Positions 1 to 64,000 of a stretch of DNA of 64,000 bases are shown in pieces. Origin of the DNA: Candidatus Nomurabacteria bacterium (lineage in GTDB: Bacteria; Patescibacteriota; Minisyncoccia; Phycocordibacterales; UBA5272); contig JBEIQD010000001.1 in the NCBI GenBank assembly GCA_040376695.1, forward strand, positions 145,437-209,436, in the 5' to 3' direction. How positions within the stretch are numbered: position 1 is the first letter of the stretch; every line of letters starts with the position of its first letter. Made by a program: the position numbers and the translations under genes. The notes beneath the pieces were generated by a model. That model was not told the DNA's origin, made no database searches, and saw nothing but the letters and a program-made list of their open reading frames with translations.

Positions 1-250
1 AAAAGGTAAGTAATGCACTTGATCTCACAAAAGTCATGACAGCAAAGAAAAGGAGTGGTAATGCTACAACATACACCGATTTCTGTACTCTCTTTCCAAA
101 TGTCTTAGATAGCCCCCACCCTAGAATCAAAATGAGCGCAGCGAACAAGAAGAAATTGATCCCGAGATTCTGCTCGTAAAACAGTACGTTATGAATGATT
201 CCAAGAACGGCAGCACCTCCCACTAAAAGAAATAAGTCGTTTGTTTTCAT
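1..250 (-). CDS. Hypothetical multi-TM membrane protein, N-terminal part (gene runs off window start)
   Basis: Manual translation of minus strand from ATG at 248-250: MKTNDLFLLVGGAAVLGIIHNVLFYEQNLGINFFLFAALILILGWGL... hydrophobic helices. Start 6 nt after stop of preceding 63-aa ORF (translational coupling). Open to the window edge. Confidence 0.4.
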   Translation of the reverse strand, partial: MKTNDLFLLVGGAAVLGIIHNVLFYEQNLGINFFLFAALILILGWGLSKTFGKRVQKSVYVVALPLLFFAVMTFVRSSALLTF

Positions 251-256
251 AGATAT

Positions 257-448
257 TTAAGCGGAGGGCTTTTCCATTAATTTATCCTCAATCTTTCTCA
301 AAGATACTTCTATATTTTCCAGTGCGTCCACCACTCGATTCATTTTCCAATACCAAGTAAACAATTCTCGAATAATAAAGAAAAGTAAGGTGCCTCCAAA
401 AAACAATACGAAATCAGATTCTTGTGCAAGTTTGTCAATTATTTCCAT
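257..448 (-). CDS. Small hypothetical protein with one predicted TM helix
   Basis: 63-aa ORF (FVLFFGGTLLFFIIRELFTWYW hydrophobic stretch). Tightly coupled to the downstream membrane-protein ORF. Confidence 0.4.
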   Translation of the reverse strand: MEIIDKLAQESDFVLFFGGTLLFFIIRELFTWYWKMNRVVDALENIEVSLRKIEDKLMEKPSA

Positions 449-566
449 ATTGATAATTATAGCTTATCTTGGGTGTGAGCTCCATAATTTCTTGAACTGC
501 ATACAGTTCGTTGAAATTAGCAGTACTTTTAGGTGACGAAGTTAGAACCAATTTATTTTTAACTAG

Positions 567-3500
567 TTACTCTTCCTCAAAGGGATAAACAAAGTTTTGT
601 TTATAAACATTTTGGTTTTTCTTTAATATATCAGCGTGGTCTGGCCGATGAATATCATCAAGATTCTCTGGCCAGTATCTCCGTTCTCCCCAACTCACCA
701 AAACAAAAGTCTTTCCTGTTTTTTTCTGAATCTTTTCTAAAAGATCTTTTCGTAGGTAGAGTAGATTTTCATGAGTGCCGTACTGATCACCGCTGTTTAT
801 AGGAATTGCCATAATCTCTCCTTCTTCATTAGATAAATTAAAAGATGATGTCTTAAAATGTAGCTTATAGCTTTTACCTATTTTTTTACTCGGGATATAC
901 ATGCCGACCGAGTCATCATCTTTTCCAAGATAGAAATAATCTTTTGTTGCAAACCATCTAGCAATGCGCTGTATACGCACCTTCTCATAAATAGGCTCTG
1001 TTTTAAAAAGTGGAGGTTCTTCAACTTCTTTCACAATATGATTCTCTTTCTCGGGAAGAAAAGCATACACTAAACGAACACCGTACCAGCTCTTTTCTTC
1101 TTTTGTAAGCTTTCTTTGTTTTTCTCCTCTCTTAATCTTTATCTCTAATACTGGATCTGGAGTACTTTTCTCTCTCCAAAAAACTTCCCCTGCAAAGAGA
1201 CTTCTTATTTCTGATAAAGATGGAAGACTGTTATTACCAGGATAATCCTTAGTTGAAAAAAACTCATCTACTTTCTTAATATCATTTGGTTCCACCAAAA
1301 CCCCATGTAACCAAGTCATGATTTTTCGACTATTCGTAGTATCTTTTTCTCCTATTGTTCCTTCTACTAAAACCCAAGGTCCTTTAACATCATTAATTGT
1401 TTCCACTTTAAGATAATGGCTTATATTTGGCGGTTCATTTTGGATCATCCATTTCTTAATTTCTTTTGGTCCCGTAGTGAGTATTTTTGAGTGTAGATTC
1501 TTGGATATAGAAGATTGTGGAAAACTAACATCCAAGTCTATTGATTCTTCTCTACCATCTTCATTTACCCACCACTTCTCAAGCTGCCCTTTATCAAGCC
1601 TTATACCCATGATTTCTCGATACGCAATAAGGGAATATTTTTCACCGTACCGTTCTATTTTTCCAACGTAACTGTGGTGTCGATCATACCTACTATCTCT
1701 CTCTATATATTTATCAATATCTCCAAATTTCTTTAAAGAGTAACCCAATTCATAGAGTCGCCACATTATATTTTCTTTAAGCTTAATATAGTTTTTGTCT
1801 CTATCATCATAAGCGCGACTACCCACTAAGTGTCTTAATGTATCTTTTTCAAATTCCCACCCCAGCGGGGCGTTCCCCTCGCGATATAGACCTTCATCTT
1901 TATCTTGACTTCGCCCCCAGCGACGAATACCACCATCCAAGTAAGGTGGTCTGATTCTTTTTATTTCTGAATCTGAAAATAAACTTTTATTATTATATAA
2001 ACCTACTTCAATAACGCCTCGAGCGTAGTCTCTAATAAAAACATTAGAGGAGCTTAGTTTTGCATGTTTTTTAAAAAAAAGAGCGTAGATATTTTTAGTG
2101 TGAGGATACAATGCTTTTGATATTAACTTTTTATCTAGATCGTTTAACGCCATTGCTATCCCGTAATCAACAGCCAATAATCTTTCCTGAATATAAGGAT
2201 CATTAACTTCAATAGCGTTCTCTAGAAACTCTATAAACTTTTCTGGATTAACTTTCCCGACGATATAAAGGCACCTCGTGGCTCTATTTCGTAGTAACTT
2301 GACGTTACTACTCAACACCCATTTCAAAACCTGCATTACACAAACTGCTTGCTCATCGCCCATTTGCGGAAGTTTTTGATTTTCAATCCAGGAAATTAGT
2401 TTATAAATACTGCCTGAACCATACTGCTTTCTAAGATACTCTGACCACAGCAAGTCTCTGCTTGTTAATGTGAGTCCATTTAAATACTTATTAAGTCGTT
2501 CTGCATTTAAAGGATGGAAAGGTTTAGTTGCCGTCGAGACAAAAAGATCAAGCAATTCTCTGTAAGAATTATCATACTTAAAAAGTGTTTTATTTATATA
2601 ATTAAGAATAGAACTTTTTATTTCCCTTTTATCATTTAAGAAATTCTCTGGTTTTCTCCAATATAAACTTTGAATAAAAGCAGATCTTATTTGTGGGTGG
2701 TATTTAAGCTCTTTAGGTAAGTAGTTAATCAAATCTTTTTCATGTAGAGACCTATTATTTTTTACGCTTTCAGGAAACTCAACCATCAAAGCTTCGACTA
2801 AATCTATATTTATTAAAATAGTACGCTCATCTTTAAATAAATCCCCCAAAGGAGTAGAGGCTTTTAGGCTCGATTTTACCTTTTTACTGTTAAAAAAATT
2901 TTTATCATAAAGTAAATTTCTTGCGATTATATGATCACTAAACTTGTGGAAAGAAAATTTTAAAACATCATAATACTTCTTTGCTTTATCATCCCAAGCA
3001 GCATCTCTAATTAGCACCCCTTCCTCTATTAGTATTTTCAATACTTTCAAACATGTTGTTAGGGTATATTTTCCTTCAGAAAGATCTCTAATGACTCCTA
3101 GGACTTCACTCTCTATAAGAAACCTCCTACCATTGCTTGCCATAAGTTTAGCTATCATTTTTACCAAACAATCATTTCCAGACTTATTCCAAATCCAAGA
3201 ATGTTTTATTAAAGCCTTGTACTTTGAAGAGTGTTTTTTAATTATCCATTCTTCTTTTGTAATATAAAAATCTTCTAGAATTTTTGTCATTCCAACTTGC
3301 CCTAAGGCAAGATCTCTAATACCTTTTGTAACTTTTGCTTTACCTCCTTTTATATCCTTTGCAGTTCTACAAAAGCAACTTAAAAATAAAGGGCTACTAA
3401 ATTCTGATATTAACAATGGAACCTGAGGAAGAGTGAGTCCATAGAAATTAAAAAAGGCGGTCATTGCTTCAAGTTCGTTATCTTGGAATCCTTGGTGATA

Positions 3501-4499
3501 TTCTGTTGTTATTTTTAATCTTTTAGGTAGATAGAGAAATTGAAAGGGAACTCTGCATGTCATAACTATGCCAACCCAGGGATATTTCTTGGCTTCTCTA
3601 ATTAAATATCGAACCCCCGCTTTCCAGCCTTTCCTGTCAGCTTCATTTATAGCATCAATAATTATCAAAGATCTTCTGTTTGCTTTTTGCCCTAGATCAT
3701 TTAACTCTTGTAAAATTCCATTTTTTGTTCCTTTTATAGAGGTAGCTTTAAAGACCGCTTCGATGGAATCGTTAATTTCTAACAACTTCTCTCCTAAAAC
3801 AATAATAGTTGGTGGAAGATTCTCATCTAAACGCTGCTTTGATATATCACAAACTAAATGAGTTTTGCCCATTCCTGCTTGACCTAATATAAGTAAAAAA
3901 GGATCATTCATAAGTTGAGCCTTATGACTTTTTGCAAAATAATCCAACTTGCGTATAGAGCTTTCAAATTCCCTTAAAGTACTTTCCAGGCTTTTCAGTT
4001 CTCGTAACTCTTCTGAAGAACTGTGCCCAAAATATTCTCTTCCTTCGACTTTTGCTTTTTCTCTTTGTGCATCATTTTCCTTACTTTCAAAATCCCACAC
4101 ATAGTGCTGAATTGGAGAAAAATATTTATATAATTTTTCTGAAGCTTGTATAACAGATTTTAAATTGAGTTCCTCAGCCTGATCTTGAGCAAATTTTTCC
4201 GCTATTTCTAGATAACTTTCTCCTAATTTTTGGATCTTTCTTAAATTCTTCCTTACTGTTGTATCTTTATACTTTAACGGATTTAAATATCCTAATCTTT
4301 TATGAGATTCTCGTAGGCTTTTCCTATAACCCTCGATCTCTTTGAAGACCTTTTCTGTTCTTCCTATACCGTCAAAAACATCTTTTATTGGCAGTTCAAC
4401 GTTAATATCGCTAGTGTACCTAGGTCCAGCTGCATCCTTGGCTTCTCTCCAGATTCTTTTTTGGTCTATTTGGATTTTGGGAGTTTTTTTTACGCTCAT
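567..4499 (-). CDS. Large STAND/NACHT-like P-loop NTPase (1310 aa), multidomain; candidate defence/signalling ATPase
   Basis: Walker A LILGQAGMGKTHLV (~aa 205). Walker B-like LIIIDAINEAD. Downstream GIVMTCR resembles the hhhTSR sensor-1 motif of NACHT/STAND ATPases. ~200-aa charged helical N-terminal region and ~900-aa C-terminal region without recognisable repeats. Markedly AT-rich codon usage relative to neighbouring core genes. Confidence 0.75.
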   Translation of the reverse strand: MSVKKTPKIQIDQKRIWREAKDAAGPRYTSDINVELPIKDVFDGIGRTEKVFKEIEGYRKSLRESHKRLGYLNPLKYKDTTVRKNLRKIQKLGESYLEIAEKFAQDQAEELNLKSVIQASEKLYKYFSPIQHYVWDFESKENDAQREKAKVEGREYFGHSSSEELRELKSLESTLREFESSIRKLDYFAKSHKAQLMNDPFLLILGQAGMGKTHLVCDISKQRLDENLPPTIIVLGEKLLEINDSIEAVFKATSIKGTKNGILQELNDLGQKANRRSLIIIDAINEADRKGWKAGVRYLIREAKKYPWVGIVMTCRVPFQFLYLPKRLKITTEYHQGFQDNELEAMTAFFNFYGLTLPQVPLLISEFSSPLFLSCFCRTAKDIKGGKAKVTKGIRDLALGQVGMTKILEDFYITKEEWIIKKHSSKYKALIKHSWIWNKSGNDCLVKMIAKLMASNGRRFLIESEVLGVIRDLSEGKYTLTTCLKVLKILIEEGVLIRDAAWDDKAKKYYDVLKFSFHKFSDHIIARNLLYDKNFFNSKKVKSSLKASTPLGDLFKDERTILINIDLVEALMVEFPESVKNNRSLHEKDLINYLPKELKYHPQIRSAFIQSLYWRKPENFLNDKREIKSSILNYINKTLFKYDNSYRELLDLFVSTATKPFHPLNAERLNKYLNGLTLTSRDLLWSEYLRKQYGSGSIYKLISWIENQKLPQMGDEQAVCVMQVLKWVLSSNVKLLRNRATRCLYIVGKVNPEKFIEFLENAIEVNDPYIQERLLAVDYGIAMALNDLDKKLISKALYPHTKNIYALFFKKHAKLSSSNVFIRDYARGVIEVGLYNNKSLFSDSEIKRIRPPYLDGGIRRWGRSQDKDEGLYREGNAPLGWEFEKDTLRHLVGSRAYDDRDKNYIKLKENIMWRLYELGYSLKKFGDIDKYIERDSRYDRHHSYVGKIERYGEKYSLIAYREIMGIRLDKGQLEKWWVNEDGREESIDLDVSFPQSSISKNLHSKILTTGPKEIKKWMIQNEPPNISHYLKVETINDVKGPWVLVEGTIGEKDTTNSRKIMTWLHGVLVEPNDIKKVDEFFSTKDYPGNNSLPSLSEIRSLFAGEVFWREKSTPDPVLEIKIKRGEKQRKLTKEEKSWYGVRLVYAFLPEKENHIVKEVEEPPLFKTEPIYEKVRIQRIARWFATKDYFYLGKDDDSVGMYIPSKKIGKSYKLHFKTSSFNLSNEEGEIMAIPINSGDQYGTHENLLYLRKDLLEKIQKKTGKTFVLVSWGERRYWPENLDDIHRPDHADILKKNQNVYKQNFVYPFEEE

Positions 4500-4641
4500 T
4501 AGTCAACAGTATACTCTTTTTGTCTACCTAACAAGATTATAAATCAAGAATCATATCCAGCGTTTCTGAGTTTTGTGAGTATAAGCATTTTTAACTCTAA
4601 CAAGTCATATTTCAGTGCCAGCAAGAACACCATTAACAAAC

Positions 4642-5049
4642 TCATTTCTTTCTATGCGGAAATTTTACTGTTGCAGCCAAATACAAAAGCATTGACGATA
4701 GTAGAATTACTGGCAACATCATGATTCCCCAAAAACCTACCGTTAAACCCATACGAAACAAACCAGCAACATTTACCGGGTTAAATGCCAAAATAAGGAT
4801 TACGGGGATAAACATTAAAATATTTACCCCGATAATTCCGTTTAGAACTTTTTCCATTCTCTCAGAAAAAGCAGGATCAACATATTCTATGTACAGGTAG
4901 CTGGCAATTAAAACAGTGATAGTGAGGCCCCACTTTAAAATAATATTATTAGCTCCACTTGTTTCCTTATCAAAAACAGCTTGCATGATTATAGGAAAGA
5001 ACAGTGAAAGACCTATAAGAAACTGCAGCCTACTTTCTAGTTTTTTCAT
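4642..5049 (-). CDS. Hypothetical 4-TM integral membrane protein (135 aa)
   Basis: Four hydrophobic segments (LIGLSLFFPIIMQAV, LTITVLIASYLYI, ILMFIPVILILAF, FWGIMMLPVILLSSMLLYLAA). Start codon 3 nt from the 3' end of tRNA-Gln. Directly upstream of the STAND NTPase on the same strand. Confidence 0.6.
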   Translation of the reverse strand: MKKLESRLQFLIGLSLFFPIIMQAVFDKETSGANNIILKWGLTITVLIASYLYIEYVDPAFSERMEKVLNGIIGVNILMFIPVILILAFNPVNVAGLFRMGLTVGFWGIMMLPVILLSSMLLYLAATVKFPHRKK

Positions 5050-5051
5050 TG

Positions 5052-5122
5052 CTGGGGAACAGGGACTCGAACCCCAATACCATCCTCCAGAGGGATGTGT
5101 CCTACCATTAGACGATTCCCCA
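5052..5122 (-). tRNA. tRNA-Gln (anticodon CTG)
   Basis: Hand-folded cloverleaf from minus strand TGGGGAATCGTCTAATGGTAGGACACATCCCTCTGGAGGATGGTATTGGGGTTCGAGTCCCTGTTCCCCAG. 7-bp acceptor TGGGGAA/TTCCCCA, anticodon stem CATCC/GGATG, loop CTCTGGA, TTCGAGT T-loop. CCA not encoded. Confidence 0.75.
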
Positions 5123-5208
5123 TACTATTGTGCGATTTACTCGACACAAAATTGATTTTAAAACCTTCAAAATCAGTGCAAATATACTACCACATTTTGA
5201 CGACTCTA

Positions 5209-6864
5209 TCAAAGAGTGGCACGGACCAAACGTATTTGGTGAAAGGTATATTTTCCACCGAGCTCGTCAAAGACTGGAGTGAGTTTTGTGGTCTCCAAAG
5301 TCTTGAAAGCTTTCTTGATAGCGGTCACGTCTTTTTTCGGAGGTAACACCTTATCTAACACCACTTCTTCTTTCATTTCTACTAACTTCTCAATGTGTCC
5401 GATAATGGTGTCTACGGAGAGATTTCTTTGCTCGGCGATTTCAGCAAGTGTGAGTCCGATCTTTAACATCTCTTGCGTCACTGTATGTGTGAGCGTCTTT
5501 TCTTGAATCTCATCTGCTTCAGCATCACTTAATTCTACAAGTGTTCCCCCTTTCTCGGTGAGGAACTTTTCATGCAGCACTTTCAAATCATTTTCATTGT
5601 ATTTATCAAGCGCATATTCTGCCTGTTCACTCTTGTTACGGAACGTATAATCCGCTTCTCGAACCTCTTCTGAAATCTGAAGAGCTTGTGGATTGAACCC
5701 GACCAAGTGGAGCCCTTCCATGCTCTTTAATCGAGAAAGAGCAACATATCCCTGTCCTGAAGCAAACGCACGACTGAGGTCAATTTGAGCCCTATCAAGG
5801 GTCATTCCTTGGCTCTTGTGGACGGTGATAGCCCAGGCTAATTTAATAGGTAATTGGGATATCTCGGCTTTTACTTTTCCGTCTTCTTCCACGCGCCAGG
5901 TATCAGCTTTCATAACCACTCGTTTCCCTGTTTGAAGTGCGATCACAGGACTATTATCTTTCTCAAAATCAACCACAATTCCCATAGAACCATTCACATA
6001 CTTTCGCTCAGCATCGTTTTTGATACAAATTACTTTCGCTCCAATTTTAAGTTCCAATATTTCATCCGCCAAACAGTTGTTCTTAAGCGATGCAAGTACG
6101 GGACCTTTTCCTTTTGTTACCATGTCGAATCTCTTTACTTCCCCCTCAAGTGCGTCAAAGGCTTTCTTGTTAATCAAATCTACATTCTCATTGTGCGTGT
6201 AGAGTTTTATATGATCATCTGTATGCGGCGTGTTACTTGATTCTTTAAGGGTGAGATAGTGATCCTCTTCCACTTCACCAGAACGAATTGCATTTAAAAT
6301 ATTGGTGAGCGTATCATCTTCTTGTCGGAACTGTTCAGTTAAATAGCACACAACAGGCTTGGCTTCTTTCCACGCTTTTGACATGAATGCGAACACGTCT
6401 GTACTTTCGTATTCATTTCCATTTCGTACCACTGGTGGAAGCTGAAAGAAGTCTCCAGTGAACACAACTTGTAATCCACCGAACGGTTTATCGCTTCGAC
6501 GTAGATGTTTCCCTGCTTTGTCCAACATATCTACAAGCGAAGCGTGAAGCATAGAAATTTCATCAATGATAAGCACTTGAGTATCATTCCACCTCTTGTA
6601 TACATTTGCTTTCTCTTCTAATTCATCAAGATCATACGCTGTGAGCTTTTGTTTAATACCAAGACCACTCCACGCATGAATGGTTGTTCCACCGATATGG
6701 GTAGAGGCAATACCGGTTGAAGCGGTAACTGCGAATTTAATACCATGCTTACGCAGGTAGGTAATGTATTCACGGAGAGCGTAACTTTTACCAGCTCCCG
6801 CCGCACCAGTGAGAAATACCGTGTGTCCTAGTTTAAGAATATCGAGAGCGGTCTTCTGCGTCAT
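5209..6864 (-). CDS. Pif1/RecD-family ATP-dependent DNA helicase with C-terminal HTH
   Basis: Walker A FLTGAAGAGKSYAL. Motifs LIIDEISM and TGDFFQLPPV typical of the Pif1 (AAA_30) family. C-terminal helix-turn-helix-like tail. Confidence 0.85.
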   Translation of the reverse strand: MTQKTALDILKLGHTVFLTGAAGAGKSYALREYITYLRKHGIKFAVTASTGIASTHIGGTTIHAWSGLGIKQKLTAYDLDELEEKANVYKRWNDTQVLIIDEISMLHASLVDMLDKAGKHLRRSDKPFGGLQVVFTGDFFQLPPVVRNGNEYESTDVFAFMSKAWKEAKPVVCYLTEQFRQEDDTLTNILNAIRSGEVEEDHYLTLKESSNTPHTDDHIKLYTHNENVDLINKKAFDALEGEVKRFDMVTKGKGPVLASLKNNCLADEILELKIGAKVICIKNDAERKYVNGSMGIVVDFEKDNSPVIALQTGKRVVMKADTWRVEEDGKVKAEISQLPIKLAWAITVHKSQGMTLDRAQIDLSRAFASGQGYVALSRLKSMEGLHLVGFNPQALQISEEVREADYTFRNKSEQAEYALDKYNENDLKVLHEKFLTEKGGTLVELSDAEADEIQEKTLTHTVTQEMLKIGLTLAEIAEQRNLSVDTIIGHIEKLVEMKEEVVLDKVLPPKKDVTAIKKAFKTLETTKLTPVFDELGGKYTFHQIRLVRATL

Positions 6865-6908
6865 GAGAAGTACAGTATACCTCAGGTTAGTAAGGACGAC
6901 TGTTGATA

Positions 6909-6926
6909 GTAGAACAATTGTTCTAC
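6909..6926. promoter_or_regulatory. Perfect 18-bp palindrome GTAGAACAATTGTTCTAC in divergent intergenic region (candidate operator)
   Basis: Seen directly. Exact dyad symmetry between divergently transcribed pif1-like helicase (minus) and the hypothetical gene at 7021 (plus). Confidence 0.3.
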
Positions 6927-7020
6927 TTACGAGTATTTTGAAAATATACCTATATATGCAAGGATGTAGCCAGTCAAGAAAACCTAATAACCTAGCTCAT
7001 TACAAAAAGGAAATCACCTA

Positions 7021-7701
7021 ATGCCCTCCAACCCCACACTTCCGGTCATTATCCTTGACCTGAATGGGTGCGAGGTACGACTGGATAATAAACAGATCAT
7101 TCTCTACGGCACATACAAGTGCAAAGATTCGATGGACTTGTATACGCCCTGTCACCCTGAAGGAATTCCAAAAGAAAATGATGAACATGCATTTGCGCAG
7201 CTATATCGCACCTTCAAGTCTTTGGTTAATGAAAAGGTGCTCATGGGACCTTTCCCTATAGATAGGTTTCTCACCTATGACTTTTTCTGGTATTTCATGC
7301 GTATTCCACCCAAGGAACTGCTTTTGAAACTTCAAGACGCTGGCGTAAGAATCAGCGTGATAAGAATCATGAACAATAAAAATATTGAAAGCATCGAGAA
7401 GGCGCTTGAAGATTTTAGTCCTTGGATGAATGGAATCGTTCATGTAAGCTCAGGATCACTTGATGAAGAACTCACAAGAACTTTTCCCCTGCAACCTGCT
7501 CCAAGCACTCACATGATGCACATGGCTCTCTATGTTCTTCACAAGGTCCTCATACTCATAGGATTAGGTTTTGCTCTCCAGTGGGTGTTTGAACTTTATT
7601 TCTACTTAGGACTCATTCTGGGTGTCATCTATGTTCATTGGGGTTACCAATTTGCAAAGACATTCAGGCGTTCTCCTGTTGAGAAAACCACACTAAACTA
7701 A
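7021..7701 (+). CDS. Hypothetical protein with C-terminal transmembrane helices (226 aa)
   Basis: ORF preceded by AAGGAAAT SD-like sequence. C-terminal hydrophobic segments (ALYVLHKVLILIGLGFALQWVFELYFYLGLILGVIYV). No recognisable family motif. Confidence 0.5.
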   Translation: MPSNPTLPVIILDLNGCEVRLDNKQIILYGTYKCKDSMDLYTPCHPEGIPKENDEHAFAQLYRTFKSLVNEKVLMGPFPIDRFLTYDFFWYFMRIPPKELLLKLQDAGVRISVIRIMNNKNIESIEKALEDFSPWMNGIVHVSSGSLDEELTRTFPLQPAPSTHMMHMALYVLHKVLILIGLGFALQWVFELYFYLGLILGVIYVHWGYQFAKTFRRSPVEKTTLN

Positions 7702-7739
7702 AAGCCGTACAGTACTGTACGGCTTTTATCATTCTTGTT

Positions 7740-8669
7740 TTATATCTTCAAATACTTTCGAACCGCGAGAAGTGATGATACCACTGCCAGCACCACACCA
7801 GCGAGAAGGAGGAGTCCTGCGAGCTGGAAGAAGTGAGAAAGGAAGTATGCGTTAATGTTCATCCCTTCAAAGAAGAACACTGTTTTCTTTGTCACCCAAA
7901 TAGTTGCTGGGTAGAACATCGCAAGCGTGATAATCGTAGCTGAGAGAGCATACAGTATCGCTTCCACAATAAACGGACCACGGATAAACATGTTTGATGC
8001 TCCTACGAGCTTCATGACCGCGATTTCATCTCGGTACACGAAGATGGCCAATCGGATAGTGTTGTACACAATCATACAACTCATAAGGATAAATATCATC
8101 GAGAGCCAGAATCCAACCGTGTTTGTCCAACCGATAATGTTGTTGAGCTTATCGATACTATCTTTCAACTGATAATAGTTGATCTTATCAACTGATCCGG
8201 AAGCGCCCCCGAGCAGCCCTGAATCTGGTGAGGAAACTTGTTCAGCAATTGCTTGATACTGAGATGTATCTTTAGCGACCACTGAGAGTGAGGCCCCGAA
8301 CGGGTTTGTTCCTAGTTCATCAAGCGCTTGAATAGTAAGCTGATCCCCTATATGTTTTTCACGGAATTCAGTAAGCGCTTGGTCACGAGAGGTATAGGTC
8401 ACTGACTTTACCTGAGGAAGCCCCATCAAACGGGCTTTCACATCCCCTATTTGTTCCTCGGTTGCATCAGTAGTGAAGTAAATACGCACGTCCACCTTCT
8501 CTGTTACTTGGTCGAGTGTATACGCAAAGATTGCATGGAAAAGATAAAACGCTGTAATAATCGAAAGCGTAATCGTAAGAATAAAGATAGAAGAAAGAGA
8601 AACAGTACGGTTACGGTAAAACCCGCGGAGGCCTGCTGTTACTATTCGTCGTGTAAGGGTTGTTTTCAT
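7740..8669 (-). CDS. ftsX: Cell division permease FtsX
   Basis: N-terminal RRIVTAGLRGFYRN, periplasmic loop and 3 C-terminal TM helices. Immediately downstream of ftsE. Confidence 0.85.
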   Translation of the reverse strand: MKTTLTRRIVTAGLRGFYRNRTVSLSSIFILTITLSIITAFYLFHAIFAYTLDQVTEKVDVRIYFTTDATEEQIGDVKARLMGLPQVKSVTYTSRDQALTEFREKHIGDQLTIQALDELGTNPFGASLSVVAKDTSQYQAIAEQVSSPDSGLLGGASGSVDKINYYQLKDSIDKLNNIIGWTNTVGFWLSMIFILMSCMIVYNTIRLAIFVYRDEIAVMKLVGASNMFIRGPFIVEAILYALSATIITLAMFYPATIWVTKKTVFFFEGMNINAYFLSHFFQLAGLLLLAGVVLAVVSSLLAVRKYLKI

Positions 8670-8683
8670 AAAAAAATAAAGAG

Positions 8684-9364
8684 CTACATTGTAAACTTTC
8701 CAGACTTCTGATCTCGAGTCACTCGTCCATCTTCCATCGTAATCACGCGACGTCCAAGGTTATCTACGATTCCCTTGTTGTGAGTAGTAAGAATCACTGT
8801 CGTACCTAAATCATTAATCTTCTTCAAAATCTGAACGATATCGTACGTGTTAAGAGGATCCAAGTTTCCTGTTGGTTCATCCGCGATAATAATTTCAGGA
8901 CGATTAATAATCGCGCGAGCAATAGCAACACGCTGCTGTTCACCTCCAGAGAGCTGGTGTGGGAAATGATGCATCTTGTCTTTCAAATCAACAAGGTCGA
9001 GTACGTGTGGTACGTCTTCCATAATATCCTCGTCATGCTTTCCTGCTGCTTCCATAGCAAACGCAACGTTCTCGTACGCTGTCTTATTAGGGATAAGACG
9101 AAAATCCTGGAACACCACACCAACCTTTCGGCGGTAACTTGTCATTCCATTTCCTTTTAGCTTATGAATGTCTTCAGAGTGAAAAGAAACCTTACCTTCT
9201 GTTGGATGTTCTTCAGCTAAAAGAAGTTTGATGAGTGTTGTTTTACCAGCACCTGAGTGGCCTACAATTGATACGAGTTCACCTGGGTGAATTGTGAGGG
9301 AAATATCTTCAAGAACTTTATTTCCGTTGTCATATTCCTTTGAAACTTTGTCGAAGTAGAGCAT
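8684..9364 (-). CDS. ftsE: Cell division ATP-binding protein FtsE
   Basis: ABC ATPase motifs [34 protein letters not shown]. Conserved ftsE-ftsX order. Confidence 0.9.
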
Positions 9365-9425
9365 ATATTTATTGTATCACACTCAGTATTACACCTTGTG
9401 TACAAAGATTATTTCATCTTTTGCC

Positions 9426-10307
9426 TTATAACTTCTTTTCCGCTTCAATAAACTCATCAATTTCACCTTTTTCAAGTACAGCTTCAATGTTACTCGTTTC
9501 TACATCTGTTCTGTGATCTTTTACCATCTTATACGGATGAAGAACATATGAACGAATCTGATTCCCCCATTCTATTTCCATCGTCTTACTAATTTGTCTC
9601 CCTTCAATTTCTGCTTGTCGCTCTTCTTCTTGAATCTTGTACAATTTTGCTGCTAATATTTCTAGCGCCTTTTGTCTATTACGTTCTTGTTCTCGTTCTG
9701 TTGCTACATGAACTGCGATGTTTGTAGGTAGGTGCACAATACGAACAGCGGTTTCTCGTTTGTTCACGTTCTGTCCACCGGGACCAGATGACTTAGATGT
9801 TTCGATACGAATATCTTCAGGAGGAATTGGCGCCTGTTCAACAGCCGGAATCACAGGCAGCACTTCCACCATAGCAAAAGAAGTATGGCGCTTTGCTTGC
9901 GCATTAAATGGTGAAATGCGTACGAGTCTGTGCACCCCTGATTCTTGTTTCAAATTTCCATAAGCGTTCTTTCCATCAATTTCTATTGTGAGATTACGAA
10001 ATCCTCCACGCTCGTTTTTATTGTCATGAAGAACGCTATATGAATATCCTTTTCGTTTACAATACGCGTCATACATTTCAAACAACATGCGGGCGAAATC
10101 TTCGCTATCATCTCCTCCCGCGCCAGCTAAGAGTGTGAGAATGGCGTTCCCTTTATCGAGCGCACCGACTCCATCACGCCTATCTTTTAGTTCTTTTATC
10201 TTCTTGATGGTTTCCTGGGCTTTTTCTTTATCATTCCAAAAATCAACCCCATTCATGAGGTTTTCCAGTTCAGCAATTTCTGCATCAATAAGATTATTAT
10301 TTTCCAT
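9426..10307 (-). CDS. prfB: Peptide chain release factor 2 (compact form)
   Basis: GGQ motif (SGPGGQNVNK) and SPF tripeptide (RISPFNAQAKRHTSF), diagnostic for RF2 rather than RF1. 293 aa with shortened N-terminal domain. Own promoter-like TATACT after an upstream hairpin. Confidence 0.85.
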   Translation of the reverse strand: MENNNLIDAEIAELENLMNGVDFWNDKEKAQETIKKIKELKDRRDGVGALDKGNAILTLLAGAGGDDSEDFARMLFEMYDAYCKRKGYSYSVLHDNKNERGGFRNLTIEIDGKNAYGNLKQESGVHRLVRISPFNAQAKRHTSFAMVEVLPVIPAVEQAPIPPEDIRIETSKSSGPGGQNVNKRETAVRIVHLPTNIAVHVATEREQERNRQKALEILAAKLYKIQEEERQAEIEGRQISKTMEIEWGNQIRSYVLHPYKMVKDHRTDVETSNIEAVLEKGEIDEFIEAEKKL

Positions 10308-10314
10308 TTTACTT

Positions 10315-10350
10315 AGTATAGCAAAAACAATGCCGCCTTTTGGGCGGCAT
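10315..10350 (-). terminator. Rho-independent terminator (hairpin TGCCGCC-TTTT-GGCGGCA followed by T-tract on minus strand)
   Basis: Seen directly. Sits between the 99-aa ORF and prfB. Confidence 0.5.
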
Positions 10351-10357
10351 TACAAAC

Positions 10358-10657
10358 TCATCTTTTTACGTTTATAGCAAATCCTTTTTGTGTGGTATTA
10401 AATACTGCAGTGTCTCCCGGGAGAGCTCTGTCCGTAAATCGTGTTATCTCTCTGTGGACATATCCTTCACTCACAAGAAACTTGAGATGAATCTCAATTT
10501 CTGCGATAGAAATTGGGGGTGCGATCTTGCTCAAGATTCTTGAACGAGGATATAACTGAAGATACCTTGTCCTAATTTCTTCAGCTGTCTCCTGAGTGGA
10601 CTTAACACACCGTAACACCCTGCTTGCCAAGGTATTATTACCAATAGCTTTTTGCAT
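10358..10657 (-). CDS. Hypothetical small protein (99 aa), possible winged-helix fold
   Basis: ORF immediately downstream of tRNA-Thr on the same strand and followed by a terminator. Segment IEIHLKFLVSEGYVHRE resembles a wHTH recognition wing. No firm family assignment. Confidence 0.45.
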   Translation of the reverse strand: MQKAIGNNTLASRVLRCVKSTQETAEEIRTRYLQLYPRSRILSKIAPPISIAEIEIHLKFLVSEGYVHREITRFTDRALPGDTAVFNTTQKGFAINVKR

Positions 10658-10738
10658 TGGAATCTCCTTGGTTAGTTGAACAATCGACCTTCACACTACC
10701 TAAAATAAAAGGTTTTGTCGAATTGTATTCTCTTCGTG

Positions 10739-10811
10739 AGCCAAGAGCGGGAATCGAACCCGCGACCTCTTCCTTACCATGGAAGTGCTCTACCATCTGA
10801 GCTATCTTGGC
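10739..10811 (-). tRNA. tRNA-Thr (anticodon GGT)
   Basis: Hand-folded: GCCAAGATAGCTCAGATGGTAGAGCACTTCCATGGTAAGGAAGAGGTCGCGGGTTCGATTCCCGCTCTTGGCT. Acceptor GCCAAGA/TCTTGGC, anticodon loop ATGGTAA, T-loop TTCGATT. Confidence 0.8.
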
Positions 10812-10849
10812 GTGTAATCTATAAACAAGTAGCGCCCATTCTATCAAAC

Positions 10850-11062
10850 TTACCCTACTGAAACAATCTTAGAAGGACTTGTGTGGCCAGAAACGAGTCG
10901 GACTTTCATATTTGGAAACAAGTTGCGTACAATTTCTAATACACGATTATTTGCATGATTGTTCTCAGCTGGAGCCTGCACCCAAATACGATACTCATCA
11001 TCTTTTAATTGTTCCACTTTTTCAATCTTAGAATCAGGAATAACCTTAAGCTTTAGATACAT
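10850..11062 (-). CDS. DUF167/YggU-family small protein
   Basis: 70-aa ORF overlapping trmD by 17 nt. Sequence (YRIWVQAPAENNHANNRVLE) resembles UPF0235/DUF167 proteins. Confidence 0.55.
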   Translation of the reverse strand: MYLKLKVIPDSKIEKVEQLKDDEYRIWVQAPAENNHANNRVLEIVRNLFPNMKVRLVSGHTSPSKIVSVG

Positions 11063-11741
11063 CTGTTTTTACTTTTTTACCGATGGTATTTTCTTTCTTG
11101 GCGCGGTACTCATCAATAAGCTTGTGATTTCCCGAAAGAAGAACCTTTGGTACACGATACTTCTTCTTATTGTATTCATAGATTTCTGGACGAGCATATA
11201 TTTCGTGAGACGCCATACGCTTTTCCTCTAAGGAAAGATTGTCATTAAGCACTCCTTGGATTTGTCGAGAAATAGCATCAATACAAATCATAGCAGGAAG
11301 TTCTCCACCAGTAAGCACGTATTCCCCAATACTCCACTCTTTTGCTTTCAAAATCTTTTTCACTCGCGAGTCAATTCCTTCGTAACGACCACAGATAAAA
11401 ATAATATCTGTGTATTTAGCAGCTGAGTTCTTTGCAACAGTGTTAGTAAACATATCACCACCAGCATTGAAAATAACCACAAGCACCTTAGCGGTTTTTC
11501 GACGAGCAATTTTCTTTTGAATTTTTTCTACACAGTTGATGATTGGATCAACCCACATCACCATACCAGGACCACCACCATATGGCTTACCATCAACTCG
11601 ACGATGTTTATCAGTTGTGTACTCACGAAGCGCATAGGTGTGAATCTCAATTAATTTACTTTCTACAGCACGAGAAATAATCGACTCTGCAAAATACGAG
11701 TCGAGCATGTTTGGGAAGATTGTTACCACGTGGTATCTCAT
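11046..11741 (-). CDS. trmD: tRNA (guanine37-N1)-methyltransferase TrmD
   Basis: MRYHVVTIFPNM... YGGGPGMVM SPOUT-knot motifs. Canonical rpsP-KH-trmD neighbourhood. Confidence 0.9.
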   Translation of the reverse strand: MRYHVVTIFPNMLDSYFAESIISRAVESKLIEIHTYALREYTTDKHRRVDGKPYGGGPGMVMWVDPIINCVEKIQKKIARRKTAKVLVVIFNAGGDMFTNTVAKNSAAKYTDIIFICGRYEGIDSRVKKILKAKEWSIGEYVLTGGELPAMICIDAISRQIQGVLNDNLSLEEKRMASHEIYARPEIYEYNKKKYRVPKVLLSGNHKLIDEYRAKKENTIGKKVKTDVSKA

Positions 11742-11771
11742 ACTTGACAGTATAGCATTTTATAGGTGTAA

Positions 11772-11802
11772 AGAAAAGCACCCGATCGGGTGCTTTTCTT
11801 TG
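11772..11802. terminator. Bidirectional hairpin terminator AAAAGCACCCGATCGGGTGCTTTT
   Basis: Perfect stem with A-tract and T-tract flanks, between KH-protein gene and trmD. Confidence 0.55.
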
Positions 11803-11808
11803 TATATT

Positions 11809-12126
11809 TTAGATATTCTTCAAATCATTCATTACCGCGTCCACGTCTGAGGTGTCATACCGCGGAACGTGTCCGTCAGCACGCCCTTCAGGTTCATTTA
11901 TCTTCAAGTTTACTCGAGCGTTATTCTTCATACCAACAACACGAAGCAGTGTTCGCAGTGCTTTTGCTGTAGCTCCGTCACGTCCGATAATTTTTCCCAT
12001 ATCTTCCGCTGCCACATCAAGTGTAATTAACACACCCATCTCATCCACTCTTCGTTCTACTTTTACCTCGTCTTGATTCTCTACAAGTGCCTTTACAACA
12101 TATTCAACAAATTCTTGGTCTTTCAT
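11809..12126 (-). CDS. KH-domain RNA-binding protein (KhpA/YlqC-like)
   Basis: GKIIGRDGATAKALRTLL GxxG KH motif. Located between rpsP and trmD as in many bacteria. Confidence 0.8.
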   Translation of the reverse strand: MKDQEFVEYVVKALVENQDEVKVERRVDEMGVLITLDVAAEDMGKIIGRDGATAKALRTLLRVVGMKNNARVNLKINEPEGRADGHVPRYDTSDVDAVMNDLKNI

Positions 12127-12214
12127 ATCGTGTTTGTATTTATCAATTCAGTGTACTCTTCTCCTTCTTTTTTATAGATAAGTTATGCACAGCATGCATA
12201 CCTAGTATTTTTAT

Positions 12215-12250
12215 AATAAAAAACTTGAGATTGAATCTCAAGTTTTTTAT
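12215..12250 (-). terminator. Rho-independent terminator after rpsP (AAAAAACTTGAGATTGAATCTCAAGTTTTTT)
   Basis: Seen directly. 12-bp stem plus T-tract. Confidence 0.6.
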
Positions 12251-12252
12251 TA

Positions 12253-12552
12253 TTATGCAGCCTTTGCTACTTTAACAACTGGCTTCTTCTTTGGAAGAAC
12301 GTTGATTTTCTTTCCTTCGATAACTCCCTTTGAAACGAGGAGATTGTGAACCGTTGGAGTAACCTGTGCACCAACTGACATCCAGTGCTTTACGCGGTCT
12401 CCTTTAGCTTCAAAGATACCAGCTTTAACATTATAAGTTCCAACAATCTCAGTAAATTGAGATGTTTTTGCCTTAAGGGTACTTTCTGTAACAATAAGAC
12501 GGAAATGAGGGTCGTTCTTGCGTCCTGTACGCTGTAGTCTGATTTTTAACAT
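12253..12552 (-). CDS. rpsP: 30S ribosomal protein S16
   Basis: Canonical N-terminus MLKIRLQRTGRKNDPHFRLIV. Start moved to the internal Met of the tracked ORF. Confidence 0.9.
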   Translation of the reverse strand: MLKIRLQRTGRKNDPHFRLIVTESTLKAKTSQFTEIVGTYNVKAGIFEAKGDRVKHWMSVGAQVTPTVHNLLVSKGVIEGKKINVLPKKKPVVKVAKAA

Positions 12553-12630
12553 GTTCCATATTCTACCATAAACCCCAATAAAAAACAAGAAAAGCCCTAG
12601 CGATTCCCATAAAATGGGATAGCTAGGACT

Positions 12631-12894
12631 TTACGAGAATGTGCCGTTTTTAAAAAGCGTCTTTCGAACAATGCAGGGCTGGAATTTTTGGCACGCAAAA
12701 CCCTTAAAGCCCAGAGCGAGAGTTGCGGGACAGTCACAAATGACCGACATAACAACAATCGATGGACATTTTGGGCTATCTTTAGGCCCTTTCCCTTCAG
12801 CAAAAGCTTCTGCCTCTTCCCGAAACAAGGCAATCAGGGACTCTTGTGACGGTTCTTCACCTTCAGGTACTTTAGGAATAATTACGGTGTTCAT
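12631..12894 (-). CDS. Small Cys-containing hypothetical protein (87 aa)
   Basis: Strong SD AAAGGAGG 7 nt upstream of ATG (MNTVIIPKVPEGEEP...). Five Cys in C-terminal half (CPSIVVMSVICDCP...FACQKFQPC). The opposite-strand ORF looks non-protein-like. Confidence 0.4.
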   Translation of the reverse strand: MNTVIIPKVPEGEEPSQESLIALFREEAEAFAEGKGPKDSPKCPSIVVMSVICDCPATLALGFKGFACQKFQPCIVRKTLFKNGTFS

Positions 12895-12939
12895 AATGAA
12901 CCCCTCCTTTCTAAGAACCCATTCTACCACGGAATAGAA

Positions 12940-14874
12940 CTATCGTACTAGCTCGTAATCAATCACCCGTAAATCAAGATTTGCGTTCTTTACACGCATT
13001 CGTACTGGTGTTCCAATCTTCCATTCCATTCCTGTTCGCTCTCCAAACACTCGTCCACCTTTTTGGTCAAAGTTGTAGAAATCGTCCCCCAGGTCACGCA
13101 AACGAATCATACCTTCACACTTACTTTTCTTCTCTTCTACATAAATCCCCCACTCAGACACGCCAGACACCATACCGTCGAATTCTTGCCCAATGCGGTA
13201 CGACATATACTCCACCTGCTTATACTTAATACTTCCACGTTCAGCGTCTGACGCTTCTTTTTCTCGGCGGCTAGCTTTTGCACAGAGTGAATCAAATAAT
13301 CCACGCTCTTCTTCTTTAGGATAGTCTCCTTCTAGCACTCGCATTAAGAGACGATGTGTCAGCACATCAGGATACCGACGAATTGGAGACGTAAAGTGAG
13401 AATAATAATCAAACGCTAGTCCATAGTGACCAACATTTTTTGTACTATATACCGCTTTTGCCATAGAACGAGTAATGTGAACTTGGAGCAATTGCTTCTC
13501 AGGCCTATCTGCCATTTTACGAAGAAGATCATTGAGGTCCTGTGAAGGAATGAGTCCGTCTATAAAGCGAACATGGAACCCGAGACCACGAATATACAAA
13601 TCAAGATCGTGCATCTTATCAGGGTCTGGTTTATCGTGAATACGGTACACGCAAATTGATCGGCCGTTTTTCTCCTCTTGTTTTTCGGTAATAAACTTAC
13701 TTACATATTTGTTAGCTAAAAGCATGTACTCCTCAATCAACTTGTGAGTATCTCCACGAGACTTAACATACACATCAATTGGCACACCCTTTTCATCTAA
13801 CTTAAATTTAACCTCTTCAGTTTCAAGAGAAAGCGCCCCACCTTCAAAACGTGCTTTTGTTAAATTCTTTGCAATCTTATTTAAAATAGTAAGCTCTTCG
13901 TAGAAATCTCCTGTTCCTGTGTCGAGGGTAACTTGCGCGTCCTCGTATGAATATCTTCGATGAGAGTTAATGAGAGATCGCCCAAACCATTCTCCATGAA
14001 CTTTTCCTTCATCATCAAGTTCAAGCACCGCAGACATTACAAGGCGGTCTTCACCCTGCACAAGAGAACATAAATCGTTTGAAAGCACCTCTGGAAGCAT
14101 AGGAATCACACGGTCAACGAGGTACACAGATGTCTCGCGAGCTATTCCTTCCTCATCAAGTGCCATTCCTGGGCGGACATAGTACGAAACGTCAGCAATA
14201 TGAATACCAACCTCGTAGTGACCATTATCAAGCTTCTTAAATGAAATAGCGTCGTCAAAGTCTTTAGCGTCGATTGGGTCGATGGTGAACGTTGGTGTCG
14301 TTCTGAAATCTCTTCGATTAGCTTTATCTTCTTCCGTAATTCCTCGCGCTTTTATTTCATTAGCTTCTTTGTTTACTGCATCATTATGTTCAGCACTAAA
14401 ACCACGTTCAAGTGCGTACGCAAGCATTTCCGCATTGTTGTCTCCTGGATATCCAAGTACATTCGTCACACGCCCTACCGGAGACTTCTTTTGATCACTC
14501 CACTCATCAATGGTTGCGATTACTTTCATACCAACCTCAGCACCATTAAGATCATCCTTGTTGATCATGATGTCGGTGTACATTTTCTTGTCCTGGGGAA
14601 CAAGAAAATAATGTCCTGCATCTTCTTCTATGATACCAGCGTACCCTTTACGTCCACGCTCGATAATAGAGAGTACTTTTCCGTATAGTTCTTGTTCGCC
14701 TTTTATGTTCTGCTTTTTACCGAGTAGTTCCACTTGAACAATATCTTGGTGGAGTGCTGTATTAAGATGGCTGTGGTCAACAAAAATCGCACCATCATGC
14801 TCAAGCTCTGTAACCCGTACATATCCATCTTTCTTAGAAGTGAGGCTAACTGCCCCTGTAAACACACGTTCCAT
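12940..14874 (-). CDS. rnr: Ribonuclease R / RNase II family 3'-5' exoribonuclease
   Basis: RNB catalytic domain motifs (IDPIDAKDFDDAISF, HYGLAFDYYSHFTSPIRRYPD) and C-terminal S1 domain. Confidence 0.9.
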   Translation of the reverse strand: MERVFTGAVSLTSKKDGYVRVTELEHDGAIFVDHSHLNTALHQDIVQVELLGKKQNIKGEQELYGKVLSIIERGRKGYAGIIEEDAGHYFLVPQDKKMYTDIMINKDDLNGAEVGMKVIATIDEWSDQKKSPVGRVTNVLGYPGDNNAEMLAYALERGFSAEHNDAVNKEANEIKARGITEEDKANRRDFRTTPTFTIDPIDAKDFDDAISFKKLDNGHYEVGIHIADVSYYVRPGMALDEEGIARETSVYLVDRVIPMLPEVLSNDLCSLVQGEDRLVMSAVLELDDEGKVHGEWFGRSLINSHRRYSYEDAQVTLDTGTGDFYEELTILNKIAKNLTKARFEGGALSLETEEVKFKLDEKGVPIDVYVKSRGDTHKLIEEYMLLANKYVSKFITEKQEEKNGRSICVYRIHDKPDPDKMHDLDLYIRGLGFHVRFIDGLIPSQDLNDLLRKMADRPEKQLLQVHITRSMAKAVYSTKNVGHYGLAFDYYSHFTSPIRRYPDVLTHRLLMRVLEGDYPKEEERGLFDSLCAKASRREKEASDAERGSIKYKQVEYMSYRIGQEFDGMVSGVSEWGIYVEEKKSKCEGMIRLRDLGDDFYNFDQKGGRVFGERTGMEWKIGTPVRMRVKNANLDLRVIDYELVR

Positions 14875-14899
14875 ATATCCTGTAACTATAGCATAAAAC

Positions 14900-17128
14900 T
14901 TACTTACTGTAATTCTCCGCTTCTTTAAAATTAATTGAAAGCAATTTACTTCCTCCGTCTACTCCGATTGTTACGCCGTACAACATGTCGCAGTGATTCA
15001 TGGTTTCTCGATTGTGCGTAATCACGAGCAATTTACTCTTTTCAGCTAATCGTTTGAGCATAACTCCGTATTTGCGAGCGTTTGATTCATCTAGCGGCGC
15101 ATCTGTTTCGTCGAGCACCATAAATGGAGGCGGAGTAATTGAAGACATCGCAAATAAAAGTGCAATTGAAACAAGGGCACGCTCTCCACCCGAGAACATA
15201 GTTATTTCTTTTACCTTTTTGTTTGGGAGCGAGACATCGATATCTATTCCCTGTTCAGTTATCTGATTTCCTTCATCGTCTATTTTTGTGAGTTGTAAAA
15301 GTACAAGCTTTCCTTTTCCTCCCACGAATACCTCTCCAAAAAATTCACTGAATACCTTAGAAACTTCTTCCACCCCTTTTGAAAAACGTTCTTCGAGGGA
15401 CGTTGTGAGTTCATCAATAAGCGTGAGCAGCTTTTCTTCACTGTCTTTAATATCAGTAAGCTCTCGAGCGAGATATTCATCACGTTCACGAGTTGAAGCA
15501 TATTCTGCAATAACTTCTTCACGATTCGGAACACCCGCTTCTTCAATGCGAAGTTTGCAGCGTTCAATAGCACGCAAGATGTCTGGTTTTGGAGTATCAC
15601 GAAACCGTTCGTCAGGAGTATGATTTTTATATTCCAACACAACACGCCCCACAATAAGCACGCCTTCTTCTCGCAGCGCCTCAAAGTGTTGCTTACGAAG
15701 TGAAAACTCTCCTTCTTCTTGTCTTCGTAACGCAATAGTACTTTCAAGTTCACGCAACTTACTCTGTAGTGTCATTACTTTCTTTTCCTCTTCATGACGA
15801 GACTGAAGAGACGTTTGAGCGTGAACATCAATTGCGTCAATTTTCTCTTGAAGAGTCACAACATCTCTAGAGAGAGTCTGTTCTTTCTGTTCATGTTCTG
15901 TAATCGCCTGCGACACTGTTTCAATATCACGCTTCAAGGATTCCTTTTTATTCGTATCTCCTTTGTCTTGCACTCCAAAAAATTCACCCACTTCATGTTT
16001 AAGTCCATGCGCATGCATCGTTGCCTTTTGAATATCAGAAGAATTAAGGGCAGATTCAAGGGAATCAATTTCATGAGAAAAAAGAGTTTGGGCACTAGTC
16101 CATTTTTCGTGACTCAAAGTGACAGCCTTACCTTCTACATCTCTTGAGAATTCTTTTTCTAAATATGCTTTTTCCGCTTCAAGCCTACCGAGCGTTTTTG
16201 TTACTTGATCACGACGCTCTAAGAGTCCGCGCATTTCTGTTTGGAGTGTGTGCTTTTCAGATGTAGAGGTTACCTGCGTTGTAGAAGTGCTATCTTTAAG
16301 TACACGTAACTCTTTTTGAATAGAATCAGTGATGAGAATAAGAGAAGCGGAAGAACCCTCTTCACGTATGCGCTCATCTAACGCTTGTAACTCATTTTCT
16401 TCACGAGTTAAATATGCAATGAGAAGTGTATGCAATTTATTTCGCTCTTCACTTGCTGCTTCAATTTTATCAACCTGTCGCTTCAGGTGATCAAGATGTG
16501 GCTTAATTTCTTTACGTAGCAACTCAACTTCATGTACATGTGTTTTAACACGCTCAAGTTTACGCTTACTTTCGTTTAAGCGCATATGATACATACGCAA
16601 CCCAAGAGCATCTTCTAATGCTTCTTTTCTATCTCGAGGGTTCGCTAATAAAATTCTATCTGCTTCACCTTGATTAATAATCGTATGAGCACTTCCTCCA
16701 ATACCAGCAAACGACAATAGCTCCTGTACATCCTTTAAACGGATTTTTGCATCATTGAGCATATAATCACTCGTACCATCAGCAAAAATAACGCGAGATA
16801 ATGTAAGTTCGTCGTATACCAAATAAGGAGCAAGTGTTTCTGAAGCATGTGCCACATCTCCTTTGTCTTTGTTATCAATCACCATCATCACTGAAGCACG
16901 TGAAAGTGGAGACAAATGTTCTGAACCTTTAAATATAACGTCCGCTCCAATTTTCCCACGCATAGATTTCATCGATTGCTCTCCTAGAACGAAACGAATT
17001 GCTTCTGCGATGTTTGATTTACCAGAACCGTTTGGACCAACAACACCCGTTACCTGATGAGTAACATCAAGTGTTGTTTTTTTAGCGAAGGACTTAAACC
17101 CTTGGATAGTAATGTGCGACAAACGCAT
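14900..17128 (-). CDS. smc: Chromosome segregation SMC-like ATPase (short, ~742 aa)
   Basis: N-terminal Walker A GPNGSGKSNI. C-terminal signature LSGGERALVSIALLFA and Walker B MVLDETDAPLD. Long coiled-coil. Start placed at MRLSHITIQGFKSF. Confidence 0.8.
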   Translation of the reverse strand: MRLSHITIQGFKSFAKKTTLDVTHQVTGVVGPNGSGKSNIAEAIRFVLGEQSMKSMRGKIGADVIFKGSEHLSPLSRASVMMVIDNKDKGDVAHASETLAPYLVYDELTLSRVIFADGTSDYMLNDAKIRLKDVQELLSFAGIGGSAHTIINQGEADRILLANPRDRKEALEDALGLRMYHMRLNESKRKLERVKTHVHEVELLRKEIKPHLDHLKRQVDKIEAASEERNKLHTLLIAYLTREENELQALDERIREEGSSASLILITDSIQKELRVLKDSTSTTQVTSTSEKHTLQTEMRGLLERRDQVTKTLGRLEAEKAYLEKEFSRDVEGKAVTLSHEKWTSAQTLFSHEIDSLESALNSSDIQKATMHAHGLKHEVGEFFGVQDKGDTNKKESLKRDIETVSQAITEHEQKEQTLSRDVVTLQEKIDAIDVHAQTSLQSRHEEEKKVMTLQSKLRELESTIALRRQEEGEFSLRKQHFEALREEGVLIVGRVVLEYKNHTPDERFRDTPKPDILRAIERCKLRIEEAGVPNREEVIAEYASTRERDEYLARELTDIKDSEEKLLTLIDELTTSLEERFSKGVEEVSKVFSEFFGEVFVGGKGKLVLLQLTKIDDEGNQITEQGIDIDVSLPNKKVKEITMFSGGERALVSIALLFAMSSITPPPFMVLDETDAPLDESNARKYGVMLKRLAEKSKLLVITHNRETMNHCDMLYGVTIGVDGGSKLLSINFKEAENYSK

Positions 17129-17150
17129 AGTATAAAAAGTGTAACACAAT

Positions 17151-17182
17151 AAAAAAGACCAGCCTGTGGGCTAGTCTTTTTG
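17151..17182 (-). terminator. Hairpin terminator AGACCAGCC-TGTG-GGCTAGTCT with flanking A/T tracts
   Basis: Seen directly. On the minus strand it follows the structured SRP-RNA-like element. Confidence 0.5.
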
Positions 17183-17214
17183 TGGCATGTTCTGTGAACC
17201 TTCTCAGGAAACCC

Positions 17215-17300
17215 ACCTTCTTTTTCGGACCAAGTCTTTGCGTTTCCGCTGCTCCGCCAAGCGGACTGACTTGGGGCGCGTTGGTCCACGGTAGTTGGGC
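17215..17300 (-). ncRNA. Candidate small SRP RNA (4.5S/ffs-like)
   Basis: GC-rich structured 250-nt intergenic region. Minus-strand RNA ...GGACCAACGCGCCCCAAGUCAGUCCGCUUGGCGGAGCAGCGGAAACGCAAAGACUUGGUCC... Closing helix GGACCAA/UUGGUCC. Apical hairpin UCCGC-UUG-GCGGA flanked by GUCAG and GAGCAGC, resembling the helix-8 motif (GGUCAGGUCCGGAAGGAAGCAGCC) of bacterial SRP RNA. Followed by a terminator. Confidence 0.4.
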
Positions 17301-17408
17301 TTCGGAGGGATAAAAAGTCCGCCGTTTTCAATTTGAGTTGCTTTCACGAATACTCCTTACAGTTGAACAATCGCTTTCTAATCTACCACAAAACAATTTT
17401 AGAGTACA

Positions 17409-17876
17409 TTACCAGTGTCTAATCACACGTTTACATACTCTAACGACAAAAGAAGCAATAATAAAACCGAGAACTGCCCCACCGACAATGTCATACCAAT
17501 AGTGAACCCCCGCAAGCGCACGTCCGATTCCTGTGAGAATAGCTAACACTAACAAAACTATTCCTGCTTTCTTATCAAATGAATACATCGTAGCAGCTAA
17601 AGCAAACATGAAGGCCGCATGCCCTGAAGGAAATCCGTAGCTATTAATATCTTGAGGTAAGAACAATGCTTTCGTTAAATCAGGACGAGGAAACATGAGA
17701 GCATTTTTAATAAGTGTGGCAGCATGCCAAGAAACAAAGGGAATAAGCGACAGCATAATGATGTGTCTCACGTGATGTTTCTTTTCGTGGCGAGTAAGTA
17801 CTCTGTGTGCCGCAAAAATAGCAGCAACGAAAATAAGTATGACCGCACAGAAGAGAATAAGCATATCCATGCACAT
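17409..17876 (-). CDS. PAP2-family phosphatase (undecaprenyl-diphosphatase BcrC/PgpB-like)
   Basis: PAP2 motifs KxxxxxxRP (KNALMFPRPD), PSGH (FPSGHAAFMFALAA) and SRxxxxxHxxxD-like GRALAGVHYWYD. Multi-TM. Confidence 0.8.
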   Translation of the reverse strand: MCMDMLILFCAVILIFVAAIFAAHRVLTRHEKKHHVRHIIMLSLIPFVSWHAATLIKNALMFPRPDLTKALFLPQDINSYGFPSGHAAFMFALAATMYSFDKKAGIVLLVLAILTGIGRALAGVHYWYDIVGGAVLGFIIASFVVRVCKRVIRHW

Positions 17877-17911
17877 ATTTTAGCACGCGGTGAATATGTT
17901 ATGATTTACAC

Positions 17912-18691
17912 ATGACTATACTACAGGCTCTTATTCTTGGAATCATTGAAGGACTTGCTGAGTTTTTACCCATCTCCTCAACTGGACACCTCATTCTCGC
18001 GTCTCACTTTCTTAAAATACCTCAAACTGATTTCCTTATTGCTTTTGAAATCGCAATACAGCTTGGTGCCATCTTGGCGGTGCTCTACATGTTCTGGAAA
18101 AGAATCTTTACTGTATCGATGATTAAACGCTTGATTATTGGATTCATTCCAACAGGAATAGCAGGTTTTATTATTTATCCATACATCAAACCACTTCTTA
18201 CTAATCCTCTCCTGGTTGGCATCACTCTCTTTATCGGAGGAATCATTATTCTCTTTGTGGAGCACATGTATTTAAAGTGGACCGAGGAAGGTATCGTGGA
18301 GCTGCGTCACGAGATATCTATGAAGGAAGCATTCCTTCTTGGAATGTATCAAATTGTAGCAATCATTCCTGGTGTGTCTCGTTCAGGGTCCGTCATTATA
18401 GGAGGACTCCTTATGAAACTAGATAGAAAAATCCTGACTGAATTTACATTCCTTCTAGCTGTTCCAACTATGGCAGCCGCAACACTCTATTCTTTTTATA
18501 AAAATATGGATGTTGTACTTCATGCAGCGAACCTCACACCTTTACTTGTTGGAATGCTCTCGTCATTTGTTGTTGCTACCTTTGTTATCAAACTGTTCCT
18601 TGATTACATTAAAAAACACACATTTATTGTGTTTGGCTTCTACAGAATCATTATAGGTATTATTGCCTTCTTTATCTTTCTCCCTCGATAA
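17912..18691 (+). CDS. uppP: Undecaprenyl-diphosphatase UppP/BacA
   Basis: N-terminal ALILGIIEGLAEFLPISSTGHL and later SRSGSVIIGGLL motifs characteristic of BacA. Confidence 0.9.
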   Translation: MTILQALILGIIEGLAEFLPISSTGHLILASHFLKIPQTDFLIAFEIAIQLGAILAVLYMFWKRIFTVSMIKRLIIGFIPTGIAGFIIYPYIKPLLTNPLLVGITLFIGGIIILFVEHMYLKWTEEGIVELRHEISMKEAFLLGMYQIVAIIPGVSRSGSVIIGGLLMKLDRKILTEFTFLLAVPTMAAATLYSFYKNMDVVLHAANLTPLLVGMLSSFVVATFVIKLFLDYIKKHTFIVFGFYRIIIGIIAFFIFLPR

Positions 18692-18700
18692 ACAAAATAC

Positions 18701-20573
<1,873 letters not shown>

Positions 20574-20592
20574 CTAGTGCATTATTTTGATT

Positions 20593-21441
20593 TTAAGATG
20601 ACAATGCCATGGCACCTGAAGTAATTTCAGCAATTTCTTGCGTCACTTTTTCCTGACGAGCACGGTTATAGTACAACTTGAGTTCATCCTGAAGCTCACT
20701 TGCGTTATCTGTTGCTGATTTCATGGCAAACATTCGTGCTGAATGTTCAGATGCATAACTTTCAAGTACAGCACCGTAGATGATGTTGTGTATCATCATT
20801 GGGATAATAGTTGAAAGTACTGTTTCCTGATCTGGCTCATAGTCATATCGAGGTTCACCTTGTGCGTCAGGTTTTCCTTCAGAAGAAAACGGGAGGAGCT
20901 GGAGAAGTGTTGGCGTAAACACGGAAGCAGATGTGTAGTGAGTATATAAAATCCTCACTGTGCCAATTTTCTTCTCTGTATACCAGTCAACCAACATATG
21001 AGCAACCACTCGTGCATCATCCCCTGTAAGCTGGGGATGGTTAAATGATGCGAGTGTTTCAAGATGAAGCTTCTTCGCCACTTTTTCTGCATACTTTCCG
21101 AACGCTACAATCTTTAACTTCTTTCTCTCTTCTTCAGTGTAGGCTTCGAGCAACTTACGATACACGTTGACGTTGTAACTCCCACAGAGACCTTTATTAG
21201 ATGCAACAATAATAACAACCTCTTCTTCTACTCCATTGTGAGCAAGGAGTTCATGAGCAGCGAGTGGATCCAAAGAAAGATCTTCGAGAATAGCCTGCGC
21301 TTCCTGATGGAACGGACGAAGTGTATGAGCACCGTCGGTCGCTTTCTTCATTTTTGCAGCAGAAACCATCTCCATCGTTTTTGTAATTTTCTTGATGGAT
21401 CCAACACTTTTTATTTTCTGCTTAATAACTTTTGTCTGCAT
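20593..21441 (-). CDS. atpG: F1 ATP synthase gamma subunit
   Basis: Operon position between atpA and atpD. Conserved C-terminal ITxEIxEIxSGAxAL (QEIAEITSGAMAL). Confidence 0.9.
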   Translation of the reverse strand: MQTKVIKQKIKSVGSIKKITKTMEMVSAAKMKKATDGAHTLRPFHQEAQAILEDLSLDPLAAHELLAHNGVEEEVVIIVASNKGLCGSYNVNVYRKLLEAYTEEERKKLKIVAFGKYAEKVAKKLHLETLASFNHPQLTGDDARVVAHMLVDWYTEKKIGTVRILYTHYTSASVFTPTLLQLLPFSSEGKPDAQGEPRYDYEPDQETVLSTIIPMMIHNIIYGAVLESYASEHSARMFAMKSATDNASELQDELKLYYNRARQEKVTQEIAEITSGAMALSS

Positions 21442-21450
21442 CTGTGGTGT

Positions 21451-22947
21451 TTAATTTGAATGAGTGTGAGCGAAAGACGTAAGCGCTTTCTTAAGCGCTT
21501 CTTCAATTTCATCATCCCACCCCTTTTCAAGAGATTCAACTACTTCTTTTCCAGATGAGAGCATATATGTATGCATCGCCTTCTCCCATCCTTGAACATG
21601 TTCTACTTGAACTGAATCAAGATAACCGTTGTTAACAGCGTAGACCGATGAAACCTGTAGCCCTGTACGGAGCGGTGAACCGTTTGCCTGCTTAAGCATT
21701 TCCTGTGTTCTCTTTCCTCGTTCAATAGTTCTTTTTGTGTCGTGATCTAGGTCAGAATCAAACTGAGAGAATGATTCGAGTTCACGATACTGTGCCATCG
21801 CAAGTTTCATCTTGCCGGCGTTTTTCTTCATCGCTTTTGTTTGAGCAGATGATCCCACACGTGATACTGAGAGACCAACATCAATTGCTGGTCGCATACC
21901 CTTATAGAAAAGGTTTGCGTCCAAGAAAATCTGTCCATCAGTAATGGAAATAACGTTTGTTGGAATATATGCTGACACATCTCCCGCCTGAGTTTCAATA
22001 ATTGGTAGCGCTGTGATAGAACCACTCCCTGCTGCCTCATTTCTGCGACAAGCACGCTCTAGAAGTCTAGAGTGGAGGTAGAACACATCTCCTGGATACG
22101 CTTCACGTCCTGGTGGGCGCTTAAGAAGGAGTGACATTTCGCGATATGCAACAGCGTGCTTTGAAAGATCATCGTATACAACGAGTACATCCTTCTCTTT
22201 ATTCATAAAGTATTCAGCAACAGCAGTTCCTGCATATGGTGCAAGGTATGAGAGCGCTGCAGAGTGTGATGCCCCAGCAAGAACTACAACTGTGTACTCC
22301 ATAGCTCCTGCTGCCTTTAGCTTCTCAACAATCTGAGCAATCTTTGATTCCTTCTGACTAATCGCAACATACACACAAATAACACCAGTTCCCTTTTGGT
22401 TAATGATTGTATCAAGCGCAATTGTTGTTTTACCTGTTTGTCGATCACCAATAATAAGTTCACGCTGTCCACGCCCAACTGGAATCATGGCATCAATTGC
22501 CTTAACCCCTGTTTGCATAGGAACATTCACTGGTTCACGATCCATCACGCCTGGTGCGATTTTCTCTACAAGTTCCATTGCGTCCAAGCCTGTTATCTTT
22601 TCACCGTCCACTGGGTTCATCAAAGGATCAACCACACGCCCAAGAAGAGATTCTCCTACCGGGATAGCGAGCACACGGCCTGTCCTCGTCACTTCCTCTC
22701 CTTCACGAACAGTCTCAGCGCCAGAAACAATAACCACACCCACCATGTCACTTTCAAGGTTAAGAGCAAGGCCTTTAGCCCCTGAAGCAAATGTTACTTC
22801 TTCCATGCTCGCACACTTTGAAAGTCCTGATACACGAGCGATACCGTCAGAGACAGAAATAACACTTCCGATTTCATTCACCTCAACCTCAGTCGAGAGT
22901 GTCTCTATTTTTTTCTCCAGATCCTTGATGATTTTTTCTACTGACAT
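21451..22947 (-). CDS. atpA: F1 ATP synthase alpha subunit
   Basis: P-loop GDRQTGKT. 498 aa. Canonical position. Confidence 0.95.
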   Translation of the reverse strand: MSVEKIIKDLEKKIETLSTEVEVNEIGSVISVSDGIARVSGLSKCASMEEVTFASGAKGLALNLESDMVGVVIVSGAETVREGEEVTRTGRVLAIPVGESLLGRVVDPLMNPVDGEKITGLDAMELVEKIAPGVMDREPVNVPMQTGVKAIDAMIPVGRGQRELIIGDRQTGKTTIALDTIINQKGTGVICVYVAISQKESKIAQIVEKLKAAGAMEYTVVVLAGASHSAALSYLAPYAGTAVAEYFMNKEKDVLVVYDDLSKHAVAYREMSLLLKRPPGREAYPGDVFYLHSRLLERACRRNEAAGSGSITALPIIETQAGDVSAYIPTNVISITDGQIFLDANLFYKGMRPAIDVGLSVSRVGSSAQTKAMKKNAGKMKLAMAQYRELESFSQFDSDLDHDTKRTIERGKRTQEMLKQANGSPLRTGLQVSSVYAVNNGYLDSVQVEHVQGWEKAMHTYMLSSGKEVVESLEKGWDDEIEEALKKALTSFAHTHSN

Positions 22948-22952
22948 GTTGG

Positions 22953-23300
22953 TTACTTTGTTAATTGTTTAATAATTCGTGCGGCTGATCCATCATACGA
23001 GATTCCTTTGTAGCGTGCTTTAAATCCAGCTAGAAGATTTTTATTGATAGTTACTTCGGTAGGCGCCATATCGTTACCTACTATTCTTTTAATTCGAGCA
23101 AGTGCTCCCTCTTCTATTTCAAAAGGAGATTCTATTCGAATAGTGTCTTGTTCTTTTTCATCACGAGTTAATTTAGCAACTGCAGCAAGAACGTTTGGTA
23201 AAAGAGACAGAAGCCCGTACGTAGAAAGTGCTTCTGTTACTTCATCTACTCCAACCTTCTTCTTAAGCAACAGCTCTGCAATTTGTCGTGACAAAATCAT
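22953..23300 (-). CDS. atpH: ATP synthase delta (OSCP) subunit, truncated form (115 aa)
   Basis: Position between atpF and atpA. Sequence resembles only the C-terminal part of OSCP/delta (typical delta ~180 aa). Confidence 0.7.
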   Translation of the reverse strand: MILSRQIAELLLKKKVGVDEVTEALSTYGLLSLLPNVLAAVAKLTRDEKEQDTIRIESPFEIEEGALARIKRIVGNDMAPTEVTINKNLLAGFKARYKGISYDGSAARIIKQLTK

Positions 23301-23304
23301 ACAA

Positions 23305-23799
23305 CTATTTCATGCTCGCAATAAGCGCATTATTATCCTCTGCTGTAAGGTTTTTCTTTAGTGTTTCAGCATAAAGCGTCGCAACAAGAGACGGAGCACG
23401 AAGAGCGAACTCTTTTTCCACCTTTGTTTTTAGCTCTGCTTCTTTGTGATTCATGGCTTCTGTTCGCTGTGCGATTTCTTTTTCTGCATCAGTTTTAATT
23501 GTTGCGGCAAGATTTTCAGCTTGTGTTTGTGCTTCACTCACAATAACGTGTCCTTCTTTTTTAGCTTCATGGATAATTTGCTTCTTCTCTTCTTCAGCAG
23601 ACGCAAGAGCTTTTTCAGCATCAGAGGCCTGAGAAAGTCCACGTTCAATTACTTGCTGACGAGTTGAAATCACTTTTCCAAGCTTACCGAAAAAGAACTT
23701 ATTCAAAATGAATAAGATAATGAGAAAGTTAATGAAGTTTGCTAGTGCAACGTGCCAATTGAACCCAACACTTCCTAAAATGGTAAGAATCTGCTCCAT
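23305..23799 (-). CDS. atpF: Fo ATP synthase subunit b
   Basis: Single N-terminal TM (ALANFINFLIILFILNKFF) followed by long charged helix. Operon position. Confidence 0.85.
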   Translation of the reverse strand: MEQILTILGSVGFNWHVALANFINFLIILFILNKFFFGKLGKVISTRQQVIERGLSQASDAEKALASAEEEKKQIIHEAKKEGHVIVSEAQTQAENLAATIKTDAEKEIAQRTEAMNHKEAELKTKVEKEFALRAPSLVATLYAETLKKNLTAEDNNALIASMK

Positions 23800-23809
23800 C
23801 TAGAAAAAA

Positions 23810-24028
23810 TTAACCGAGGAGGAAGAACGCAACGAGCGCAAAGATGGCTGTTGTTTCTGTCATAGCAACACCGATAATCATCTTTGAAAAGAGTGATCCT
23901 TCAATGTCTGGGTTGCGACCAATTGCTTCCATAGTCTTACCTACGAGGTATCCTTGTCCGATAGCTGTACCAATCATGGCGATGATACACATTCCCTTTG
24001 CGATATAAATTGCTGCTTCTGGTGTCAT
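23810..24028 (-). CDS. atpE: Fo ATP synthase subunit c
   Basis: 72-aa hairpin proteolipid with conserved polar loop GRNPD and the conserved carboxylate in helix 2 (AMTETTAIFALVAFFLL). Confidence 0.9.
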   Translation of the reverse strand: MTPEAAIYIAKGMCIIAMIGTAIGQGYLVGKTMEAIGRNPDIEGSLFSKMIIGVAMTETTAIFALVAFFLLG

Positions 24029-24199
24029 AAATAATTGTAACTAATCAATAAAAATCCGCCCCACGGGGCTTTGATGAGAGTATAGCAGAAAAAATTGCTT
24101 TGTGCAGATTGACTTCTGTGAGTAATTATATGAAATATCTTTGACGTAAGGATAATAAAAGCATACAATTTAAAGAACCTAGTACCTTTGGAGAACGTT

Positions 24200-24472
24200 A
24201 TGGACCTCTCAAACATGCAAGTGTTTTGTGTGGGATCAACCTTCTTCATGAAGCTCCCGGACGGAACATTCTTTTCAGTTACAGCAACAGCACGGGTTGC
24301 GATTATTGAAGAACTCCCTGTAAAAGCCGAACGGGTAAAGCCATACCCTTTTACAGGAATGATCGAACCTCCAAGTAGTACCCTTTCACTCATGAAAGCG
24401 GTACTGACGGTGGCTGAACACTTCATTGAAAAGCAAATCTCAGCACCATCTGAAGAAAAAAGCGCTCCCTGA
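24200..24472 (+). CDS. Small hypothetical protein (90 aa) encoded antisense within the atpB-atpE gap
   Basis: Plus-strand promoter-like TTGACG-N17-TACAAT, then GGAG 7 nt before ATG (MDLSNMQVFCVGSTFFMKLPDG...). Ends at a strong bidirectional terminator. The overlapping minus-strand ORF has implausible composition. Confidence 0.35.
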   Translation: MDLSNMQVFCVGSTFFMKLPDGTFFSVTATARVAIIEELPVKAERVKPYPFTGMIEPPSSTLSLMKAVLTVAEHFIEKQISAPSEEKSAP

Positions 24473-24485
24473 GCGCTTTTTTATT
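24455..24485. terminator. Bidirectional rho-independent terminator AAAAAAGCGCTCCCTGAGCGCTTTTTT
   Basis: Perfect 7-bp GC-rich stem flanked by A6 and T6. Terminates atpB (minus) and the small plus-strand ORF. Confidence 0.7.
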
Positions 24486-24499
24486 TCTCAAAACTCTTT

Positions 24500-25351
24500 C
24501 TAGTGAGCGTCTTTGCCTTCTTTCTTTAACACTAATGAGTAATACACCGTAACGAGTGCTACGAACACAATTGATTGCACAACTCCAACGAGTAACCCCA
24601 TTCCCATCCAAATAGCAGGAACGGCAATAGCAAAGGCTCCTAAAAGAATTACTGTAAGCACTTCGTGGGCAAACATGTTTCCAAATAATCGAAGTGAGAG
24701 GGATAGAATCTTTGCTACTTCTGAAATAATCTCAATGAGGCCAACGAAGAAACCGATAATTGAAACCATTCCTTCTCCAAAACTTTTTCTGAACCCTCGT
24801 ATCACTTGCTTGATTTGAATAAAGTGCGAAAGATATCCACCTATTCCTTGTTCTTTCATACCAACGAATTGCATGATAACAATCACAGCGAGAGCTAAAC
24901 CAAACGTTGTATTGAAATCAGTTGTCGCGCCTCGGAAAAGTGGAATATGTTGACCTTCAGTACCTGTTACATAAAAACTAGCTACTCCGGGAACCATTGG
25001 AAGTAAGTTGGCTACAATAAGGTACGTCATGAGTGCTCCAACATACGGAATGATCTTTTTTGCACGTTCCTTATCTCCTACGATAGAAGTAATAAAATCA
25101 GCTACTGCTCCATAGAACATTTCAAGCACTACCTGAAACTTTGAAGGAATTAATTTCGCTCGAGACACTTTAATAGTAAGAGCCACAAACATAAGCGTGA
25201 TAAGCATCACGGTAATCGTTGAGGTTGCAATAGTGATCGGACCGATATCGCCAAGGATTGGTGCATTTATAGAAGGTATTTCTTCAATAACATGAAGAAA
25301 GCTGCTTGTGTGAACTTCTTCTGCCCCGTGCTGTGCTACTTCTTCATGCAT
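24500..25351 (-). CDS. atpB: Fo ATP synthase subunit a
   Basis: 283 aa, 5-6 TM. Conserved Arg-containing helix (LSLSLRLFGNMFAHEVL). First gene of the atp cluster. Confidence 0.9.
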   Translation of the reverse strand: MHEEVAQHGAEEVHTSSFLHVIEEIPSINAPILGDIGPITIATSTITVMLITLMFVALTIKVSRAKLIPSKFQVVLEMFYGAVADFITSIVGDKERAKKIIPYVGALMTYLIVANLLPMVPGVASFYVTGTEGQHIPLFRGATTDFNTTFGLALAVIVIMQFVGMKEQGIGGYLSHFIQIKQVIRGFRKSFGEGMVSIIGFFVGLIEIISEVAKILSLSLRLFGNMFAHEVLTVILLGAFAIAVPAIWMGMGLLVGVVQSIVFVALVTVYYSLVLKKEGKDAH

Positions 25352-25398
25352 AATGCAAGAGAGTTTAGCATATTCTTGTAGTGTTTTCTATGGTGACA

Positions 25399-26013
25399 CT
25401 ACTCCTCTTCTGCTCCTTTCTCATAGCAAAGATAGAGAGCTGTAAAACCAAACACCACCGTAACAAGCACCATGACACTCTTAAAGTCGAACCAGTCATG
25501 CAAACTATAGGTCCTTCGTACGTACTCATTAAGTACTGCAATCGTAATGAAAAATGCCACCCAAGCGTATGTTAATCTGTGCCACGCACGAAGTGTCATT
25601 GGGATTACTTGATGGAAAGCGTGCTTAAGAAAAGGAACGTTAATCATAAGTCCAATAAGGAGTGTGATTGCACACGTAAGATCGTACAGCGTATCTCGCA
25701 TTTGTATAAACTTCGGCTCCCTATGAGCAAGCGTAAGGTATCCGAAAGCAATAGTAAGAAAAGCTACATAGAGAGCAAGATACGGGAGTCTTTTTTGAAG
25801 ACGATAAGTAACAACAGTTGAAATGATCGTTGCAATCATCAGTAACATCGTTGCTTTATAAATATGAAAATGTTGGAAAGAGCCAAGAAAAATAAGTATT
25901 GGTCCAAATTCAAGAAACGTACCAAACATGAGACGTTTAAACGTTGTAGCTGAAAAAAGAGAAGGAGCGCTCATGATATACTCGAAAGTATATTCAGTAT
26001 AAACTAGTATCAT
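25399..26013 (-). CDS. Intracellular septation protein A (YciB/IspZ) family membrane protein
   Basis: Five-TM protein. Segment LTYAWVAFFITIAVLNEYV parallels E. coli YciB LNLAWAVFFILCGLANIYI. Confidence 0.55.
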   Translation of the reverse strand: MILVYTEYTFEYIMSAPSLFSATTFKRLMFGTFLEFGPILIFLGSFQHFHIYKATMLLMIATIISTVVTYRLQKRLPYLALYVAFLTIAFGYLTLAHREPKFIQMRDTLYDLTCAITLLIGLMINVPFLKHAFHQVIPMTLRAWHRLTYAWVAFFITIAVLNEYVRRTYSLHDWFDFKSVMVLVTVVFGFTALYLCYEKGAEEE

Positions 26014-26031
26014 TAAAATCCATCATTTCTT

Positions 26032-26745
26032 ATGTCCTTTCGTCACAAACTTGCTGCCTTTAAACTCACCACACCAATTGCCATCATCATCGCTGCTTGT
26101 ATTCTAGCCGGAAGTCATATTGCATACGGGTTCATTATTAAAAATACTGTAACAAAAGTAGAGAGCTCTCTCTTTACAGGAAAACCGATCGACGATAAAG
26201 ATCACATTGAAGGAAACGCGGATAGTAAAGTTGTGATTGTAGAATACTCTGACCCTGAATGCCCATACTGCGTAACATTACACCCAACACTAAAGCAGGT
26301 TAGAACAGACTACAAAGACAAAATTGCATTTGTATATCGTCATTTCCCTCTAACACAGATCCATCCGAACGCTTTTAATGAATCAAAAGCTATTGCGTGC
26401 GCAGGGACACTTAACGGAACAAAGGGATTCTACTCATATATCGATGCGCTCTATGGCTATAAACTTTCTAACCAAACAACACAGCTACCTGCAACTGGTA
26501 TAACAGATATCGCAAAAAATGGAGGTCTGAATCCGGCTACTTTCGCGGCTTGTATGCAAGCGGAAGATACAGCTCTTACTATCGACACATCAGTTAATGA
26601 TGGGGTCCAGGCCGGCGTTGAAGGCACACCGTCTTCCTTTGTTCTTGTGAAAACAAAGAAAGGTCTTGAGGTCGTAGCAATGCTTGATGGCGCACGTCCA
26701 TACGAATATATTCAGGCTGCGATTGAAGAAGCTCTTTCACGATAA
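26032..26745 (+). CDS. DsbA-family thiol:disulfide oxidoreductase (membrane-anchored)
   Basis: N-terminal TM anchor. Thioredoxin active site CPYC (YSDPECPYCVTLHP). Confidence 0.8.
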   Translation: MSFRHKLAAFKLTTPIAIIIAACILAGSHIAYGFIIKNTVTKVESSLFTGKPIDDKDHIEGNADSKVVIVEYSDPECPYCVTLHPTLKQVRTDYKDKIAFVYRHFPLTQIHPNAFNESKAIACAGTLNGTKGFYSYIDALYGYKLSNQTTQLPATGITDIAKNGGLNPATFAACMQAEDTALTIDTSVNDGVQAGVEGTPSSFVLVKTKKGLEVVAMLDGARPYEYIQAAIEEALSR

Positions 26746-26942
26746 TCTACTGATATTCTTCATACACAGACAAAGTCCTTTTTGGGGTTTACAAAGCATA
26801 CCTTCAGGTATAGGATTACCGAGTGGAGTTGCGTGAGCGCTTTATAGATAAGAGTCCCCTTACACGACAACACGAGGAGCGATGATGAGAAATCATTGTC
26901 GTATGCACATTTTAAATACTCTGTCACAGAAAAGAGATAATC

Positions 26943-27311
26943 ATGGCCAAAGAACAGCCTGAACAACAGGTCGGTGAAGGAGTTGCAACACTCCAGATCA
27001 CCGAAAGTGCACTGCACGCATTTCTTCAAAGCAAAATCAAAAGCTCTTCGGGGCTGATGATTCTCGTGGACACACGTGATCAGCCGGTGCTTCTCAAGCA
27101 CAGCGACATCTCGGTGGTCCAGGTCAACTCTGCGTGGGTGGGTTTCACTCATGCGGGTGTGCGTTACCGTACGAAAGAAATTTCCCATCGCGACAATTTG
27201 ATTTCGTGGGCAAACAATGGAGGCAGCGAACCCTTCAGCCAGCACCGCGATTTCAAAAACGCAGTCGGCCCGCCGAACGTTTGCTTCGTGCGCATGAGCG
27301 GCGGGAATTAA
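26943..27311 (+). CDS. Hypothetical protein (122 aa) in a GC-enriched segment
   Basis: ORF with ~52% GC versus ~40% local background. Ends 20 nt before a perfect bidirectional terminator. The overlapping minus ORF (26760-27344) is Cys-rich junk. No family recognised. Confidence 0.4.
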   Translation: MAKEQPEQQVGEGVATLQITESALHAFLQSKIKSSSGLMILVDTRDQPVLLKHSDISVVQVNSAWVGFTHAGVRYRTKEISHRDNLISWANNGGSEPFSQHRDFKNAVGPPNVCFVRMSGGN

Positions 27312-27329
27312 TTTACCCACCTGCCCAAA

Positions 27330-27360
27330 ACAAAAGCCCCTCAATGAGGGGCTTTTTTAT
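27330..27360. terminator. Bidirectional terminator AAAAGCCCCTCAATGAGGGGCTTTTTT
   Basis: Seen directly. Shared by the convergent genes 26943-27311 (+) and 27373-27786 (-). Confidence 0.7.
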
Positions 27361-27372
27361 TTGCGCAATTGT

Positions 27373-27786
27373 TTATTTTGCTTTCTTGGGATCATTAAAT
27401 ACTAATCCGACCGCAGTAGTTTCTGCTGTGCAAACTTTGTCCAAAAGGCGGCTACCATTCCAGTAGTAATAGGTTGTTTTATCTCCGTCAACAACTTTTG
27501 CACCATGTGTAACCGTTACCTGCTCCAACTCCTCCTTTGGAATGAAAATAATTCCATTAAGTAAATGTTTTTCCGGATTAACACGAATAACACTTGTTTT
27601 AAGGTGAAAACAGTTGTAACCCTTGGGAGCAAGAACGATTGTCGCCTTTGCTCCCAGAGGCTTCATCAGCTTTAATATCACCTCTGAAACATGAACTAGG
27701 TGCTGTGTTTCTGCTTCAGCCCACATAATCTGGCGCAGCACTTTTTTGTTCGTGGCAACTCTCTTTGCACTCATAGGAATCTCCAA
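27373..27786 (-). CDS. Hypothetical protein (137 aa)
   Basis: ORF with normal local composition. Ends at the shared terminator. No confident domain assignment (possibly PUA/ASCH-like beta-barrel). Confidence 0.5.
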   Translation of the reverse strand: MEIPMSAKRVATNKKVLRQIMWAEAETQHLVHVSEVILKLMKPLGAKATIVLAPKGYNCFHLKTSVIRVNPEKHLLNGIIFIPKEELEQVTVTHGAKVVDGDKTTYYYWNGSRLLDKVCTAETTAVGLVFNDPKKAK

Positions 27787-27837
27787 TAGTAAAAACTACA
27801 ACAGCCTTTATTATAACATATTTTATTAAAAAGTCAA

Positions 27838-28296
27838 TTACCTTACGAGGTCGCCTTCAACATCTTTTGCATGCTCATTTGCTTTCACCCCTTCATAGAT
27901 TTTTGTAATAATCCCCTTCTCATCAATGAGAAAACTTGTACGATTGATTCCCATGTACTTACGCCCCATAAACTTTTTTTCTTTCCATACACCGTACGCC
28001 TGAGAAACATCAGTTGATTCATCAGCAAGAAGTGGGAACGGGAGCGAGAACTTCTCTGCGAATTTTTTGTGACTTTCAACGCCATCTTTACTAACACCTA
28101 AAATAACTAATCCCATCTTTGTGAACATGTCATACCCGTCTCGAAAGTTACATGCTTCTGTTGTGCATCCCGGAGTATCGTCCTTAGGATAAAAATACAA
28201 CAGTACTTTCTTTCCCAGATACTGAGAAAGTGTGTGAGTTGTACCGTTTTGATCCTGTAGTGAAAACTTTGGAGCTTTATTGCCGACTTTAATCAT
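27838..28296 (-). CDS. bcp: Peroxiredoxin Bcp (thiol peroxidase, AhpC/TSA family)
   Basis: Active-site motif FYPKDDTPGCTTEAC. Confidence 0.9.
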   Translation of the reverse strand: MIKVGNKAPKFSLQDQNGTTHTLSQYLGKKVLLYFYPKDDTPGCTTEACNFRDGYDMFTKMGLVILGVSKDGVESHKKFAEKFSLPFPLLADESTDVSQAYGVWKEKKFMGRKYMGINRTSFLIDEKGIITKIYEGVKANEHAKDVEGDLVR

Positions 28297-28320
28297 ACTA
28301 ATGAGTATACCATTTCTGCT

Positions 28321-29439
28321 TTAATGCTGATGAGTATGAATATGTTCCTTTGAGGCGTGATTCTTCATAAGGATCACCGCAATAAGTGTTGTTAGTGGAA
28401 CAGCGAGTAGAAGTCCTACAGAACCGACAATACTACGAACGATTTCAGTTGCGATGATTTCTCGATTAATAAGCTCAAGTATAGGTGTATTGCTTACGTA
28501 AAAAAGAAGAACGAGTGGGAGAGACGCTCCAGCATAGGCTAAAATGAGCGTGTTGATAACTGCACCCATGTGATCCTTACCCACCTTAAGTGCCTTTGTA
28601 TACAAATTTCTTGTACTGATCTGTGGATTCGCTAATTGTAACTGATTAACAACGGAAGCCTGTGTAATTGAAACGTCATCAATCACCCCTATTACTCCAA
28701 TGATAATTCCTCCGACAAGAAGCGCTACGAAGTCCAAATTGCCTTGCGTGGCGATATTAAGATACACACTCTCTTCGCTAGCGAAACCAGTTAATTTGGT
28801 TATAACAACCGCATACTTTGCCAACGCAAGCGTTACAATCACTGACAATGTACACCCAAGAAATGCAGATGTTGTGAGCCGTGTAAATCCATGTGTAAGA
28901 TACATGACCACAAACAATGAAAGCAGGGCGCCGATTGTCGCGATAGCAACAATATTTCCCCCCGTAATAATATGAGGGAAAAGATACGTAAATATTCCGC
29001 CAAACGAAATAAACAAAGCTACAAGCGAGAGGAATCCTTGTTTACCCCCAAAGAGAAGTACTACTGCTATGAAAAAAATAAAGAGCCAGAGCAGAGCATC
29101 CAGTCGATATGGTTCTTGGATACTGTAATATTCTGAACCATCAGTTGTTTGTAAATATCTTACGTACACCTTATCTCCTTTCTCTACCGCAAAAGCGCTC
29201 TCAGTAATGGTTATCTCTTTACCTTGCTGTTCTCCTTTGTTAATTCTAACAACAACCGTTTGATAGAGCGCTGTAGTATTTGTATTTGGAACTTCTTGAA
29301 TCTCGGAACTCTCTACACGAACCACCGTCGCGAGCATAGTTACTTCTTTATCTTGAAGCAACTGTGCCTCTTCTGCGAAAGAAAAAGCGAATGTGCTGAA
29401 TAAACTTAAAACAAGTACACCTAGGCGCAAGTTTTGCAT
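28321..29439 (-). CDS. YibE/F-family membrane protein
   Basis: Signal/TM N-terminus, soluble domain, then a ~6-TM block characteristic of the YibE/F family. Overlaps the fur-like gene by 19 nt. Confidence 0.7.
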   Translation of the reverse strand: MQNLRLGVLVLSLFSTFAFSFAEEAQLLQDKEVTMLATVVRVESSEIQEVPNTNTTALYQTVVVRINKGEQQGKEITITESAFAVEKGDKVYVRYLQTTDGSEYYSIQEPYRLDALLWLFIFFIAVVLLFGGKQGFLSLVALFISFGGIFTYLFPHIITGGNIVAIATIGALLSLFVVMYLTHGFTRLTTSAFLGCTLSVIVTLALAKYAVVITKLTGFASEESVYLNIATQGNLDFVALLVGGIIIGVIGVIDDVSITQASVVNQLQLANPQISTRNLYTKALKVGKDHMGAVINTLILAYAGASLPLVLLFYVSNTPILELINREIIATEIVRSIVGSVGLLLAVPLTTLIAVILMKNHASKEHIHTHQH

Positions 29440-29849
29440 AAACCGTATATTTCCATTGAGTGCGTTGTTGTTTGCTTAAACTTTTTGCTCTTCTTAAGCA
29501 TCTTTTTTACCGTATCGTCAATAGAAATTCCTTCTATCTTTTCTATCGTCTCGCAGTTATTGCACACCAGTTGATGTGACGCGTGCCCAGTCTCAAGTTC
29601 GTAATGTGCGTGTCCGTGATTAAAATCTAAACGTCTAAGAAGCCCAGCTTCATGTAAGGAAGAAAGATTTCGGTATACCGTTGCTTGATCAATATTTTCT
29701 TTCTTGCGGAGATCTTCCACGAGTTCATACACAGTGACAGGCTGCTTTACTTTCGCGAGATATTCCAACACTAAAAGCCGGTGATCAGTGACACGAAGTC
29801 CTGCACCTTTTACCATATTAATAAGTTCGTCTTTAGAATAAATTGCCAT
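29421..29849 (-). CDS. Fur-family metalloregulator (Zur/Fur)
   Basis: wHTH N-terminal domain, HHH/CxxC metal sites (HGHAHYELETGHASHQLVCNNC ... CKTCA). Divergent from a ZIP metal transporter, suggesting Zur. Confidence 0.85.
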   Translation of the reverse strand: MAIYSKDELINMVKGAGLRVTDHRLLVLEYLAKVKQPVTVYELVEDLRKKENIDQATVYRNLSSLHEAGLLRRLDFNHGHAHYELETGHASHQLVCNNCETIEKIEGISIDDTVKKMLKKSKKFKQTTTHSMEIYGLCKTCA

Positions 29850-29942
29850 ACTGTATTCATACTATCACGCTAGTTTATAAAAGTATATGCAACGCATTCG
29901 CAGCAGCGGTATTATGCGAACTTTTTGCATATAAACATATCA

Positions 29943-29961
29943 CGTGATAATGTTATACTTG
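29943..29961. promoter_or_regulatory. Fur/Zur-box-like sequence GTGATAATGTTATACTTGT
   Basis: Matches the GATAATG half of the Fur box consensus (GATAATGATAATCATTATC) with ATAAT/TTAT dyad. Lies immediately upstream of the ZIP transporter start. Nested inverted repeats TATATGCAACGCATTCGCA ... TGCGAACTTTTTGCATATA lie just upstream (29884-29934). Confidence 0.3.
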
Positions 29962-29970
29962 TTTACATCT

Positions 29971-30660
29971 ATGGAAATACTCATGAACCAACCATTATTA
30001 CTCGTTCTTCTAAGTTCTGCCGCACTTCCTGCGCTTGCAGTCATTGCTCTTCTCTTGCGGAGGAATCTTTTTGAAGGAAAGCTCAAAATTGCTTTCCTAT
30101 CCATTGGGCTTGCTCTTCTTGTGTTTACTGTCTTCGCAACATTCAATGAACATGCTGAAGATTTAGGGTGGACAGACTTACTGGTTGCTGCAATCACGGC
30201 ACTCATTACCCTTTTCATTCTTTCTCGTTTTAATCATGGGCATGCTCATGACAAAGAATTAGAAGGGGCAAAAGGTATCGTGGTTAGTGAAGCCTTTCAT
30301 TCCCTCATCGACGGAGCAGTGATTGGTGCGACTTATTTGGTAAGCCCCTTGCTTGGATACGCTGCAACGCTTGGAATTATCATTCATGAGCTTCCAAAAA
30401 TCATTGGCACACTCACCGTGTTCCGTGGCTTAGGGCTTTCTATTAAAAAATCAATCGTGTACGGCATAGCAGCTCAAATAGGATCTCCTATTGCTGCAAT
30501 ACTTGTATACATGCTTGGAAAACAAATAGACCATGAACAGCTCCACGCGCTTGAAATAGCAAGTATTGCTTCTTTGGGTTCGATCGTACTGTGGATTATT
30601 TGGCTTGAGATTGGTTTCCACCGACGTCATCCAAAAAATCATGAAGGACATTCTCACTAG
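29971..30660 (+). CDS. ZIP-family metal (zinc) transporter ZupT-like
   Basis: HSLIDGAVIG and IIIHELPKIIG metal-binding TM motifs, His-rich cytoplasmic loop. Start placed at ATG (MEILMNQP...). Confidence 0.85.
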   Translation: MEILMNQPLLLVLLSSAALPALAVIALLLRRNLFEGKLKIAFLSIGLALLVFTVFATFNEHAEDLGWTDLLVAAITALITLFILSRFNHGHAHDKELEGAKGIVVSEAFHSLIDGAVIGATYLVSPLLGYAATLGIIIHELPKIIGTLTVFRGLGLSIKKSIVYGIAAQIGSPIAAILVYMLGKQIDHEQLHALEIASIASLGSIVLWIIWLEIGFHRRHPKNHEGHSH

Positions 30661-30784
30661 TGTGATCTTTTTACAAAGAGGCTGCGTAGCAGCCTCTTTT
30701 TTAATGCAAATAACTTGCATTAAAGTTTTTTAGATGCTACTATTCCTACATGCGTATTATTCGCATGTAAAAGGAGATACATCT

Positions 30785-31054
30785 ATGGGAAACCATACCA
30801 CGATTAAAGGTTGTTTACTTGATCCACCTTGTGCGTCTTGCGCTTTTGGATCAAACAAAACTTCTTCACCTGTCGTTCAAATTCTTATCCCCAAAAGAAG
30901 ATATGGGTGCACTAAGGGCGGAGGAGATATTGTCCGCACCGAACATGGTGTGGGAATACAAACCTCCACCGGTATCCGTTACCTGACAAAACAAGGAGAA
31001 GCTCGGGCGATTGAAAAAGGATACCCAGAACTTGTTATAGAAACATCATCATGA
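30785..31054 (+). CDS. Small Cys-containing hypothetical protein A (89 aa)
   Basis: SD AAAGGAG 8 nt upstream of ATG (MGNHTTIKGCLLDPPCASCAFG...). Shares motif ILI(P/R)..C-TK-G with the overlapping downstream ORF. Confidence 0.5.
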   Translation: MGNHTTIKGCLLDPPCASCAFGSNKTSSPVVQILIPKRRYGCTKGGGDIVRTEHGVGIQTSTGIRYLTKQGEARAIEKGYPELVIETSS

Positions 31055-31401
31055 CTCAAGAACTCAATTTGCAAAAAGTACACGTCTGTAAAAAAGGATC
31101 CACCGTTGGACGAGTTCCGGGACTTCTCTTGGGAACTAAAGATAACGGTATTCTTATACGCATGTGCACTAAAGTTGGGTGTAGTGTGCCCGTGGGGCTC
31201 ACACGAGCGTGTGATATGGATGTATACACAACAGAACTGTCTGTGCATATACACCCAACAGAAAAAGAAATTGAAGCACTGGCTGAACTTTCAAATCGAC
31301 TTGGTAGTTATGAAAAGTTTTATGAACTGGCGATCCCTGAAGGGGTAGACCCATTATTTGTGCGCTATCAAGAATTTTTTCCTAATAGATTTACGTTCTA
31401 G
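31051..31401 (+). CDS. Small Cys-containing hypothetical protein B (116 aa), paralogue of protein A
   Basis: ATGA start/stop overlap with the preceding ORF. Motif GILIRMCTKVGCSVP parallels VQILIPKRRYGCTKGGG of protein A. Followed by a terminator. Confidence 0.5.
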   Translation: MTQELNLQKVHVCKKGSTVGRVPGLLLGTKDNGILIRMCTKVGCSVPVGLTRACDMDVYTTELSVHIHPTEKEIEALAELSNRLGSYEKFYELAIPEGVDPLFVRYQEFFPNRFTF

Positions 31402-31407
31402 TACACC

Positions 31408-31436
31408 AAAGAGAGGCCTCGAGCCTCTCTTTTTAT
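31408..31436. terminator. Bidirectional terminator AGAGAGGCCTCGAGCCTCTCT + T-tract
   Basis: Seen directly. Shared by the small-protein pair (+) and mnmA (-). Confidence 0.65.
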
Positions 31437-32482
31437 TTCATAATACCCCCACCCACGCACTTGATATCATCATACAAAACGAGTGATTGTCCTGACGTAT
31501 GAATAAGTTCTCCCTCTAAAACTTCTACTTTCCATCCATCTTCACCCCTTAATACCTTCACCTTTGCTAAAGAGGCTCGGTAGCGACCTCGCGCGCTATA
31601 TACGCTTTCTTGTGTAGGAGTTCCGTTCACAAAACTCACCTTTTCTAAAACTATTTCCTGACTTTTTTCTGTGTGTGGTTTGGTGTGAGAAACAATAAGT
31701 GTATTCTTTTCTAAGTCTTTTCTAATAATATAATAAGGTGCATCATCAGTGCTTTTTTTTATTATGGTAAAACCGTGTCGTTCACCGATAGTGTAAAACA
31801 TAACTCCCGTATGGCTCCCTATGACCGCACCTGCTTCATCTATCACATCCCCTGCCTCCTCTTTGATGTATTCTTTAAGAAGCGTTTTTAAATCAATCGT
31901 TCCAATAAAACAAAGTCCCTGGCTATCCTTTTTAGTACTTGTGTAGAGATTTCTTTTTTCAGCCTCTTTTCGTACATCGTCCTTTTCCATGTGCCCAATT
32001 GGGAACAATACATGCTCAAGATCGTTTTTAGTAAGTGTCCACAAGAAGTATGTTTGATCTTTGTTTATATCCTTCGGAAGAAGTAGGTGTGTATTATCAG
32101 TCAGAGCATAATGTCCCGTTGCTATATAATCAGCCCCTTGTTGCTTAGCCCATTTCCAGAATGCCCCAAACTTTACCTCACGGTTACACATCACATCAGG
32201 GTTTGGCGTACGACCAATTCTGTATTCTTCTATCATATAATCAATAACGCCTTGCTTGTATTCCTTTTCAAGATCAAGTGTTACGAATGGAATACCTAAC
32301 TGAGAAGCAACTCGCATAGCATCTAATCTATCCTCTTTCCACGTACATTCAATAAAATCTGGTTGCCATACTTTAATGAATACGCCAGTTACATCGTACC
32401 CCTGTTCAAGAAGTAACGCAGCAGAAACAGACGAATCGACTCCGCCTGACATGCCAACATATACTTTCTTCTTGTTATTCAT
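31433..32482 (-). CDS. mnmA: tRNA-specific 2-thiouridylase MnmA
   Basis: PP-loop VYVGMSGGVDSSVSA. Conserved catalytic Cys region. 349 aa. Confidence 0.9.
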   Translation of the reverse strand: MNNKKKVYVGMSGGVDSSVSAALLLEQGYDVTGVFIKVWQPDFIECTWKEDRLDAMRVASQLGIPFVTLDLEKEYKQGVIDYMIEEYRIGRTPNPDVMCNREVKFGAFWKWAKQQGADYIATGHYALTDNTHLLLPKDINKDQTYFLWTLTKNDLEHVLFPIGHMEKDDVRKEAEKRNLYTSTKKDSQGLCFIGTIDLKTLLKEYIKEEAGDVIDEAGAVIGSHTGVMFYTIGERHGFTIIKKSTDDAPYYIIRKDLEKNTLIVSHTKPHTEKSQEIVLEKVSFVNGTPTQESVYSARGRYRASLAKVKVLRGEDGWKVEVLEGELIHTSGQSLVLYDDIKCVGGGIMK

Positions 32483-32517
32483 TATCCAAATCTACCACGG
32501 AGATACACCTTTTCAAA

Positions 32518-33069
32518 CTAAGCATTCATCATCTTTCGATAACATGCCACAAGAGCTTTTGTGTCAGCAAGCGCTGTATGAGCTTTACTATTTTCCACCT
32601 TAAGCAATTCACAGAGTGCGCGAAGGGAGAATTTATCCGCTTGTGGAGCGTCGTAGAGTCGAGCAAATGCCATAGAGATGGTATCTAACTTCGCATAGTG
32701 CATACGACTATCCACGCCAGTTTCCTCAAATGCTTTTTGAATAAAAGCGTAATCAAACACAAGGTTATGTGACACAAAGGTTGCACTCTGCGTCTTCTTT
32801 GCAAATTCTTCCATCGCCTTTTTTCGATCCACTGCAAACATCCAATCAACTTCGTTATACCCGTTCACACGAAGTGCTTGTTCATCAGCTAGTTCAAGAC
32901 GCTCTGGTTTTATCTTCCACTCGCACTCTTCAATAATTTCAAGCGATGGACCCCTTCCTGGTCGTTCAACCTGACGAGCGATAACACAAGCAAGTTCAAT
33001 GATTTCATGTTTATTTGGATCAAACCCTGTTGTTTCTGTGTCGATAAAAGCGAGATTGTGAATTTTCAT
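32518..33069 (-). CDS. DEDDh 3'-5' exonuclease (DnaQ/epsilon-like)
   Basis: Exo I motif FIDTETTGFD. Exo III HxAxxD (HTALADTKAL). Confidence 0.8.
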   Translation of the reverse strand: MKIHNLAFIDTETTGFDPNKHEIIELACVIARQVERPGRGPSLEIIEECEWKIKPERLELADEQALRVNGYNEVDWMFAVDRKKAMEEFAKKTQSATFVSHNLVFDYAFIQKAFEETGVDSRMHYAKLDTISMAFARLYDAPQADKFSLRALCELLKVENSKAHTALADTKALVACYRKMMNA

Positions 33070-33099
33070 GCGGGATAAGTAACTAGTAGATAAAGATTT

Positions 33100-33996
33100 T
33101 TAACGAAGATATTTTTCAATATTTTTCTTGTGCTCGGCAAACGTTTTTGAGTAGTACATTTTACCATCACGTCCTGTTAAATAATAGAGATACGGATTTA
33201 CTGTTGGGTTGAAGACTGCGTCTATTGCAATCAGTCCAGGATTGTTAATAGGTTGTTCTGGAATGCCACTTTTCCTATAGGTAACTTCGGCAACATCCAC
33301 CTGAAGACGCATTCCCTTGGAAAGGCGTTCTTGTAAAATTCCTGAAACAATCTTCATATCTTTTGGAGTGTTGGCTTCTCCTTCGATAATTGATGCTAAT
33401 GAAATAACTGCTCGCTGTGTAGGAACAAACCGTGGGTAACTTACCTCTCCAAATTCTGCAGCGTACTGTTTATCAAACGTAGTCTTCATCCGCTCTATAA
33501 TATCTTTTTCGGTGAATGAAGGGAGTGGGTAATATGTTGAAGGAAAAAGATATCCGTCTAAGTTATCTTTTTGTACCAACTCTCCAAAGACATCAACTGA
33601 AATAGTTGGAACTGCTTTTTTGAAAGCTTCTGCAATATCTTTAGTTGTATATCCTTCAGGAATTGTTACTGAAAGAAGAGGCTCATCTGGACCTTTAACA
33701 AATTTTGCAACAATGACACCTAGTGGTGCTTTTGAAGTAAATACATATACCCCCAGATCTATTGCTGTATCCCGACCAAGTATTGAAATCCAGCCTCTAA
33801 AAAATAAAGCCGAATTAATTATCTTTTCTTTTTCGAGACGTTCACTCACACTATAAAGACTCTCACCTTCTCCCACTTGAAACCTTTGCCCTTCAGGAAA
33901 AGAAGTAGGCGCATTGAAAGCTAAACTGTAGGCCAATAAGCCAAATATAAGAACTCCTGCAATCGCTATAATTTGTATTTTATCGTGAATACGCAT
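33100..33996 (-). CDS. mltG: Endolytic murein transglycosylase MltG (YceG family)
   Basis: N-terminal TM anchor plus YceG-like domain (GYLFPSTYY, IASIIEGEA). Confidence 0.8.
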   Translation of the reverse strand: MRIHDKIQIIAIAGVLIFGLLAYSLAFNAPTSFPEGQRFQVGEGESLYSVSERLEKEKIINSALFFRGWISILGRDTAIDLGVYVFTSKAPLGVIVAKFVKGPDEPLLSVTIPEGYTTKDIAEAFKKAVPTISVDVFGELVQKDNLDGYLFPSTYYPLPSFTEKDIIERMKTTFDKQYAAEFGEVSYPRFVPTQRAVISLASIIEGEANTPKDMKIVSGILQERLSKGMRLQVDVAEVTYRKSGIPEQPINNPGLIAIDAVFNPTVNPYLYYLTGRDGKMYYSKTFAEHKKNIEKYLR

Positions 33997-33998
33997 AC

Positions 33999-35516
33999 CT
34001 ATTGAGGAAGATTAACTGGAGCAACACCTTTAGCACTATCAATACGTGGAAGTGTAGGAGTTGTGGCAACTGCGCCAGGTAAGTGCCATAGAGTAGCAAG
34101 TTCCTCAAGGTTAAGTGTAAATACTTCGTCCGCATGTGGGTGACTAAATGGATGGAAAAATCCTTCATACACCATACGCCATAGTTTTCTTGTCTTCATA
34201 TCAGAACCCCAGAAAGCAGAATCCTCCCGTTTGTCGAGCCATTCTCTTCCTTCGATATGAGGATAGAAACCTTCACGTTCAACATACGCCTCAAACATCT
34301 CTTCTGTTCTCCAAGGAATTCTTCGTCCTTTATAATTCTGCCAATTAAAGTCGTACGGAGTTGTCACTTTCTTAAAGCTAACAGAGTTTATTCCCACGGT
34401 AGGCTTGTGAACACTGAGGATATTTTGAATATTTCCTCCATTAAATTTTCCTTTATTTTTATCTACCACATACAACATGCGTATGATGACGTTTGCGAGC
34501 GGCTTTGATAGCTTCTTATTAACTGCTTCTATGAGATCCTTGTCTTCAGAACTTAAATCCATTTCCTTTTTTGAAATGGCTTTTGTTTTTTGATGTACAG
34601 CATCTCCAAAAATTGGCTTTCCCTCTGCGTCTTTACCGGTTTGCTTTTGTTTTATATCACCTTCATCATCGTATACTTTATCTCCTTTTTTGACCCAACC
34701 GCCTATTTTTAGTTGTTTCTTGTACTTGTCAGCCATATCCTTAAGAGATAAATGCTCATGTGATATTTCATTAAGATAAAGCTTTGGCATCTTCCTGCCG
34801 TCATACACTGACTCATCTTGAAGAATAATTTGGTACCACAAATATTCACCCTTTCCCATACTTCCCATCATTTCTAAGATTGGCGTAATTGGATCAATTT
34901 TAAATTCTTCTTTTGGATCCTTATCAAGACCGTAATCTACGTATGTCTTAATAGGTAAAAAATCCGCCTTCATTTTATACGGCTCTCCTTTTTTATCTTT
35001 ATATGGTTCCCCTTCATCCTCATTAGTTGGCGTCCAAGATTTTTGAAGTCCGTATGTTTCCCCCCAACATTCCACATCTTTTGAAAGGTGATGGTATCTA
35101 ATGAGATTTGTATAGTCATCGGCTTCAACGATTTCAATGCCTGGATATTGCGCATAAAAATTAGACTCCACAAGTGAACGGAACTTACCTTGTGTACGAA
35201 TATAAAAATGAATTACTCCCTCAAGAGAAGCTATTTCAAGCGATGAATACATTGGAAGATTCCCTTGGAAATATTTGTTATACCAAGTACCGATACCTCC
35301 TCCTTGTAAAAGAGAAGCGAGCGCAACTTCCGTTGCATACGGGGATTTAAAGATTTCACGAGGGAGCTTGATTTCAAGCATGATATATTCCTGACTCGTT
35401 TTATTTAAATATTTCTGATTAATATACATCATCCAGAACCTCCACGACCATGCACATAGAAGTAGGAATAGACAAAAATAGATAAGGCTGAGCGCGATAT
35501 CAATGAGGAGTTGCAT
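33999..35516 (-). CDS. Hypothetical membrane-anchored protein (505 aa)
   Basis: N-terminal TM helix (IALSLIYFCLFLLLCAWSW) followed by a large soluble domain with Lys/Asp-rich central low-complexity segment. No recognisable catalytic motif. Stop abuts mltG start (operon). Confidence 0.65.
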   Translation of the reverse strand: MQLLIDIALSLIYFCLFLLLCAWSWRFWMMYINQKYLNKTSQEYIMLEIKLPREIFKSPYATEVALASLLQGGGIGTWYNKYFQGNLPMYSSLEIASLEGVIHFYIRTQGKFRSLVESNFYAQYPGIEIVEADDYTNLIRYHHLSKDVECWGETYGLQKSWTPTNEDEGEPYKDKKGEPYKMKADFLPIKTYVDYGLDKDPKEEFKIDPITPILEMMGSMGKGEYLWYQIILQDESVYDGRKMPKLYLNEISHEHLSLKDMADKYKKQLKIGGWVKKGDKVYDDEGDIKQKQTGKDAEGKPIFGDAVHQKTKAISKKEMDLSSEDKDLIEAVNKKLSKPLANVIIRMLYVVDKNKGKFNGGNIQNILSVHKPTVGINSVSFKKVTTPYDFNWQNYKGRRIPWRTEEMFEAYVEREGFYPHIEGREWLDKREDSAFWGSDMKTRKLWRMVYEGFFHPFSHPHADEVFTLNLEELATLWHLPGAVATTPTLPRIDSAKGVAPVNLPQ

Positions 35517-35609
35517 GAGAATAGTATATCAGTAATAACTGGGAACTGACCAGTAGAAAAGCGACATGTGTATGTCGCTTTTCTGGATTCTTTATATAGA
35601 TATTAAACT

Positions 35610-36638
35610 TTATGCCAATGTGTATTCTCCAGCAACCTTACGGAAATACTTTGCATTCTGAAGATTTACGAGAACTGTGTTTGGTTTTACAATACGCTTT
35701 GCAAGTACTCGTTTTACAATTTCATCTTTTGGAAGTGGACGCCCTGATTCCTTAAGAACTTCAGTGATCACATCACGCACAACTCCTCCTGTGTGCCCCC
35801 AATCTTTAAGTCCGTACATTCCACGGCCAACAAGAACAAATCGAGAGTCTTTAATGAGTTCATTGTGACATGTGGCAACATGAGCCTTCTTTCCGAATGT
35901 CTTGTTGATTTCTGTAGCAACCTCCTTGAAGTGCATAGGGCGTCCAGCGCGTCGCATAATCAAATATGCATAATCCTTAATACCGCGAGCCTTAACATGT
36001 GGAGATGATGTGCGACCCCACTCTGAAAGCTGGTTCTTCCCAATTACTTTTGAAAGTGCAAGGTAGCGGTAAATAACTTCTTTGTTATCCTTAAATTCTC
36101 CAATAACTTCTGTAAGATGACTTACAAAACGAGTAAAGATTTCTTCTTCTGTTACGAGGTCTTCTTCATCAATTGAACTATAGAGCTTCTGGAGAGCCTC
36201 ACGAATATGTGTTGCGTGCTTATCGTCAATTGAAAAATGAGCATGGAAATGATCATCCTCTTTGTGCTTCTTAAATTCATCCCCAAGGGCGAGATAGAGG
36301 TTGATGTGGTTCTGAACTACAGGATCCTTTGAAATATGACGCATGAGGTGCTCCTCTGAAACAACAGCTCCGAGTTCCTTAAGAACAGACTTAAGTTCAT
36401 CAAACACAAAAGCGTGTTCCTTAAATTCCTTTGACTTCTTAACTGAGGCAAGAGCGAAATTTTCAATCTGACGAACACGTTCTCGAGTAATGTCGTATGT
36501 CTTTCCAATAGCTTCAAGCGTCATGCGACCTTCCTTCTCAAGTCCATAGCGATTAACCACAATCTCACGAGTACGTGGGTTGAGGGTGGTGAGAAGCTTC
36601 TTCGAAACTGCTTTAGGTTTAAAGGTTATTCCTGCCAT
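35610..36638 (-). CDS. DNA-binding protein with N-terminal sigma-70 region-4-like HTH and C-terminal HARE-HTH-like domain
   Basis: TLEAIGKTYDITRERVRQIENFAL matches sigma-70 r4. C-terminus MHFKEVATEINKTF...SRFVLVGRGMYGLKDW resembles the HARE-HTH (RpoE/delta N-terminal) fold. Confidence 0.65.
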   Translation of the reverse strand: MAGITFKPKAVSKKLLTTLNPRTREIVVNRYGLEKEGRMTLEAIGKTYDITRERVRQIENFALASVKKSKEFKEHAFVFDELKSVLKELGAVVSEEHLMRHISKDPVVQNHINLYLALGDEFKKHKEDDHFHAHFSIDDKHATHIREALQKLYSSIDEEDLVTEEEIFTRFVSHLTEVIGEFKDNKEVIYRYLALSKVIGKNQLSEWGRTSSPHVKARGIKDYAYLIMRRAGRPMHFKEVATEINKTFGKKAHVATCHNELIKDSRFVLVGRGMYGLKDWGHTGGVVRDVITEVLKESGRPLPKDEIVKRVLAKRIVKPNTVLVNLQNAKYFRKVAGEYTLA

Positions 36639-36684
36639 ATGTAGTGATATATAATATACATTCTACCAGAACTTGCCAAAAACG

Positions 36685-39564
36685 TCAAATTACGATATTT
36701 ATGAGCTTGTTAGGCACAAAAATGATTTTCTTTGGGGTAGCTTCGCCTACATATTTCTGGAAGAAGTCAGTTTTCTTAACCTCGTCTAACACGTGTATCT
36801 CTGTCGTATCATGAGGAACTGTAAGGGTTCCTCGCAACTTACCGCCAATTTGAACCGCGATAGTGGCGCTCGCTTCACGGATGTAATTTTCATCATAGAC
36901 AGTCCAATCAGCTGCGTGGATCGAACCTTCTTCCCCTAGCTGGTTCCATAGCTCTTCTGTAATATGAGGTGCGAATGGAGCTAAAACCTTGAGGAACTCC
37001 GTGTACCAATACTGAGAAATTGAAGCTTCTTCATCGGCTTGATTAAGGCAAATCATCATCGCACTAATGGCGGTATTAAATTTGAAACCTTCAATATCTT
37101 CACCTACTTTTTTAATTGTTTTATGAAGCAATGACTTCATCTTATCTGAGTCAGCAACATCAGCAGATACTTTACCGGAGAGCTTCCATACCCGCTCTAA
37201 AAAGCGCTCAGTGCCTGCAATTCCTTTCGTATCCCAAGCAACTGTTTGCTCAAATGGACCCATAAACATTTCATACATACGAAGTGTGTCTGCTCCGTAT
37301 TGATTAACCACATCGTCTGGGTTAATAACGTTCCCTGCACGTTTACTCATTTTGCGTCCGTCTTCCGCAAGAATGAATCCGAGGAATTCAAGTCGTGAAA
37401 AAGGTTCATCGTTTGACACAACACCAATGTCATATAAAAACTTGTGCCAAAAACGAGCATAGATTAAATGGCGGGTTGCGTGGTCTCCTCCAACATAGAC
37501 ATCCACCGGCTGCCATTTCTTTTCAATCCCCGCATCAGTAAGAGCTTGAGAGTTATGCGGATCAGCGAAACGAAGATAGTACCATGATGAACCGGCCCAC
37601 TGCGGCATAGTGTTTGTTTCGCGAGTAAAGCGCTTTGCTTGTGGATGAGATGATTCGCAACTTACAAACTCCCCTTCTTCATTAAGATATCCCGTAATGT
37701 TCACCCAAGATTCTATAGCCGCAAGGGGGCTTTCTCCTGTTCCTGTCGGTTCATATTTTTCTACCTCAGGCAATCTAACTGGAAGCTCACTGTCAGCAAC
37801 AACATAGGCAACATGATTCTCATCAAATACAATTGGAAAAGGTTCACCCCAATATCTTTGTCGTGCGAACACCCAATCTTTCAAACGATATCGAGAGATA
37901 AGTTTTCCTCCGACAACTTCAGTGATTTTTTTACGTGCTTCTTCAGAAGAAACTCCGACATGACTTCCAGAATTAACGAGCACACCTTCCCCTGTGTACG
38001 CGACATCTTTACCCGCCTTAAGTCGAGCTAACCAAAGTGGAAGCTCTGAGTTCACCATTTTTCCTGGAACAAAATCAGATGCATCTACCCAAACAATCTC
38101 ATTTCCTTCATCTTCTGCGATTCCTACATTTGTTTCATCCTCCAGCTCAAAATAGAGAGCAGAGGCAATCGCTAGTCTATTTTCATCTTTATGCTTCGTA
38201 AAGTAACTTGTCTGCACTGGATTTCCAAGTGTTCGTTTATATACAACATTCACATATCCAGTTTCTTCTCGTAGTTCACGCTTTGCTGCTTCAACAAGAT
38301 CTTCTCCGTCATCAACACCCCCCATAACAACAGTGTCCCAGCCATGAGTTTCATTCCTTAAAATAAGATACTTTTTAGTGGCGGGATTATAGACAATAAC
38401 GTGAACGTTTCTTCGCTTCACTTCTCGCTTCCCTTCCTGGGGTGGATTAACTGTATCGACAATAGACGGACGAACAACTTCTTTAATTGGAAGATTGTAT
38501 GTCTGAGCAAATTCGAAATCACGTTCATCATGTGCTGGAACTGCCATAAGTGCACCTGTTCCAACTCCTCCCATCACATAATTGGCAATCCACACAGGAA
38601 TTTCTTCTTTCGTTGCTGGATTGATTGCATACACACCAGTAAAAATTCCTTTCTTCTCTTTATCAGCTCCATATCCAAGAGACTCTTGCTCATTTTGAAG
38701 CAAAGCAATAAAGCTAATAACTTCTGACGAGGCTTCCCATCCATTCTTAATCCATGTATTTGCAAGTTCAGCTGAAATAGCAACAAAGGTCGCGCCGTAG
38801 AGTGTATCTGGTCGAGTGGTAAACACTTTTTGAGATGGAGGGACACCCTTTCCTGCAGCTAATTCAAAATCAAACTCAGCCCCCTCACTTTTCCCAATCC
38901 AGTTCTTTTGTGCGAGCTTAACCCCTTCCGGCCATTCCAATGTATCCAAATCTGCAATCATGCGGTCTGCGTAATCAGTAATCTTAAGCACCCACTGACG
39001 AAGTGGTTTCTTTTCTACTTTGCTCCCGCAGCGTTCACAAGAGTCTCCTTCTAGATCTTCATTCGCAAGTCCAGTCTTGCATGATGGACACCAATTAATA
39101 GGTTCATTGCTTTCGTACGCGAGATCTTTCTTCCACATTTGTTTAAAAATCCACTGAGTCCATTTATAGAACTCTGGATCGGTTGTATTGATTTCTTTTG
39201 TCCAATCATAATTACATCCAATAATTGAAAGCTGCTCCTTAAAGCGAGCAATATTTTTCTCAACAGCAACTCGTGGATGAACTTTATGTTTAAGAGCAAA
39301 TTCCTCAGCAGGAAGACCAAAAGCATCCCATCCCATTGGGTGGAGTATTTCATAACCTGCCATTGTCTTCATTCGAGAATAAATATCAGTTGCGATATAT
39401 CCTTTAGGATGACCTACGTGAAGCCCTTCACCTGACGGGTATGGAAACATATCCAATACATACATTTTCTTTTTTGTGGTGGAAATATCAGTCTCATAGA
39501 GCTTTGTATCTGCCCACTTCTTCTGCCACTTAGATTCTATGTTTTTAGGATTATATGATTCCAT
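36685..39564 (-). CDS. leuS: Leucyl-tRNA synthetase with inserted NUDIX hydrolase domain
   Basis: HIGH (PYPSGEGLHVGHP), editing-domain TTRPDT, KMSKR. Between AHDERDFEFA and YRLKDW lies an extra ~140-aa segment with a complete Nudix box GGVDDGEDLVEAAKRELREETGY (GX5EX7REUXEEXGU). Confidence 0.9.
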   Translation of the reverse strand: MESYNPKNIESKWQKKWADTKLYETDISTTKKKMYVLDMFPYPSGEGLHVGHPKGYIATDIYSRMKTMAGYEILHPMGWDAFGLPAEEFALKHKVHPRVAVEKNIARFKEQLSIIGCNYDWTKEINTTDPEFYKWTQWIFKQMWKKDLAYESNEPINWCPSCKTGLANEDLEGDSCERCGSKVEKKPLRQWVLKITDYADRMIADLDTLEWPEGVKLAQKNWIGKSEGAEFDFELAAGKGVPPSQKVFTTRPDTLYGATFVAISAELANTWIKNGWEASSEVISFIALLQNEQESLGYGADKEKKGIFTGVYAINPATKEEIPVWIANYVMGGVGTGALMAVPAHDERDFEFAQTYNLPIKEVVRPSIVDTVNPPQEGKREVKRRNVHVIVYNPATKKYLILRNETHGWDTVVMGGVDDGEDLVEAAKRELREETGYVNVVYKRTLGNPVQTSYFTKHKDENRLAIASALYFELEDETNVGIAEDEGNEIVWVDASDFVPGKMVNSELPLWLARLKAGKDVAYTGEGVLVNSGSHVGVSSEEARKKITEVVGGKLISRYRLKDWVFARQRYWGEPFPIVFDENHVAYVVADSELPVRLPEVEKYEPTGTGESPLAAIESWVNITGYLNEEGEFVSCESSHPQAKRFTRETNTMPQWAGSSWYYLRFADPHNSQALTDAGIEKKWQPVDVYVGGDHATRHLIYARFWHKFLYDIGVVSNDEPFSRLEFLGFILAEDGRKMSKRAGNVINPDDVVNQYGADTLRMYEMFMGPFEQTVAWDTKGIAGTERFLERVWKLSGKVSADVADSDKMKSLLHKTIKKVGEDIEGFKFNTAISAMMICLNQADEEASISQYWYTEFLKVLAPFAPHITEELWNQLGEEGSIHAADWTVYDENYIREASATIAVQIGGKLRGTLTVPHDTTEIHVLDEVKKTDFFQKYVGEATPKKIIFVPNKLINIVI

Positions 39565-39650
39565 ACGTTATTACTACATACTATCACATTGCGTCTGTGA
39601 GATAAAAATAAAGAGCGCGCCTGTAGGCGCGCTCTTTATTTACTAACGGG

Positions 39651-40751
39651 CTATCTACCGTAGTACATATCAGAAGAGATCACTCTCTTGAAACATGTCT
39701 TGCCAATACCGTGATTCCAAAACGCTGAAGTGTCTCCAGAGTAATAGTAATTTGATGCAGAATACATCTTATCCTCAAACACTGGAGTTCCTCGATCATC
39801 GTACTTTCGTTCAGTTTCGAACGTTGCGCAGATTTCGAAGATGGCCGGTGTTGTGAGTTCTTTTTTACCCGCAACAGCAGTTGCTCTTACTACTGGCTGC
39901 TGAAGTACACGATACTCATACACTGCTCCAGTCACTGGATCCTTTGGAACAACGTATCCTTGAAAGGCATCATCAAGCTCCGAAAGGTCCTTTGGCAACT
40001 TGTCAGTACTTTGGAAATGATTAAAGATTTCCTGTTGAATACGAGACACATCGTTAAGGCGTGCATCGTCAATACGCTTAAGTCTCATTTCAGCTGGGGT
40101 CCCGATAATTGAAACACTCCAAACGAGAGAGACTAGTACAAATAACGCAGACACTGCTGCAATCATATTTGGAACCATTGTCTTCTTTGAATAATCGCGA
40201 CGGAGTGCATAAATATAATACCCTCCAACAGCGGCAGCGATAACAAACACAGCAAGCGCCTTAAGTTCGAAACGAACAGTAAGTTCTCCGCCGAGGTATG
40301 TGTAAATTGTTGCAACAAGAGAACCCAGAAGGGTTACTGCCGTTACAAATAGCGTTGTGTAGATAAAAATCTTACGAATAAGAAGATCACGCTTGAAAAG
40401 AAACTTCTTAATGTCTCTCGAAACGTACATTGAAAGAGCGAGATAAATAGGAAACATAACCACAAGAGAAGCAATAGCCATACGCATATCGCTTCCGTAC
40501 ATATCCACATACTGCCCAACTTCTAGCACATCCGTGAACTTACGTTCAATAGCGGTAAAAAGTATTTGAATAATGTTTGTCACCGACACAATAAGTGAGA
40601 TGAAAATACCGAGATACATAAACACATCGAGAGCCTTTGTTTTTGATTCCATAGAATTTGTATTTTTCTTTACAAGAAAATAAATAAGCGCACTAAAACC
40701 TCCAAGTATAAGTAACGGAATAAGTAGACCGACAAGAATTAATATTGTCAT
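39651..40751 (-). CDS. Hypothetical multi-TM membrane protein (DUF5671-like N-terminus)
   Basis: Six predicted TM helices in the N-terminal 210 aa, then a soluble C-terminal domain. No catalytic motif. Confidence 0.55.
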   Translation of the reverse strand: MTILILVGLLIPLLILGGFSALIYFLVKKNTNSMESKTKALDVFMYLGIFISLIVSVTNIIQILFTAIERKFTDVLEVGQYVDMYGSDMRMAIASLVVMFPIYLALSMYVSRDIKKFLFKRDLLIRKIFIYTTLFVTAVTLLGSLVATIYTYLGGELTVRFELKALAVFVIAAAVGGYYIYALRRDYSKKTMVPNMIAAVSALFVLVSLVWSVSIIGTPAEMRLKRIDDARLNDVSRIQQEIFNHFQSTDKLPKDLSELDDAFQGYVVPKDPVTGAVYEYRVLQQPVVRATAVAGKKELTTPAIFEICATFETERKYDDRGTPVFEDKMYSASNYYYSGDTSAFWNHGIGKTCFKRVISSDMYYGR

Positions 40752-40789
40752 ACCTTTATTTTACCATGTTTATGGTATAGTAAAAACAT

Positions 40790-41272
40790 ATGAAATCCCC
40801 TTCAAATACCCCAATAAACGACCTTGAGGTTCTTGCGCTTAAGATTACTAAGTGGACTGGATCAATTTGGTCAATCATTGCTCATACCCTTTTATTCATA
40901 GGAGCCTTTACATTGGTTCTCATGGGTGTTGATCTTGATCGAGTACTTCTTGTGTTAACAACAGTTGTATCTCTTGAAGCAATTTACTTATCCATCTTCA
41001 TTCAAATGAGTGTTAACCATCAGGCACGAGCTCTCGCAAATGTTGAAAAAGACATTGATGAAATTCAGGAGGACGTTGAAGAGATTGCTGAGGATATGGA
41101 AGAGATTGCTGAGGATGTTGAGGAAATCGCAGAAGACGTCGAAGAGATTGCTGAAGACGTGGAAGAAATGCAAGAAGATATTGATGAGATTCAGGAAGAT
41201 GTGGATGAAATTCAGGAGGACGTTGAGGTAATTACTGAAGAACACGAAAAAGAACTAGAGGCGAAGAAATAA
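40790..41272 (+). CDS. DUF1003-family membrane protein with acidic C-terminal octapeptide repeats
   Basis: Two TM helices then EDVEEIAE-type repeats x7. Followed by a terminator. Confidence 0.65.
   Translation: MKSPSNTPINDLEVLALKITKWTGSIWSIIAHTLLFIGAFTLVLMGVDLDRVLLVLTTVVSLEAIYLSIFIQMSVNHQARALANVEKDIDEIQEDVEEIAEDMEEIAEDVEEIAEDVEEIAEDVEEMQEDIDEIQEDVDEIQEDVEVITEEHEKELEAKK
41054..41230 (+). repeat. Imperfect 24-nt tandem repeat (~7 copies) encoding acidic octapeptide (E-D-V-E-E-I-A-E)
   Basis: Seen directly: gaggacgttgaagagattgct / gaggatatggaagagattgct / gaggatgttgaggaaatcgca ... Confidence 0.8.
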
Positions 41273-41306
41273 TAAAAAGACCGCATCATGATGCGGTCTT
41301 TTTATT
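41272..41306. terminator. Bidirectional terminator AGACCGCATCATGATGCGGTCT + T-tract
   Basis: Seen directly. Confidence 0.65.
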
Positions 41307-41321
41307 ATTCTTATACTTTAC

Positions 41322-41660
41322 TTATTCAAATGCGTGAAGTGACCAGTTGATGATTGAAAGTACAATTGAGAAATATATTGCCATCAGAAGTGACGGAATA
41401 CTGAACCCATCAACTAATTTTGCCGCCAAGAGAATCATCAGCCCATTTATAACAAATGAAAATAATCCCAGAGTCACAATATTAATTGGAAGTGAGATGA
41501 TAGTAATAATTGGCTTGATCGTGTGATTGATAATAGCGAGTGCTAAAGCAACCAATACTGCAGTAGCCCCTGTTTGCCACGCAAACACCATAGGCACACC
41601 AACTTTAGTTATGTAACTTGCTAAGAGAACTCCGATCGTTCTAATGAATATGTAGGTCAT
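41322..41660 (-). CDS. Phage-holin-4-like / DUF360 (YvlD) family small membrane protein
   Basis: 112 aa with 3-4 TM segments. Pattern resembles the YvlD/DUF360 superfamily. Confidence 0.5.
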   Translation of the reverse strand: MTYIFIRTIGVLLASYITKVGVPMVFAWQTGATAVLVALALAIINHTIKPIITIISLPINIVTLGLFSFVINGLMILLAAKLVDGFSIPSLLMAIYFSIVLSIINWSLHAFE

Positions 41661-41663
41661 ATA

Positions 41664-41930
41664 TTATATGTTAGCACCTTCTTCTTTAAGAATGTTGCGC
41701 TTACTGGTAATTCCGCCGCGATTATACCCACCCATTTTCCCATCACTACGAATGACACGATGACATGGAATTTCTGGGTTAAAATTTTTACTGAGCACGG
41801 TTCCAACTGCACGTGAAGCATTTGGCTTTCCAATTTTTATTGCAACTTCTTTATAGGTCATAAAATCCCCTTTTGGGATTTTGGCTACGACATCATATAC
41901 CGCTTCTTTAAATGTTATTGGTTGCTTCAT
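41664..41930 (-). CDS. MGMT-family DNA-binding domain protein (O6-alkylguanine alkyltransferase C-terminal domain-like)
   Basis: Active-site motif PCHRVI and HTH (ASRAVGTVLSKN). Only 88 aa, i.e. lacks the N-terminal domain. Confidence 0.8.
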   Translation of the reverse strand: MKQPITFKEAVYDVVAKIPKGDFMTYKEVAIKIGKPNASRAVGTVLSKNFNPEIPCHRVIRSDGKMGGYNRGGITSKRNILKEEGANI

Positions 41931-41933
41931 ATA

Positions 41934-42317
41934 CTATGAGACGATTTTACTATGGACTTCTTTCAACTCTTCCTCAGAAGCATCATATGCACTCCCTACA
42001 TCAAGATCCTTAATGCTGTTACTTGGAATAAGGTGAACGTGGGCATGTGGCACTTCAAAACCAGCAACAATCACACCGACACGAGAACAGCTAAGTTTTT
42101 CTTTAAGAATCTTCGTTACCACTTTTGCAGTATTCCACATGTGCATAAAGTATTCTTCTGGTACATCATCCCAGTGATCTACTTCAACTTTAGGAACTAT
42201 CAGTGTGTGACCTTTTGTCTGTGGTCTAATCGTTAAGAATGCAATAGTGTACTCATCTTCATATATCTTGTATGCAGGAATTTCACCTGCGATTATTTTT
42301 GTAAAAATTGATGACAT
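41934..42317 (-). CDS. HIT-family (histidine triad) hydrolase
   Basis: HIT motif HAHVHLIP. Confidence 0.85.
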   Translation of the reverse strand: MSSIFTKIIAGEIPAYKIYEDEYTIAFLTIRPQTKGHTLIVPKVEVDHWDDVPEEYFMHMWNTAKVVTKILKEKLSCSRVGVIVAGFEVPHAHVHLIPSNSIKDLDVGSAYDASEEELKEVHSKIVS

Positions 42318-42324
42318 GATATGT

Positions 42325-42702
42325 TTATTTTTCTTCTTTAAATTCCATACAAATTGAATTCATACAGTAACGCTTACCAGTCGTAGCTGGTCCATCATCA
42401 AATACGTGTCCCAGGTGTGCATGGCACGTAGCACACCTCACTTCTGTACGAAGCATGCCAAGTGAAGTATCTTCAACATTCTCTGTTGCGCCAGGTAACG
42501 CTTGATCAAACGAAGGCCATCCTGAACCTGATTCAAATTTTGCATCTGATGCAAATAATGGAGTACCGCAGACTTTGCAGCTAAACATCCCAGCTCGGTG
42601 TTCATTAAGAAGCTTCCCTGTAAAAGGCGCTTCGGTCCCACCGTTAAAAAGCACGTGATTTTCTTCTGGAGTTAATTCTTTTTTTCGTTCTTCTATATTC
42701 AT
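42325..42702 (-). CDS. msrB: Peptide-methionine (R)-S-oxide reductase MsrB
   Basis: Zn-binding CxxC pairs (CKVC...CATC) and catalytic RYCMNS motif. Confidence 0.9.
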   Translation of the reverse strand: MNIEERKKELTPEENHVLFNGGTEAPFTGKLLNEHRAGMFSCKVCGTPLFASDAKFESGSGWPSFDQALPGATENVEDTSLGMLRTEVRCATCHAHLGHVFDDGPATTGKRYCMNSICMEFKEEK

Positions 42703-42708
42703 ATTTAG

Positions 42709-43254
42709 TTAGATTATTTTTTTAACCTGCTCCATTCTTGCCTCCCTATTTCCTGATATTACTTTAACTGTAATATTATATTTTCTTGAGAGCTCGAATA
42801 ACACCCTCAGAAAATGATTATTAACTATATCGATATACTCTGCGGTAATATCTCGTGTTCCATCGTCAACAAGCGGCACAGCAACAGCAGTAGGAATAAA
42901 GAAATACATATCAACACTTTGTAGAGTGTCCTTCATCATCGCCTCAGTTTCATCAACAAACCATTTTGGAATAGTGCCAGCTTCGTATTGAACATAGGTA
43001 TACACATAGTTATCAATAAGACATCTGTCAAAAATAACATTATACGCAGTGTTGTGACGCAACTGACCAAACATAAAATCACGAATTGCTTTTTGACTAT
43101 CAACACTCGTTAATTGATTAACCTCTAATTCTTTCTCCTCAACAAGATCTCGATATGTTTCGGGAGGTGTTGTGTAATGAAGGAATTCAGTTAAAAAATC
43201 TTTTATAAAAGTTGATTTGCCTGTATTTTGTGGACCAAGTACTGCGATTCTCAT
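42709..43254 (-). CDS. P-loop NTPase / putative nucleoside kinase (AAA_28-like)
   Basis: Walker A VLGPQNTGKST. 181 aa. Resembles NadR-C-terminal/RNK-type small kinases. Confidence 0.6.
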   Translation of the reverse strand: MRIAVLGPQNTGKSTFIKDFLTEFLHYTTPPETYRDLVEEKELEVNQLTSVDSQKAIRDFMFGQLRHNTAYNVIFDRCLIDNYVYTYVQYEAGTIPKWFVDETEAMMKDTLQSVDMYFFIPTAVAVPLVDDGTRDITAEYIDIVNNHFLRVLFELSRKYNITVKVISGNREARMEQVKKII

Positions 43255-43273
43255 AGGATGAGTATATCATCCA

Positions 43274-43813
43274 CTACTTAGACCATTCTATGTGCTTTTC
43301 TTCCCGAATAACACACGTTTTGTTAACGAACCCTTCTCGGCCACTTCCAGTTCTATACAGCATATAGTGTGTTGGATTTTTTTCTGCGTAGTTCTGATGA
43401 TATTCTTCAGCTTTATAAAATTGCTTACGTGGCAAAATATCTACTTGAGATGGTACATCATACACATGACTTTCATTCAACTCAGCTAATACATGTTCAG
43501 CAATTTCTTTCTCTTCTTCGTTTTCATAATATATTCCTGTTCTATAGCTCTCACCTCTATCGCCAAATTGTCCACCAGTATCTGTTGGGTCAATATGATC
43601 AATAAAAAACTGAAGTACTTTTTTATACGAAGTCATATCAACATCATATTCAACAAGAACAACCTCTCTATGTCCTGCATGATTTTCATACGTTGGATTA
43701 ACACTATCACCACCAGAATATCCTGAAACAACAGATACAACACCAACAGCTTCATGTAAGTCATGCTCAATGCACCAGAAACATCCACCTGCGAGAACTA
43801 AAGATTTTGTCAT
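43274..43813 (-). CDS. msrA: Peptide methionine sulfoxide reductase MsrA
   Basis: Active site GCFWC (LAGGCFWCIE). Confidence 0.9.
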   Translation of the reverse strand: MTKSLVLAGGCFWCIEHDLHEAVGVVSVVSGYSGGDSVNPTYENHAGHREVVLVEYDVDMTSYKKVLQFFIDHIDPTDTGGQFGDRGESYRTGIYYENEEEKEIAEHVLAELNESHVYDVPSQVDILPRKQFYKAEEYHQNYAEKNPTHYMLYRTGSGREGFVNKTCVIREEKHIEWSK

Positions 43814-43849
43814 TGTTAGATAAGAAGTCTTTATATCATTTAATAATAG

Positions 43850-44941
43850 CTATTGATACTGTACATAGCTAGGACGTGGTCGCCACGTCATAATCTCAAT
43901 TGGAGTAAGTAATCTTGTACTTGGTGACCTAAGATCATTCTTATAAAAAAGCTTTACACCTGTAAACTGTACTGGCTCACTCGCAACAACTTGACGATAA
44001 ATCCCTGTTTTTAATTCTGGTGTTCCCCATCCGTCCATAGTCATAACTACCTGCACCTGTTTTGTGGGTTTAATAGCCTGATAATTAGTTACCATCTTTT
44101 CCGTAAAACGATGCACCACCAAAACCTTTGGAGGAAGATTATTTTCTTCGACGACTTGTGACAACATTGTAATAACATCATTAATTTGACTTGCATCAAG
44201 AGTGCCGATATATTCTCCTGGCTTTTGACTCCCTTTCATTGCGAACTCAGGATCAATACCGAGATGAATTTGAGGCTGCTTGAGATATGGAAGAATTGCA
44301 GCGACTTCTTTTTGAATAGTGCTTTGTCCCGCCTGTACATCCAAGAACACAACGCCATTCACTTCTTTAGCTAGTGTGATAGCTTTTTCAATTTCTGAAT
44401 CGGGCATACGCGCAGTCCAGTCACCGTCCGCTCCAGCAGTTCCTTGTGCAACTGTCACGATGTAGTGGATAGCAGGAGTAACTGGAGTACTTGGATCAGC
44501 TTCTTCCCATGCTCGAACCTCCTTTCTCAGGCGAGTAAGCATTTCATCGGGCGGATATTCTCCAAGCGCTCCCATCTTAGTCGAGTAAAAGTTTCCATAG
44601 TACGCAATAATACGGGTAAATGGTAAAAGTGCTCCGTCTCCTGGGTACACCGCCTTTACTGGCCACGCATATACTTTCGGTGTCGTTGTTGCAGTGCTAG
44701 TAGCGACTGGTAAACGGTTAGCAAGCGCTAACATCTTTTGATCATATACATCTTTATCGAGCGCTTTTCTCGTAGGAATAATTTCTGGTTCTAGGATTTT
44801 TCCAACAAGCTCTTCTTTGGAATACTTAACAGTATTCGGACTAAAGTATGCATACGTAAAATAAATAATAAAAAGAGCAACCACCGCTCCGAAACTACCA
44901 GCTATTATCATCTTATGACTATTTGATTGCTTTTGAGACAT
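43850..44941 (-). CDS. Hypothetical membrane-anchored extracytoplasmic protein
   Basis: N-terminal TM (IIAGSFGAVVALFIIYF) then ~330-aa soluble domain. Start placed at ATG (MSQKQSN). No clear family. Confidence 0.55.
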   Translation of the reverse strand: MSQKQSNSHKMIIAGSFGAVVALFIIYFTYAYFSPNTVKYSKEELVGKILEPEIIPTRKALDKDVYDQKMLALANRLPVATSTATTTPKVYAWPVKAVYPGDGALLPFTRIIAYYGNFYSTKMGALGEYPPDEMLTRLRKEVRAWEEADPSTPVTPAIHYIVTVAQGTAGADGDWTARMPDSEIEKAITLAKEVNGVVFLDVQAGQSTIQKEVAAILPYLKQPQIHLGIDPEFAMKGSQKPGEYIGTLDASQINDVITMLSQVVEENNLPPKVLVVHRFTEKMVTNYQAIKPTKQVQVVMTMDGWGTPELKTGIYRQVVASEPVQFTGVKLFYKNDLRSPSTRLLTPIEIMTWRPRPSYVQYQ

Positions 44942-45039
44942 ATAATAAAAGAGAGTATACCCTTTACACTTAAAAATAGACATGTGAGTAACACGTAGGT
45001 TCACATGCAGGCCATTTTATGATAGGATATTTCCTACAT

Positions 45040-45123
45040 GCGTCGGTGGTGGAGTGGTCAATCACAACAGACTGTAAATCTGTCGCCCTTCGGGCTTCGC
45101 TGGTTCAAATCCAGCCCGGCGCA
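45040..45123 (+). tRNA. tRNA-Tyr (anticodon GTA)
   Basis: Hand-folded: acceptor GCGTCGG/CCGGCGC, anticodon stem-loop ACAGA-CTGTAAA-TCTGT, long variable arm CGCCCTTCGGGCTTC (type II), T-arm GCTGG-TTCAAAT-CCAGC. Confidence 0.8.
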
Positions 45124-45130
45124 CACAAAT

Positions 45131-45168
45131 ATAAAAATCCCCATGAAATATTTCATGGGGATTTTTAT
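45131..45168. terminator. Bidirectional terminator AAAAATCCCCATGAAATATTTCATGGGGATTTTT
   Basis: Seen directly. Between tRNA-Tyr (+) and clpB (-). Confidence 0.7.
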
Positions 45169-45193
45169 ATTTGCTGTAAAGCCTGGATTTGTC

Positions 45194-47899
45194 CTACTTC
45201 TTTACTACAAGATCCTTTTTTGATATCGGGCTTGGAATCTTCTTTGGCTTTTTAGCCTCAACAATAACGTCTCCCTTTTTATCAAGCGTCACGGCTGCTA
45301 TTCCCCCTTTCGTAAACTTCTTCGAAAGCATGAGAGATGCTACTTGATTCAAAATATGAGTTTGAATAAATCGCTTGATAGGACGGGCTCCATAATGAGG
45401 GTCAAATGATTTATCTGCAATATGAGCGAGTGCTTCTTCTGTTACTTCAAGAGTAATGTCTTTCTCTTGAATTCGTTTTGCAATTTGAGCCATCTGCAAA
45501 CCTACAATTTGCTTCACCTGACCCTTGTCGAGTACATCAAAGATAATTGTCTCATCTAGACGGTTTAAAAACTCAGGCTTAAAGAATTCCTTAAGAGATT
45601 CCATAACTCGTTCTTTTACTTGAGCATACTCAGATCCTGCTGTGTGATTAGTAAATCCAATCTGCTCCATTTTCTGTATATGCTGACTTCCAATGTTTGA
45701 AGTCATAACAATAATTGTATTCTTGAAGTTAACAATACGCCCCTTACTGTCTGTAAGTCGCCCCTCATCAAGAACTTGAAGTAGTAGGTTAAATACTTCC
45801 GGGTGTGCCTTTTCAACTTCATCGAATAAAATTACAGCATATGGACGATGACGAACCGCTTCAGTGAGTTGCCCTGATTCATCATATCCAACATATCCTG
45901 GAGGACTTCCAATCAGCTTTGATGTTGAATGTTTTTCCATGTACTCACTCATATCCACTTTAATGAGCGCTTTCTCATCGTTAAACATAAACGAAGCTAA
46001 TGCTTTGGTAAGTTCTGTTTTTCCAACTCCTGTAGGTCCAAGGAAAAGGAATGAGCCAATCGGTCGATCTGGATCATTAATCCCCGCACGACTTCTACGA
46101 ACAGCTCCACTTATTTTTTCAATTGCATCACGCTGTCCAATCACGCGCTCGCCTAATCCTTCTTCCATGTGTGCTAATTTTTCTTCTTCCTCTTCCAACA
46201 TTTTCACAACAGGAATACCGGTCCAACGAGCTACCACTGAAGCAATATCTTCTTCAGTAATTTCTTCACGAAGAATTCTGCGAGTCTTCTGAAGTTTCTT
46301 TAGCTTCTCCATTCGCTCAGTGAGTTCACGAGTAAGTTCTGGAATTTGTCCATAACGAATCTCTGCTGCGCGAGTAAGGTCAGCGCGCATTTCTGCATTT
46401 TCTGCTTCAATACGGAGAGTTTCAAGAGACTTTTTAAGTTCACCTATTTCAGTAAGTGTCTTCTTTTCATTTTTCCACTTAAGCTCAAGTTCCCGAGTCT
46501 TCTCTTTCACGTTTGCAATTTCTTCGTCGATAGCGTGGATCCGTTTTTCAGTTCCTGTTCCATGCGCATCATCGTCTTCCTTGTGTGCAACAAGTTCCTT
46601 TGTAAGAGCTTCTTTTTCAATTTCTAAACGCATGATTCTGCGGTGGGCTTCATCAAGTACGGGCGGCTTGTTCTCAAGCGCAATACGAAGAGACGAAGCA
46701 GCTTCATCAATAAGGTCAATTGCCTTGTCAGGAAGGAATCGTGACGTAATATATCGCGTTGAAAGATTTACCGCTGAAATAAGAGCGTCATCTGTAATAC
46801 GAACACCATGGAAGAGTTCATATTTCTCTTTAAGCCCACGCAAAATAGCGAGTGTATCGAGCTCTGTTGGCTCTTCTACAAATACTGGCTGGAAACGACG
46901 AGCAAGCGCTGGGTCTTTTTCGATATGCTTCTGATACTCCTTAATCGTTGTTGCTCCAATCGCACGAAGCTCTCCGCGGGAGAGCGCGGGCTTGAGTAAA
47001 TTCGCAGCGTCTGCCGATCCTTCAGTGGCTCCTGCTCCAACGATTGTATGAATCTCGTCGATGAAAAGAATGATACCTCCCTCTGAGCGTTCAATTTCTT
47101 TCATAATTGCTTTAAGACGCTCTTCAAATTCTCCGCGGAATTTTGTTCCAGCGATAAGCATTCCTAGATCAAGGGAAACAAGTTCTTTATCTTTCAAAGA
47201 TTCAGGAACATCCCCTTTTGCCATGCGAATAGCAAGCCCTTCAACTACAGCTGTTTTTCCAACTCCGGCTTCACCGATGAGAATTGGATTATTCTTTGTT
47301 CTACGAGAAAGAATCTGCATAAGGCGCATGATTTCCGTATCTCGACCTATAACTGGATCCAACTTGTCAGCGCGTGCTAGTTCTGTGAAATTACGTGTGT
47401 ATTTTGCAAGGGCTTTATTTTTCTTTCCACCTTGTGCTTCAGTAATATTTTGTGAGCGAAGTTCCTCTAATATATGATATGCGGCGTCCTTATCAATTCG
47501 AAAACGTGCGAGCACTTCACGAACCTGCCCCTGTGATTCAAGTAATGACAGGAAGAGGTGTTCTGTTGAAACAAACTCATCTCCAAGAGCTTGGGCAACC
47601 TTCAGTGACATCTCTAGTGTTGTTGCAAGTTCAGGTGTGAGATACATCTGGTATGACGGACTCATTGTGGCTGATGCTCCTGGAACTTCGATTGCATCAA
47701 CAATACTGTCAGTAAGATGAACAATATCGATTTCTAATTTTTCTAAAATAGCATGAACAAGAGACTCCTCCTGTGTAAGAAGAGCTCCCATAAGATGAAG
47801 TGGGCTCACCTGGTTCTGTCCTCGCTCGATAGCAAGTTCATGCGCCCGACGAATCACTTCCTTTGCTTTGGTGGTGAAGTTGTTGAAATTTGGAGGCAT
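45194..47899 (-). CDS. clpB: Chaperone ClpB (AAA+ disaggregase)
   Basis: Two AAA+ modules (GEAGVGKT and GPTGVGKTE Walker A), coiled-coil M-domain, N-terminal Clp repeats. 901 aa. Confidence 0.9.
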
Positions 47900-48017
47900 G
47901 GATTATAAATGTTAAGGCACGAAGTCTTTAGTTCAGTGTATCAGTTTTCTATCAATCAAGCGTGGTGGATAATCAGTCAATACGGTATATAGTATTTCTA
48001 ACAAATGGGGGTAGAAA

Positions 48018-48054
48018 GTCAAATGGACGATACGTATAGTATCGTCCATTTGAC
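48018..48054. promoter_or_regulatory. Perfect 16-bp-stem inverted repeat GTCAAATGGACGATAC-GTAT-AGTATCGTCCATTTGAC in sodA-clpB intergenic region
   Basis: Seen directly. Serves as sodA terminator and/or clpB operator. Region contains four (A)GTCAA(A/T) motifs. Confidence 0.45.
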
Positions 48055-48071
48055 TCGCTTGTTGACTCTAA

Positions 48072-48638
48072 TTACACAAGCCTTTTCTCCGCAACACTCC
48101 AATCAATAGTATTCATAAACGCAGCAATATAATCAGCGCGTTTGAGTCCGTAATCAACCATAAACGCGTGTTCAAATACATCCATGACAAGTACAGGGAC
48201 CGCTCCTGCTAAATTCCCTTCATTGTGTTCATTTACCCATGTGTTGAAAACCATTTTCTTTACTGGATCATACGCAAGCACCACCCACCCAATACCACGC
48301 ATTGTTCCGATACCAATAAATTCCTTCTGCCAGTTTTCAAATGAACCCCACACGTACTCAATAACTTTCTGTAATTCAGAACCTGAAGTCATTGCTACTC
48401 CACCATTTTTCATGTTCTCAAAATAAAGTTCATGGAGACGCATTCCGTTCCATTCCCATCCAAAACGACGATGAAGTTCAGCATATTCAGGAGTTCCAAT
48501 TTCAAGTGTTTTAAACTTTTCAACAAGAGCGTTTGTATTCTTCACATACCCCTGGTAGAGAGTAAAGTGATTAGTAAGCAACACATCAGAAAATCCAGGA
48601 GTTCCAAGCAGGTGTGCAAAATCTTTTTGTTCGTACAT
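48072..48638 (-). CDS. sodA: Fe/Mn superoxide dismutase
   Basis: Fe/Mn-SOD metal-binding motifs (HHxxH-like N-terminus, DVFEHAF/DxWEHAYY equivalent). Confidence 0.9.
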   Translation of the reverse strand: MYEQKDFAHLLGTPGFSDVLLTNHFTLYQGYVKNTNALVEKFKTLEIGTPEYAELHRRFGWEWNGMRLHELYFENMKNGGVAMTSGSELQKVIEYVWGSFENWQKEFIGIGTMRGIGWVVLAYDPVKKMVFNTWVNEHNEGNLAGAVPVLVMDVFEHAFMVDYGLKRADYIAAFMNTIDWSVAEKRLV

Positions 48639-48697
48639 AAATATAAGTATTAATTAGTAGTTGATAGTATCAGTGTAATACAGTACCAATCGAGTGA

Positions 48698-49894
48698 CTA
48701 GCGCCCAAAGGTTTCTTTTATACTTTTTAGTGAAGTAATAAGACTTTCCAAATCAGACTGTGTCGTATCACGCCCAAGTGTGATGCGCACATTTTCTAAT
48801 GATTCTTCCAGTGTTGCGCCGAGCGCTTGGACCACATAACTTCCATCAGTTTCCGCAGAGGCGCATGCTGATTTATGAGAGACAGCAAACCCCTTCGCGT
48901 CCAGTCGCAAAATAAGTTCATCACTCGTAATACCTGGAACACGAATGTTGATATTGTTTGGAAGCCGTTCTTTTACATCTCCGTAGATAGTTACATCAGG
49001 AATATAGCGTATAACTTCTTTAAAGAAGAAGTCTCGTAGCACTATGAGTCGTTCTGATTCGGCATCACGCAACTCAATTGCTTCAGTGAGCGCTTCAGCA
49101 AACGCTGCTGCGAGAGCTACTGATTCTGTTCCACTACGTAACTCTCGTTCTTGTCCACCACCGTAGGTTGTTGGTTCAACACTGATTCCTTCACGCTTAT
49201 AGAGTGCAGCTATTCCTTTTGGACCATATACCTTTGAAGCATTAACCGTAACCAGGTGTGCTTTAAGACGCACAACGTCAAGATTGCAATAATTTCCTGC
49301 CTGACATGCGTCCACGTGGAAATATGGATATGAAGTAAATGTTCTCTCTCGTTCTCTCTTCCATTCATCCAGCGCACGACCAATTTCTTTTATTGGCTGA
49401 ATAGTTCCAATTTCATTGTTGGCATACATAACTGACACCAGTATTGTTTCTTCTGTGAGAGCTTCACGAACATCTTTTACTTTTACAATTCCATTTCCAT
49501 ACACCGGAAGATAGGTCACACGAACTTTACCCATTTTCTCGAAATGACGAATCGGTTCAAGTACAGCAGGATGTTCAATTTCGGTTGTAATGATATGTGG
49601 GAGGTTAATTCCAGAAACTTTTGCAATGGTACCTAGAATCGCAATATTACAACTCTCTGTCCCTGTTCCAACAAATGTCACTTCATATGAATGAGCGTTC
49701 AACACAGTTGCAACAGTATTCCGTGCTTTTTGTAACACCTGGGATGCCTTGTCGCCTTCCTGATGAATTGCTGAAGGGTTGCCAAAGACGCTCAATCTTT
49801 CAATAAGAACAGCTTGGGCTCGCTTACTCACAGGTGTTGCGCCTGCGTTGTCGAGATAGATTCGTTTTTGTTTTTTTGTAAACAAATTAAACAT
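48698..49894 (-). CDS. Cysteine desulfurase (class V aminotransferase, NifS/IscS-like)
   Basis: N-terminal IYLDNAGATP, PLP-lysine region, SACAS-like catalytic Cys loop (SHKSACASAE). Confidence 0.85.
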   Translation of the reverse strand: MFNLFTKKQKRIYLDNAGATPVSKRAQAVLIERLSVFGNPSAIHQEGDKASQVLQKARNTVATVLNAHSYEVTFVGTGTESCNIAILGTIAKVSGINLPHIITTEIEHPAVLEPIRHFEKMGKVRVTYLPVYGNGIVKVKDVREALTEETILVSVMYANNEIGTIQPIKEIGRALDEWKRERERTFTSYPYFHVDACQAGNYCNLDVVRLKAHLVTVNASKVYGPKGIAALYKREGISVEPTTYGGGQERELRSGTESVALAAAFAEALTEAIELRDAESERLIVLRDFFFKEVIRYIPDVTIYGDVKERLPNNINIRVPGITSDELILRLDAKGFAVSHKSACASAETDGSYVVQALGATLEESLENVRITLGRDTTQSDLESLITSLKSIKETFGR

Positions 49895-50016
49895 ACGAAT
49901 ACTCTATCACATCAAAAGAAAAAATCAGCTTGTCAAAAACAAGCAGACAAAATAAAAATGCTTCCAGATGTGCAATTGCACACATGGAAGCATTTAGGTT
50001 TCACCAGCACCGGTGT

Positions 50017-50460
50017 TCAGATGAGAACAGCGGCGCCTGGCGGCTCACCGAAGGAGGTTTCAGGCAAATGCGCACGGCCGGTGTAGTTCTGGTCGAAGAT
50101 GCCGGCAATCAGTGGCGGCGCCTTGATCTTGTCCACGGCTGGCCGCCACAACGCCGGGGTAATGCAGCTTGAGCCGCCCTGGCCCTTGCTGTCAGCACAT
50201 CCTGCGCCGATCAGTCGCACAGGCAGCATCTTGGAGATGCCCTGGCCCATGGGAACGAGCGCGAATGCCTTGCCTTCGGTCGCCGCGATGGCGCCAGAAA
50301 CCGGCTGCTGGTTGTTGACTTCTTTCACGCCGGCGATCTGGTCCTTGTTGGAGGCAGCGGCTGCGAGACCTGGCGGAGCCTGGCCCGTAGCAAAAGCACT
50401 CGTGGAAATGCCGACAGACAGCGTCATGCACAGCATGGCCGCAACCAAAGATTTCTTCAT
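50017..50460 (-). CDS. Secreted hypothetical protein (147 aa) encoded by a ~65% GC segment
   Basis: Signal peptide MKKSLVAAMLCMTLSVGISTSAFA. Ala/Gly/Pro-rich mature region. AAGGAG SD 7 nt upstream. Coding region far more GC-rich than flanks. Confidence 0.6.
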   Translation of the reverse strand: MKKSLVAAMLCMTLSVGISTSAFATGQAPPGLAAAASNKDQIAGVKEVNNQQPVSGAIAATEGKAFALVPMGQGISKMLPVRLIGAGCADSKGQGGSSCITPALWRPAVDKIKAPPLIAGIFDQNYTGRAHLPETSFGEPPGAAVLI

Positions 50461-50623
50461 GGCTTTCTCCTTATTCAAAGTTGATGAAATCGGATTTTGT
50501 ACAAAGCAATAAGAGGATCCGACACCCCCCTCATCCACCATAACTCTATCATTCCCCTCTAGAAAATAAAAGTGTTATACACACCTAACGGAGAGAGAAC
50601 TTTTTTGTTACACTACAGCACAC

Positions 50624-51106
50624 ATGAATACTTCTTCTCTCGTGGAATACGCACTCACCTATCCAGCTCTTCCACTCTCTGTCGCTCTTGTCATCCTCCT
50701 CGTGTATGTTATCTATCTTCACTATAAAATATCTGTCTTCACTCGTGGAGAAAATGCAAAGAGCCTTGAGTCTGTTATTCGCACTTACCTTGACCGAGTG
50801 GATGACCTGAAAAAGCATGACGAACTCATTGCTGAACATGCTCTTAAATTAGACAAGCGCCTCTCACAATCTATTAGAAACGTATCAACAATGCGATTCA
50901 AAGCTTTTGATCAAAATGGAAGCAACCAATCATTTGCCGTAGCGCTCGTGAATGAGCTAGGAAATGGACTCATTTTATCTTCACTTCACCATCGAGACCG
51001 CGTATCTGTTTTTGCAAAACCAGTTTCAGGGTATACAAGCACACATGACCTCACCGAAGAAGAGCAAGCAGTACTCGAAGAGTCCAAACAAGCTCATAAG
51101 AACTAA
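50624..51106 (+). CDS. DUF4446-family protein (single N-terminal TM)
   Basis: 160 aa. TM helix then MRFKAFDQNGSNQSFAVALVNE...ILSSLHHR motif typical of DUF4446. Confidence 0.55.
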   Translation: MNTSSLVEYALTYPALPLSVALVILLVYVIYLHYKISVFTRGENAKSLESVIRTYLDRVDDLKKHDELIAEHALKLDKRLSQSIRNVSTMRFKAFDQNGSNQSFAVALVNELGNGLILSSLHHRDRVSVFAKPVSGYTSTHDLTEEEQAVLEESKQAHKN

Positions 51107-51161
51107 GCCTTACAGAGATAGGCATCTTTACATTTTCGTGCTATAATTGTGTCATTATTTT

Positions 51162-52679
51162 ATGCCTACAAACACCCTAAAACAGGAGATAGTTTCTCGT
51201 CAGCCAGTTATTGCGGTTCTTGGTCATGTTGACCATGGAAAATCATCCCTCTTAGATTTCATTCGTAAATCAAACGTGGTGGACGGTGAAGCAGGCGGTA
51301 TCACACAGCGTATTTCTTCATATGAAGTACAGCACACGACTACGGACGGACGAATCTTGCCTATTACCTTCCTGGATACACCAGGACATGAAGCATTCCA
51401 GTCTATGCGTGAACGTGGTGTAGAAATCGCAGATATTGCAATCTTGATCGTTTCTGCTGAAGACGGCGTGAAAGCTCAGACACTTGAAGCGTGGAAAACT
51501 ATTGAATCTCATAAACTTCCATATGTTGTTGCAATCAACAAAATCGATAAGCCAGGAGCTGATATTCAGAAAACAAAAAACTCTCTTGTTGAAAATGGAA
51601 TCTATATTGAAGGGTACGGAGGTGAAGTACCGTGTGTAGAAATTTCTGCAAAGTCAGGACAAGGAATTGATTTCCTTCTTGAGACACTTCTCCTTGTGGT
51701 TGAGGTGAACGACCTTAAAGCAAATCTAGGAACAGATGCTACTGGGTATGTACTTGAAAGTTTCGTAGACCAAAAGCGTGGTATCTCAGCAGCACTCATC
51801 ATTAAAGATGGGACGCTTCCAGCATCTGGTTCTATTTTGGCCGGCACAGCACTTTCCCCTATTCGTATCATCGAAGACTTCATGGGTAAAACAATCAAGA
51901 ACCCACACGCAGGTCAGCCAATAAAAGTTACAGGTTTTGACGAAGCCCCTCTTGCTGGTTCACTTTTCATTTCATCTGCTGATAAAAAAGTAATGGAAAA
52001 ACTAAAAGCTGAAGCACAATCAAACGCTGTGCAAACAGTACTTGACCCTCGTCTTTACAGAAACGCTAAGGTAGTTATTCCTATTGTTGTTAAGGCTGAC
52101 TCACTCGGAACACTATCAGCTGTGATTCGCGAACTACAAAAGCGCGAAACTGAACACGTAAAGATAAAAATCATCGGACAAGGAATTGGACAAATCACAG
52201 AAGGAGATATTATCCAAGCCTCATCAGATGAGAAAGTTCTTATCATTGGATTTGCTGTGAAGGTTGATGGTAAGGCCCGAGAGCAAGCAGAGCGCTTCAA
52301 TGTGGTTCCTGAGACATTTGATATTATTTACAAACTATCTGAATGGTTCGACACTGTAGTGCTTGATCGTCTTCCGTATGAAGAAAAAGAAGTTGTGCTT
52401 GGAACACTTAAGGTTCTTAAGACATTCAGTACACAGAAAGATAAGCATGTTATTGGAGGTCGTGTAGAAACTGGTCGCATTGCACTTAACTCTCTTGTAA
52501 AGATTATTCGCCGAGGTGTAGACATGGGGCGCGGACGTATTGTTGAGCTTCAATCACAGAAGCTCAAGGCTCAGGAAGTGATTGAAGGAAATGAGTGTGG
52601 TCTTATGGTTGAAACAAAAATTGAAATGATTCCATCTGATGTTCTTGAGTCAATCCAGATAGAAAAAACTAGAATCTAA
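51162..52679 (+). CDS. infB: Translation initiation factor IF-2 (short form lacking N-terminal domains)
   Basis: G1-G4 motifs (GHVDHGKSS, DTPGHEAF, NKID). C-terminal beta-barrels. ~505 aa. Confidence 0.85.
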   Translation: MPTNTLKQEIVSRQPVIAVLGHVDHGKSSLLDFIRKSNVVDGEAGGITQRISSYEVQHTTTDGRILPITFLDTPGHEAFQSMRERGVEIADIAILIVSAEDGVKAQTLEAWKTIESHKLPYVVAINKIDKPGADIQKTKNSLVENGIYIEGYGGEVPCVEISAKSGQGIDFLLETLLLVVEVNDLKANLGTDATGYVLESFVDQKRGISAALIIKDGTLPASGSILAGTALSPIRIIEDFMGKTIKNPHAGQPIKVTGFDEAPLAGSLFISSADKKVMEKLKAEAQSNAVQTVLDPRLYRNAKVVIPIVVKADSLGTLSAVIRELQKRETEHVKIKIIGQGIGQITEGDIIQASSDEKVLIIGFAVKVDGKAREQAERFNVVPETFDIIYKLSEWFDTVVLDRLPYEEKEVVLGTLKVLKTFSTQKDKHVIGGRVETGRIALNSLVKIIRRGVDMGRGRIVELQSQKLKAQEVIEGNECGLMVETKIEMIPSDVLESIQIEKTRI

Positions 52680-52683
52680 GTAT

Positions 52684-53088
52684 ATGTTTACACAAGGAGC
52701 AGACAAAGGCCCTAGCCAGCGCCAAACAAAAGTGAGTCTTGAAATCTTGAGTCTAGTACAAGATTTCTTTCAGCGTGAATCATCAGGTCTTTCACTGATG
52801 ACCATCACTCGTTGCGAAGTATCACCAGACATGCGCCAAGGAACTATTTACATGACAGTGCTTCCGGTGGACAAAGAACAGGCGGCGCTTGATTTTGCTC
52901 GTCGTATGCGAACAGACATGCGTAAATACGTAATGAAGCGACTCCCTGTAAAAGTGATTCCATTCTTTGAAGTAGAAATTGACTACGGAGAGAAAAATCG
53001 TCAACATATCGACGAACTTCTCAGAAACGAAAAAATTAAAGACAAAGAGCTTGGAAAACCTGAAACGGAAGATGAACCTCAAGCTTAA
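52684..53088 (+). CDS. rbfA: Ribosome-binding factor A
   Basis: KH-like RbfA fold region. Conserved infB-rbfA linkage. Confidence 0.8.
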   Translation: MFTQGADKGPSQRQTKVSLEILSLVQDFFQRESSGLSLMTITRCEVSPDMRQGTIYMTVLPVDKEQAALDFARRMRTDMRKYVMKRLPVKVIPFFEVEIDYGEKNRQHIDELLRNEKIKDKELGKPETEDEPQA

Positions 53089-53175
53089 ATAAGATTCCGA
53101 GTAATCCTCACAAGATGCTCGGCATTTTATTTTCCAAAAAGCCCAATATGTGTTAAAGTTACATGGTTTATATAT

Positions 53176-53257
53176 GCCCGGGTGGCGAAATTGGTAGACG
53201 CACTTGCCTTAGGAGCAAGCGAGGCAACTCATGAAGGTTCAAGTCCTTTCCCGGGCA
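53176..53257 (+). tRNA. tRNA-Leu (anticodon TAG)
   Basis: Acceptor GCCCGGG/CCCGGGC, anticodon stem-loop CTTGC-CTTAGGA-GCAAG, long variable arm, T-loop TTCAAGT. Confidence 0.8.
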
Positions 53258-53261
53258 CACA

Positions 53262-53939
53262 ATGATTATCCCTGTTATATTCGAGGATGAAAACATACTT
53301 GTTATAGATAAGCCGTCAGGTGTCGTAGTACACCCTTTTGACTTTTCTGATGAAGAAACTGTTCTAGATTTTTTACATGAACACGTTCCTTTAATGTTTT
53401 CTATCATAAACTCTATAACCCTTCAAGATGGGAGAATTATTCCCTTGGGCGGTATTGTTCATAAACTAGACAGAGAAACATCTGGCATTATGGTTGTAGC
53501 AAAAAATGAAGCCACTTTTATGGAACTCAAAAAAGAATTCTTGACTCATACCACTACAAAAAAATATATTGCTTTGGTTGAGGGTGTTATAGAAAAGGAA
53601 ACCTACACTATAGACGCACCACTTGGAAGAAATAAAAAAGAATACAAACAATCAGTTAACCCAATTAATCCAAGAGGAGAGCTTCGTTCCGCCATTACAG
53701 AGGTAAAGGTTTTACACAGAAATAAAGATACAACACTAGTAGAACTCACCCCTCTAACAGGCCGCACACATCAGTTACGTGCGCATATGTCGTATAATGG
53801 TCATCCTATTATTGGAGATATCGCCTACGGTAGTACTATTAAGGATTCGCGTATCATGCTACATGCATATTCGCTTTCTTTCATACTGGGCGGAGAAGAA
53901 AGAATATTTACAGCTAAACCTTCTGCGGAATTTAGATAG
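53262..53939 (+). CDS. RluA-family pseudouridine synthase (no S4 domain)
   Basis: Catalytic motif HKLDRETSGIMVVAKN. Typical LVIDKPSGVVVHP N-terminus. Confidence 0.85.
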   Translation: MIIPVIFEDENILVIDKPSGVVVHPFDFSDEETVLDFLHEHVPLMFSIINSITLQDGRIIPLGGIVHKLDRETSGIMVVAKNEATFMELKKEFLTHTTTKKYIALVEGVIEKETYTIDAPLGRNKKEYKQSVNPINPRGELRSAITEVKVLHRNKDTTLVELTPLTGRTHQLRAHMSYNGHPIIGDIAYGSTIKDSRIMLHAYSLSFILGGEERIFTAKPSAEFR

Positions 53940-53946
53940 TAAAAGA

Positions 53947-53980
53947 CCTCCCTGTTGTGGGAGGTCTTTTACTATCTATC
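53947..53980. terminator. Bidirectional terminator AAAAGACCTCCC-TGTTGT-GGGAGGTCTTTT
   Basis: Seen directly. Between rluA-like (+) and tRNA-Lys (-). Confidence 0.7.
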
Positions 53981-53993
53981 GTGTGTCCCCAGA

Positions 53994-54066
53994 AGGGATC
54001 GAACCTTCGACCTGCGGATTAAGAGTCCGATGCTCTACCAGCTGAGCTATAGGGACATTGACACAC
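53994..54066 (-). tRNA. tRNA-Lys (anticodon CTT)
   Basis: Minus-strand GTCCCTATAGCTCAGCTGGTAGAGCATCGGACTCTTAATCCGCAGGTCGAAGGTTCGATCCCTTCTGGGGACA. Anticodon loop CTCTTAA. One 27:43 mismatch. Confidence 0.7.
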
Positions 54067-54166
54067 GCAGAACACTATACCATAGTATGAAAAACTTTTC
54101 TAGATATGCTAGTATAGTATCTATTATGAGGGCGGAACCAAGGGGTTCCGCCCTCAATAAAAGAAT

Positions 54167-54240
54167 GACGCAGTGGCGAAGTGGCCTAACGCTGCGGTTT
54201 GCAAAACCGCCATTCGCGGGTTCGACTCCCGCCTGCGTCT
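54167..54240 (+). tRNA. tRNA-Cys (anticodon GCA)
   Basis: Acceptor GACGCAG/CTGCGTC, anticodon stem-loop GCGGT-TTGCAAA-ACCGC, T-arm GCGGG-TTCGACT-CCCGC. Confidence 0.8.
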
Positions 54241-54266
54241 CACTCTATAAATGGTATACTTTTAAT

Positions 54267-54860
54267 ATGAAAAAGTATTTTCCACACGTATTACTTGGTG
54301 CGTACATTCTCGAATTTCTTGTACTAGCCATTAATCCAATCGACAGACCTACCTGGTGGGTGGAAAATCTTACCATTCTTCCAATCGTAACCGTTCTGGT
54401 TGTGCTCTATATAAAAAAGATTAGGTTTTCAAATACCGCGTATGCGCTTATGTCGGTACTTATCTTCATGCACACCTTTGGTGGGCACTATACGTTCGCA
54501 CTCACTCCGTTTGACTGGTTTAATAATTTCTTTGGATTTGAACGTAACATGTACGACCGTGTTGCACATGCAAGTGTAGGACTATATTCATACGCAATTA
54601 TAGAAATACTACTAAAGTATAAAGTTGTTACTAAAAGATGGTTTGCATATTTTTCGGCGATTGCCATGATTATTGCTCTTGCTGGACTTTATGAAATATT
54701 TGAATGGTGGTTTGCAATTTCAGCAGATCCAGAAGCTGGCATTGCCGTACTCGGAGCTCAGGGAGATATTTGGGATGCGCAAAAAGATATGCTGATGGAT
54801 ACTATGGGAGGACTTCTGGGTGCAGCAACATACTTCTTCTGGAATAGAAGCGATAAGTAG
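54267..54860 (+). CDS. DUF2238-family inner-membrane protein (YjdF-like)
   Basis: 197 aa, ~5 TM. The tracked ORF N-terminal extension overlaps two tRNAs, so start was moved to ATG 54267 (MKKYFPHV...). Confidence 0.65.
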   Translation: MKKYFPHVLLGAYILEFLVLAINPIDRPTWWVENLTILPIVTVLVVLYIKKIRFSNTAYALMSVLIFMHTFGGHYTFALTPFDWFNNFFGFERNMYDRVAHASVGLYSYAIIEILLKYKVVTKRWFAYFSAIAMIIALAGLYEIFEWWFAISADPEAGIAVLGAQGDIWDAQKDMLMDTMGGLLGAATYFFWNRSDK

Positions 54861-54890
54861 AGTGTGCTAGAATACAGCCTATAAAACCCT

Positions 54891-54973
54891 GCCCGGGTGA
54901 TGGAATGGTAGACATAGAGGACTTAAAATCCTCGGCTGGTTACAGCGTGCGGGTTCGAGTCCCGCCCTGGGCA
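54891..54973 (+). tRNA. tRNA-Leu (anticodon TAA)
   Basis: Acceptor GCCCGGG/CCTGGGC (one G-U), anticodon stem-loop GAGGA-CTTAAAA-TCCTC, long variable arm, T-loop TTCGAGT. Confidence 0.8.
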
Positions 54974-55088
54974 CATTTACATGTCGCAATATTTTTGCAA
55001 TCTGTACAGATTGTCTTTTCTGTTTTTTGATGGCAGTATGATGTGCAATTGTTCATTGTGAACCAAACCACTTCAAGGGAGAAAAGGT

Positions 55089-56249
55089 ATGCAATTCCCA
55101 AACATTACCAAGGGTCAAGGGTTTTGGATTTCAATCCCCTTTATTGCGATTTATTGTCTGGTCTTTTATCTCTACAACATCTGGAAACTAGACCAAACTC
55201 CGACGTTAGACATGTGGAGCACACGAATCTTTCTGGTTGGGGCGATACTGCATATGATGCTGTATCTCCGTGATGGCGGATGGCTGACCTACGGGAGCAA
55301 AAGAACTAATACGTTTTGGTCAGACGGTGTGTGTTTTGCACCAAATTTTCTGCACTTCACGGTTCAAGCCTTTAACTTTGCCTGTTTCTGGGGAATTCAA
55401 ACCGACGACGTCGACACTAGACAGCAAAATAATGTCGACGTCGTTGTGAGTCCTTTCCTTGCTAGCACAAAACACAACGTATCAATGTCTCACACCGCAT
55501 CGGTGATCGATCGCAGTATCACAGCTTTTCTTGTATGGCTCCTTGTTGGCTGGAAAAAAGGTGAAGGGCATTTAACAATGATGCGTTTTGGATTTCGTCT
55601 CATGCTTGTGGGCTATGCTCTAGCAACCGCATCTGCCCTCTGGAATCATGGAGCAAAAGAAGTTTCAAAGTTCACGGCACAGGGAAACTCTGCAGTTAAT
55701 GCGGCTGTACACGAAAGCATAAACACTCTTAGTGGTGCACTTGGGGTTACGCCCCCTGTGTCCCAACAAGATACAAAAGTTGCTGTTTTCGTTCAGTTGG
55801 ATATCGGGACACAACCCATCATTCCAAACGAAGAAGACTTTACTCCAGCGCCTGACGATGAAGCTATCTACTACGTGATGATTGACGGAGATTCCAGAAA
55901 GTATTTCCTATACCCTCATACAAGGGGTACCGAAGTTGCAGTTTTGAAAATTGAAAAAAATAGCTGCGCAATCATTCCCGCAGGGAAAAACCTTGTCCTT
56001 GATTCTGCCTCACCCCCTGTTTACGCGCTTAATATGGAGTCCCCTGTGTGGTACAGAAAAAAGGTTGGCGCTTTGAGTTTCTTAGAAAAAATTGAGTTGA
56101 AAGTTCTTCGAAGCAGTTCAATATACGTCACTGACAATTCATGGCATTTTGTCAATAATAATTGGCACACTGTGCAAACATTGTCCGCAACAGCTCTGCA
56201 AAAAACATCACTTAACAAAGGGTCTCATGGTGGTGTTGTATGCTTCTAA
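55089..56249 (+). CDS. Hypothetical membrane protein (386 aa) with large C-terminal soluble domain
   Basis: SD AGGGAGAAAAGG before ATG. N-terminal TM helices. Followed by a terminator. No family assignment. Confidence 0.6.
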   Translation: MQFPNITKGQGFWISIPFIAIYCLVFYLYNIWKLDQTPTLDMWSTRIFLVGAILHMMLYLRDGGWLTYGSKRTNTFWSDGVCFAPNFLHFTVQAFNFACFWGIQTDDVDTRQQNNVDVVVSPFLASTKHNVSMSHTASVIDRSITAFLVWLLVGWKKGEGHLTMMRFGFRLMLVGYALATASALWNHGAKEVSKFTAQGNSAVNAAVHESINTLSGALGVTPPVSQQDTKVAVFVQLDIGTQPIIPNEEDFTPAPDDEAIYYVMIDGDSRKYFLYPHTRGTEVAVLKIEKNSCAIIPAGKNLVLDSASPPVYALNMESPVWYRKKVGALSFLEKIELKVLRSSSIYVTDNSWHFVNNNWHTVQTLSATALQKTSLNKGSHGGVVCF

Positions 56250-56250
56250 C

Positions 56251-56283
56251 CAAACAACCGACGATCGTCGGTTGTTTTTTATT
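56251..56283 (+). terminator. Rho-independent terminator AACAACCGACGATCGTCGGTTGTT + T6
   Basis: Seen directly. Confidence 0.7.
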
Positions 56284-56330
56284 CTAGATGTCCCTTGTTG
56301 TAAACACTGATACTCTAGTATTATTTTTAT

Positions 56331-57227
56331 ATGCCCTTTCCTCTTTCAATTATCCCGCGTGAAGAATTTAAAAATCATCCACTTCTTGCGCGCTTACTTG
56401 AACTTCATGATGTACCTGAACAACTCTATGTTGCAGGAGCACTTCCAGAAATAACACTCGACACATACGGGCGGGCGACTCCGCGTATTCTCACCGTAAT
56501 CGGTTCACGCAAATATACAAGCTACGGAAAACTCGCTGTAGAAAAATTACTCGGTTCACTTCGTGGAGAGCCTGTTATTATTCTTTCTGGTCTTGCACTT
56601 GGTATTGACGGATTAAGTCATGAAGCAGCTTTAACAAATAAACTCACTACTATGGCGATTCCTGGAAGCGGGCTTGATACTAAAGTTATTTACCCGCGAA
56701 CACACCTAGGACTAGCTGAACAAATTGTTTCTTCAGGTGGCGTACTACTCTCAGAATTTGCACCAGAGATGCAAGCTGCGCAATGGACGTTCCCTGCACG
56801 CAACCGTATTATGGCAGCACTATCAGACGCCCTCTTTGTTGTTGAAGCAACAGAAAAGTCAGGCACGCTTATAACGGCACGACAAGCACTTGAATTAGGG
56901 CGTGATATAGGAGCGCTTCCTGGGGATATTTTTTCCGAATCCTCCTACGGAACAAACATGCTCATTAAAGAAGGAGCCTATATCCTGCGCAATGCTGATG
57001 ATCTTCATGATCTTCTTCATCTAGAAAAAAGAGAAGAAAAAGAAGTGGAGCAGGTATACTCAAAAGAAGAAAAGAAAATTTTAGATTTACTTAACGAGCC
57101 TTTAGAAAAAGACACATTACTTGTACAAAGCGAACTCCCTCCTGATCAATTTCTTATGACACTTTCTTCCCTCGAAATAAAAGGTTGCATACAGGAAACA
57201 TTTGGCGAAGTTAGAAAAGTAGTGTAA
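56331..57227 (+). CDS. dprA: DNA processing protein DprA (Smf)
   Basis: Rossmann-like DprA core (VIGSRKYTSYG, GLALGIDGLSHEAAL, GGVLLSEF). dprA-topA synteny. Confidence 0.85.
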   Translation: MPFPLSIIPREEFKNHPLLARLLELHDVPEQLYVAGALPEITLDTYGRATPRILTVIGSRKYTSYGKLAVEKLLGSLRGEPVIILSGLALGIDGLSHEAALTNKLTTMAIPGSGLDTKVIYPRTHLGLAEQIVSSGGVLLSEFAPEMQAAQWTFPARNRIMAALSDALFVVEATEKSGTLITARQALELGRDIGALPGDIFSESSYGTNMLIKEGAYILRNADDLHDLLHLEKREEKEVEQVYSKEEKKILDLLNEPLEKDTLLVQSELPPDQFLMTLSSLEIKGCIQETFGEVRKVV

Positions 57228-57241
57228 TGTACGAATGACTC

Positions 57242-59464
57242 ATGAAACTATTAATTGTAGAAAGCCCATCGAAAGCAAAGACCATCGCTAAATATCTCGG
57301 CGGTGAATTTGAAGTACGTGCCTCTGTTGGACACATACGTGATCTTCCTAAATCAAACAAGAAAGCTATCGACATTGAAGGTGGTTTTATTCCGCACTAC
57401 GAAATCTCTGCAGGAAAAGAAAAAATAGTAGAAGAACTTAAAATGCTTTCAAAGAAAGCTACTACAGTATTACTCGCAACCGACCCCGACCGTGAAGGAG
57501 AAGCTATTGCGTGGCATATTAAAGAAGCCATTGGGCTTAAGAATGCTAAGCGTGTAGCCTTCCATGAAATTACTGAAAGCGCTATTAAAGAAGCCATTAA
57601 ACAACCTCGAGAAATAGACAATAACTTAAAGGAAGCCCAAGAAGCTCGTCGTGTGCTTGATCGCTTGGTGGGATACGATCTTTCAGGCATCATCTGGAAA
57701 AAAGTTCGTTACGGGCTTTCTGCTGGACGAGTACAATCCCCTGCGCTTCGTATTGTTATGGAACGTGAAAGAGAAATCAGAGCGTTCATCCCTGTAACAT
57801 ACTTCGTACTAGCTGGTGAATGGAAAACAGAGGGAAGAATGAAGGAAAGTAAGAGCTACACACTCGCAATGGAGTGTGAAGTTGAACCTACTGTACAAGG
57901 AGAAGCAGAGCGCATCGTCTCTCTTGGACGTAAACATGCATGGGAAGTAACAGCGCTCGATGGATCAGATGTATCACGTTCGCCACGTGCACCATTTACA
58001 ACTTCAACGCTGCAACAGACAGCATCGTCTCGTTTAGGATATGCACCATCACGTACCATGGGAATCGCTCAGAAACTATACGAAAAAGGTCTCATCACCT
58101 ACATGCGTACAGATTCGACAACTCTTTCAAGCACAGCCCTTGGTGAAATTGCTACAACGGTAGAAAATATTTTCGGAAAGAATTTCCTTGAGGTTCGAAC
58201 ATACAAAACAAAAGCAAAGAACGCACAGGAAGCCCACGAAGCTATTCGTCCAACACATGCGAGTGCGCGTAATGCTGGGACAACTGACGATGAAAAGAAG
58301 CTCTACTCTCTTATTTGGGAAAGAACAGTAGCAAGTCAAATGAAAGATGCGAAATTGAGACGCTCTAAAGTAATTGCAAATATTGTTAGATCTAAAGAAA
58401 CAATTCCAAACTTTTCAGTAACTGGTTCTGTGGTTACCTTCCAAGGGTGGCTTATGGCCGATCCTGATGCTAGAGGAGACGATGTACAGCTTCCAGAACT
58501 TACTGTGGGAAGCGCTCTTTCACTCACAACTCTTCAATCAATAGAAAAGCAAACCCAGCCACCTGCACGCTACTCTGAAGCTGGACTAATTAAGGAACTT
58601 GAAAAGCGAGGTATCGGACGACCTTCAACATACGCTTCTATCATTGGAACCATCGAAGCTCGCGGTTATGTAGAAAAAATAAATAAAGCACTTCATCCAA
58701 CTGATACAGGAGAAGTGGTTACCTCATTCCTCGAAGAACAGCTCGGTGAATATATTTCAGATACCTTTACCGCTGATATGGAAGACAAGCTCGACAAAAT
58801 CGCCAACGGAGAAGCGACATATCTGAAGACTCTTAAAGATTTCTACGGACCTTTTCTTAAGGATGTGAAATCAAAAGAAAAACTTGAGAAAGCAACAAAC
58901 TTAGGTGAAGCACCAGACGATATTCTTTGCCCTCTTTGTAATTCAAAGATGGTAATTAAACTTGCTCGTACAGGAAAGTTTTATTCTTGCGCGCGATACC
59001 CAGACTGTATGGGTGCCCGCAAACTCGATGGTAGTGTTATGGAAGGACCAAAGTCTCTTGGAAGAAAATGTCCTAAGTGTGGAGACATTGCTGGTAAAAA
59101 TGGTGGTGGAGAACTCATGGAGCGTGAAGGACGTTACGGAAAGTTCATCGCCTGTTCAAATTATCCTAAGTGTAAATATATTGAACAAGATGAAGAGGAA
59201 CGTAAAAAGAAATCTACAGGCATCTCATGTGGCTGGTGTGCAGATGGAGTGTTCGAAGAACGCCGAGGACGCTTCGGAGTGTTCTATTCATGTACCAACT
59301 ACCCCGATTGTAAGCATGCAATCAAAACAAAACCAACAGGTAACCGCTGTCCAATCTGTAAAGAACTCATGATGGAAGGAACAAAAACTATTCCAGAGAG
59401 ATGTTCAGACAAAACGTGTCCAATGCATAATCCACATAAGATGGGAGAAGTTGCCAAGAAATAA
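57242..59464 (+). CDS. topA: DNA topoisomerase I with C-terminal C4 zinc ribbons
   Basis: TOPRIM (LLIVESPSKAKTI...DPDREGEAIAWH), catalytic Tyr region (GLITYMRTDS), three CxxC...CxxC zinc-ribbon modules. Confidence 0.9.
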   Translation: MKLLIVESPSKAKTIAKYLGGEFEVRASVGHIRDLPKSNKKAIDIEGGFIPHYEISAGKEKIVEELKMLSKKATTVLLATDPDREGEAIAWHIKEAIGLKNAKRVAFHEITESAIKEAIKQPREIDNNLKEAQEARRVLDRLVGYDLSGIIWKKVRYGLSAGRVQSPALRIVMEREREIRAFIPVTYFVLAGEWKTEGRMKESKSYTLAMECEVEPTVQGEAERIVSLGRKHAWEVTALDGSDVSRSPRAPFTTSTLQQTASSRLGYAPSRTMGIAQKLYEKGLITYMRTDSTTLSSTALGEIATTVENIFGKNFLEVRTYKTKAKNAQEAHEAIRPTHASARNAGTTDDEKKLYSLIWERTVASQMKDAKLRRSKVIANIVRSKETIPNFSVTGSVVTFQGWLMADPDARGDDVQLPELTVGSALSLTTLQSIEKQTQPPARYSEAGLIKELEKRGIGRPSTYASIIGTIEARGYVEKINKALHPTDTGEVVTSFLEEQLGEYISDTFTADMEDKLDKIANGEATYLKTLKDFYGPFLKDVKSKEKLEKATNLGEAPDDILCPLCNSKMVIKLARTGKFYSCARYPDCMGARKLDGSVMEGPKSLGRKCPKCGDIAGKNGGGELMEREGRYGKFIACSNYPKCKYIEQDEEERKKKSTGISCGWCADGVFEERRGRFGVFYSCTNYPDCKHAIKTKPTGNRCPICKELMMEGTKTIPERCSDKTCPMHNPHKMGEVAKK

Positions 59465-59466
59465 AC

Positions 59467-60063
59467 ATGTCGGTTAAAACTGAAACGGTTGATACGTATA
59501 ACAAAAGTGCAGCAGCACTTGCGAAAAAATTTAATGCAATTGGCGCACGGGTTGAAGATATCGAATATGTTTTTTCTTACTGCGGGAAAAGTAATCCTTT
59601 TGTACTAGAAATTGGCTGCGGAAATGGAAGAGATGCGCAAGAAATAATTAAACGAACTAATAACTATCTTGGTATTGATATTTCTCAAGAACTACTTAAT
59701 ATTGCGCAAAAGAGTCTCCCAGAAACAATATTTACAGTTGCCGATGTAGAAGAGTTTACATTTCCACAAGATATTGATATCGTCTTTGCTTTTGCTTCTC
59801 TCATTCATGTTCCCAAAGAAGGTTTTTTTAACATTATGGAACAACTCTTTGAATCTGTCACAAAACACGGACTTGTGTTTGTCTCTCTTAAATATTCAGA
59901 TGTATACGAGCAAGTGACAAAAGAAGATGAATTTGGAACTCGTACGTATTGGCATTACTCACAAAGTGATGTTCAAAATCTGGCTGCTGGTTTTACGGTT
60001 GCACATACAAGCATTCAAGAAATTGCAGGACAAATGTGGATCGATGTTTTGTATCAAAAATAA
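59467..60063 (+). CDS. Class I SAM-dependent methyltransferase
   Basis: Motif I VLEIGCGNGRD. Confidence 0.8.
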   Translation: MSVKTETVDTYNKSAAALAKKFNAIGARVEDIEYVFSYCGKSNPFVLEIGCGNGRDAQEIIKRTNNYLGIDISQELLNIAQKSLPETIFTVADVEEFTFPQDIDIVFAFASLIHVPKEGFFNIMEQLFESVTKHGLVFVSLKYSDVYEQVTKEDEFGTRTYWHYSQSDVQNLAAGFTVAHTSIQEIAGQMWIDVLYQK

Positions 60064-60101
60064 ATTCTTGAAAACATTCTTTGCTGTGGTATTGTAAAGA
60101 G

Positions 60102-61577
60102 ATGGACACCTCTCCCGAGCGAATTTTTGAACTACTGCCGAAACTACCGAAACCAGAAAAGGAGCTTATTTCTCGCGCCTGCGTTTTTGCAGAAAAGGCC
60201 CACCGTGGACAAGTACGTAAATCAGGCGAACCTTACTACAACCATGTATTTGCAACAGGATACAATCTTGCAACTCTTAAGATGGATAGTGATACTATCG
60301 CCGCAGGCATCATGCATGATGTACTGGAAGACACAGATGTCACAGAAGAGGAGATGACGGCAGAATTTGGTGAGCACATTACTAAGCTCGTTCAAGGCGT
60401 GACAAAACTCGGTAAGTTACGATATTCAGGAGTGGAGCGTCACGTGGAATCATTACGAAAATTCTTCGTTGCTATGGCAGATGATATTCGTGTGGTGGTT
60501 ATTAAACTCTGCGACAGACTTCACAATATTCAAACACTACAATATGTAGATGCACACAAACAGCATCGTATCGCGCTCGAAACAATAGAACTTCACGCTC
60601 GACTTGCTGACCGTCTTGGTATGGGACGATTAAAAGCTGAACTTGAAGATGCAGCATTCCCGTATGTCTACCCTGAAGAATACAAACAAACGGTTGAACT
60701 CTTTAAATCTCTTCGCCCAATCTCTGATGAGCAGCTTGAAAAAGTGGTAGGGAAACTAGAAGAAGAGCTTTCAATATTCGATGTTCGCATTGAACGTATC
60801 GACTCACGCATCAAACACCTTTATTCGCTCTGGCATAAACTAAAGCGCTATAAAATGGATCAGAGTAAGATTTACGATGTGATTGCCCTTCGTATACTTG
60901 TACCATCACCTTCTGACTGCTACCAAGCTCTTGGGGTCATCCACGGGCTCTACAGACCTGTTCCTGGACGCTTCAAGGACTATATTGCAGTACCTAAACC
61001 AAACGGCTATCGATCGCTCCACACGACTATCTTCTCGGGAGACGGAACAACACTTGAAATTCAGATCAAAACAAAAGACATGCATGAAGAAGCTGAATAC
61101 GGTATTGCTTCTCATTTGTCATACAAAGAAATTGGTAAAGCAAATGGCAACATGACTGAACAGGAAATAAAAAGAAAGATTGGATGGACAAAAGATCTTC
61201 TTGAGTGGCAGAAAGATGTGGAACATCATCAAGAGTTTATGAAGAACTTACGCACTGACTTTTTCGAAAAGCGTGTGTTCGTTCTTACCCCAAAAGGAGA
61301 TGTTATCGACCTTCCAGAAGGATCAACTCCTATTGATTTCGCTTATGCTGTTCACTCAAAAATCGGAGACCACCTCGCGGGCGCCAAAATAAACGGTAAA
61401 CTTGTTCCAATCGATACTACGCTCAAAAACCGCGACGTGATAGAGATCGATGTAAAAGATAGCGCATTCCCAAAACGTAAATGGCTTGAAATGGTGCGCA
61501 CCACTATGGCGAAAAGAAAGATACGCCAATATATCCGCGAGCACGGAGGATTGATTGATAAATTCCTCACAAGATAA
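60102..61577 (+). CDS. Bifunctional (p)ppGpp synthetase/hydrolase Rel/SpoT-type (HD + synthetase + TGS, no ACT)
   Basis: HD motif HDVLEDT. Synthetase domain (RIKHLYSLWHKLKRY, DVIALRILV). TGS (VFVLTPKGDVIDLPEGSTPIDFAYAVHS). Confidence 0.85.
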   Translation: MDTSPERIFELLPKLPKPEKELISRACVFAEKAHRGQVRKSGEPYYNHVFATGYNLATLKMDSDTIAAGIMHDVLEDTDVTEEEMTAEFGEHITKLVQGVTKLGKLRYSGVERHVESLRKFFVAMADDIRVVVIKLCDRLHNIQTLQYVDAHKQHRIALETIELHARLADRLGMGRLKAELEDAAFPYVYPEEYKQTVELFKSLRPISDEQLEKVVGKLEEELSIFDVRIERIDSRIKHLYSLWHKLKRYKMDQSKIYDVIALRILVPSPSDCYQALGVIHGLYRPVPGRFKDYIAVPKPNGYRSLHTTIFSGDGTTLEIQIKTKDMHEEAEYGIASHLSYKEIGKANGNMTEQEIKRKIGWTKDLLEWQKDVEHHQEFMKNLRTDFFEKRVFVLTPKGDVIDLPEGSTPIDFAYAVHSKIGDHLAGAKINGKLVPIDTTLKNRDVIEIDVKDSAFPKRKWLEMVRTTMAKRKIRQYIREHGGLIDKFLTR

Positions 61578-61578
61578 A

Positions 61579-61612
61579 ATAAAAGCGACTCGGTGTGAGT
61601 CGCTTTTATTTT
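61579..61612. terminator. Bidirectional terminator AAAAGCGACTC-GGTGT-GAGTCGCTTTT
   Basis: Seen directly. Shared by rel (+) and the DUF1653 gene (-). Confidence 0.7.
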
Positions 61613-61883
61613 ACTGCATTCTTACAAACGGATATCTCACTACTTCTTTTCCATCGAGTGTAGCTTGCGCAATCCAAGAAACTAGTGAACGATTAAATTT
61701 TACTGCTGCAGCATTCTCATAGAGTGGAACATACTCAACGTGCCATTCATCGCTATCTGAATTAAGTGATATTCCTGTAACAAGATACTCTTTGTCTAGA
61801 TTTTTGTAATGCACATAAATTCCTCCTACTATTGGTGCATCACTTGGGATTTCAAAATATTCACTCATACTTTTATAGTGCAA
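61611..61883 (-). CDS. DUF1653-family small protein
   Basis: 90 aa. GIYVHYKN...EYVPLY pattern reminiscent of DUF1653. Overlaps parB by 11 nt. Confidence 0.5.
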   Translation of the reverse strand: MHYKSMSEYFEIPSDAPIVGGIYVHYKNLDKEYLVTGISLNSDSDEWHVEYVPLYENAAAVKFNRSLVSWIAQATLDGKEVVRYPFVRMQ

Positions 61884-63018
61884 AATTTTTCACATTATAC
61901 AGATCATCATTCTGTTCCTCTTCTTTTACTTCTTGAATTGACCTATCGTCCACAAGCGTATTTGTTGGCTCATAGATAGTATCTTCAATATCTTCTTCAA
62001 TTGCTTCGCTCGATACCTGTGTAGCGGCGCTATCAACTAGTTCACGGACTTCTTCCTGCGTTGCCTGCGGTTGTAGATGAGTTAATTCTTCCTCGGTTAC
62101 GGGGCGAATATGGCGAGGACTTCCTGATTGCTCAGCAAGCGTCTCCATATCTTCTTCTTTCAATCTATCAAACATTCCCTTGTGAGTTTTTGCTTCCCCT
62201 GCTTTTCGTATAGCGATGGAAAGAGCAAGTAGTTCTTCATGAGAAAAGTAATCAATCCAAATACGTCCTCCGCGTTCACGTGGTTCAATTTGAACACGAG
62301 TACCAAGCGTCTCCGCTAGCTTCTCTTCCATATCCACAACATCAGGCGTCATAAACAAATCCTTTTTACGAACCTTTTCAAATGCAATACGTCGCGCAAT
62401 CTGTTCTGCTTCACGAACGGTCATCTTTCGCACCATCATTTCTTTAAACAATGTCATCTGCTCCTGTGGCCTATCAATGAGCATAAGGAGTGGTCGAGTG
62501 TGGCCTTCACTTATCTGTCCTTTTGAAAGCGCATCCAAAATATCCTGAGGAAGCATAAGAATACGCACCGTGTTTGATACGTATTCACGACTCTTGCCCA
62601 TTTTCTTTCCCACCTCTGTCCAATTTAATTTAAATTCATCAGCAAGACGCTGGAATGATTGTGCACGCTCAACAGCATTCAAATCTTCACGCTGAAGGTT
62701 TTCAATGATGGCGAGTTCTAATTTCGCACGACTATCATCTCCTGTGCGAACAACAACTGGCACTTGTGTGACTCCTGCCATTTTTGAAGCACGAAGACGT
62801 CGTTCCCCAGCAATGAGTTCATACTCTACCTTTACTCCACCATCTTCTAGACTTGTTTCCATTCTAGAAACAACAAGCGGCTGAAGTACTCCATACTGAC
62901 GAATACTATCTGAGAGTTCTTTTAGTCTATCTGCATCAAATTCCCGTCGTGGTTGATACGGGTTTGGTACAATCTTATCTGTTTCTATCCAAAAAATTGA
63001 TGTCTCTACGTGTGCCAT
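61873..63018 (-). CDS. parB: ParB/Spo0J chromosome partitioning protein with extended acidic C-terminus
   Basis: ParB box GERRLRA. N-terminal ParB/Srx domain, HTH. 381 aa. Confidence 0.85.
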   Translation of the reverse strand: MAHVETSIFWIETDKIVPNPYQPRREFDADRLKELSDSIRQYGVLQPLVVSRMETSLEDGGVKVEYELIAGERRLRASKMAGVTQVPVVVRTGDDSRAKLELAIIENLQREDLNAVERAQSFQRLADEFKLNWTEVGKKMGKSREYVSNTVRILMLPQDILDALSKGQISEGHTRPLLMLIDRPQEQMTLFKEMMVRKMTVREAEQIARRIAFEKVRKKDLFMTPDVVDMEEKLAETLGTRVQIEPRERGGRIWIDYFSHEELLALSIAIRKAGEAKTHKGMFDRLKEEDMETLAEQSGSPRHIRPVTEEELTHLQPQATQEEVRELVDSAATQVSSEAIEEDIEDTIYEPTNTLVDDRSIQEVKEEEQNDDLYNVKNFAL

Positions 63019-63103
63019 ACTCTTTTATCTGCTGAGTATACCATGTCGAGAAATATGATTATTAGATTTGTGGATTGTGTGCGGTTACTATAGAATCAAC
63101 ACT

Positions 63104-63952
63104 ATGAACCACTTTCTACGTAAGAAAAAACTGTACTTCGCCTGCGGCCTTGGTCTAGTTGTTATCATAATTCTATTGAGATTAACGTGGAACCCAATTG
63201 GAGAAGCGTTGATTGAAAATGAAAAAGTCCAACAGGTAGTTACAACTATTAAGGACACACTCGACAAAGACCCGGTTCTCTTTGAATACGTACAAGTAAA
63301 TGAAAGCTGTGGACCGGCATACGAAGGAATTTGTGTAAACGTGAGATCTGGAGCAAGTACACAATCTCCTGTTGTATTTCAAGCGAGAAATGGAACTGTT
63401 TTTAAAGTACAAGGTAAAGTCACAGCAGAAAACAGAGAGTGGTATCAACTTTCCTTTGATGATGAGTGGCTACGATACCCTGAGCGTGTAGAGGGTGATA
63501 TGTATATATCCGAGGAGTATGTTACTTCTTTTTTAGACGAAGGGGCTAAAGAAATCACCTCGACAACAACCAAAACAATTAAACATATTATAGTAGATAG
63601 AAGTGAGCAAACCTTGTATGCATATGAAGGTGATATTCTCTTTATGAAAGAAAAAGTTTCAACAGGAATAGAGCTGACACCTACCCCGCGCGGCACCTTT
63701 ACTGTTTTTAAAAAGACACCGAGTAGATACATGCAAGGACCTATTCCAAACATAAGTGATCATTACTACGACTTACCTGGTGTTCCTTGGAATTTATATT
63801 TCACAGAAGAAGGTGCTGTTATCCATGGCGCATATTGGCACAACAGCTTTGGAAAAGTTTGGTCAAACGGCTGTGTTAACCTTCCAATTGCAAGTGCAGA
63901 AAAACTATATCGATGGGCAGACCTTGGCACTAAAGTGTTAGTAAGAGATTAG
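63104..63952 (+). CDS. L,D-transpeptidase (YkuD domain) with N-terminal TM anchor
   Basis: Catalytic HGAYWHNSFGKVWSNGCVNL (His...Ser/Gly-Cys) motif. Start placed at MNHFLRKKK. Confidence 0.8.
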   Translation: MNHFLRKKKLYFACGLGLVVIIILLRLTWNPIGEALIENEKVQQVVTTIKDTLDKDPVLFEYVQVNESCGPAYEGICVNVRSGASTQSPVVFQARNGTVFKVQGKVTAENREWYQLSFDDEWLRYPERVEGDMYISEEYVTSFLDEGAKEITSTTTKTIKHIIVDRSEQTLYAYEGDILFMKEKVSTGIELTPTPRGTFTVFKKTPSRYMQGPIPNISDHYYDLPGVPWNLYFTEEGAVIHGAYWHNSFGKVWSNGCVNLPIASAEKLYRWADLGTKVLVRD

Positions 63953-63990
63953 AAAAAGAGCTATACAAGTTTGTATAGCTCTTTTTCTCT
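63953..63990 (+). terminator. Rho-independent terminator AAAGAGCTATACAAGTTTGTATAGCTCTTT + T-tract
   Basis: Seen directly. Confidence 0.65.
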
Positions 63991-64000
63991 GTTTGTGCCG

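Follow-up and report, generated by a model that had tools for sequence, protein, structure and literature searches.

The product of the open reading frame at 567-4499 of the window (the whole stretch of 64,000 nt that was analysed) is almost certainly an Avs2-family (AVAST type 2) STAND NTPase, in which the helical extension, the NTPase, the TPR-like region and the C-terminal sensor are kept and the N-terminal effector domain is absent. It represents a mobile single-gene Avs2 cassette in Patescibacteria, a kind of gene that is publicly annotated as hypothetical. The gene thus resolves into a known family, and what keeps it interesting is the missing effector. Taken as a whole, the explanation that joins this identity with a phage ligand and an output has, in our judgement, a slightly better than even chance of being right.

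The features of the locus are the following.

567..4499, minus strand: open reading frame of the large NTPase, 1310 aa
3915..4499, minus strand: helical extension, residues 1-195, which forms the N-terminus here
3240..3914, minus strand: STAND NTPase module, residues ~196-420, with Walker A/B and sensor-1
1473..3239, minus strand: winged-helix/helical and TPR-like sensor region, residues ~421-1009, all-helical in the AF2 model
570..1472, minus strand: beta-strand-rich C-terminal sensor domain, residues 1010-1310
535..4593, minus strand: single-gene cassette, delimited by blastn and pairwise alignment against the 90%-identical relative L086
4500..4593, minus strand: conserved 5' region, matching L086 almost perfectly for ~80 nt and not beyond
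4642..5049, minus strand: open reading frame of a small membrane protein, 135 aa, with four transmembrane segments (4-TM)
5051/5052..5122, minus strand: tRNA-Gln(CTG), a host gene (ARAGORN and Rfam)
5209..6864: Pif1 helicase (PF05970 match, 2e-43)

Much of this layout had been described in the earlier sequence-only reading, and its three NTPase motifs were all located in the translation. The start of the 4-TM gene does abut the 3' end of tRNA-Gln(CTG), the ATG at 5049 lying 1-2 nt past it, and the Pif1-family helicase assigned to the other side of the tRNA is confirmed by its Pfam match.

Identity of the large NTPase

The PADLOC Avs2 model PDLC02164 matches the 1310-aa protein with E=6.1e-180, and five more PADLOC Avs2 models match it at E<=2.6e-59. 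With the NCBIfam Avs2 model NF041813 the protein scores 571.6 bits (E=4.2e-171) over model positions 3-777 of 1317, which is below the curated equivalog cutoff of 1000 bits. The match to EcAvs2 (PDB 9o4e_A, E=3.1e-73) pairs residues 24-855 with 181-948, and when the clade was compared with canonical Avs2 by hhalign, residues 4-1298 corresponded to 187-1528/1544 (probability 100%, E=8e-165). The C-terminal 450 aa gave nothing against 9o4e by HMM-versus-sequence search, and their link to it comes from profile-profile and fold comparison only. For the NTPase module, the top Foldseek matches are Avs3, Avs4, NLRP7, NOD2, Apaf-1 and Cdc6/ORC.

These matches bear out the proposal that the protein is an Avs-type antiphage STAND NTPase. 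The statement that the regions around the NTPase belong to no recognisable family holds for Pfam, where only sub-threshold AAA_16/NACHT matches were obtained, but not for the defence-specific libraries, which give Avs2. Nor does the combination lack a named system, since PADLOC, NCBIfam (below its curated cutoff), 9o4e and hhalign all lead to Avs2. The search against defence profiles, run here with PADLOC, returned the known Avs2 family, and because any PADLOC-type scan would call the gene so, the claim of a novel module fails.

Domain architecture and selection

Residues 24-200 align to EcAvs2 181-355, the helical extension, which separates the effector from the ATPase in EcAvs2 and makes contact with the terminase (PMC13601566). 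The NTPase module contains GQAGMGKTH at 206-214 (Walker A, G209-T213), IIIDAINEAD at 279-288 (Walker B, D282/E286) and MTCR at 313-316 (sensor-1, R316). Residues G209, G211, K212, T213, D282, E286 and R316 are invariant in 29 of 29 clade members, and the motif residues are also invariant across the aligned canonical Avs2 sequences. Compared with canonical Avs2, the TPR region lacks ~110 aa; the canonical insertions fall at query position ~895-897 in the hhalign alignment. Loop 933-940 is the equivalent of the bridging-ATP loop of EcAvs2, with R940 aligned to a conserved Arg of canonical Avs2, and the ERYGxKY motif is invariant; the terminase-contact residues of EcAvs2 can be mapped onto the 1310-aa protein at one loop only. 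The AF2 model (pLDDT 85.7) shows the order helical, alpha-beta core, helical and beta-rich, and the same four-part layout has been published for EcAvs2 (PMC13601566). The N-terminal 200 aa and C-terminal 900 aa, which had been regarded as uncharacterised folds, turn out to be the Avs2 helical extension, TPR region and C-terminal sensor. Against L086, dN/dS is 0.09 overall and 0.05-0.14 by region, both sensor parts included, which indicates that the protein is under strong purifying selection.

In comparison with known systems, EcAvs2 (PDB 9o4e; PMC13601566) shares with the window protein the helical extension, STAND NTPase, helical TPR region and beta-rich C-terminal sensor, together with the Walker motifs, the ERxGKKY sensor motif and the Arg in the bridging-ATP loop. 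It differs in its residues 1-180, the effector, which are missing from the window protein; besides the shortened TPR region, the latter has a strongly diverged C-terminal 450 aa and an identity of ~25-30%. KpAvs2 (PMC11564622) and the Vibrio Avs2-trypsin-MBL system (bioRxiv 10.64898/2026.08.25.746987) have the same Avs2 core with a sensor made of TPR and C-terminal domain, and they are likewise single-polypeptide sensors found in defence islands. Unlike the window protein, they act through a fused nuclease or protease (with an MBL partner), and mutating this effector abolishes defence; the neighbourhood of the window NTPase gene contains no Avap1/Avap2 or MBL partner gene. SeAvs3 (PDB 8dgc), which senses terminase, comes from another family of Avs proteins; its effector is a Cap4 nuclease, its sensor is much larger (2028 aa) and the sequence identity is 12%.

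The missing effector

The first residue of the 1310-aa protein corresponds to EcAvs2 residue ~160-180, and there is no N-terminal effector domain. An in-frame TGA lies 6 nt 5' of the NTPase ATG, and therefore a longer N-terminus is ruled out. All characterised Avs2 proteins possess an N-terminal effector of ~160-180 aa, which is an Mrr nuclease in KpAvs2, a trypsin in the Vibrio system and an uncharacterised domain in EcAvs2.

The start point is identical in all ~28 members of the Patescibacteria clade, and it recurs in more than 50 further homologs of ~1300 aa from Proteobacteria, Actinobacteria and Halobacteria (for example at loci L017, L021, L023, L037, L041, L050 and L078). These homologs have the same architecture as the window protein, to which they are ~27-30% identical with a divergent C-terminal part, and against NF041813 they score 407-516 bits, below the cutoff, starting at model position 1-2. 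In a distance tree they form lineages apart from the Patescibacteria clade, and type I R-M systems often adjoin them. The public record looked up for one relative reads "hypothetical protein", and no characterisation of the homologs of other phyla was found in the literature searched. Judged by sequence, the window protein is a member of the Patescibacteria clade as well as of a broader, unannotated set of Avs2-like proteins across phyla; both keep the whole Avs2 sensor and NTPase, and both lack the effector domain. If these proteins defend, they would either act without cell killing or have their effector elsewhere, and an effector-less Avs2 therefore bears on how sensing is coupled to output in STAND/NLR receptors.

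A single-gene cassette in a mobile context

The cassette of ~4.06 kb comprises the gene, flanked by ~94 nt on its 5' side and ~32 nt on its 3' side, and the DNA homology to L086, at 87% identity, is confined to 4593-535. The 5' region at 4500..4593 probably carries the NTPase gene's own promoter or leader; the promoter is only inferred, because a promoter scan of the NTPase 5' region gave nothing above chance. These 94 nt move with the NTPase gene, and co-transcription with the 4-TM gene is not needed.

In composition the block is more AT-rich than its neighbours, as had been reported, with a GC content of 0.343 at 1-5050 versus 0.413 in the rest of the window and a GC3 of 0.267 for the NTPase cassette versus a host mean of 0.341. 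The accompanying mention of stretches below 20% GC is not borne out, as no 100-bp window falls under that value and the minimum, near 2550-2900, is 0.20-0.21.

The relatives adjoin tRNA-Gln, tRNA-Ser or tRNA-Lys genes, serine/tyrosine recombinases and R-M systems, and these neighbours therefore support a defence role. A large serine recombinase lies immediately downstream in L001, L008 and L010, and tyrosine integrases are present in L005. In L008 and L010, which are other Patescibacteria, the same tRNA-Gln species is found 86-87 nt upstream of the Avs2 homolog; the tRNA-Gln sequences differ between genomes and their stems covary. Positions 1-5050 of the window contain no integrase or recombinase, and the window ends 566 nt beyond the NTPase gene, the distal side of the island lying outside it. 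Comparison with L086 places the cassette edges at 535 and 4593. The att repeats for which the sequence-only reading had proposed to look did not appear in 1-5050, where the 3'-terminal 14-25 nt of the tRNA, allowing <=3 mismatches, have no match. The cassette borders share only a 10-nt AT-rich repeat, which is compatible with chance. No synteny was found between the window locus and the loci of the relatives, the distribution being patchy and the context variable. The cassette interrupts a region of core genes, with tRNA-Gln(CTG) and a small, probably resident membrane-protein gene upstream of it, and the compositionally deviant, tRNA-proximal and mobile setting proposed for it is upheld by the GC shift and by the surroundings of the relatives.

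Possible ligand and output

As an Avs2-family protein, the NTPase would be a cytoplasmic pattern-recognition receptor for phage infection. Homology to EcAvs2 suggests that the helical extension, the TPR region and the C-terminal sensor would bind the ATPase domain of the large terminase, possibly with a bridging ATP, and that the ATP-bound NTPase would then oligomerise. By this analogy the ligand is, on balance, probably the phage large terminase subunit; the conserved sensor fold and the one conserved Arg in the bridging-ATP loop support this indirectly. More speculatively, the oligomer may lock the terminase in an inactive complex, so that genome packaging is blocked but the cell is not killed. 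Autonomous trapping of this kind is the output that we tentatively favour, although we would not put it at an even chance, because there is no fused effector and no conserved neighbouring gene and because the gene moves alone between distant hosts. On the other hand, the effector mutation K71A abolishes activity (toxicity or defence) in KpAvs2 (PMC11564622), and effector mutation or deletion abolishes toxicity or defence in characterised Avs proteins (PMC11564622, PMC13581612); ligand binding alone may therefore not protect, which weighs against trapping. If true, non-suicidal trapping might suit episymbionts with tiny genomes. A bolder proposition, to which we give a distinctly minor probability, is that the effector-less Avs2-like proteins constitute a widespread, overlooked class of autonomous, non-suicidal receptors in which the oligomer itself traps the terminase and blocks packaging.

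Alternatively, the protein could be only the sensor of a system in which an unlinked effector or a conserved host factor provides the output, as in sensor/helper NLR pairs or Avs7/EF-Tu. In the oligomer, the four N-terminal helical extensions would then come together as a surface for docking, and EcAvs2 tetramerisation does bring the N-termini together. This possibility, rather unlikely in our estimate, agrees with the requirement of canonical Avs proteins for their effector in both toxicity and defence, with the use of host factors documented for Avs7 and bNACHT25, and with an effector-less state that is widespread and under selection. However, no conserved neighbour was found except R-M systems, and the ten other large ORFs of the window that were checked yielded no further defence gene. 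The single-gene cassette moves, moreover, between distant Patescibacteria and across phyla, and this movement favours autonomy.

It is very improbable that the 4-TM protein is an effector, for example a membrane-disrupting one, which the STAND NTPase activates in trans, as in a split Avs with a transmembrane effector. Both genes point the same way, and the 142 nt between them contain no predicted terminator; the 4-TM gene is real and conserved, the NTPase has no effector fused to it, and a figure legend of PMC13581612 includes TM-type effectors in its list of Avs-type N-terminal domains. Yet the homology to L086 ends 49 nt before the 4-TM stop codon, the upstream sequence of L086 being unrelated, and none of the other Avs2-clade loci that were examined contains a 4-TM homolog, their upstream neighbours being mixed (tRNAs, R-M methylase, RibD_C, DUF4153, SHOCT); in L008 and L010, Avs2 comes directly after the tRNA-Gln. 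Three members of the 4-TM family in other genomes (3/3) have no Avs2/STAND gene within 6 kb, the GC3 of the 4-TM gene (0.331) fits the host and not the cassette, and the two proteins share no N-terminal or C-terminal signalling motif. The candidate partner was rejected on these grounds, and the comparative sequence data largely refute the two-gene reading, so that the NTPase plus TM-effector pair described earlier dissolves into a cassette and a neighbour outside the shared DNA block without conserved co-occurrence.

A decaying or non-defence remnant of Avs2, such as a STAND ATPase with a housekeeping or regulatory role in CPR bacteria, would account for the absence of the defining N-terminal effector, for the score under the curated NCBIfam cutoff and for the public name of the relative, but it is very improbable, given a dN/dS of <=0.14 in every region, invariant NTPase motifs, a composition deviating from the host and a patchy distribution in variable contexts with recombinases, tRNAs and R-M systems that is neither syntenic nor universal. 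Relaxed selection and universal syntenic presence across a CPR lineage were both tested and neither was found; a gene pair of ordinary composition, syntenic and universally present in related genomes, is what the sequence-only reading had named as contrary to its proposal, and both GC and GC3 deviate here.

The small membrane protein

The 4-TM gene is probably resident and is part of a distinct family of small membrane proteins in Patescibacteria. Its 135-aa product, which has four hydrophobic segments, the last one long (94-126), could be assigned to no family in Pfam, PADLOC, NCBIfam or PHROG. At E<=1e-3 its own family numbers 79 cluster representatives, whose alignments begin at residue 1, and in two of the three other genomes a Pif1 helicase lies near the family member.

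Features of the NTPase locus

The features on the left side of the window are listed below. The positions that the sequence-only reading had given for the NTPase ORF and its motifs, the small membrane-protein ORF, tRNA-Gln and the Pif1 helicase were all reproduced.

Features around the NTPase gene (window positions)
1-~250, minus strand: DUF4153 multi-pass membrane-protein gene, cut by the window's left edge
257-448, minus strand: single-TM ORF of 63 aa, 3' of the NTPase gene, with a weak PHROG match (phrog_28494, E=0.0035)
567..4499, minus strand: NTPase ORF, 1310 aa, with GQAGMGKTH, IIIDAINEAD and MTCR within residues 206-316
4642..5049, minus strand: small membrane-protein (TM) ORF, 135 aa, four hydrophobic segments
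5051/5052..5122, minus strand: tRNA-Gln(ctg)
5209..6864: Pif1 helicase (PF05970, 2e-43)

The ATG of the TM ORF is located 1-2 nt past the 3' end of tRNA-Gln. The block had been described as AT-rich with stretches below 20% GC; its lower GC content holds (0.343 in window 1-5050 vs 0.413 in the remainder), but the minimum over 100-bp windows is 0.20-0.21, never under 0.20. A promoter and terminator scan at the locus gave a result not above chance. At another locus, L006, the gene directly upstream of the homologous NTPase gene likewise encodes a DUF4153 protein.

The large protein is an Avs2 homolog

The 1310-aa protein is clearly a homolog of Avs2, the STAND NTPase of the AVAST type 2 system. 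It matches the PADLOC profile Avs2 PDLC02164 with E=6.1e-180 (residues 15-853 on profile positions 178-951 of 1504) and the E. coli Avs2 (EcAvs2) structure 9o4e_A with E=3.1e-73 (residues 24-855 on 181-948). The match to NCBIfam NF041813, 'AVAST type 2 anti-phage system protein Avs2', has E=4.2e-171 (residues 23-853 on 3-777 of 1317), and its score of 571.6 bits lies under the curated 1000-bit equivalog cutoff. When a profile of the clade of ~1300-aa Patescibacteria relatives was compared with a profile of canonical Avs2 proteins (1480 aa or longer), residues 4-1298 aligned with positions 187-1528 of 1544 (probability 100%, E=8e-165), the sole large gap being a ~110-aa deletion near residue 895. 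In the AlphaFold2 model of residues 111-1310, which is of high confidence (pLDDT 85.7, pTM 0.80), helices lead into an NTPase of alpha/beta type, followed by an extended stretch of helical repeats and, at the C-terminus, by a domain rich in beta strands; this layout agrees with that published for EcAvs2 downstream of its effector: helical extension, ATPase, TPR and a beta-rich 'C-terminal sensor' (PMC13601566).

The sequence-only reading saw no recognisable family in this protein because the Pfam AAA_16/NACHT matches stay sub-threshold; indeed, neither Pfam nor PHROGs gives anything significant, and it is the defence-specific and curated libraries that identify Avs2. The protein departs from Avs2 in two respects, the curated NCBI equivalog score and the N-terminal effector, which it lacks, and as the homology is nevertheless clear it is filed as an Avs2 variant, not as a novel system. 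One relative that was looked up carries the public name 'hypothetical protein'.

The missing effector and selection on the gene

The first residue of the large protein corresponds to EcAvs2 residue ~160-180, where the helical extension begins, and a longer N-terminus is ruled out by an in-frame TGA 6 nt 5' of the ATG. The ~28 full-length relatives, which are 28-90% identical and come without exception from Patescibacteria-type sources, all have this start point. It is likewise shared by more than 50 additional homologs of ~1300 aa, whose hosts include Proteobacteria, Actinobacteria and Halobacteria. Seven of the latter were scanned, and their NF041813 matches, which begin at model position 1-2, score 407-516 bits and leave the C-terminus unmatched, repeat the pattern of the window protein. 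When the shared core is placed in a distance tree, at least three sizeable effector-less lineages are interleaved with effector-bearing ones. No consistent domain was found when separate upstream effectors were sought beside other effector-less loci.

The gene is under purifying selection and is not decaying. Relative to its closest relative (L086, 90% identical) dN/dS is 0.09 overall and 0.05-0.14 across every region, and no variation is seen in the residues of Walker A, Walker B and sensor-1. The ERYGxKY motif is also retained, as is R940, which aligns with the Arg conserved in the bridging-ATP loop of EcAvs2.

Two further candidates were rejected. One was an enzyme effector hidden in the C-terminus of the NTPase; the other was an amyloid-signalling (BASS-like) motif shared by the C-terminus of the TM protein and the N-terminus of the NTPase, where the termini are dissimilar and NTPase residues 4-22 align with the canonical Avs2 core.

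In the Avs2 literature consulted (PMC13601566, PMC11564622, PMC13581612 and the bioRxiv Avs2-trypsin preprint) only effector-bearing forms are described, with a prior listing in the 2022 Science catalogue being possible, and nothing was found on the candidate phyla radiation and AVAST together. The locus is of modest interest, because an Avs2 lineage without the effector is widespread and kept under selection, and because it is present in Patescibacteria.

The small membrane protein is probably a resident gene

A word-indexed search left the TM protein an orphan, a view overturned by an exhaustive HMMER search, which recovered 79 cluster representatives, 16 of them at E<=1e-10. The members are ~130-160 aa long, align from residue 1 and share the pattern RLQF...LFFPV...W...Y (..P); the existence of this family indicates that the ORF is a real gene and supports its annotated start. 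There is no Pfam family for the protein, and it defines an undescribed Patescibacteria family of four-TM proteins.

Five comparative grounds separate this gene from Avs2. First, DNA homology with L086 (87%) is confined to window 4593-535, covering the Avs2 gene with 94 nt on its 5' side and 32 nt on its 3' side, and ends 49 nt before the TM gene. Second, none of the other Avs2-clade loci examined has a TM homolog; 5' of the Avs2 gene they have tRNAs, an R-M methylase, RibD_C, DUF4153 or a SHOCT protein. Third, at two of these loci (L008 and L010) just 86-87 nt separate tRNA-Gln(CTG), the tRNA species also present in the window, from the Avs2 gene 3' of it. Fourth, no Avs2 or STAND gene lies within 6 kb of three TM-family genes in other Patescibacteria (L089, L091 and L092); a Pif1 helicase is near the TM-family gene in the window and in two of these three genomes. 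Fifth, GC3 of the TM gene (0.331) is close to that of the host (0.341), whereas the Avs2 gene departs from it (0.267). From these grounds we take the TM gene to be resident and the insertion to be a cassette of one gene. The novel module of NTPase and TM effector that was proposed from the sequence is not confirmed.

Genomic neighbourhood: mobility and defence

In relatives the Avs2 gene adjoins tRNA-Gln, tRNA-Ser or tRNA-Lys genes. The tRNA-Gln sequences vary between genomes while their stems covary, which shows the tRNA to be host-encoded and makes it a likely target site. A large convergent serine recombinase gene is located 3' of the Avs2 gene at L001, L008 and L010 (directly 3' at L010 13924-15258 and L001 11906-13225), with Resolvase, Recombinase and Zn-ribbon domains confirmed in L001 and L010, and at L005 tyrosine integrases flank the Avs2 gene. 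L008 and L010 look like a small tRNA-Gln-targeting element of Avs2 and recombinase. They share the motif GGTTTAGTATCGA..GACCTAGG, 3' of tRNA-Gln(CTG) and 5' of Avs2 (L008 9916-10000, L010 9905-9991). At L087 (577-1088) ARAGORN predicts two tRNA-Ala genes and a feature resembling a permuted tmRNA; they lie on the other strand from the start of a gene called as a resolvase of 559 aa, so that either this recombinase gene has been called too long or it directly adjoins a group of tRNAs.

No recombinase is visible in positions 1-5050 of the window, which stops 566 nt past the gene, inside the DUF4153 gene. A search of this stretch for att-type copies of the tRNA 3' end found none. Both borders of the cassette carry an AT-rich sequence of 10 nt, AGTTAAAAAT, in direct orientation (window 4596-4587 and 564-555); its chance expectation in AT-rich DNA is ~0.25-0.5, so that the repeat is not significant alone.

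The wider surroundings are those of defence islands. Type II R-M systems are located beside the Avs2 gene at L001, L003 and L087, and the type I R-M subunits HsdR, HsdM and HsdS are the sole recurrent neighbours across the wider family. Among plasmids, 79 carry a distant homolog of Avs2, in some cases under the annotation avs2; phage records hold no full-length homolog, only two partial matches (14-28% of the protein).

Possible mode of action

By analogy with EcAvs2 (PMC13601566) and the Vibrio Avs2-trypsin system (bioRxiv preprint), the helical extension, TPR and C-terminal sensor would bind the ATPase domain of the phage large terminase, after which the NTPase would tetramerise. For the output we tentatively favour an autonomous one, in which the oligomer itself would trap the terminase and block packaging, because there is no fused effector and no conserved partner, and the gene is transferred alone.

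A serious and only somewhat less likely rival is that the output passes through an unlinked effector or host factor: canonical Avs proteins with mutated effectors lose toxicity and defence (PMC11564622, PMC13581612), which speaks against trapping, yet an unlinked effector sits poorly with the lack of a conserved partner gene and the solitary transfer. That the adjacent TM protein is the partner is very improbable, considering the five grounds that unlink it, and a non-functional or non-defence gene is about as improbable in view of purifying selection and the invariant NTPase residues.

Other features of the window

Ten other large ORFs of the window were scanned, and all are housekeeping except two without assignment. 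A 749-aa SMC_N/AAA_23 ATPase (14900-17149, minus strand) matches PADLOC mad3 (2.6e-56) and LmuB (3e-22) and is probably a housekeeping RecN/SMC-like protein. GC content peaks at 0.509 (vs ~0.41) at 50001-51000, where no Rfam family matches at the gathering threshold. In the leucyl-tRNA synthetase (36685-39564, minus strand) the editing domain is directly followed, at residues 383-505, by a NUDIX domain (PF00293, 8e-15), which appears to be an unusual insertion.

Follow-up and report, generated by a model that had tools for sequence, protein, structure and literature searches.

A Nudix hydrolase domain nested within the CP1 editing domain of a patescibacterial leucyl-tRNA synthetase

The leuS gene and its product

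The 64,000-nucleotide stretch of DNA analyzed in this study, referred to as the window, contains a leuS open reading frame at 36685..39564 on the (-) strand. In the list of open reading frames it is a single, uninterrupted frame of 959 amino acids, which encodes a bacterial-type leucyl-tRNA synthetase (LeuRS). All features of the gene described below lie on the same (-) strand. The protein scored 927.5 bits against the TIGR00396 model (leuS_bact), above the curated equivalog cut-off of 548.4, and the match falls in two stretches with an insert between them. The Pfam domains identified in the protein are tRNA-synt_1, the editing domain PF13603 (aa 220-369), Anticodon_1 and NUDIX (PF00293). Phmmer matched the window LeuRS to T. 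thermophilus LeuRS (1h3n) with an E value of 1e-187, and Foldseek matched its fold to E. coli LeuRS (5omw_A; E 5e-77, TMt 0.82, 33% identity). The full-length AF2 model, which the initial annotation had proposed as a check, has a pLDDT of 89.1 and a pTM of 0.78, and both junctions of the insert are modelled with confidence.

The initial annotation described the catalytic and editing elements of this LeuRS as normal, and each element that it named was found. The HIGH signature is represented by HVGH (aa 49-52; 39409..39420) and the KMSKS signature by KMSKR (aa 738-742; 37339..37353); H49, G51 and H52 in the former and K738 and K741 in the latter are invariant in 87 orthologues. The part of the CP1 editing domain upstream of the insert covers aa 220-365 (38470..38907), and PF13603 scored 185.8 bits over aa 220-369. 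This part contains the T-rich motif TTRPDT (aa 249-254; 38803-38820) and the segment GTGALMAVPAHDERD (38518-38562), and the editing residues T249, T250, R251, D253, T254, D346 and D349 are also invariant in the 87 orthologues. The part of CP1 downstream of the insert, where the alignments resume, covers aa 523-558 (37891..37998) and leads into YRLKDW at aa 559-564. The other strings quoted in the initial annotation, AHDERDFEFA (aa 344-353) and the Nudix box discussed below, are likewise present. The LeuRS core retains all of its predicted synthetic-site and editing-site residues.

Compared with the bacterial LeuRSs of E. coli (4aq7/5omw) and T. thermophilus (1h3n/2byt), the window LeuRS is alike in family, fold, HIGH and KMSKS signatures, T-rich region and editing aspartate. 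It differs from the T. thermophilus enzyme in having an extra enzymatic domain of 157 amino acids, which is nested in CP1 between residues 363 and 375. In addition, the leucine-specific domain (about 580-638 in T. thermophilus) is absent from the window LeuRS. Nesting has a precedent in LeuRS, since CP1 itself is an insertion into the Rossmann fold.

The inserted Nudix domain

The whole inserted segment covers aa 366-522 (157 aa; 37999..38469) and takes the place of a CP1 editing-domain loop of approximately 11-16 residues. In the alignment with T. thermophilus LeuRS, residues 366-520 of the query have no counterpart and stand in place of residues 364-374, and residue 521 of the query corresponds to residue 375. 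An enlarged spacing between the AHDERDFEFA and YRLKDW blocks had been noted initially, and it was confirmed here as 216 residues from the start of AHDxRD to YRLKDW, compared with 64-95 in close orthologues that have no insert.

A Nudix domain had been placed at 38020-38418, and the Pfam match to PF00293 falls within that interval (aa 383-505; 38050..38418), with a score of 55.4 bits, a gathering cut-off of 21.1 and an E value of 8.2e-15. The AF2 model of the insert alone (pLDDT 92, pTM 0.85) has the beta-sheet and two-helix topology of Nudix proteins, in line with their alpha/beta/alpha sandwich fold. A Foldseek search with the insert returned 565 PDB matches at E<=0.001, and the best 50 of these 565 are all Nudix-family entries. 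Many solved Nudix hydrolases were matched with a probability of 1.00 and TM scores of 0.6-0.7.

The Nudix box, which forms the metal-binding catalytic helix, is GGVDDGEDLVEAAKRELREETGY (aa 415-437; 38254..38322). It had been called a textbook example, and it fits the consensus GX5EX7REUXEEXGU exactly. The initial annotation suggested aligning LeuRSs from related Patescibacteria and proposed that poorly conserved catalytic glutamates would indicate a degenerate insertion. The opposite was found. In 84 inserts at the same site, the glutamates of the box are kept almost without exception (E421 in 82, E430 in 83, E433 in 84 and E434 in 83), as are R429 (82) and G436 (84). A second element, the family-specific motif Y/F-F-A-x-H-K-x-x-N-R, is located at aa 454-463 (38176..38205), 17-26 residues past the box in the X-loop region, which is where the substrate specificity of Nudix enzymes is normally set. 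In the same 84 inserts, K459 is conserved in 82, N462 in 75 and R463 in 69, and position 454, 17 residues after the box, is tyrosine in 56, phenylalanine in 12 and glycine in 14. The X-loop, approximately 17 residues downstream of the Nudix box, carries a conserved tyrosine in ApnA hydrolases (PMC5389931).

The mean identity is approximately 50% for the insert, compared with approximately 66% for the LeuRS core. The near-invariant catalytic residues in 84 inserts that are this divergent reflect purifying selection on the predicted enzymatic activity. The Pfam, conservation, AF2 and Foldseek results agree on a Nudix domain that looks catalytically competent and lies within an otherwise normal LeuRS, past the editing-site aspartate block, as initially proposed. 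It is almost certainly a real nested domain and is very probably catalytically active.

Other origins of the segment were considered as well. No intein/Hint, homing-endonuclease or nuclease signature was found in aa 366-522, where PF00293 is the sole Pfam match, and the model of the insert shows nothing beyond a Nudix fold; an intein or mobile element was rejected on these grounds. Recent foreign DNA was also rejected, because the G+C content of the insert is approximately 0.41 and that of the flanks is 0.41-0.43.

Distribution, loss and exchange of the insert

PF00293 was identified in approximately 104 of the best 120 LeuRS clusters, which were drawn from NCBI, ENA, JGI and Logan, and at least 100 independent Patescibacteria LeuRS clusters carry the Nudix insert at the same site. 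A protein identical over all 959 amino acids is on record (P0397). One Nudix family is found in three different loops of LeuRS, with one to three copies per protein, and the box is degenerate in the copies that relatives carry at site C (for example, GGIEKGQ...ARQEVREETGF). Unrelated nested domains, namely ASCH, methyltransferase and alpha/beta-hydrolase domains, also occur at LeuRS insertion sites. Outside LeuRS, nested members of the Nudix family of the insert occur in an M17 aminopeptidase (P0258) and a DPANN ProRS. The insertion is not a one-off; it is part of a lineage-wide, multi-site and cassette-like tie of one Nudix family to aminoacyl-tRNA synthetase (aaRS) genes.

The syntenic orthologue P0024 does not have the insert and has approximately 16 amino acids at that position, with query residue 523 aligned to P0024 residue 392 by BLASTP; the two proteins differ here by a clean indel. 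The insert-free sister locus L018 was compared with the window by blastn. The flanks are collinear, and the gap between them is 961 nt in the window versus 568 nt in L018. Orthologues with and without the insert are 72-82% identical across the two aligned flanks. A neighbor-joining tree of the LeuRS core required seven parsimony changes, with the presence of the insert inferred at the root. On this reconstruction the Nudix insert was lost repeatedly, including in the syntenic sister genome, which indicates that the module is dispensable. Since close orthologues work without the Nudix domain, it would be an accessory and not part of the aminoacylation mechanism. The insert and core also differ in their relationships. 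The window LeuRS and P0003 are 93% identical in the core and 72% in the insert, and the window LeuRS and P0004-6 are approximately 76% identical in the core and 85-89% in the insert. Two insert alleles were found within one 90%-identity cluster. Judged from these identities, the Nudix insert is swapped in a cassette-like manner between close relatives.

Members of the family also occur as stand-alone genes, and an aaRS gene adjoins four or five of the seven informative stand-alone loci. P0184 is located 2 nt upstream of a leuS without the insert; this pair is read as a split form of the fusion and, as such, is Rosetta-stone evidence for a link to aaRSs. P0149 is likewise separated by 2 nt from a downstream leuS, in this case one with the insert, P0189 is located between argS and ileS, and P0153 is two genes from a ProRS that carries a nested copy of the same Nudix family. 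P0160 is located 4 nt downstream of fpg/MutM and not beside an aaRS gene, and dUTPase, thymidylate kinase and another Nudix gene are found in the neighbourhood of P0189. The fpg and dUTPase/thymidylate kinase neighbourhoods suggest a role in nucleotide-pool sanitation.

A six-frame scan of the window with the family HMM identified no further Nudix gene as a potential donor, and no stand-alone Nudix gene that might compensate for the missing insert was found in 22 kb of the insert-free L018 locus. Upstream of leuS, Rfam gave no match to a leader RNA or T-box, only to tRNAs. A HIT-family gene is located at 41934-42317, three genes from leuS. It was rejected as a substitute for the Nudix domain because L018 has this gene as well.

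Substrate and role of the nested domain

The best sequence match to the insert among solved structures was lupin Ap4A hydrolase (1f3y; profile search, E 7e-12, 48.6 bits). Among the NCBIfam models, those for RppH gave the most consistent matches (17 of 18 inserts), all far below the curated cut-offs; the best score was 29.1 bits and the RppH equivalog cut-off is 116, and for this reason the insert is not filed as RppH. NudB was the best single NCBIfam match of the window insert, and the NudB and NudI matches are also far below their cut-offs. The MutT 8-oxo-dGTPase model TIGR00586 gave only a weak match, below its cut-off, in 3 of the 18 inserts. Foldseek ranked MutT-like proteins, NudI, RppH and Ap4A/Ap6A hydrolases about equally, and its top matches include MutT/nudix 2azw, M. 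smegmatis MutT1 and NudI. The insert shares the Nudix fold and the canonical box with RppH/NudH (E. coli RppH, 4s2w/7sp3) and plant-type Ap4A hydrolases (1f3y), and its aromatic residue in the X-loop region may correspond to the tyrosine of ApnA hydrolases. However, it is only 16-25% identical to these enzymes and is nested in a synthetase instead of free-standing. To our knowledge, the H-K-x-x-N-R motif is not a signature of either the RppH/NudH or the plant-type Ap4A hydrolase family. A polyphosphate chain could be accommodated by R384, K459 and R463, which are basic and conserved. The direction that is best supported, although weakly, is Ap4A or other nucleotide by-products, and an Ap4N- or RppH-like substrate is put forward tentatively, as a possibility that falls short of even.

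The best explanation as a whole, to which slightly better than even confidence is given, is an intact Nudix domain nested in a functional LeuRS, which belongs to an aaRS-tied family and acts on a polyphosphate-linked nucleotide. The Nudix pyrophosphohydrolase would sit in a surface loop of CP1, so that three domains are nested one inside the next. Since the LeuRS core residues are all kept, the protein most likely has three active sites, which would serve aminoacylation, post-transfer editing and Nudix hydrolysis. The family would be a Patescibacteria/DPANN Nudix family that is tied to aaRS genes, either by nesting (LeuRS, ProRS) or by abutting leuS, argS and ileS, and it is fairly probable that this reflects a functional link to aaRSs and not a random fusion. 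The substrate hydrolyzed by the domain would be a polyphosphate-linked nucleotide that is produced or encountered by aaRSs. The likeliest candidates would be the dinucleoside polyphosphates Ap4A/Ap4N, or the related 5'-polyphosphate/Np4 RNA caps, as for RppH/NudH-type enzymes. Ap4A and Ap4N are formed when an aminoacyl-adenylate (aa-AMP) reacts with ATP or another NTP; cells obtain their Ap4N mainly from aaRSs and remove it with dedicated hydrolases, Nudix enzymes among them. In these minimal-genome organisms, the product would thereby be removed at its source. A broader proposal, considered unlikely, is that the aaRSs of ultra-small prokaryotes (Patescibacteria and DPANN) act as scaffolds for a recombining family of accessory-enzyme cassettes. 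The Nudix domain would then be a third catalytic site for what the synthetase makes or holds: it would destroy Ap4N or cap precursors as they arise on LeuRS, or would act on the bound tRNA at its 5' polyphosphate or cap.

Several other explanations were weighed against an aaRS-linked hydrolase. The domain may be a housekeeping sanitiser of the nucleotide pool, a MutT/NudI/NudB-like NTP pyrophosphatase whose mechanism is unconnected with that of LeuRS and which was fused only for co-expression and genome economy in an essential, constitutive gene. The MutT-like and NudI structures at the top of the Foldseek results and the NudB match are consistent with such an enzyme, as are P0160 beside fpg/MutM, which is a GO-system pairing, the genes near P0189, and the repeated loss of the insert with no replacement nearby. 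However, the MutT models match few inserts, economy alone does not readily account for recurrent adjacency to or nesting in several different aaRS genes, and independent insertion at three LeuRS loops suggests that LeuRS is specifically favoured; a sanitiser is considered rather unlikely. The domain may instead be a neutral or selfish passenger cassette that recombines into permissive loops of large essential CPR/DPANN proteins and persists since excision is rare, like ASCH, methyltransferase, alpha/beta-hydrolase, GNAT and His-phosphatase modules. The use of three sites with up to three copies per LeuRS, the other domain types at the same sites, the nested copies in the aminopeptidase and ProRS, and the exchange, paired alleles and frequent loss described above would all fit a passenger. 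The near-invariant catalytic residues, the lack of any intein/Hint or nuclease signature and a G+C content within the flank range argue against it, and it is judged quite unlikely. A passenger cassette is compatible with a useful Nudix activity.

Hydrolysis of mis-activated aminoacyl-adenylates was the first activity listed in the initial annotation; with norvalyl-AMP or Ile-AMP, for example, as substrate, the Nudix domain would be a pre-transfer editing module. The only point in favor of such a module is the position inside the editing domain, and since the CP1 editing residues are all intact, no replacement editing module would be needed. Aa-AMP is an acyl-phosphate mixed anhydride, and Nudix enzymes cleave the diphosphate linkages of nucleoside diphosphate-X compounds; we know of no Nudix enzyme that hydrolyzes aa-AMP. 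HIT-family enzymes are known aa-AMP hydrolases, and one is encoded nearby. The same family is also found stand-alone beside fpg and nested in ProRS and an aminopeptidase. Aminoacyl-adenylate hydrolysis is thus chemically unlikely and the least plausible substrate option, and pre-transfer editing is regarded as highly improbable. A structural, tRNA-binding or protein-binding module that retains the Nudix fold without catalysis would be consistent with the degenerate site-C boxes, in which the fold persists with altered catalytic residues. The window copy, however, keeps every canonical catalytic residue, as do 82-84 of the 84 same-site copies, which makes a non-catalytic module very unlikely. 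Lastly, an assembly chimera or frameshift, named in the initial annotation as a possible source of error, was rejected as having practically no likelihood, given the uninterrupted frame, the number of independent clusters from four data sources, the identical protein, the conserved site and the confident junctions.

The proposed LeuRS-linked hydrolase can be compared with several known systems. IleRS with an N-acetyltransferase (NF040702, ileS_w_GNAT) is likewise a class Ia aaRS with an extra unrelated enzymatic domain and is a curated architecture. It differs in both the synthetase and the passenger domain, and it matched the window LeuRS only weakly; no curated NCBIfam model for LeuRS with Nudix was among the matches of the window LeuRS. 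Bifunctional NadM-Nudix (NF003786), also a weak match, likewise has a Nudix domain covalently attached to a nucleotidyltransferase, here one of the HxGH type whose product is adenylylated. NadM-Nudix (NMN adenylyltransferase/ADP-ribose pyrophosphatase) is an end-to-end fusion, specific for ADP-ribose and unrelated to tRNA charging, whereas the LeuRS Nudix domain is a nested insertion. The pairing of aaRSs with Ap4A hydrolases (LysRS/LysU with NUDT2, ApaH, YqeK or RppH) is a conceptual likeness. Those pairs are separate proteins, whereas LeuRS and Nudix form one polypeptide or adjacent genes and the Ap4A activity is putative.

A full-text literature search found no published description of the LeuRS-Nudix architecture or its role. 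Little architectural variation is usually expected of bacterial aaRSs, so an intact hydrolase nested in the proofreading domain of LeuRS across much of Patescibacteria is notable, as are the one to three copies per protein, the split-gene forms beside leuS and the comparable nesting in a ProRS of archaea. Should Ap4N, RNA 5' polyphosphates or RNA caps prove to be what the module degrades, the main source of these alarmones in the cell would be physically linked to their removal, and the natural orthologues with and without the insert would be a simple recombinant system for studying the control of aaRS side reactions. If the scaffold proposal is true, tRNA charging would be coupled to the metabolism of nucleotides or RNA ends at a level that has so far gone unrecognised. 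The cassettes also bear on annotation and phylogenomics: LeuRS is widely used as a marker protein, and the gain, loss and exchange of the cassettes do not follow the host gene.

Architecture of the host synthetase

The leuS gene (36685-39564, minus strand) encodes a protein of 959 amino acids, which matched the NCBIfam bacterial LeuRS equivalog with 927.5 bits, above the cut-off of 548.4, in two stretches with foreign sequence between them. Pfam identified a class I catalytic domain, a LeuRS editing domain (residues 220-369), an anticodon-binding domain and a NUDIX domain (residues 383-505, nt 38050-38418, minus strand; 55.4 bits, cut-off 21.1, E 8e-15). The NUDIX match falls inside the interval where the initial annotation had placed a Nudix domain within LeuRS. 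This nesting was borne out by Pfam, NCBIfam and an alignment with T. thermophilus LeuRS, in which query residues 366-520 were unmatched and stood in place of editing-domain residues 364-374. All of the strings quoted in that annotation were also found: HVGH, TTRPDT, AHDERDFEFA, the Nudix box GGVDDGEDLVEAAKRELREETGY, YRLKDW and KMSKR. The HIGH and KMSKS motifs are invariant in 87 orthologues, as are the T-rich motif and the Asp residues of the editing domain, and by its sequence the LeuRS is intact as a host enzyme. The protein is a member of both the bacterial LeuRS family and the Nudix superfamily, with every testable defining feature present. The leucine-specific domain is missing (nt 37339-37460, residues about 703-742); the T. 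thermophilus alignment skips from residue 580 to 638, directly before KMSKS.

A full-length AlphaFold2 model based on an 87-sequence alignment (pLDDT 89.1, pTM 0.78) superposes on E. coli LeuRS-tRNA complexes with a TMt of 0.82. A model of the insert only (pLDDT 92) matches hundreds of solved Nudix hydrolases with a probability of 1.0. These include MutT-like 2azw, MutT1, NudI, RppH and Ap4A/Ap6A hydrolases (TM 0.6-0.7 at 16-25% identity), and no Nudix subfamily among the solved structures came ahead of the others. The inserted Nudix domain is complete, and its catalytic residues are conserved.

Several near precedents exist. The CP1 domain of LeuRS is itself a nested domain, and a curated architecture, NF040702 ("IleRS with GNAT domain"), was seen among the NCBIfam matches. 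NadM-Nudix is also a near precedent, in which the fusion is end-to-end. The composition of LeuRS plus Nudix has already been noticed by automated pipelines; for example, JGI names one related LeuRS (P0029) "leucyl-tRNA synthetase/8-oxo-dGTP pyrophosphatase MutT". Full-text literature searches found no description of the LeuRS-Nudix architecture, and the 2017 review of the Nudix clan nowhere mentions tRNA or synthetases.

Conservation, loss and exchange of the insert

When LeuRS clusters (90% identity) were ranked by a full-length search, about 104 of the best 120 contained PF00293; such a ranking favours insert-bearing LeuRS, so that the figure is not an unbiased frequency. The insert-bearing clusters come from NCBI, ENA, JGI and Logan assemblies under names including Parcubacteria, Nomurabacteria and Patescibacteria, and a genome scan detected the insert in MAGs of Giovannonibacteria, Taylorbacteria, Nomurabacteria and Paceibacterota. 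With so many independent assemblies, and a database record of an identical 959-aa protein, the insert is not the assembly artefact considered in the initial annotation. Nor is the box degenerate, the other concern raised there: each catalytic residue is kept in 82-84 of the 84 inserts that share this site (G415 84, E421 82, R429 82, E430 83, E433 84, E434 83, G436 84). Family-specific conserved positions in these inserts are R384, K459, N462, R463, E484 and W492. Mean identity is about 50% for the insert and about 66% for the LeuRS core. Because the catalytic residues are near-invariant in a domain that is overall so variable, selection, as read from these alignments, acts on the Nudix active site. 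The finding is real, conserved and wider in scope than initially reported.

The insert is dispensable. Among orthologues without the insert the closest is P0024 (828 aa), whose locus, L018, is collinear with the window for about 20 kb and shares the order DUF5671 - leuS - sigma70_r4/HARE-HTH - 504-aa ORF. A clean indel separates two flanks of 72-82% identity between these LeuRSs; at the indel, P0024 has about 16 residues in place of residues 366-522 of the window protein. A neighbour-joining tree built on the LeuRS core groups the window protein with P0003 and puts P0024 as their sister; the root was inferred to be insert-bearing, and the seven parsimony changes are scattered. The window ORF 3' of the sigma70_r4/HARE-HTH gene (33999-35516, minus strand, 505 aa) keeps its synteny in L018 and has no Pfam match.

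The window LeuRS and P0003 are 93% identical in the core and 72% in the insert, while for P0004-P0006 the values are about 76% and 85-89%; identity switches at residues about 350-510. In addition, one 90%-identity LeuRS cluster contains two alleles of the insert (959-aa and 962-aa forms; P0390-P0398), on cores 92.5-95% identical to that of the window. These discordant identities, and the two alleles in one cluster, indicate that the insert has a history different from that of its host gene and was exchanged as a cassette by recombination.

An HMM derived from the inserts placed members of this Nudix family at three sites in LeuRS (ahead of the T-rich motif, between AHDERDFEFA and YRLKDW as in the window, and after YRLKDW), with one to three copies per LeuRS. 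Some Patescibacteria LeuRSs of 941-1477 aa (P0052, P0067, P0074, P0096, P0100, P0123 and P0124) carry two or three such domains in up to three loops. At the third site the Nudix box is degenerate (for example, GGIEKGQ...ARQEVREETGF). Other enzymes are also nested in related LeuRSs, in loops away from the window's site and usually alongside Nudix: ASCH (P0035, P0105), a SAM methyltransferase (P0049) and an alpha/beta serine hydrolase (P0067, P0087). An M17 aminopeptidase (P0258) has nested GNAT, Nudix and GNAT domains.

Association of the Nudix family with synthetase genes

Searched with the profile, 1.84 billion cluster representatives yielded 956 members of the insert family at E<=1e-10, and LeuRSs or their fragments form the majority of the best 150. 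Stand-alone members of about 145-200 aa were also found. One (P0184; L022/L023/L024) lies 2 nt upstream of a leuS without nested Nudix, a split form of the LeuRS-Nudix fusion. Another (P0149, JGI 3300071358 contig) lies 2 nt upstream of an insert-bearing leuS in the window's own synteny, and a third (P0189) lies between argS and an IleRS with a nested histidine-phosphatase domain. A fourth (P0153) is two genes upstream of an archaeal-type ProRS (P0270, L025:2762-4693, 643 aa), which itself carries the same Nudix family (165 bits) between its anticodon-binding and C-terminal domains; the source of this ProRS is a DPANN archaeal lineage, and of its 120 closest ProRS clusters only 5 carry the nested Nudix. 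The family is associated with aminoacyl-tRNA synthetase genes. The exceptions are P0168, which adjoins another Nudix, and P0160 (L019:4016-5513), 4 nt downstream of fpg/MutM, a pairing that hints at a function in the 8-oxo-guanine (GO) system, at least in that branch.

The IleRS next to P0189 (L028:5094-8498; 1184+ aa, nested PF00300) follows argS and this stand-alone Nudix; genes for dUTPase, thymidylate kinase, a zeta-toxin-like protein and another Nudix are also nearby.

Candidate functions

The best solved homologue of the insert is lupin Ap4A hydrolase (26.8 bits by single sequence, 48.6 bits by profile). The most consistent NCBIfam matches were RppH models (17 of 18 inserts), at scores far below their cut-offs; the RppH, MutT and NudB equivalog cut-offs were not reached, and thus the insert was assigned to none of them. 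An aromatic residue 17 positions past the Nudix box falls within the X-loop region, the part of ApnA hydrolases that contains a conserved tyrosine (PMC5389931). The substrate leans weakly, on these comparisons, toward the RppH/NudH-Ap4A hydrolase group.

Aminoacyl-tRNA synthetases are the principal source of Ap4N, and for this reason removal at source is the most economical hypothesis. The Nudix domain would clear dinucleoside polyphosphates, or related RNA 5' polyphosphates or caps, where they arise; we hold this reading tentatively. A housekeeping sanitiser of nucleotides, for which the fpg and dUTPase neighbourhoods of stand-alone members and the fold matches to MutT and NudI speak, is rather unlikely, and a mainly neutral passenger cassette is improbable. 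Hydrolysis of aminoacyl-adenylates by the Nudix domain, proposed in the initial annotation, is chemically unlikely. HIT enzymes are known hydrolases of aminoacyl-adenylates and of some ApnA, and a HIT-family gene (41934-42317, minus strand; PF01230, 78.6 bits), kept in the syntenic locus L018, is present three genes upstream of leuS. The function of the insert is directly testable with the natural plus-insert and minus-insert orthologues as recombinant proteins.

Elsewhere in the window, an ORF of 160 aa (40790-41272, plus strand) encodes a membrane segment at the N-terminus and, after it, a repetitive tail that is highly acidic (IAEDVEEIAEDVEE...). Its Pfam matches are weak and under curated cut-offs, and G+C skew shows a sharp local peak (+0.3 to +0.44) at this ORF. 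At a distance of about 14-15 kb from leuS, a small tRNA cluster that includes tRNA-Lys and tRNA-Cys contains two tRNA-Leu genes, with anticodons UAG (53176-53258) and UAA (54891-54974), both on the plus strand.

Follow-up and report, generated by a model that had tools for sequence, protein, structure and literature searches.

The question raised by this locus is why a single gene-sized block of GC-rich DNA stands in an AT-rich bacterial genome, and why its composition persists. The window (the whole 64,000-nucleotide stretch that was analysed) has a GC content of 40.7%, and an earlier note, made from its letters, had described a 444-bp open reading frame of roughly 65% GC as a probable recent horizontal acquisition or a chimeric contaminant. 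The open reading frame of 147 aa and its strong GC enrichment relative to the surrounding DNA were borne out, and neither proposed origin withstood comparison with related genomes. Our best explanation is an inherited cassette whose high GC is actively maintained; as a whole it is held with slightly better than even confidence, and its observed and comparative components (cassette anatomy, locus, product features, and the GC excess in each lineage), taken together, are held with high confidence.

Composition of the GC-rich coding sequence

The coding sequence (50017..50460, minus strand; 444 bp including the stop codon), which encodes a secreted Ala/Gly/Pro-rich product, has a GC content of 61.9%, with 0.60, 0.53, and 0.72 at the first, second, and third codon positions, respectively (GC3 0.72). 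The figure of about 65% was therefore too high for the coding sequence, and is reached only by 200-bp windows over the gene (maximum 0.655). When the window was divided into 160 bins of 400 bp, the bin at 50001-50400 (0.635) was the only one above 0.482, and neither a second copy or fragment of the gene, as a diversity-generating retroelement or cassette-based antigenic variation would require, nor another GC peak was found within the 64 kb. Among the 55 open reading frames of the window, the gene is the lone outlier in GC3 (runner-up 0.46; neighbouring genes 0.30–0.36), and Ala, Gly, and Pro make up a share of 0.36 of its product, against at most 0.23 in every other frame, in agreement with the earlier description of the protein as rich in these residues. 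An orphan gene of raised GC also lies at 26943-27311. Two stretches had been quoted as examples of the GC-rich sequence, the second of which matches exactly and the first of which is off by one base.

Recoding the same protein with the codon usage of the window gave a coding sequence of only 48.7% GC, and amino-acid composition therefore accounts for about one third of the GC excess. The remaining excess, which is the larger part, is synonymous choice of the rarest codons of the genome, with 101 GC-ending codons observed and 42.1 expected from window codon usage (z=11). The codons preferred by the gene are GGC (0.82), CTG (0.45), and ACC (0.57), and also GCC and TCC. No tandem repeats were found in the gene, and its GC does not come from repeat expansion. 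The persistence of these rare GC-ending codons is the oddest aspect of the locus. The compositional break had been called precise to the coding region, which is nearly correct: GC-rich sequence also covers some 30 nt at the start of the leader (its 5' end, 50511-50540) and some 20 nt past the stop codon.

Homologues and the shared locus

Nine homologues were found in a collection of 5.8 billion proteins, and a profile search of 1.84 billion representative proteins added three further true homologues, with seven true family clusters, all from this clade. No homologue from a high-GC donor was found in either search, and searches of phage and plasmid collections at the DNA and protein levels gave no match. 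The protein search thus named no donor lineage, and the likeness to periplasmic proteins of high-GC Proteobacteria that had been suggested was not recovered, the 1.84 billion representatives holding only the clade-restricted family. A scan of genome contigs returned nothing beyond the already known locus of nzgw467, a groundwater Patescibacteria MAG (PMC12455944). Metagenomes scanned with a protein pattern gave no match, and scanned with the leader motif gave five chance matches in unrelated contexts.

The contigs carrying homologues come from five NCBI MAGs and from ENA, JGI, and Logan assemblies, and represent many samples. Every homologue with a readable contig lies at one locus, with DUF4446-infB-rbfA (divergent) on one side and cysteine desulfurase/Fe-SOD/ClpB on the other. 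At eleven distinct loci (WIN, L001, L003, L005, L007, L013, L014, L010, L011, L015, and L018), the gene has 55–63% GC and a GC3 of 0.47–0.72, and the flanks have a GC3 of 0.21–0.39. The cassette occurs in three sub-clades: A, which includes the window, B (L011, L015, and L018), and C (L010). Flanking proteins are 93–99% identical among sister genomes sharing the locus; between clades, cysteine desulfurase is 65–69% and DUF4446 54–57% identical, and the synonymous sites of the flanks are saturated (pS 0.64–0.76). One related DUF4446 protein carries the label Candidatus Paceibacterota, for which the current NCBI name is Minisyncoccota. The cassette is a real, chromosomally inherited accessory unit of a Patescibacteria (Paceibacterota/Minisyncoccota-type) lineage.

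A recent horizontal acquisition into the genome of the window would fit the strongly atypical GC and codon usage of the gene. However, syntenic orthologues with an equal GC excess are present in at least 11 independent assemblies, and in the six closest genomes the dS of the gene (0.40–0.65) is similar to that of the flanks (0.3–0.9). Furthermore, no donor was found, and the locus contains no integrase, transposase or other mobility gene, no adjacent tRNA, and no att-like junction. Recent acquisition is accordingly considered very improbable, and orthologues of similar GC in sister genomes are the very observation that the earlier note had named as speaking against it. An assembly chimera or contaminant insert would explain the sharp compositional borders, but the same locus architecture, with an identical join, recurs in at least 11 independent assemblies (NCBI, ENA, JGI, and Logan) from many samples and pipelines, the borders match the putative promoter and leader and the terminators that are conserved across clades, and a protein 100% identical to that of the window is recorded from a separate Logan assembly (P0001). 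The probability left to an artefact is next to negligible. A foreign origin is possible only if it is moved to a much deeper past.

The distribution of the cassette is patchy. In L028 (GCA_040384045.1) the site is empty, with the cysteine desulfurase and DUF4446 genes adjacent, about 115 bp between them, and no remnant of leader or terminator; this genome lies nearer to the window than do the genomes of clade B (DUF4446 76%, cysteine desulfurase 76%, and IF2 86% identical to the window). L026 and L027 carry collapsed copies, in which a deletion begins just past the CCACCA of the QAPP codons and ends 7 nt downstream of the matching CCGCCA in GEPPG; the frame then reads into the terminator, and otherwise invariant leader positions are mutated. 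A DUF4446 neighbour search returned about 140 clusters, of which about 80 are at 60–84% identity to the window copy, i.e., between clades A and B, and in the protein-collection records these approximately 80 lineages have no partner gene of the secreted-protein family; L028 is the one locus among them that was read. The adjacent SOD is 88–92% identical between clades A and B (pS about 0.5), far more alike than cysteine desulfurase (68%, pS about 0.7), and lateral exchange therefore happens at the locus. From the empty site, the collapsed copies, and the SOD exchange, it follows that the cassette was either gained once, long ago, and lost several times, or spread laterally among related lineages.

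Anatomy of the cassette

The cassette comprises a consensus extended -10 promoter of its own, a leader of invariant sequence, a Shine-Dalgarno site, the open reading frame, and tandem terminators. The extended -10 box TGATAGAGT (50543..50551, minus strand) is the putative promoter of the GC-rich gene and is invariant in 11 of 11 aligned loci. There are three exact copies of this 9-mer in the 64 kb, the other two preceding the cysteine desulfurase gene (49901-49909) and tRNA-Gln (5203-5211). Its position and its agreement with the consensus suggest that it acts as a promoter, with transcription probably starting near 50536. TGATAGAGT occurs on both sides of the cassette as a 9-bp direct repeat, which cannot be read as a target-site duplication because it is also the consensus -10 box of the organism.

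The 5' leader of about 75 nt (50461..50536, minus strand) has the core GTGAGGGrTGTCGGATCCTC ... AATCCGATTG, with blocks at 50513-50524 and 50488-50496, and contains the AAGGAG ribosome-binding site that had been noted earlier, at 50467-50472 and 6 nt upstream of the ATG. In its alignment 40 columns do not vary, even between clades with saturated synonymous sites in the flanking genes. Each locus has a single copy of the leader motif, always upstream of the GC-rich gene, and the window and the loci contain no further copy. Intact genes have the invariant leader, the collapsed gene of L026 has a mutated one, and the empty site of L028 has none. Folding of the leader predicted only a weak hairpin, and covariation was absent because the sequence is invariant. 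A riboswitch or pseudoknot in the leader was rejected, given the weak hairpin and the absence of covariation, and an attenuator, considered on account of a terminator-like hairpin within the leader, was dropped as too weakly evidenced.

Directly after the stop codon there is a short hairpin. The intrinsic terminator (49946..49995, minus strand) consists of two 20-nt arms (49956-49975 and 49976-49995) that are 90% complementary, followed by a T-run, and is kept in all loci. A second terminator-like hairpin, GCTTGTTTTTGACAAGC with a T-run (49918..49944, minus strand), follows a 70-106-aa open reading frame in sister genomes, where this small frame, with its own ribosome-binding site, lies between the two terminators; the window does not have the frame, and its terminators abut. 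A toxin/immunity pair with the small downstream frame is unlikely because the frame is missing from the window, L010, L011, and L018 while the gene stays. A replication origin at the locus was also rejected: strand bias and skews do switch there, but there is only one DnaA-box-like site and no cluster; no canonical parS was found, and the terminator palindrome is unique.

Features of the predicted product

The proposed Sec-type signal peptide was confirmed by inspection, with n-, h-, and c-regions and an AxA site. It comprises residues 1–24 (MKKSLVAAMLCMTLSVGISTSAFA; 50389..50460, minus strand), with cleavage predicted between AFA and the following TG, and its MKK n-region, hydrophobic core, and AxA-type site are kept, again by inspection, in all 12 homologues despite sequence change. 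The mature part, of about 120 aa, is rich in Ala, Gly, Pro, and Ser. AlphaFold2, using a 12-sequence alignment, produced a low-confidence model with a pLDDT of 45.7 and no secondary structure, and on this prediction the mature protein is probably disordered.

Two motifs mark the ends of the mature protein. Q-A-P-P-G (residues 27–31; 50368..50382, minus strand) lies 2–3 residues past the predicted cleavage site, and G-E-P-P-G, followed by A-A-V-L-I, forms the C-terminus (residues 138–147; 50020..50049, minus strand); QAPPG and GEPPG are each invariant in 12 of 12 proteins. At the nucleotide level, the codons CCG and GGT of QAPPG and GGT GAG of GEPPG are synonymously invariant in 11 of 11 loci, and GGC AAG is likewise frozen in all clades. 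The string CCGCCAGG is common to QAPPG and the C-terminal motif and so forms a direct repeat, and the last 33 nt of the gene, together with about 10 nt past the stop codon, are identical in the window and the distant L010. The complete set of invariant residues is M1-K-K, L5, Q27-A-P-P-G31, A34, and G138-E-P-P-G142, with G63-K64 and a WRP...KAPP block near-invariant. Fixed regions are confined to the ends (xxQAPPG and LGEPPGAAVLI) and two short internal motifs. The fixed termini may have a role in processing, anchoring, or partner binding.

Profile searches of Pfam, NCBIfam, PHROGs, PADLOC, and PDB gave no usable match; the WGxxGxxG family NF041742 scored 13.2 bits against a curated cut-off of 35, and only the signal-peptide region was covered. 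The protein has no conserved lipobox (L-[AS]-[GA]-C): the sequence around Cys11 is non-canonical, and L011, L015, and L018 have V or I in its place. It does not carry a sortase or PEP-CTERM signal, as only five residues (AAVLI) follow GEPPG, and the LPET-like string of the window gives way to ASKT in L001 and L007. The protein may have an extracellular role, at the cell surface or in contact with a host.

Coding status and sequence evolution

GC-rich islands in AT-rich genomes are frequently structured RNAs. Together with a 137-aa antisense open reading frame in the window, this would fit a block that is mainly a structured non-coding RNA or an antisense gene, with the open reading frame incidental. 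Against such a block, the sense frame alone stays open across the 11 orthologues, with indels in frame, and the signal and motif segments have a dN/dS below 1. Several orthologues have interrupted antisense frames, and an overlapping antisense gene was ruled out on this lack of conservation. The fold z-score of the coding sequence alone was -0.5, synonymous shuffling of the 11 orthologues gave a mean z of -0.3, and Rfam covariance models had no match at gathering or permissive thresholds; a fold z of -4.35 was obtained only because the terminator (49946-49995) had been included. A specific RNA fold was thereby ruled out as the cause of the GC, and a primarily RNA or antisense function is considered highly improbable.

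The protein evolves rapidly. In the six closest genomes, the gene has an identity of 58–74%, dN of 0.19–0.30, and dN/dS of 0.38–0.68 (about 0.45), against an identity of 93–99%, dN of 0.006–0.06, and dN/dS of 0.02–0.07 for the flanks, the dN of the gene being about ten times that of its neighbours. Analysis by segment gave a dN/dS of 0.25–0.31 for the signal peptide and QAPPG region (signal peptide 0.31) and 0.8–0.97 for the central parts, and no segment had a dN/dS above 1 that would indicate positive selection. Alleles are mosaic, with the N-terminal part of the window nearest L001 (0.92) and the C-terminal part nearest L003 (0.98). The PHI recombination test gave p=0.0005 for the gene and reached equal significance in cysteine desulfurase, SOD, and IF2 of the flanks. 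The middle of the protein diversifies by substitution, in-frame indels, and mosaic recombination.

Age and possible maintenance of the GC excess

Between clades, the gene has a pS of 0.56–0.78, and mismatch at shared fourfold-degenerate sites is 0.50–0.62. GC at these sites (GC4) is 0.68 in clade A, 0.71 in clade C, and 0.47–0.52 in clade B. Under an F81 decay model with the flank composition as target, the GC3 of 0.69–0.72 seen today needs an ancestral GC3 of 0.95–1.0, and a start at 0.90 leads to 0.65. Third-position singletons comprised 17 S->W and 9 W->S changes (stationarity p=0.33, pure decay p=0.10; 22–26 events, with parsimony drop-out bias).

Because decay requires a near-maximal ancestral GC3, and because the polarity of the singletons is nearer stationarity, a maintaining force is favoured: the high GC would be actively maintained by a weak, persistent, GC-favouring force on the nucleic acid, a reading to which we give an even chance. 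The logit offset of gene GC3 from flank GC3 is about 0.9–2.0, an effect about as large as ordinary selection on codon usage or biased gene conversion would produce. Candidates for the force would be a local conversion bias or selection acting through properties of the mRNA or DNA. Translational optimisation was ruled out, as the putatively highly expressed genes for ATP synthase, AhpC, SOD, ClpB, and IF2 have a GC3 of 0.327 and avoid the codons that the GC-rich gene prefers. We hold a more specific version tentatively, as somewhat less probable than its contrary, in which GC is held 20 points above the AT-rich genome by a force on the nucleic acid, the disordered protein is partly a by-product, and the XPPG motifs are pause or recognition sites. 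The two synonymously frozen XPPG motifs could then bracket a protein that diversifies freely at the host interface.

An old import would instead have come from an extremely GC-rich, unsampled donor, been placed behind a native promoter in one lineage, and spread by homologous recombination among related Patescibacteria lineages, decaying towards the AT-rich host composition without maintenance. The patchy distribution, including the empty site in L028 and the approximately 80 DUF4446 clusters without a partner, fits such younger lateral spread as well as it fits repeated loss. The lateral exchange of SOD between clades A and B is also in its favour, as are a between-clade synonymous divergence of the gene somewhat below that of its flanks, the near-identity of the leader and 3' end across clades, the lower GC3 of clade B copies (0.47–0.57), and a decay model that fits when the ancestral GC3 is at least 0.95. 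However, that near-maximal start must have been followed by almost no decay before the last common ancestor of the cassette, by which time native AT-rich regulatory parts were already on it. The polarity of the singletons and the lack of any donor homologue among 1.84 billion representative proteins also weigh against an import. Proteins from very GC-rich genomes are not known to be Arg-poor and Lys-retaining, and unlike them this product has only 3 Arg among its 147 residues and has kept its Lys. An old import of this kind is regarded as doubtful, though a substantial contender to active maintenance.

GC-biased gene conversion at a recombination hot spot might also raise the GC of the cassette. 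Recombining bacterial genes tend to have a higher GC3 (Lassalle et al. 2015, PMC4450053). The mosaic alleles and the significant PHI test agree with such conversion, as does the enrichment of G- and C-ending codons alike, which points to composition and not to tRNA matching. Gene conversion alone is nevertheless insufficient because the AT-rich flanking genes recombine as detectably, the GC3 of cysteine desulfurase, SOD, and IF2 staying at about 0.30–0.35. The GC rise moreover ends at the borders of the coding sequence. The effect would amount to +40 points of GC3, which to our knowledge is far above anything reported for bacteria. Conversion at a hot spot as the main explanation is therefore judged distinctly unlikely.

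Implications and comparison with known systems

A sharp, gene-sized GC spike need not mean recent transfer or contamination, and comparison with sister genomes settles the question quickly. The locus also defines a family of small secreted proteins, uncharacterised and restricted to this clade of ultra-small, probably host-dependent bacteria, in which fast-evolving exported proteins are obvious candidates for host contact. With about 440 bp, many alleles, and both intact and decaying copies, the gene also offers a test case for whether synonymous GC is set by selection, biased conversion, or slow decay.

XPPX motifs are reportedly sites of EF-P-dependent ribosome pausing, in work attributed to Peil and colleagues in 2013. 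The invariant APPG and EPPG, with their synonymously fixed Pro and Gly codons, resemble them, and by this analogy the XPPG motifs could be pause sites; this is a lead only, and structural or recognition sites are equally possible.

Small secreted, low-complexity envelope proteins rich in Ala, Pro, and Gly (wall-spanning regions, Ala-Pro-rich antigens) are known from Gram-positive-type bacteria. The product shares with them a Sec signal, an Ala/Gly/Pro-rich composition, and the probable lack of a fixed structure, but it has no similarity to described families and no LPXTG-type signal, lipobox, or known anchor.

The vlsE/vls cassettes of Borrelia and the MgPa repeats of Mycoplasma genitalium are hypervariable surface-antigen loci of elevated GC in AT-rich bacteria. 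The present gene is likewise exported, rapidly diversifying, and mosaic, with GC well above that of an AT-rich genome. Unlike those loci, it is single-copy within the 64-kb window, where it has no silent or partial copies, and it has no tandem repeats, and its dN/dS never exceeds 1.

As in bacterial GC-biased gene conversion (PMC4450053), the gene combines a raised GC3 with clear signals of recombination. It differs in that its flanks recombine without a GC rise, and in that its GC effect is far greater and ends at the borders of the coding sequence.

In the model of Lawrence and Ochman, atypical composition marks horizontal transfer and is later ameliorated. Like the genes described by that model, the cassette has a GC content and codon usage far from those of its host and is accessory, one lineage having an empty site and another having lost the gene. 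Unlike them, it has no donor, mobility genes, or tRNA/att-like junction, its regulatory parts are native in type, and its anomaly is syntenic across three sub-clades, having outlasted about 0.5 or more mismatches per fourfold-degenerate site.

Evidence for exchange of the superoxide dismutase gene

The Fe-superoxide dismutase (SOD) gene of the window (48072-48638) was compared with its counterparts in L015 (8088-8654) and L018 (7791-8357), two loci of clade B, and was found to be 88-92% identical to them, with pS of about 0.5, whereas the adjoining cysteine desulfurase gene in the same pair of clades is only 68% identical, with pS of about 0.7. The SOD of L028, a related lineage with an empty site, is only 69% identical. 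These values speak for the lateral transfer of SOD between lineages of this group.

Putative promoters and gene content around the GC-rich gene

In the window (49895-49909), and at equivalent positions in all loci, an extended -10 box (consensus TGATAGAGT) lies just 6 nt upstream of the cysteine desulfurase ATG, and no Shine-Dalgarno site was found before the gene. Because of this spacing and the missing Shine-Dalgarno site, the cysteine desulfurase mRNA is probably leaderless. The DUF4446 gene shows a comparable arrangement, in which a conserved TGnTACACT box precedes the ATG by 9 nt.

In seven related loci (L001, L003, L005, L007, L014, L015 and L017), the GC-rich gene is separated from the cysteine desulfurase gene by an ORF of 70-106 aa (MQSLRLTKVAVFIKKLFGSLPA...), which gave zero matches in Pfam and PADLOC searches. 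It is missing from the window (49918-49995, compared with L001 6445-6823), and also from L010, L011 and L018. Natural collapse of the GC-rich gene itself was seen in L026 (176-397) and L027 (579-800), where the interior between two proline-codon repeats is deleted and a frameshift runs into the terminator, accompanied by decay of the leader and of the ribosome-binding site of the small downstream ORF.

Other genes of the window

A second, milder GC-rich orphan ORF (26943-27311, plus strand, 122 aa) lies inside a GC-raised stretch (27000-27350), near a bidirectional terminator (27327-27384), with a GC of 0.53, a GC3 of 0.60 and a coding-like codon-position pattern. Its product is without a signal peptide and gave zero matches in a Pfam search. 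Only 8 homologues were found, every one from the same MAG clade, and since these are just 64-73% identical, this orphan is also fast-evolving. Its presence suggests that orphan genes with raised GC may recur as a feature of the window's lineage.

Window GC is at its minimum (0.31-0.36) within 1-5000, where a 1310-aa ORF (567-4499, minus strand), with zero matches in a Pfam search, may encode a large lineage-specific protein. In a 959-aa leucyl-tRNA synthetase (36685-39564, minus strand), the editing domain is directly followed by an inserted domain of the NUDIX hydrolase type (residues 383-505, E=8e-15), which makes the protein an unusual fusion.

Strand switch at the cassette

Over the window as a whole, most genes lie on the minus strand up to the cassette that holds the GC-rich gene (about 50.5 kb) and most lie on the plus strand beyond it; GC skew and AT skew both reverse sign at this point. 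A ParB gene (61873-63018, minus strand) lies 11 kb away. The change in orientation and skew looks like a strand switch of the replication-origin type; however, only one DnaA-box-like site (50575-50583) was found, and a search for canonical parS found none.
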